Source: Geobacter sp. OR-1 (GTDB lineage: Bacteria > Desulfobacterota > Desulfuromonadia > Geobacterales > DSM-12255). Taken from it: a stretch of DNA of 24,000 nucleotides. The translations under genes and the position numbers were made by a program. Below the pieces are notes generated by a model. The model was not told the DNA's origin and ran no database searches. It saw nothing but the letters and a program-made list of their open reading frames with translations. Location: NCBI RefSeq assembly GCF_000813145.1, contig NZ_BAZF01000011.1, forward strand, positions 110,774-134,773, read 5' to 3'. Of the stretch, positions 1-24,000 are shown piece after piece. Within the stretch, counting starts at the first letter, position 1. Each line of letters starts with the position of its first letter.

Positions 1-194
1 GCCAGGTGGCGAATCGCCGGACAGGCCCTGATCTTACGGATCTGCTGCGGCAGATCGGCAGCAATTACCGTGAACCCCTCATCGGCAAGGAATAGTGCGT
101 TACGCAGCTTGCCGGCCCCGTAATCAAGGACCTTGGTAGCACCCTTATGACGGAAAAACCGGCAGTAGCGCCTGATGCTTGTAGCTGCCTGCAT
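1..194 (-). CDS. Class I SAM-dependent methyltransferase, N-terminal part (gene runs off the left edge)
   Basis: My own minus-strand translation from the ATG at 194..192 gives MQAATSIRRYCRFFRHKGATKVLDYGAGKLRNALFLADEGFTVIAADLPQQ... It contains the methyltransferase motif I pattern VLDYGAGxxxN, followed by an acidic residue (LADEG). AAGGAG lies 6 nt upstream of the ATG. The gene sits 35 nt downstream of the NifH-like stop, so it is probably in the same operon. It is absent from the ORF track because it is truncated. Confidence 0.6.
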   Translation of the reverse strand, partial: MQAATSIRRYCRFFRHKGATKVLDYGAGKLRNALFLADEGFTVIAADLPQQIRKIRACPAIRHL

Positions 195-229
195 ATGGAA
201 CTCCTTTCCAACCCGCAGACCGGGTGCCA

Positions 230-1090
230 TCAGATACCGGCCCCGTCCTTGAGTATGCCGAACTCCAGCTCCCCCAGCCGGTCGCCCCACCCCTGCGCCC
301 AGCCCCTCAACTCCGTGACGCTAAGCGGCTTCGGTGGCTCCTGCCAAACAGAGCGGTCCTCAATGACCTGCCGCGCCAGTTTCCGGTACAGCTGGGCGTG
401 GCTCGACTCCGGTGCTGCCTCGATCACGGTTTTACCGTACAGTTCGCTATGCCTGACCACCAGGGAGCGCGGGATAAGACTGCTGACCCTCGTGTTGACC
501 TGGCTGGCGAAATCGGCAACAAACGACTCCTCGAAGCTCCCGGTCAGGCTATTGCCGATAATATCGAGAGCAGAGGCCGGAAACTGCCGGCTAACGCTCC
601 TGATATAGGAGTTGGCCGCATAAAACGACATCAGGTCGCCGGAAGTAACGATGAACGTCCGCAGCTGCAGGGACAGGTTCAGATGGGAAACCAAGCCGCT
701 GCAGCCGGCTTCTCCCGGGATATCGTAGATGATGAATTCCGGCTTGAGCGTAGCGGTGAGATCAAACTCACCCAGCAACTGCAAGGCCTTAGCGATGCCC
801 CTGGATGCGCATTCTTCTTCAGCCAGGGAGTCGCCCACTTCGACACAGGCGATGCCGCGATATCCCGGAACGACCAGATCCGACAACTTCACTGCCCCGC
901 CCGAGCGGATATAGTCGAGGAGGGTCGCAACCTCCTGCCTGCCGTGGACCAGGATACCAGTATCGCTCTTCAGGTCACAGCCGACCAGCATCACGCTTTT
1001 GCCGGCCTCGGCAAGGGCCGCGCTCAGGTTTGCCGCCAGGGTCGTCTTCCCCACCCCGCCTTTCCCGTAAAGAGCAATCTGCTGTGTCAT
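230..1090 (-). CDS. NifH/BchL/CfbC-family ATPase (nitrogenase iron protein-like, 4Fe-4S ligands retained)
   Basis: 286 aa. It carries the P-loop YGKGGVGKTT, the switch I-like VGCDLKSDT (NifH has VGCDPKADST) and IVTSGDLMSFYAAN (NifH has IVCSGEMMAMYAAN). Both cluster-ligand positions are kept: EEECASRGI for NifH Cys97 and GEAGCSGL for NifH Cys132. Confidence 0.8.
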   Translation of the reverse strand: MTQQIALYGKGGVGKTTLAANLSAALAEAGKSVMLVGCDLKSDTGILVHGRQEVATLLDYIRSGGAVKLSDLVVPGYRGIACVEVGDSLAEEECASRGIAKALQLLGEFDLTATLKPEFIIYDIPGEAGCSGLVSHLNLSLQLRTFIVTSGDLMSFYAANSYIRSVSRQFPASALDIIGNSLTGSFEESFVADFASQVNTRVSSLIPRSLVVRHSELYGKTVIEAAPESSHAQLYRKLARQVIEDRSVWQEPPKPLSVTELRGWAQGWGDRLGELEFGILKDGAGI

Positions 1091-1110
1091 ATGAATTTCC
1101 CCTGAAACCT

Positions 1111-1151
1111 GTAAAAAACGGCCGGAATGCCGTCTTTGAGCTATCCCGGCC
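1111..1151 (-). terminator. Intrinsic-terminator-like hairpin plus U-run inside the 5' leader of the NifH-like gene (candidate attenuator or riboswitch expression platform)
   Basis: The minus strand reads GGCCGGGAT...ATTCCGGCC, a stem of about 9 bp including one G-U pair (1151..1120), followed by GTTTTTTAC (1119..1111). It ends only about 20 nt before the ATG at 1090. No promoter can fit between it and the gene. Confidence 0.45.
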
Positions 1152-1308
1152 TCCGGTTCTCCGGTCAGCCATATCCCGATTCCAGATCAAAGCGCTATCC
1201 GTGTTGGCTCGTCTGCGTCTCCTCAACATACTACCTGTATGCCTCGTCGCCTCAATCCTCGCCGCCTTGATTTCATCTTTGATCTGAAATCGGGTTTAAT
1301 CTATTAAG

Positions 1309-1491
1309 TTAGATGCCGCTGCCGTGAATATGTTCTTGCCGGCTCAATCTGATCTTTTCGCTCTTGTCGATCTGGATCACCCTGCCATCCTGAATGACCA
1401 GGGTTACCGTGCCGTAGCGGATGATCCGGAGCGCCTCCCGAACCTGGCGCTCCAGCTCCCCATTCCACAGCTCACCTGCCGGGCCGGCCAC
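1309..1491 (-). CDS. YezD/DUF2292 family small protein
   Basis: 60 aa. The core GTVTLVIQDGRVIQIDKSEKIRL matches the DUF2292 pattern as I recall it. The GTG start overlaps the cysK TAG stop by 1 nt, which indicates translational coupling. Confidence 0.7.
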   Translation of the reverse strand: MAGPAGELWNGELERQVREALRIIRYGTVTLVIQDGRVIQIDKSEKIRLSRQEHIHGSGI

Positions 1492-2444
1492 TAGATCCCC
1501 TCGAACAGCGCTGTCGAGAGATACCGCTCAGCACCGTCAGGAAGGATGACTACAATGGTCTTGCCTGCGAATTCGGGATCATAGGCAAGTCGGGTCGCCG
1601 CTGCTACTGCGGCGCCGCAGGAGATACCGACCAGCAGACCCTCTTCCTTGGCCAGGCGTTTGGCAAACTCGATGGCATCGTCGCTGGCAATCTGCTCGAC
1701 GCGATCGACAATGCTCAGGTCCAGGGTATCCGGGATAAACCCGGCGCCGATCCCCTGGATCTTGTGCGGACCCGGCTTCAGCTCCTGGCCGGCGAGCTTC
1801 TGCGAGATAACCGGGCTCTCCTTCGGCTCGACCGCGACCGAGATGATCTTTTTCCCCTTGGTGTTCTTGATGTATCTCGATATGCCGGTGATGGTGCCGC
1901 CGGTGCCGACCCCGGAAACGATGACATCAACCTTGCCGTCGGTATCGTTCCAGATCTCCGGGCCGGTGGTCTTTTCGTGGATGGCCGGGTTCGCCGGGTT
2001 CTTGAACTGCTGCGGAATGAACCAGCGTGCCGGATCGGACGCCGCAATCTCTTCGGCCTTGGATATCGCCCCTTTCATACCTTCTGCTCCCGGTGTCAGG
2101 ATCAGGTTGGCGCCAAGGGCGGCAAGCACGCGGCGGCGCTCAATGCTCATGGTCTCGGGCATGGTCAGGGTCAGCTTGTAGCCGCGGGCTGCGGCCACAT
2201 AGGCCAGGGCAATGCCGGTGTTGCCGCTGGTCGGCTCGATGATCTCCACCCCGGGCTTCAGCACGCCGCGCTCTTCTGCGTCCCAGATCATGTTGGCGCC
2301 GATGCGGCACTTGACCGAGTAAGCCGGGTTGCGCCCTTCCACCTTGGCGAGCACGGTTGCCCCTGCCCCCTTGGTGATATGGTTGAGCCTTACCAGTGGC
2401 GTGTTGCCGATGGACTGCGAGTTGTCTTCATAGATGCGTGACAT
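1491..2444 (-). CDS. cysK: Cysteine synthase A (O-acetylserine sulfhydrylase)
   Basis: 317 aa. It has the N-terminal IGNTPLVRL, the PLP-lysine motif [19 protein letters not shown] and [11 protein letters not shown]. The SD GGGAGGAA lies upstream of the ATG. Confidence 0.93.
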
Positions 2445-2487
2445 GATCGGTTCCTCCCTTTCTTGGTGAAATCAGTTGTGTTATTTG

Positions 2488-2516
2488 CCTATAGGACTAC
2501 TAGTTTTTAGCTGCAA
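2488..2516 (-). promoter_or_regulatory. Candidate sigma70 promoter for cysK
   Basis: The minus strand reads TTGCAG (2516..2511), a 17-nt spacer, then TATAGG (2493..2488). The -10 element overlaps an 8-bp palindrome, CCTATAGG. Confidence 0.3.
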
Positions 2517-2522
2517 AAAAAA

Positions 2523-2984
2523 TCAGATCGAAAAATCAAGCTGCTTGGAAAGCCTCTGACGCTCGAACTCGCTTCTTTCAATCATATCGGCCAGCGTTAC
2601 CTTGTCAACAACCGCGGAAACCGCCTTCTGGACATCCGACATTACCAGCCTGGTGGCACAGGTCGGCAGATCGTGGCATTCCGGGCAGGCGCTCTGCGCG
2701 TTTTCGCCAAGGCACTGCACCGGCGCCAGGTCACCCTCAAAGGCGCGGATGATGCTGCCTAGAGTAATGGCAGAAGGAGTTTTGGCCAGCCAGTAACCGC
2801 CTCCCGGCCCTTTCCTGCTGGCCAGTATCCCCTGGCTCTTGAGGGTCAGCAGGATCGCCTCCAGGAACTTCTTGGGGATATTCTCGGCCTGGGCCAGCTC
2901 GGCGATCAGGAAGCAATCCTTGTCCGTGGAACGGGCCATGAAGCTGAGCGCCTTGATGGCGTATTTGCTGCGCATTGAAATCAT
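2523..2984 (-). CDS. Rrf2-family transcriptional regulator (CymR/IscR-like, possible Fe-S ligands)
   Basis: MISMRSKYAIKALSFMA... is a typical Rrf2 N-terminal wHTH, with GPGGGYWLA. A four-Cys cluster follows: CLGENAQSACPECHDLPTC. I chose the start at 2984 (AGGA 5 nt upstream; 2975 is also possible) because the longer track ORF, which runs to 3041, would cover the predicted promoter. Confidence 0.85.
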   Translation of the reverse strand: MISMRSKYAIKALSFMARSTDKDCFLIAELAQAENIPKKFLEAILLTLKSQGILASRKGPGGGYWLAKTPSAITLGSIIRAFEGDLAPVQCLGENAQSACPECHDLPTCATRLVMSDVQKAVSAVVDKVTLADMIERSEFERQRLSKQLDFSI

Positions 2985-3012
2985 ATTTCCTACCATTACT
3001 ATAGTTATTATT

Positions 3013-3041
3013 GTTTTATCTCGTTTCTCCGGACATGTCAA
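3013..3041 (-). promoter_or_regulatory. Candidate sigma70 promoter for the rrf2 gene
   Basis: The minus strand reads TTGACA (3041..3036), a 17-nt spacer, then TAAAAC (3018..3013). Confidence 0.45.
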
Positions 3042-3091
3042 CCGGTTTTTTTATGGGCAATTCAGCTCGGGAGAAAACCCTGATATTGGCT

Positions 3092-3120
3092 TTGACACCG
3101 ATGAAAAGCCGGTCTAAAAT
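3092..3120 (+). promoter_or_regulatory. Candidate sigma70 promoter for the flavoprotein gene
   Basis: TTGACA (3092..3097), a 17-nt spacer, then TAAAAT (3115..3120). It lies back-to-back with the rrf2 promoter. Confidence 0.5.
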
Positions 3121-3191
3121 TGCGCATTCACTGGCAACAACTCAGCCGGATTCCACCGTCATTTGCGGGCTCATACGGCAAAGGAGAGGTT

Positions 3192-3824
3192 ATGAAAGTT
3201 GTAGCGTTCAATGGCAGTCCCAACAAAGAAGGAAATACCTGGAATGCGCTGAAGATGGTGACGACAGAGCTCGAAGCCGCTGGGATCGAGACCGAGATCG
3301 TGCAGGTCGGAAACAAGGCAATCAGAGGTTGTATCGCTTGTTACCAGTGCGTAAAAAACAAGAATGAGCAGTGTGCGCTGGCTGACGAGATCAATGAATG
3401 GGTTCAGAAGATGAAGCAGGCTGACGGAATCATTATCGGCTCGCCAGTGCATTATTCCGCAATCGGTGGCACAATGAAATCGTTCCTGGACCGGGCGTTC
3501 TTCGTAACCGGCGTAAATGACAGCATGCTCCGTCACAAGGTGGGCGCAGCAGTTGTTGCTGTACGGCGTTCCGGTGGATTGCCGACATTTAATCAACTGA
3601 ACAACTTTCTGAACTACGCTGAAATGCTGATTCCAACCTCGAACTATTGGAACGTGATCCATGGCCGAACCCCGGGGGAAGTGGTTCAGGACCTTGAGGG
3701 GGTGCAGATAATGCGGGTCTTGGGGAAGAACATGGCCTGGCTTATGAAGCTGGTTGAACATGGCAAAGGAACCATTCCCCCCCCAGAACGGGAACCAAAA
3801 ACCATGTTCAGCTTTATTCACTGA
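3192..3824 (+). CDS. Iron-sulfur flavoprotein (Isf-like) / NADPH-dependent FMN reductase family
   Basis: The start MKVVAFNGSPNKEGNT follows the SD AAGGAGAGG. It has a flavodoxin-like fold signature (IIIGSPVHY) and a compact Cys motif, CIACYQCVKNKNEQC (CX2CX2CX7C), of the kind described for Methanosarcina Isf. Confidence 0.75.
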   Translation: MKVVAFNGSPNKEGNTWNALKMVTTELEAAGIETEIVQVGNKAIRGCIACYQCVKNKNEQCALADEINEWVQKMKQADGIIIGSPVHYSAIGGTMKSFLDRAFFVTGVNDSMLRHKVGAAVVAVRRSGGLPTFNQLNNFLNYAEMLIPTSNYWNVIHGRTPGEVVQDLEGVQIMRVLGKNMAWLMKLVEHGKGTIPPPEREPKTMFSFIH

Positions 3825-3950
3825 CTTTGTTGCGATAAAAAGGGTGATTCTTGAGGGGTGCGTCTCCATAATTGATTTATGGATATATAGACTGTGGCAT
3901 AATGGACAGAGGTGCGGCGCAGCACGGCGCCACGCCAAAAGGAGTATCAG

Positions 3951-4991
3951 ATGACCCCATTCGAGACCTCCTGTTCCCATACCCTCCCCCTGGGGAGCGA
4001 CACAGCGCTGCGCCGGCGCTTCATGGTGGTTGACGAGCCGATTCGCGGGAATTTTCGCTTCGGGCTGCTGCTTGAGGAGCTTGACCTGCTGGCCGAGCAG
4101 ACCGCGCTCGCCTATGTGCGCCGCACGCATCCCGAAGGACGCGTAGTGACGGCAGCCATCGACAACATCGTGGTGCGCCACGTGGCGGACGTTAATCGCG
4201 ACGTCGTCTGCCATGCGCGGATCAACCACGTGGGACGGTCATCGCTTGAGATCGGTATCCGGGTCGAGCAGCCGGGCGAGACCACCAATCATATTGCCTC
4301 GTGCTATTTCACGATGGTGGCGCGCGGCGGCCCCGAGGCCGGGGAAAGCCTGCCGCTGCCGCCGCTGGAGTATGTCACCGGCCAGGAGAAGGAACGTGCC
4401 GCCAAGGCCATGGCCGGCCGCGAGGAGTATCGCCGTCAGCAGGAATCGCTGCTGAAGCCGCCGAGCGTCGAGGAATATGCCCTGCTCGACGGACTCCATC
4501 GCGCCCAGGAAGAGCCCTCCTTCAACGGCCATCGGGCTGCAGCGCTGGTAACCGATGCCTGGGAACGGATGTATCCCGAGCAGGAATATGTGCCGCGCCG
4601 GATCTTCGGCGGCTATCTGATGCGCCGCGCCTTCGAGCTCTCGGCGATCTGCTCCGAACTGGTGGCCCCGGACCGCTCGGTTATCGCCGCAGTCAACCGC
4701 ATCAACTTCTTCCACCCGGTACGGCTCGGCGACAAGCTGCACTTCACCAGCAGGGTGGTCTACACCGACGAATCTTTTGTCTGCGTTGAAACCGGCATCG
4801 AGCGGATCAGCCGCGACCGCACGAGCAAGGCGTTATCCAACTCGTGCCTCTTCACCTTTGTCAACGTTGACCGCGACCTCAACCATTGCCGGGTGCCGGC
4901 CGTTTACCCGGCGACCTACCGCGAGGACGCCCGGTATCTCGATGCCTTGCGCAGCTACCGCGCCCTTGCCGGGCACTACCGGATGCTGTGA
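3951..4991 (+). CDS. Acyl-CoA thioesterase/hydrolase with tandem hotdog domains
   Basis: 346 aa starting at an ATG behind AAGGAG. There are two hotdog-like halves: the first contains HVGRSSLEIGIRVE and the second contains FTSRVVYTDESFVCVETGIE. The assignment rests on recognition only. Confidence 0.6.
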   Translation: MTPFETSCSHTLPLGSDTALRRRFMVVDEPIRGNFRFGLLLEELDLLAEQTALAYVRRTHPEGRVVTAAIDNIVVRHVADVNRDVVCHARINHVGRSSLEIGIRVEQPGETTNHIASCYFTMVARGGPEAGESLPLPPLEYVTGQEKERAAKAMAGREEYRRQQESLLKPPSVEEYALLDGLHRAQEEPSFNGHRAAALVTDAWERMYPEQEYVPRRIFGGYLMRRAFELSAICSELVAPDRSVIAAVNRINFFHPVRLGDKLHFTSRVVYTDESFVCVETGIERISRDRTSKALSNSCLFTFVNVDRDLNHCRVPAVYPATYREDARYLDALRSYRALAGHYRML

Positions 4992-5078
4992 ACAGGCACC
5001 GCTCGCAGCATACGGAGCAGATGAAGAGGTAATTACTTAGAGAGGGAATAATCGAAAAAAGAGGCGGTAAATCGGGGG

Positions 5079-5213
5079 TTATTTGACGATAGTGCCGGAT
5101 TCAGGGCCATCGAAGCGAGCGTTTATTTCCGCATTGGGTGTGGCCTTGAACAGCCCGAATACGATCAGAAGTGTTATTGCCAGCAACAGCAGCAACATTC
5201 TCTTGGTCAACAT
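5079..5213 (-). CDS. Hypothetical 44-aa signal-peptide/membrane peptide (not in the ORF track)
   Basis: My translation is MLTKRMLLLLLAITLLIVFGLFKATPNAEINARFDGPESGTIVK*. GGAGG lies 8 nt upstream of the ATG. I recognise no homology. Confidence 0.3.
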   Translation of the reverse strand: MLTKRMLLLLLAITLLIVFGLFKATPNAEINARFDGPESGTIVK

Positions 5214-5439
5214 AAGTCATACCTCCATCTCTTTAACCAGCAAGGCAGCCAGGCAGCCTATTCATAGATGTTTAACAGCTAAAATCATACCCACTGCAAA
5301 ACAATCACAACCTCCTGCAAAACCGGATAGTTAGCCACATACAGGGCGACACGAACCCATGTAAACGATTTTTCCACCAAACAGGCTTATTGCACCGCTT
5401 ACCTTTGTATTCAAATAGTTGGCTTCGTATTTCATTGAG

Positions 5440-5467
5440 CAACGTTGTTGCACCAGCAACAACGTTG
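5440..5467. repeat. Perfect 12-bp inverted repeat, CAACGTTGTTGC-ACCA-GCAACAACGTTG, in the gltB upstream region
   Basis: Read directly from the sequence. The right arm overlaps a TTGACA hexamer (5465..5470). Function is unknown; it could be an operator or an RNA hairpin. Confidence 0.6.
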
Positions 5468-5626
5468 ACAGGGGGCAAGTGTAGCCCATTACCACCTGAC
5501 CGGAACAAGATGCCTCGCCACCGGAAATAAAGAGCCCGGCTCCTTGCCAATTCCCCAGCCTTGGTTATTAATTGAATAAGAGACCATATTACACCAACCG
5601 GCTTGCCACCGATTGAGGAGAGCGCC

Positions 5627-8600
5627 ATGCTACGTTCCGATGAAGACCTTTCCGGCTTGATGCCCGAGGAGAGGGATGCGTGTGCCATCATCTGCTACAT
5701 CAACAAGGAAGGCCGCCCCACCCACGGCAATGTGCAGCGTACCATCGAGGCGCTGATCAGGATGGGGCACCGGGCTGGGGAGATAAACGGCGAAGGTGAC
5801 GGCTGCGGCATCCTGACCGATATTCCGCGCCAGATCTGGGGCGAAATCCTTGACGGCGCCGGGTTGTCGTCTGAATTAGTTAATGATCCCGGCTTTAGCA
5901 TCGGCCATATCCTGATTGAAAAAAGCGACCTGGACCGTCATCCGGAGCTGCAGGCCGCCATCCTCCAGGCCATGCGCTCTGCCGGGCTGGAGGTCCTGGT
6001 GGAGCGCCCCGCTCAGGTGCGCAGCGAAGTGCTGGCCAAACGGGCCAGGGCAGGCGAACCGCTTTTGTGGCAGGTAGGGCTCCGTTGTCCGGAGCCGCGC
6101 CAGGCAGCCTGCCGCCTCTTCTCCCTCCAGGTGCAGCTGGAGCAGGAGTTCCCGGTCCATGTCGCCTCGCTCTCCACCGACGTGACGGCATACAAGGTCC
6201 ACGGCGCGCCGGAGATCCTGTCCCGCTACTACCCGGAGCTGAAGCGGCGCGAGTTCCAGTCCGCGGTCACCATCGGCCACAGCCGTTATTCCACCAATAC
6301 CCTCCCGACGGTGCTGCGCGCCCAGCCGTTCTCGCTCATCGGCCACAACGGCGAGATCAACACCATCGCCCGGCTGCGTGAAGAGGCCCGGATGATGGGG
6401 ATTACCCTGCCTGCCGGCGGCAGCGACTCCCAGGACCTGAACCGGACCCTGGAAGGGCTGATCTGCAGGTACGGGCTGTCCCTGTTCGAGGCGATGGAAC
6501 TGGTGTTCCCGCCGGTGTTCAGCATCATGGACCGGATGCCGCCGGATCTGCAGGCGATGTACGGCTGGTTCCGGCGCTTCCTCAAGGCGAGCGCCCAGGG
6601 GCCGGCCGCCATCATCGCCCGCTACGGCGACCGGTGCGTGTTCAGCGTCGATGCCATGGGGCTTCGCCCCCTCTGGGTCGGGGAGACGGACCGGGAACTG
6701 TTCGCCTCGTCCGAGCTCGGGGTGGTCCCCCATGAGGAGGTCATGAGCGATCCCAAGGCGCTGGCGCCGGGGGAAAAGATCGGGGTACGGCTGGTCCCCG
6801 GCCGGGAGCCGAAGTTCCTGGAGCACCATGAACTTCGGCTGGAGGTGCTGGAGCTGTTCCGCAAGAGGACCAACCTGGCGGCTCGGGCAAAAAGCCTGCT
6901 CAAGCCGGGCGAGCTGCTAGCGGCCGATAGCGGGCGCCATGAGCGGGTCTGGCAGAAAAACAGCCGGTTTCTCCAGGAGAACCTGCTCTCGGCCTTTGCC
7001 TGGAAGTCGAGCGACCAGCAGAACCTGCGGGAAATGGCACGGAGCGGCCAGGACCCGATCGCCTCGCTCGGTTATGACGGGCCGCTGGCCGCCCTTGCCC
7101 TCTCCCGCCAGAACCTTGCCGACTATTTCAAGGAGCAGGTGGCGGTGGTGACCAACCCGGCCATTGATCAGGAACGCGAGGCGGAACTGTTCTCCACCAG
7201 AGTCTATCTCGGCCCCAGGCCCACCCTGCGAGGCCCGGCCCTGCCGGCGATGGCGCTGGAACTGCCGCTTCTTCTCGGCGGAAGCCGGCTTTCCGCTTCC
7301 GAAGACGAGTCGCCCCTTGCCGCAGAGTTCGGCACCTGCAGCTTGGAGTCGTTGCTGACCCGCTTCGGCCGTCGCCGCAGCCGCAGCCTCTCCTGCACCA
7401 TGGGGCGGGGCGAATCGCTGCAGCAGGCCCTGGACCGCCTAAAAGCCGAGGCGGTGGCCGCGGTCCGCCGCGGGGTGGGGATCATTGTGCTGGACGACAG
7501 CATGGCGTTCACCCATCCCCGCAGTTTTCTCGACCCGTTCCTGGCAGTGGCGGTCCTGCACAAGGCACTCAAGGAGACCGGTCCGGAGAACGGCGCCTGC
7601 CTGCGGCGCCGCACCTCGCTCGTGTTTCGCTCCGGGGCGCTCAGGAATCTTCACGACCTGATCTTTGCCCTCGGCATGGGGGCCGATGCCCTCTGCCCCT
7701 ACCTGATGTGGGAACAGGCAGCTACCGAGGCAGGCGGGGTGAGGAACCTCATGACCGTGCTGTCCAAGGGGCTGCAAAAGGTCATATCAACCATGGGAAC
7801 CCATGAGATTGGCGGCTACGGCAAGTATTTCGCCTCCATCGGCCTGTCTACCGAGCTGGCACGGATCTTTGAAACGCCCAACTTCTGCGGCAGCGACACC
7901 GGTGGGTTGACCATCGGCCAGTTGGAGCAGGAGAACCGTTCGCGCAACCTCGTGGCCCGGAGCAGGGACAAGCAGCCGGTGCCGGTCCAGTTCCGCCTCT
8001 ACCCGCGTATCTGGAAACTGGTCGGCCAGGTGGCGCGCATGGAGGAGACCTATGCCGACCTCTCCAAGACAATCCAGCAGCTGGAAACAGAGAACCCGCT
8101 GGCCATCCGCCACCTGATCGATATCCGCTTCAAGGGGGAGCTGGCGGTAGATCCGGCTGATGTGGACACCACGATAGGCAACCACGATCTGCCGATCCTG
8201 ATCTCGGCCATGAGCTTCGGCTCCCAGGGTGAGACCCCGTTCCGCATCTACGCTGAGGCGGCCCGGAGGCTCAACATCGTCTGCATGAACGGCGAAGGGG
8301 GGGAGATCGCCGACATGCTCGCGAAATACCGTAAGAACCGGGGGCAGCAGATCGCCTCGGGACGGTTCGGGGTCAACATGGAATTCCTCAATTCGGCCGA
8401 CTTCCTGGAGATCAAGGTCGGCCAGGGGGCCAAGCCGGGCGAAGGGGGGCATCTGCCGGGGTTCAAGGTGACGGCAAAGATCGCCGCGGCCCGGCACGCC
8501 ACCCCGGGGGTGTCGCTGATCTCGCCGTCGAACAACCACGACATCTATTCCATCGAGGACCTGGCCCAGATCATCGAGGAGCTCCGCACCGCCAACCCAA

Positions 8601-15616: not shown

Positions 15617-15880
15617 ATGAAAATCGAATATCCTGCCATATTTGATCCTGCCGACGAAGGCGGATACACAATTACCTTCCATGACTTCCCTGAAGCCATA
15701 AGTGAAGGTGACACCCTTGAAGAAGCCCATTATAACGCCATAGAAGTGTTGGATCTTACTCTGCAATCAAGAATGGAAGATAACGAGATTATCCCTCTTC
15801 CTCACTCCGAATCAGGGGCTAATGTTCATATGATAGCGCCGGATGTCAATATCCAGGCAGCCTTGCTCTCGATTGGCTAA
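15617..15880 (+). CDS. HicB-family (UPF0150-like) antitoxin N-terminal domain, probably a frameshifted remnant
   Basis: 87 aa. MKIEYPAIFDPADEGGYTITFHDFPEAISEGDTLEEAHYNAIEVL is the classic HicB N-terminal fold sequence. It lies in a visibly AT-rich island. A BrnA/DUF4415-like tail is in another frame up to 15963 (see findings). Confidence 0.6.
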   Translation: MKIEYPAIFDPADEGGYTITFHDFPEAISEGDTLEEAHYNAIEVLDLTLQSRMEDNEIIPLPHSESGANVHMIAPDVNIQAALLSIG

Positions 15881-16083
15881 AAAAAGACGGCACAGGTTAC
15901 CAGACCAGGGTCAACAGCATTCTCCGGGCGGTAATGGAACAGCAACGAAAGAAGGCGGCATAACATCTCGGGGCGCAGCCGCGGAGCGAAGCGGAGACGG
16001 TCTGCCGCCGCGGGTTGGCCTCTGCATGATTTATTGGTAGCAACACGCTACGTGCCGGTAGGTTTTAAGTCACATAGAATCAT

Positions 16084-16422
16084 CTATTTTTCTTCTAATT
16101 CCTTATCAGAAGATACCAAGCATAGAAAAACCATCATTATGCCTAGGGTAATTGCAAATAGAATCAAAGCTGTTTTGCTGTAGTGGCTAAGAAATCTTGA
16201 CATAATTGCACCTATTACAATTCCAACTGGAACTAGGGCTCTCGGTGCCTTCGATAAAGTCGCCTTGAACTTCCACACTACCACCATTAAGGGGATTGAT
16301 ATTGAAGCGGCAAAAAATGACAGTTTAGTTAATGTCATTGCTCCAACATCTTGATAACCAAATCCGAGCATGGCTATTAACCCTAAAATAGAAGCAAATA
16401 AGGCTTTACCCTTGTTACCCAT
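16084..16422 (-). CDS. Hypothetical small integral membrane protein (3-4 TM helices), AT-rich
   Basis: 112 aa with several hydrophobic segments (ALFASILGLIAMLGFG, FFAASISIPLMVVVW, LVPVGIVIGAIM, ALILFAITLGIMMVFLCLV). Its codon usage and G+C are clearly unlike the neighbours, and it lies opposite in orientation to the nuo genes. I recognise no family. Confidence 0.55.
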   Translation of the reverse strand: MGNKGKALFASILGLIAMLGFGYQDVGAMTLTKLSFFAASISIPLMVVVWKFKATLSKAPRALVPVGIVIGAIMSRFLSHYSKTALILFAITLGIMMVFLCLVSSDKELEEK

Positions 16423-16752
16423 AATCCCTCAATAATCTCTTGTATTCTCCGAATCTTTATCGGCCCAAATCTTTGTTAGTAGGTTTCCCGATTTAAGTTA
16501 CTAGTTGCCGATATGGGAAGCAAGTTACTTGTATACAGTAACCGGCAAATGATTACCTGAAAGTGAACCCAGGCAGACAGGCAGATTAACCGCCAGTAAT
16601 CCTAGCCTATCCGCCTTTTACACCACCCTCTCCCCTATTACAACCGGAAAATACCATTTAAAATATCCGCTACTTAACGAACACGGTGCAATCGCAAGAA
16701 CATTTGCGGCTTCAGCGGTTGCTCATCTGCCAATAGATGATAGTTTTTAGAT

Positions 16753-17220
16753 ATGATTCCTGAATCGCTGAAGACCGAACTGACAGACCGCATCGCCTCA
16801 GCCGTCACCCCGCGGGAGGCGGCGGTGGATGTGCTGAAGATGCTACAGGCCCATTACGGCTGGGTGACCGACGAGGCGGTTGCTGAGGCAGGGGAACTGC
16901 TCGGGCTCTCCACCCTGCAGGTGGACGAACTGGCGACCTTTTACGAGATGCTGTACCGCCGTCCGGTGGGGAAGCGGGTGATCCATGTCTGCGACTCCAT
17001 CTCCTGCTGGGCCATGGGGGGGGAAACGCTCATGGCCCACCTGGCACGCCATCTGGGAGTGCAGCCCGGCGAGACCACGATGGACGGCATGTTCACCCTG
17101 CTCCCCTGCTGCTGCCTCGGCAACTGCGGGGAGGCGCCGACCCTGATGATCGGCGACACCCTGTACGGGCTGGTGACACCGGAACTGGCAGAGCAGATAA
17201 TGGCAAAGGAGCGGACATGA
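16753..17220 (+). CDS. nuoE: NADH-quinone oxidoreductase subunit E (2Fe-2S)
   Basis: 155 aa. It carries the thioredoxin-like 2Fe-2S ligands in VCDSISCWAMGG and CCCLGNCGEAP. Confidence 0.9.
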   Translation: MIPESLKTELTDRIASAVTPREAAVDVLKMLQAHYGWVTDEAVAEAGELLGLSTLQVDELATFYEMLYRRPVGKRVIHVCDSISCWAMGGETLMAHLARHLGVQPGETTMDGMFTLLPCCCLGNCGEAPTLMIGDTLYGLVTPELAEQIMAKERT

Positions 17221-17525
17221 AACCACAAGGAATCGTCCTGATGGCGTCATGCCTCTTGCTCTGGGCAACGGTTGCCGCAGCAACGGACGGCAAGGCGCTG
17301 TTCGACCGCCATTGCTCCAGCTGCCACTACCAGGGGGACAACCCGACATATCCGAGCAGGCCGCTGTTCCGCCTGTACCGCGAGGCAAACGGGCTGCGGA
17401 CTCAAAAGGACCTGGTGGCCAAGATGCGCCGCGGCGGCCAGGGGATGCCGAGCTTTGCAGCCAAACAGCTTTCCGACGCGGATGCCATGGCAATTGCCGG
17501 CTACATCATCCGGACCTTTGACTGA
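17217..17525 (+). CDS. Monoheme class I c-type cytochrome, secreted
   Basis: 102 aa. It has a signal peptide (MKPQGIVLMASCLLLWATVAAA/TDG), one CSSCH heme-binding site and a distal Met candidate in GGQGMPSF. The ATG overlaps the nuoE TGA (ATGA). Confidence 0.85.
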   Translation: MKPQGIVLMASCLLLWATVAAATDGKALFDRHCSSCHYQGDNPTYPSRPLFRLYREANGLRTQKDLVAKMRRGGQGMPSFAAKQLSDADAMAIAGYIIRTFD

Positions 17526-17556
17526 GCCATATGTTGCCGGCAATTGAGGATGAACC

Positions 17557-17895
17557 ATGATCAGAATCAAGCGCGTCTATAGCGAGCCGGAAGCGGAAGA
17601 CGGCATCCGTATCCTGGTGGACCGACTCTGGCCGCGGGGGGTGGCAAAGGAAGCGGCCCGCATCGATGAATGGTGCAAGGAGATCGCGCCGAGCAATGAA
17701 CTACGGCAGTGGTTCGGCCATGATCCGGCCAGGTGGGACGAATTCCGGGGCCGCTACCGCCAGGAGCTGGCAGGGCACGAAGATATCCTGACACGGCTTC
17801 GGAATATTGCGCAAAAAGGGGCCGTGACCCTGCTCTATGCAGCCAAAGACGAAGAACACAACAATGCCGTGGTTTTGAAAGAGCTGATCGAGTGA
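17557..17895 (+). CDS. DUF488 (YeaO-like) protein
   Basis: 112 aa. RVYSEPEAEDGIRILVDRLWPRG ... LLYAAKDEEHNNAVVL closely follows E. coli YeaO as I recall it. The stop overlaps the nuoF ATG (TGATG). Confidence 0.85.
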   Translation: MIRIKRVYSEPEAEDGIRILVDRLWPRGVAKEAARIDEWCKEIAPSNELRQWFGHDPARWDEFRGRYRQELAGHEDILTRLRNIAQKGAVTLLYAAKDEEHNNAVVLKELIE

Positions 17896-19184
17896 TGGAA
17901 CAGGTGCTTTTTCGCCATAACCGCCCCGGCCGGTGCGTCACCTTTGGGGAATACCGCGACGAGGGGGGATTCGAAGCGCTCAGGAAGGCGCTGGCCGGGA
18001 TGTCGCCCGTTGACGTCCAGCAGACCGTGATCGACTCCGGCCTTCGCGGGCGCGGCGGCGCCGGGTTCCCGACCGGCAAGAAATGGTCGTTCGTGCCGCG
18101 CGACCTGGCGGGGCGGTATCTGATCTGCAACTGCGACGAGATGGAGCCCGGCACCTACAAGGACCGGCTGCTGCTGGAGGCCAACCCCTATTCCCTGGTG
18201 GAGGGGATGGCGCTGGCCGCCTACAGCCTCGGCGTGAATCATGCCTTCGTCTTTATCCGCCGCGGTTACGAGCAGGGTGCGGGCAATCTCAGGCGGGCAA
18301 TCGCCGAGGCAGCGGCAGCAGGGCTGCTGGGCGAAAACATCCTCGGTTCCGGCTTTTCCCTGCATCTGGACGTCCACCAGTCGGCCGGGCGGTATATCTG
18401 CGGCGAAGAGACCGCACTGATGAACGCACTGGAAGGGAAGCGGGCCAATCCAAGGTCCAAGCCACCCTTCCCTGCGGTGAAAGGGCTCTGGGGGCGGCCG
18501 ACCGTGGTCAACAACGTGGAGACCCTTGCCAATATTCCGTATATCGTCGCCAATGGCGCCGCCTGGTTCAAGGGGCTGGCAAAGATCCCGGAGGCCAGCG
18601 GCACCAAGCTGTTCTGCGTCAGCGGCCATGTCCGGAACCCGGCCTGCCTGGAGCTGCCGCTCGGTACCACGCTCGGCGAGGTGATTGACAACCACTGCGG
18701 CGGGATGCGTGCCGAGAGTTCATTCAAGGCCTGCCTGCCGGGCGGGGCCTCCACGCCGTACCTGACCCGTGACCACTGGAACCTGGCGCTGGATTTCGAC
18801 ACCGTGGCCAGGGCCGGGTCGCGGCTCGGCACCGGCGGCATCGTGGTCTTTGACCAGACGACCTGCATGGTGGCAGCCACGCTCAACCTAGGACGGTTCT
18901 ACAGCCGCGAATCGTGCGGCTGGTGCACGCCCTGCCGTGAAGGGCTGCCGTACGTGGTCCACCTGCTGGAAAGCATCGAGAACGGCGAAGGTCTCGACGA
19001 ACATATCGAAATCCTGGCCGAGCACCTGAACTATCTGAACTACGCCTTCTGTCCGCTGGCGCCGGGCGCAATGGGGCCGGTAGAGGGACTGTTGAAGCAT
19101 TTCAAGGAAGAGCTGCAGGAACATATCATCAAGAAACAATGCCCTTTCAGACCAAACAGACCGGGAGGAGTTCATGGGAACTGA
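17895..19184 (+). CDS. nuoF: NADH-quinone oxidoreductase subunit F (FMN, NADH site, 4Fe-4S N3)
   Basis: 429 aa from MEQVLFRH. It has GRGGAGFPTGKKW, YICGEETALMNALEG and ESCGWCTPCREG. The upstream extension in the track ORF, from 17733, is Arg/Pro-rich and overlaps DUF488. Confidence 0.92.
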   Translation: MEQVLFRHNRPGRCVTFGEYRDEGGFEALRKALAGMSPVDVQQTVIDSGLRGRGGAGFPTGKKWSFVPRDLAGRYLICNCDEMEPGTYKDRLLLEANPYSLVEGMALAAYSLGVNHAFVFIRRGYEQGAGNLRRAIAEAAAAGLLGENILGSGFSLHLDVHQSAGRYICGEETALMNALEGKRANPRSKPPFPAVKGLWGRPTVVNNVETLANIPYIVANGAAWFKGLAKIPEASGTKLFCVSGHVRNPACLELPLGTTLGEVIDNHCGGMRAESSFKACLPGGASTPYLTRDHWNLALDFDTVARAGSRLGTGGIVVFDQTTCMVAATLNLGRFYSRESCGWCTPCREGLPYVVHLLESIENGEGLDEHIEILAEHLNYLNYAFCPLAPGAMGPVEGLLKHFKEELQEHIIKKQCPFRPNRPGGVHGN

Positions 19185-19719
19185 TGGCTGCTGCTGTCGA
19201 TTCAACTGGAAACAGGTCGGTGACATTGCCCTGGGGAGGCCGCACCTCGGCCCGATGATGCATTTGGCTGTCTACCGGCTGATGCAATACACCCTCAGGG
19301 AGATGATCTGCCGGGAATACGGCCACGACAAGGCTTCCGACCTGCTGCGGACTGCCGGACTGCGTGCCGGCGAGGAGTTCTGCGCGAATATGCTGAACTG
19401 CAGCCAGGATTTCAACGGGTTTATTGCCGAACTGCAGGAAAAGCTGCGGGAGTTGGGGGTCGGTATCCTGCGGATCGAAAAGGCCGATCTGGAACAGATG
19501 AATTTCACCCTCACTGTTGGCGAGGACCTGGACTGTTCCGGGCTGCCGGTAACCGGAGCAGCGGTCTGCGAATACGACGAAGGTTTCATTGCCGGCGTGC
19601 TCGGCAGATACACCGGAAAAGCCTTTGCGGCCAAAGAGGTGGACTGCTGGGCAACCGGCGACCGAACCTGCCGTTTCAGCGTGACCCTTGCCGATCAGGT
19701 CGGTGACAATGGCAACTAG
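19174..19719 (+). CDS. V4R (4-vinyl reductase) domain protein, Cys-rich
   Basis: 181 aa, with GGAGGAG upstream. The C-terminal V4R-type signature is EVDCWATGDRTCRF. There is an N-terminal CCC triplet (MGTDGCCCR). It overlaps the nuoF end by 11 nt. Confidence 0.7.
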   Translation: MGTDGCCCRFNWKQVGDIALGRPHLGPMMHLAVYRLMQYTLREMICREYGHDKASDLLRTAGLRAGEEFCANMLNCSQDFNGFIAELQEKLRELGVGILRIEKADLEQMNFTLTVGEDLDCSGLPVTGAAVCEYDEGFIAGVLGRYTGKAFAAKEVDCWATGDRTCRFSVTLADQVGDNGN

Positions 19720-20620
19720 CGCCGACATCATCAAGCATTGCCGGGAGCGGATCGAGGCCCTGCTTTCCGGAGAGACACCTGACCCGATCGAGATCCCGGC
19801 TAAGATATCGCCTGAGGCAAGGGAGCTTTGTCACGCCTGCAACCGGCTGATAACCGCGCAGAAAGAGGCCGCCACCTTCCTTGCGGCCCTGGCCAACGGT
19901 AACCTGGAAGTGGAACCGCCGCCGCGAAACCTGCTCATCTCCCCTTTCAAGCAGCTCCATGCCAGCCTGCGCCACTTGGTCTGGCAGACGAGCCAGGTGG
20001 CAGCCGGCGATCTCGACCAGCATGTCGATTTCCTCGGCGAGCTTTCCACATCGTTCAACAAGATGATCGAATCGCTGAGGCAGAAACAAACCGTTGAGGA
20101 ACTGCTCCGGTACCTGAGCAACCACGACCCGATGACAGGTTTATACAACCGGCTCTACTTCAATGAGGAGCTGGCCCGGCTCGACCGGAGCCGTCAGATC
20201 CCGTCCAGCATCATCATCGCTGACCTGAACGGCTTGAAGCAGGTCAACGACTCCCAGGGCCACGAGGCCGGCGACCTCCTGATCCTGGCCGCTGCCGAGA
20301 TCATCCGCGCCGGGGTCAGGGCCGACGACGTGGCGGCCCGGATCGGTGGCGACGAATTTGCCGTCATCCTGCCGTTTACCCGCTACGATGAGGCCGAGAC
20401 CGTACTGAAACGGATCAGGAAGAAGGAAGCGATTCAACGCAACCGGAGCGACCTGCAGGTCCACATGGCATACGGGCTCGCAACTGCCGAGCAGCAGGGG
20501 GAGATGGCCGCGGCGCTGAAACTAGCCGACAAGCGGATGTACGAGGAAAAATTCGCCGCCAGGAACAGCTCTTGCCGCTGCTCGGCAAACGGGGAGCACA
20601 AGGAAGAATGCCGCGACTGA
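19709..20620 (+). CDS. Soluble diguanylate cyclase (HAMP-like linker plus GGDEF with I-site)
   Basis: The HAMP-like segment is AAGDLDQHVDFLGELSTSFNKMIESL. The GGDEF domain shows DPMTGLYNR, an intact RIGGDEF, and RADD exactly 5 residues upstream of GGDEF (an RxxD I-site). It overlaps V4R by 11 nt and nuoG by 13 nt. I preferred the ATG at 19709 to the TTG at 19688. Confidence 0.85.
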   Translation: MATSADIIKHCRERIEALLSGETPDPIEIPAKISPEARELCHACNRLITAQKEAATFLAALANGNLEVEPPPRNLLISPFKQLHASLRHLVWQTSQVAAGDLDQHVDFLGELSTSFNKMIESLRQKQTVEELLRYLSNHDPMTGLYNRLYFNEELARLDRSRQIPSSIIIADLNGLKQVNDSQGHEAGDLLILAAAEIIRAGVRADDVAARIGGDEFAVILPFTRYDEAETVLKRIRKKEAIQRNRSDLQVHMAYGLATAEQQGEMAAALKLADKRMYEEKFAARNSSCRCSANGEHKEECRD

Positions 20621-22491
20621 TCATCGACTCCATACCGGTCATTGCCCCGGACGGCACCAGCGTCCTGGAAGCGGCCGCAAGCATCGGCATCCGGATCCCC
20701 CACTTCTGCTGGCATCCGGCGCTCGGCAAGGCGGGCGCCTGCCGGGTCTGCGCCGTCAAACTGCTGGAAGGGCCGGTCAAGGGTATCCAGATGTCATGCA
20801 TGCTCCCGGCGGCAGACGGGATGGTGGTCTCCACAACCGATAGCGAAGCAGTGGCCATGCGGCGCCATGTCATCGAGTGGCTGATGATCAACCACCCGCA
20901 CGACTGCCCGGTCTGCGACGAAGGCGGGGAATGCCTCCTCCAGGATTTCACCATTGCCGGCGGCCACGGTATCAGGCGTTACGACGGCAGGAAACGGACC
21001 CACCGGAACCAGGATCTCGGCCCGCATATCGAGCACGAGATGAACCGCTGCATCCAGTGCTACCGCTGCGCCCGCTTCTACCAGGAGTTTGCCGGCGGAG
21101 ACGACTTCGGGGTCATGGGGAGCGCGGCCAGGGTCTATTTCGGCCGGTTCCACGACGGCCCGCTCGAATCCCCCTTTTCCGGCAACCTGGTGGACATCTG
21201 CCCCACCGGTGTCTTCACCGACAAGACGGCCCGGTTCCGGGCTCGGTACTGGGACTACGACATGGCGCCGTCCATCTGCCCGCACTGCTCTCTTGGGTGC
21301 AATACCACGCCGGCGGCCCGGTACCGGGAGCTGCTGAAGATAATTGCCCGGAGAAACGACCAGGTCAACGGCTGGTTCATCTGCGATCGAGGGCGATTCG
21401 GCACCATCGGGGTCAACGATCCGGATCGGCCGCGGCTGCCTCTGGTGGACGGCCGGGAAGCGGCCTGGGACGAGGCGATCGACGACCTGCTGATCAGGAT
21501 CAGGGAGTTCCGGGCCCTGAACGGTTCCGAAAGCATCGCACTGGCCGGTTCTTCCCGGATGACCCTGGAAGGAAACCTGCTGCTGATACAGCTTGCCGGA
21601 ATCCTCGGTTGTTCGCTCAGCTTTTACGCCGGCGCAACGGAGCAGGCAGAGGCGATGGCGGCGGTAACGCTGTTGTCAGGGGAGCGTAGCGCCTCGATGA
21701 GCGACGTTGCGCAGAGCGACTGCATCGTCATTACCGGCTGCAACCTGCTCGAAGCCGGGCCGATGATGGCCCTGGCAGTGCGGCAGGGATGGCGCCGCGG
21801 GGCAAAGGTCTTCCTGGTCGATGCGCCATCGGACCAGTTGCCGTTTGAGTACACCAGTGCCGGGTCATTGGCCGAAATCCCGCTTGCCGCGGCGAAACAG
21901 CCGGTGATCATCTGCTCTGTAACCGGGGCAGATCGGATACTGCCGGTATTGGCGTCGGCTCCCGGCGCCAGGATTGCCGTGCTGTTTACCGGTCCCAACA
22001 GCTTTGCCACGGCGTTGCTGGCGCATGAGCACGGAACAGTTCCCCTGGAAGAGGCGATCAGCAGCGGCAGGGTCAATGGAATCATCTGCTTTGAGCCGGA
22101 CTCGCCGGAGCAGCTCCCCGCTGATATCACGCTGCTGGCAACAGCCGACTGGCGCCCTTCTGCGGCCGTATCCCGGGCAGCGGTATTTCTTCCCGCAACT
22201 CCCTGGGTCGAGATGGACGGCACCTTTATCAACAACGAGGGGCGGTCGCAGCGGTTCCGGCGGGTAATGCGCCCCGGCCTGCCGGTCAAGGGGCTCGACC
22301 CGGCATTCCATCCTCCCCGGGTGCATAGCAGCGAGCCGCCCGGCGGCCTGCCCCGGCCAGGGGCCGATATCATCGCCGCCATAATTGGCCGGATTACGGG
22401 CGAGCCGGCGCCATCCCCCTATTCCGGCCGCTGGGAGCCCCTGGCCGATATCGACCCGGAAGGGCCTGGGATCAGGGTGCAGACCCTATGA
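20608..22491 (+). CDS. nuoG: NADH-quinone oxidoreductase subunit G (short form)
   Basis: 627 aa from MPRLIIDS, behind AGGAAG. It has the 2Fe-2S region CWHPALGKAGACRVCAV, the His-ligated cluster motif HPHDCPVCDEGGEC and the 4Fe-4S motif CIQCYRCARF...CPTG. The molybdopterin-like domain is shorter than in E. coli NuoG. Confidence 0.88.
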   Translation: MPRLIIDSIPVIAPDGTSVLEAAASIGIRIPHFCWHPALGKAGACRVCAVKLLEGPVKGIQMSCMLPAADGMVVSTTDSEAVAMRRHVIEWLMINHPHDCPVCDEGGECLLQDFTIAGGHGIRRYDGRKRTHRNQDLGPHIEHEMNRCIQCYRCARFYQEFAGGDDFGVMGSAARVYFGRFHDGPLESPFSGNLVDICPTGVFTDKTARFRARYWDYDMAPSICPHCSLGCNTTPAARYRELLKIIARRNDQVNGWFICDRGRFGTIGVNDPDRPRLPLVDGREAAWDEAIDDLLIRIREFRALNGSESIALAGSSRMTLEGNLLLIQLAGILGCSLSFYAGATEQAEAMAAVTLLSGERSASMSDVAQSDCIVITGCNLLEAGPMMALAVRQGWRRGAKVFLVDAPSDQLPFEYTSAGSLAEIPLAAAKQPVIICSVTGADRILPVLASAPGARIAVLFTGPNSFATALLAHEHGTVPLEEAISSGRVNGIICFEPDSPEQLPADITLLATADWRPSAAVSRAAVFLPATPWVEMDGTFINNEGRSQRFRRVMRPGLPVKGLDPAFHPPRVHSSEPPGGLPRPGADIIAAIIGRITGEPAPSPYSGRWEPLADIDPEGPGIRVQTL

Positions 22492-23480
22492 GCATTATCT
22501 CCCTCGATATTGCCGTCATCCTGGCCAAGATCGCCCTGCTCCTGTTCGCGGTCCTGACCCTGGCAGCCTACCTGGTCTTTGCCGAGCGGAAGCTGCTCGC
22601 CTGGGTCCAGGATCGTAAAGGGCCGAACCGGGTCGGACCGCTCGGGCTGCTGCAGCCGCTGGCAGACCTGATCAAGCTGCTCACCAAGGAGGATTTCCGG
22701 CCGCTTGGGGCCGACAAGTGGATCTTCTACCTGGCGCCGGCCATGGCCGCCATCCCGGCGATCATGACCCTGGCAATAGTCCCGTTCGGCGCGCCGGTGA
22801 CCATCATGGGATTTGAGGTGACGCTGCAGATCGTTGACCTGAACATCGGGCTGCTGGTCTTCCTGGCGCTCTCTTCGATCGCGGTCTACGGCGTGGCCCT
22901 CGGCGGCTGGGCCTCCAACTCGAAATACGCCCTGCTCGGGAGCATCCGGGGGCTGGCCCAGCTGATCTCCTACGAACTCTCCATGGGGCTCTCGCTGGTG
23001 CCGGTGGTAATGCTGGCCCGCTCCTTCAAGCTGTCGGAGATCGTCAATGCCCAGGAAGGCTGCTGGTTCATCGTCTACCAGCCACTCTCGTTCATCATCT
23101 TCCTGGTCAGCATCCTGGCTGAATGCAAGCGGATCCCGTTCGACATTCCGGAGGCCGAAGGGGAGCTGGTGGCCGGGTTCCATACCGAGTATTCCGGGAT
23201 GAGGTTCGGGCTCTTCTTTGTGGGAGAGTACATCAACATCGTCGTGCTCGGCGGCCTGGCCGCAACCTTTTTCCTCGGCGGCTGGCACGGACCGCTCCTG
23301 CCGCCGCTGGTCTGGTTCTGGGGCAAGGTGTTCGCCTTCGCCTTTCTCTTCATCTGGATTCGTGGTACCATGCCGCGACTCCGCTACGACCAGCTGATGC
23401 ATTTGGGCTGGAAAGTCCTGACCCCGCTGGCGCTGGTCAACATCCTGGTCACCGGCTGGTGGCTGGTCATGAGAGTGTGA
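22488..23480 (+). CDS. nuoH: NADH-quinone oxidoreductase subunit H
   Basis: 330 aa and polytopic. It has [47 protein letters not shown] and [13 protein letters not shown]. The ATG overlaps the nuoG TGA. Confidence 0.93.
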
Positions 23481-23553
23481 CCGGAACAACCAGGTGAGAA
23501 ACAGGAAGTCGAGCAGGCAGTCAATAACCGGCCCTCTTTAAGAAGGAATAATC

Positions 23554-24000
23554 ATGAATGAAACCGAACTATATAAGAGCATTGTCGATGGAATGTACGA
23601 GGGGGTCTATTTCGTCGACCAGAACCGGAAGATTACCTTCTGGAACAAGGGGGCGGAACGGATCACCGGCTTCAGCGCCCAAGAGGTCCTGGGCAGCTCA
23701 TGTTCCGACAATATCCTGGTGCATATTGATGAATGCGGCAAGGGGCTCTGCATAATCAGCTGCCCTCTGATGGCCGCCATCCAGGAAAACTGCGGCCACA
23801 AGAATGACCAGGTGTTTCTTCATCACAAGAACGGGCAGCGGATTCCGGTGAGTATCAGCGTCTCGACTATCTGTGACGCTTCCGGCCAGCCGGTGGGGGC
23901 AGTGGAAGTCTTCTGGGAAAACCCCAGGCGCGATGTCGATGAGCAGTTGCTGGCAGACCTCAAGAAGGCGGCTCTCATTGACCAGTTGACCGGCCTCCCC
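23554..24000 (+). CDS. PAS-domain diguanylate cyclase (partial, continues past the right edge)
   Basis: My translation is MNETELYKSIVDGMYEGVYFVDQNRKITFWNKGAERITGFSAQEVLG...VEVFWENP...LIDQLTGLP. This is a PAS fold followed by the start of a GGDEF domain (DxLTGLPNR type). AAGGA lies upstream. The ORF is open to the window end, so it is absent from the ORF track. Confidence 0.8.
   Translation, partial: MNETELYKSIVDGMYEGVYFVDQNRKITFWNKGAERITGFSAQEVLGSSCSDNILVHIDECGKGLCIISCPLMAAIQENCGHKNDQVFLHHKNGQRIPVSISVSTICDASGQPVGAVEVFWENPRRDVDEQLLADLKKAALIDQLTGLP

Follow-up and report, generated by a model that had tools for sequence, protein, structure and literature searches.

The stretch of Geobacter sp. 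OR-1 DNA analysed in this study, 24,000 nucleotides in length and referred to as the window, carries two signalling genes, one for a V4R protein and one for a GGDEF diguanylate cyclase, between nuoF and nuoG of a complex I operon. This raises the question of whether the pair is a device of complex I or a signalling unit of its own. A sequence-only reading had proposed two options, namely that a c-di-GMP output is wired to the NADH/redox flux of this complex I isoform, or that the pair docks on its peripheral arm. No input signal has so far been assigned to most diguanylate cyclases. The hundreds of genomes in which a small, highly conserved V4R protein (55–68% identity across phyla) is paired or fused with kinases and c-di-GMP enzymes make this protein a practical starting point for work on a new class of sensory input. 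In Geobacteraceae, the arrangement places c-di-GMP synthesis, which governs biofilm and electrode attachment, in the expression unit of one of two complex I isoforms, and thereby connects the make-up of the respiratory chain with sessile growth in a concrete way that experiments can test.

Gene order and overlaps in the nuoF-nuoG slot

The following features of the window were used for the analysis:

16753..17895, + strand: nuoE and two conserved non-nuo passenger genes (Pfam)
17217-17525, + strand: monohaem cytochrome c, non-nuo passenger after nuoE (Pfam)
17557-17895, + strand: DUF488 protein, non-nuo passenger before nuoF (Pfam)
17895..19184, + strand: nuoF, 429 aa from the ATG at 17895; Pfam Complex1_51K (2e-46), NADH_4Fe-4S and SLBB
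19174..19719, + strand: stand-alone V4R protein, 181 aa, input/sensor half of the cassette; Pfam V4R (E 1.2e-14)
19522..19548, + strand: family-specific loop E117-D-L-D-C121-S-G-L-P125, invariant in 22 diverse homologues
19567..19671, + strand: predicted Zn-site residues C132, E155, C158 and C166, all invariant
19709..20620, + strand: soluble HAMP-GGDEF diguanylate cyclase, 303 aa, transducer/output half of the cassette; Pfam HAMP and GGDEF
19709..20113, + strand: N-terminal helices (aa 4-19 and 35-62) and HAMP (aa 75-135) of the cyclase, from AF2 helix boundaries and the homologue consensus
20117..20566, + strand: GGDEF catalytic domain, aa 137-286 (Pfam, E 5.9e-33)
20318-20329, + strand: RADD I-site, aa 204-207
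20345-20359, + strand: GGDEF motif, aa 213-217, intact
20608..22491, + strand: nuoG, 627 aa; Pfam Fer2_4, NADH-G_4Fe-4S_3, Fer4_Nqo3 (4e-27) and Molybdopterin
23554..24000, + strand: 5' part of a further cyclase gene, PAS-GGDEF (translation; PAS 9e-12), directly 3' of nuoH and continuing beyond the window

As the earlier reading had stated, both signalling genes overlap their neighbours. The overlaps are 11 nt between nuoF and the V4R gene (nuoF stop 19182-19184; V4R ATG 19174), 11 nt between the V4R and cyclase genes (V4R stop 19717-19719; cyclase ATG 19709), and 13 nt between the cyclase gene and nuoG (cyclase stop 20618-20620; nuoG ATG 20608). The ATG at 19709 was taken as the start of the cyclase; the ORF listing gives a longer version starting with TTG at 19688. 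No convincing terminator was found from nuoE to nuoH. Start/stop overlaps also occur in the same operon at nuoA/nuoBCD, nuoE/cytochrome c, DUF488/nuoF, and nuoG/nuoH, and therefore such compaction is not peculiar to the V4R-GGDEF pair. The proposed locking of the synthesis of the pair to NuoF and NuoG would require translational coupling, which the overlaps suggest.

The operon in the window is of mosaic structure: almost all of its junctions hold variable non-nuo genes, which is relevant to annotation and engineering. The order nuoE, cytochrome c, DUF488 is identical in four further loci (L081, L082, L085, L087), and across relatives the passengers at other junctions comprise cytochrome c, DUF488, YjdM, PNPOx, ankyrin, and Ada_Zn proteins. 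In the window, nuoBCD and nuoE are separated by an insert of low GC (~0.45) that contains a HicB fragment, and the same junction holds a 5.5-kb insert in Geoanaerobacter pelophilus. An orthologue of the PAS-GGDEF gene (300 aa) is also located 3' of nuoH in G. pelophilus, and G. sulfurreducens has a PAS-GAF kinase gene between nuoG and nuoH; the V4R-GGDEF pair is thus not the only case of signalling genes in this operon. Among the operon genes, no c-di-GMP receptor was recognisable.

The V4R protein and the HAMP-GGDEF cyclase

The only Pfam match of the 181-aa protein was V4R (PF02830; 54.5 bits; cutoff 31), with no match to HNOB, and its homologues fell into 5688 clusters. A sequence search of solved structures gave only marginal matches (MJ1460 0.013; PoxR/MopR 0.06), so that a fold search was needed, in which the AF2 model resembled the sensory domains of PoxR, MopR, and DmpR as well as Bet3 and MJ1460. 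The spacing of C132, E155, C158, and C166 (23/3/8) is the same as that of C149, E172, C175, and C183 in XylR, and in PoxR, MopR, and DmpR the XylR-type Cys/Glu positions form a proven Zn site. The window protein thus matches the classical V4R type with a putative Cys-Glu-Cys-Cys zinc site. At the invariant positions, the V4R proteins embedded in nuo operons did not differ from the others, and a nucleotide-binding motif was not recognisable in the V4R protein.

The count of ten cysteines given in the sequence-only reading is exact (positions 6, 7, 8, 46, 70, 76, 121, 132, 158, and 166). The conserved ones are those of the zinc site together with C121 and C70. C121 lies in the EDLDCSGLP loop, a candidate ligand, metal, or partner site whose D-L-D-C-S-G core is largely retained in C-terminal V4R fusions; the loop has low pLDDT in the AF2 model, and the pocket loop 119-130 is of low confidence. 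The N-terminal CCC triplet, to which attention had been drawn before, is indeed present, but alignment of the homologues showed it in the window protein only, with CC in G. pelophilus; as it is not conserved, it was rejected as a cofactor site. C70 is invariant in stand-alone V4R proteins and missing from fused V4R domains; the fused domains thus cannot form a C70-C121 disulfide, which is disfavoured as a general switch.

The cyclase exceeded the cutoffs for Pfam HAMP (33.6 bits; cutoff 25), Pfam GGDEF (PF00990; 114.4 bits; cutoff 23.8), and TIGR00254 (115 bits; cutoff 37.4). No transmembrane segment was detected in the protein (maximum 19-residue Kyte-Doolittle mean 1.22), which agrees with the previous description and makes its HAMP domain (PF00672) a cytoplasmic one, whereas classical members follow a transmembrane helix. 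In the AF2 model (pLDDT 90), an all-helical stalk precedes the GGDEF fold, and the best PDB fold match was SiaD in complex with SiaC. The active site is intact as proposed: metal- and GTP-binding residues are invariant, with D172, N180, D181, D189, R211, G213, G214, and E216 being identical in all 40 cyclase homologues compared and R204, D207, D215, and F217 nearly invariant (≥90%). The RxxD I-site reported before was also found, with five residues between R204-A-D-D207 and G213. D189 follows nine residues after N180, which corresponds to the N335/D344 pattern of PleD and argues for a c-di-GMP-type rather than a Hypr-type enzyme. From these residues, the protein is predicted to be an active-type, product-inhibited diguanylate cyclase.

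Distribution of the pair and of the wider cassette

Co-occurrence of V4R and GGDEF genes in nuo operons had been named beforehand as a check, and the order nuoF-V4R-GGDEF-nuoG was found in at least nine other Geobacteraceae loci from several genera (L001, L006, L007, L030, L074, L081, L082/L083, and L087), including Geotalea uraniireducens Rf4, Geoanaerobacter pelophilus (87% NuoF identity to the window), and G. argillaceus. The slot is retained across genera down to ~70% NuoF identity; in four named species its genes are closely spaced or overlap. The arrangement looks ancestral. The closest nuo-2 operons, those of G. sulfurreducens and G. metallireducens, have an unrelated 190-aa gene in the slot, and Pelotalea chapellei has a gene for a 264-aa hydrolase-like protein. 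The pair is missing from the slot in these three species and is thus not a universal subunit or accessory of complex I (Nuo); Geobacter sensu stricto kept the operon and lost or replaced the pair. We also considered whether the 190-aa and 264-aa proteins are degenerate remnants of the V4R protein or its partner, but BLASTP revealed no similarity, and Pfam gave only a weak DUF4013 match and a weak hydrolase match.

In a NuoF+NuoG tree, the taxa without the pair are nested among its carriers, and the distances of NuoF and V4R are correlated (r 0.78), which indicates long vertical co-inheritance and not a recent arrival. This tree and the distance correlations were used in place of a V4R tree, since the V4R protein is too short and slowly evolving for its NJ tree to be resolved. 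The nuo-embedded copies were not resolved as one clade in the NJ tree, which was therefore rejected as proof of their monophyly, and there may have been more than one insertion.

A genome scan yielded 585 confirmed V4R loci in several phyla (Desulfobacterota, Chromatiales/Competibacter, Bacteroidales, Clostridia, Pirellulales, and others), 80 of which were kept for neighbourhood analysis. In 76 of the 80, the gene 3' of the V4R gene resembles the window cyclase in aa ~1-135 (tblastn), i.e. in the N-terminal helices and HAMP, a module common to all cassette partners irrespective of their output. The partner outputs in this sample were GGDEF (27), HisKA/HATPase (23), SpoIIE (6), and Guanylate_cyc (1), and about ten partners of ~200 aa have no output domain. 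The cassette lies outside a nuo context in 71 of the 80 loci, and all-vs-all clustering of flanking ORFs revealed no conserved neighbour beyond the partner and no recurring respiratory neighbour. The distances of V4R proteins and partner N-terminal regions co-vary (Mantel r 0.52; permutation maximum 0.19), although such co-divergence is also expected from simple co-inheritance. Judging by the record titles, most organisms with the cassette come from anoxic habitats. In the literature searched, no description of the cassette or of its position in nuo operons was found, in line with the previous remark that no description of a c-di-GMP module embedded in complex I was known.

The same type of V4R is also fused C-terminally to GGDEF-EAL, EAL, HD-GYP, and PAS proteins. 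Among the best 150 V4R representatives, 20 are longer than 500 aa and carry V4R at the extreme C-terminus. A domain scan of 17 of these and one 360-aa EAL-V4R fragment gave 14 GGDEF-EAL-V4R or EAL-V4R proteins, one REC-HD-GYP-V4R protein, and three PAS-V4R proteins. One PAS-PAS-V4R gene is followed by a hybrid kinase gene 31 nt downstream. In two examined cases, the genes after a PAS-V4R and an EAL-V4R fusion had no significant similarity to the partner N-domain. Two matches of 314-316 aa (P0007, P0037), considered as PYP-V4R fusions, are actually tandem V4R-V4R proteins.

Possible roles of the pair and comparison with known systems

The pair is probably one copy of a widespread, self-contained signalling cassette consisting of a V4R protein and a HAMP transducer, in which the V4R protein regulates the cyclase in trans and both are co-expressed with complex I. 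Adjacency, co-divergence, and analogy suggest that V4R and partner are in contact. The two proteins would be made together, and V4R would attach to the cyclase dimer at its N-terminal stalk of helices and HAMP; the state of V4R would shift the register of HAMP and stalk and in this way set the level of c-di-GMP synthesis. This state might depend on a small ligand bound in the V4R pocket or on the oxidation of its Zn-thiolate/Cys121 site as in MsvR. A Geobacteraceae ancestor would have acquired the cassette in the second (nuoBCD-type) complex I operon, at the junction of nuoF with nuoG, where it would have been mostly inherited since then. The only link to complex I shown is shared transcription together with compaction, so that production of this isoform always entails production of the cyclase. 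The pair might in addition read out NADH or redox state directly. As a complex-I-specific device, the pair does not hold up, given the many cassettes outside nuo and the closest nuo-2 operons without it.

Functional wiring, in which V4R senses NADH/NAD+, quinone redox, or ROS from the NuoF flavin and c-di-GMP reports or feeds back on complex I flux, appears unlikely to us. It would fit the retention of the slot across several genera, the anoxic habitats, the recurrence of signalling genes in the operon, and the case of MsvR, where a V4R Zn/Cys site responds to redox. It is opposed by the predominance of loci outside nuo without a recurring respiratory neighbour, the loss or replacement of the pair in Geobacter sensu stricto with the operon kept, the missing receptor, and the nuo-embedded V4R proteins being indistinguishable from others at the invariant positions. 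That V4R and/or the cyclase dock as accessory subunits on NuoF/NuoG of the peripheral arm is very improbable: gene position and the overlaps with nuoF and nuoG are the sole points in its favour, while elsewhere, far from any nuo genes, the cassette has kinase, phosphatase, or cyclase outputs, unrelated proteins fill this slot in relatives and also other junctions of the operon, and the missing pair in the closest nuo-2 operons speaks against its being obligatory as a subunit or docking partner. This part of the sequence-only reading is hence unsupported.

The pair could instead be a neutral passenger hitch-hiking at a permissive junction of an insertion-tolerant operon, with signal and targets unrelated to complex I, a view that we hold to be possible yet doubtful. 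The mosaic operon with its inserts, the slot contents varying between genera, and the self-contained cassette elsewhere would be expected from it; conservation of order through family-level divergence with tight spacing, while other slots turn over, and the long vertical co-inheritance of NuoF and V4R would not. We also assign a low probability to V4R acting within c-di-GMP networks not primarily as a ligand sensor but as a transmitter, an adaptor, or a nucleotide-binding module, which would pass signals of upstream domains on to partner transducers or would bind a nucleotide (c-di-GMP, pGpG, or GTP). Its position at the extreme C-terminus of GGDEF-EAL, EAL, REC-HD-GYP, and PAS proteins and the hybrid kinase gene following the PAS-PAS-V4R gene are in accordance with this role, as are PYP-V4R fusions, possibly of another V4R subfamily, in which an apparent signal relay domain is missing (PMC12826048). 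On the other side, fold and Zn site match those of the proven small-molecule sensors PoxR, MopR, and DmpR, stand-alone V4R proteins have no upstream domain to relay from, and there is the lack of a recognisable nucleotide-binding motif. A more far-reaching version of the cassette reading, which we regard as rather speculative and improbable, would make this V4R subfamily a widespread but so far unrecognised source of input for second-messenger and two-component signalling in bacteria. It would act in trans on a dedicated helix/HAMP receiver of cyclases, kinases, and phosphatases and in cis at the C-terminus of EAL and HD-GYP phosphodiesterases, with the Zn-thiolate/Cys121 site as a redox or ligand switch; captured in the second complex I operon of Geobacteraceae, it would let c-di-GMP synthesis report the redox situation of the NADH-oxidising module.

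The layout of the cassette, with a small stand-alone sensor gene next to a transducer partner of variable output in 76 of 80 loci, resembles that of H-NOX proteins (HnoX/HnoK type), whose genes adjoin those of a kinase or a DGC/PDE. H-NOX directly binds and regulates its partner (PMC8738867), and V4R and H-NOX (HNOB) have been reported as similar domains (PMC5847659). Unlike H-NOX, the window V4R has no haem-binding signature or HNOB match and a predicted Cys3Glu Zn site, and the cassette partners share a specific N-terminal helix and HAMP module. SiaD of Pseudomonas aeruginosa is likewise a soluble cyclase with a long helical stalk ahead of GGDEF and an I-site, and the small co-operonic protein SiaC binds this stalk and promotes the active dimer (PMC8457831). 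However, SiaC is no V4R protein, and phosphorylation (SiaA/SiaB) controls it; the upstream partner in the window is V4R, and the window cyclase carries HAMP and scores only 110 bits against the SiaD model (NF038266; cutoff 290). Among the NCBIfam models, MsvR (NF053755; 1.1e-16, 61.3 bits; cutoff 220) matched the window V4R best, over profile positions 106-236 only, the V4R half. The 26/8 spacing of C206, C232, and C240 in MsvR is identical to the Cys spacing in the window protein, and the MsvR V4R cysteines give redox-sensitive DNA binding, which is reversed by 10 μM H2O2 (PMC3729527). In contrast to MsvR, a methanogen regulator with an N-terminal HTH that acts on DNA, the window protein comprises V4R only and has a HAMP-transducer partner.

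The A domains of XylR, DmpR, MopR, and PoxR have the same fold (Foldseek E ~5e-7, TM ~0.6), Zn ligands, and ligand spacing at 14-19% identity. They are fused to a sigma-54 AAA+ activator and bind phenols or xylenes, whereas an invariant EDLDCSGLP loop and C70 are peculiar to the window family. Aer2 also contains a cytoplasmic HAMP without a transmembrane segment and with further helices ahead, like the window cyclase; in the window, however, the output is GGDEF and not an MCP kinase-control module, and the input is apparently a separate protein.

The V4R and cyclase genes

Two genes lie between those identified by Pfam as nuoF and nuoG:

19174-19719, plus strand, V4R gene (181 aa; Pfam V4R match above cutoff, E 1.2e-14)
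19709-20620, HAMP-GGDEF cyclase gene, preferred start ATG 19709 (303 aa; Pfam HAMP 33.6 bits, cutoff 25; GGDEF E 6e-33)

A mechanical ORF listing gives TTG 19688 as cyclase start, and ATG 19709 was judged best. Pfam and sequence analysis established the domain identities and agree with the sequence-only reading, i.e. a V4R protein with ten cysteines followed by a HAMP cyclase without transmembrane region and with intact GGDEF and RxxD motifs. Five residues separate the I-site RADD (aa 204-207) from GGDEF (aa 213-217), and no membrane helix was found in the whole cyclase, its maximum 19-residue Kyte-Doolittle mean of 1.22 being too low. In the AlphaFold model (pLDDT 90), helices 4-19, 35-62, 75-98, and 111-138 precede the GGDEF fold, and the best PDB match of the predicted fold is SiaD bound to its activator SiaC. 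Across 40 cyclase homologues, D172, N180, D181, D189, R211, G213, G214, and E216 are invariant and R204, D207, D215, and F217 nearly so. Asp189 is located nine residues after Asn180, which we take to be the PleD N335/D344 pattern, predicting a c-di-GMP-specific enzyme and not a cGAMP-specific one as the Geobacter Hypr enzymes.

Fold comparison with the AF2 model of the V4R protein (pLDDT 75) gave matches to the PoxR, MopR, and DmpR sensory domains and to Bet3/TRAPP. When 22 diverse homologues were aligned, C70, E117-D-L-D-C121-S-G-L-P125, C132, E155, C158, and C166 were among the positions without variation; the N-terminal CCC of the window protein, previously regarded as a notable feature, is not conserved. 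The zinc-site residues are present: C132/E155/C158/C166 are spaced 23/3/8, exactly as XylR C149/E172/C175/C183, which form the zinc site demonstrated for PoxR, MopR, and DmpR. The best NCBIfam match was MsvR, under the cutoff of that model. The three conserved V4R cysteines of MsvR (C206/C232/C240) have a 26/8 spacing equal to that of the window protein, and the MsvR V4R cysteines make DNA binding redox-sensitive and H2O2-reversible (PMC3729527). Three homologues from other organisms (P0007, P0037, P0361) are tandem V4R-V4R proteins of 314-319 aa; in the two whose sequences were inspected, P0007 and P0037, cysteines have been lost from the first copy, whereas the second copy is canonical.

The stop/start overlaps described earlier were found, with 11 nt for nuoF/V4R, 11 nt for V4R/GGDEF, and 13 nt for GGDEF/nuoG. 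The pairs nuoA/nuoBCD, nuoE/cytochrome c, DUF488/nuoF, and nuoG/nuoH likewise overlap, so the compaction belongs to the whole operon. Translational coupling of the pair with nuoF and nuoG may occur.

A putative sensor-transducer cassette

The V4R protein family is very large and unusually conserved (5688 clusters). A genome scan yielded 585 confirmed V4R loci, 80 of which, with V4R proteins 54-68% identical to the window protein, were kept for neighborhood analysis. They belong to Desulfobacterota, Chromatiaceae, Competibacteraceae, Bacteroidales, Clostridia, Pirellulales, and Lentisphaerales. In 76 of the 80, the next gene downstream has the first ~135 residues of the window cyclase in common, establishing a conserved adjacency with a common receiver module. 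Behind this module, Pfam analysis of 66 partners plus the window cyclase revealed GGDEF (27), HisKA/HATPase (23), SpoIIE (6), and Guanylate_cyc (1) outputs, and about ten partners of ~200 aa each without output domain. Such ~200-aa partners (loci L012, L035, L041, L053, L054, L065, L066, L072, L076) consist of N-terminal helices, HAMP, and a short tail; the one in L012 has a weak zinc-ribbon match. Clustering of all flanking ORFs in the 80 loci revealed no other recurrent neighbor of V4R, and the V4R and partner N-terminal distances covary (Mantel r 0.52; permutation maximum 0.19). Thus, the pair is a self-contained cassette in which a sensor gene precedes a transducer gene. The nuo setting is one lineage-specific context, represented by 5 of the 80 loci from the scan and by those added through look-ups.

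When 1.84 billion representatives were searched with a profile, 1095 members were retrieved (131 at E<=1e-30), and among the best 150 of these, twenty proteins >500 aa carry this V4R at the extreme C-terminus. Domains were scanned in 17 of the twenty and in a 360-aa EAL-V4R fragment (P0398). Fourteen of these 18 are (dCache or SBP_bac_3)-GGDEF-EAL-V4R or EAL-V4R proteins; the remaining four comprise one REC-HD-GYP-V4R and three PAS-V4R proteins. One PAS-PAS-V4R gene has a hybrid histidine kinase gene 31 nt downstream. The fused V4R domains retain the zinc-site residues and most of the DLDCSG loop, and C70 is missing. Through these fusions to, and its adjacency with, c-di-GMP enzymes, this V4R type is, judged by sequence, connected to the turnover of c-di-GMP both in cis and in trans. 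A survey from 2025 (PMC12826048) described PYP-V4R fusion proteins which 'lack an apparent signal relay domain'; a separately encoded partner would be a candidate explanation, supposing that they belong to this subfamily.

The nuo operon of Geobacteraceae

Searches by tblastn with the window proteins detected the order nuoBCD-nuoE-(cyt c)-(DUF488)-nuoF-V4R-GGDEF-nuoG-nuoH in Geobacteraceae MAGs (loci L001, L006, L007, L030, L074). Geotalea uraniireducens Rf4 (complete genome, CP000698) and Geobacter argillaceus also have the pair in this slot, and Geoanaerobacter pelophilus carries it with an 86% identical V4R protein and the same 11/11/13 nt overlaps. Co-occurrence of V4R and GGDEF genes inside nuo operons was thereby confirmed for several species and MAGs with identical order, and embedding in the operon is established for several genera. 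In G. sulfurreducens and G. metallireducens, one protein occupies the slot instead, and in the former, YjdM and a histidine kinase gene follow nuoG:

L084 (G. sulfurreducens), 8269-8841, and L085, 8269-8838, hydrophobic slot protein of Geobacter sensu stricto (189-190 aa; no Pfam family)
L084, 11416-13017, YjdM plus PAS-GAF histidine kinase in the nuoG-nuoH junction

The Pelotalea chapellei slot contains a 264-aa protein. For neither the 189-190-aa nor the 264-aa proteins was a relationship to V4R or cyclase detected. The two Geobacter species without the pair are nested among pair-bearing taxa in a neighbor-joining tree of NuoF+NuoG, and pairwise NuoF and V4R distances are correlated (r 0.78). 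An old insertion with later replacement is the simplest history; a single event is beyond the resolution of a tree of V4R only.

Other junctions vary as well, making the operon a mosaic. That of nuoE-nuoF holds a monohaem cytochrome c and a DUF488 gene (Pfam) in the window, kept in several species. The cytochrome c gene (17217-17525; signal-peptide-like N-terminus) and DUF488 gene (17557-17895) overlap adjoining nuo genes by their start/stop codons. DUF488 was found there in G. sulfurreducens, G. metallireducens, G. uraniireducens, G. argillaceus, and G. pelophilus, and the cytochrome accompanies it in each of them apart from G. sulfurreducens. The nuoG-nuoH junction contains a PNPOx protein in G. 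metallireducens and an Ada_Zn protein in G. argillaceus; ankyrin or unknown proteins occur between nuoH and nuoI. With the pair and the G. sulfurreducens histidine kinase, signaling genes recur inside this operon. A second cyclase gene, PAS-GGDEF, begins at 23554, 74 nt after nuoH (23554-24000 visible, continuing past the window end); its G. pelophilus orthologue (300 aa; L081 14385-15287) likewise follows nuoH. The PAS domain contains the Cys-rich stretch CSDNILVHIDECGKGLCIISCP.

In the window, a low-GC insert (~0.45 vs ~0.62) at 15570-16750 parts nuoBCD from nuoE. It holds a truncated HicB-like antitoxin gene (87 aa, 15617-15880), close to which no gene for a HicA toxin was seen. The insert also has a membrane ORF on the minus strand (112 aa, 16084-16422). 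A promoter-like site is located at 16637-16664, just upstream of nuoE. In G. pelophilus, this junction is filled by 5.5 kb with FdhD, AFOR, and a toxin-antitoxin pair. The nuoA gene (12805-13200) precedes a nuoBCD triple fusion (790 aa, 13197-15569), and by this fusion the operon is recognized as encoding the second ('other'-clade) isoform of complex I in Geobacteraceae. Upstream are genes without relation to the pair:

230-1090, minus strand, NifH/FrxC-family ATPase
1491-2444, minus strand, PLP-dependent enzyme
2523-3041, minus strand, Rrf2 regulator
5603-10159, glutamate synthase large subunit, downstream of the 230-3041 genes

A 424-aa ORF (10853-12127) between a MarR gene (10306-10737) and nuoA has only a weak CdhD match (2.6e-11); in G. 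sulfurreducens, G. metallireducens, and G. argillaceus, the region separating glutamate synthase from nuoA contains an acetate kinase gene.

Proposed mechanism and related systems

We propose that V4R binds the N-helix/HAMP stalk and thereby sets cyclase activity. The signal would be either a small ligand or the oxidation of thiols in the Zn/Cys121 site. Either a link to NADH/redox flux or docking on the peripheral arm had been suggested for complex I; docking is not supported, and the tie of the cassette to complex I would be co-expression. The searched literature contained no description of the V4R version with a dedicated HAMP receiver or of its complex I operon position, and the nuo-embedded pair has been visible in public genomes ever since the Rf4 sequence. 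The arrangement as such is of a known kind: H-NOX is likewise a stand-alone sensor regulating an adjacent cyclase or kinase (PMC8738867), and SiaC is likewise a separate regulator of an adjacent cyclase, a small partner which binds the stalk of SiaD and promotes the active dimer (PMC8457831).
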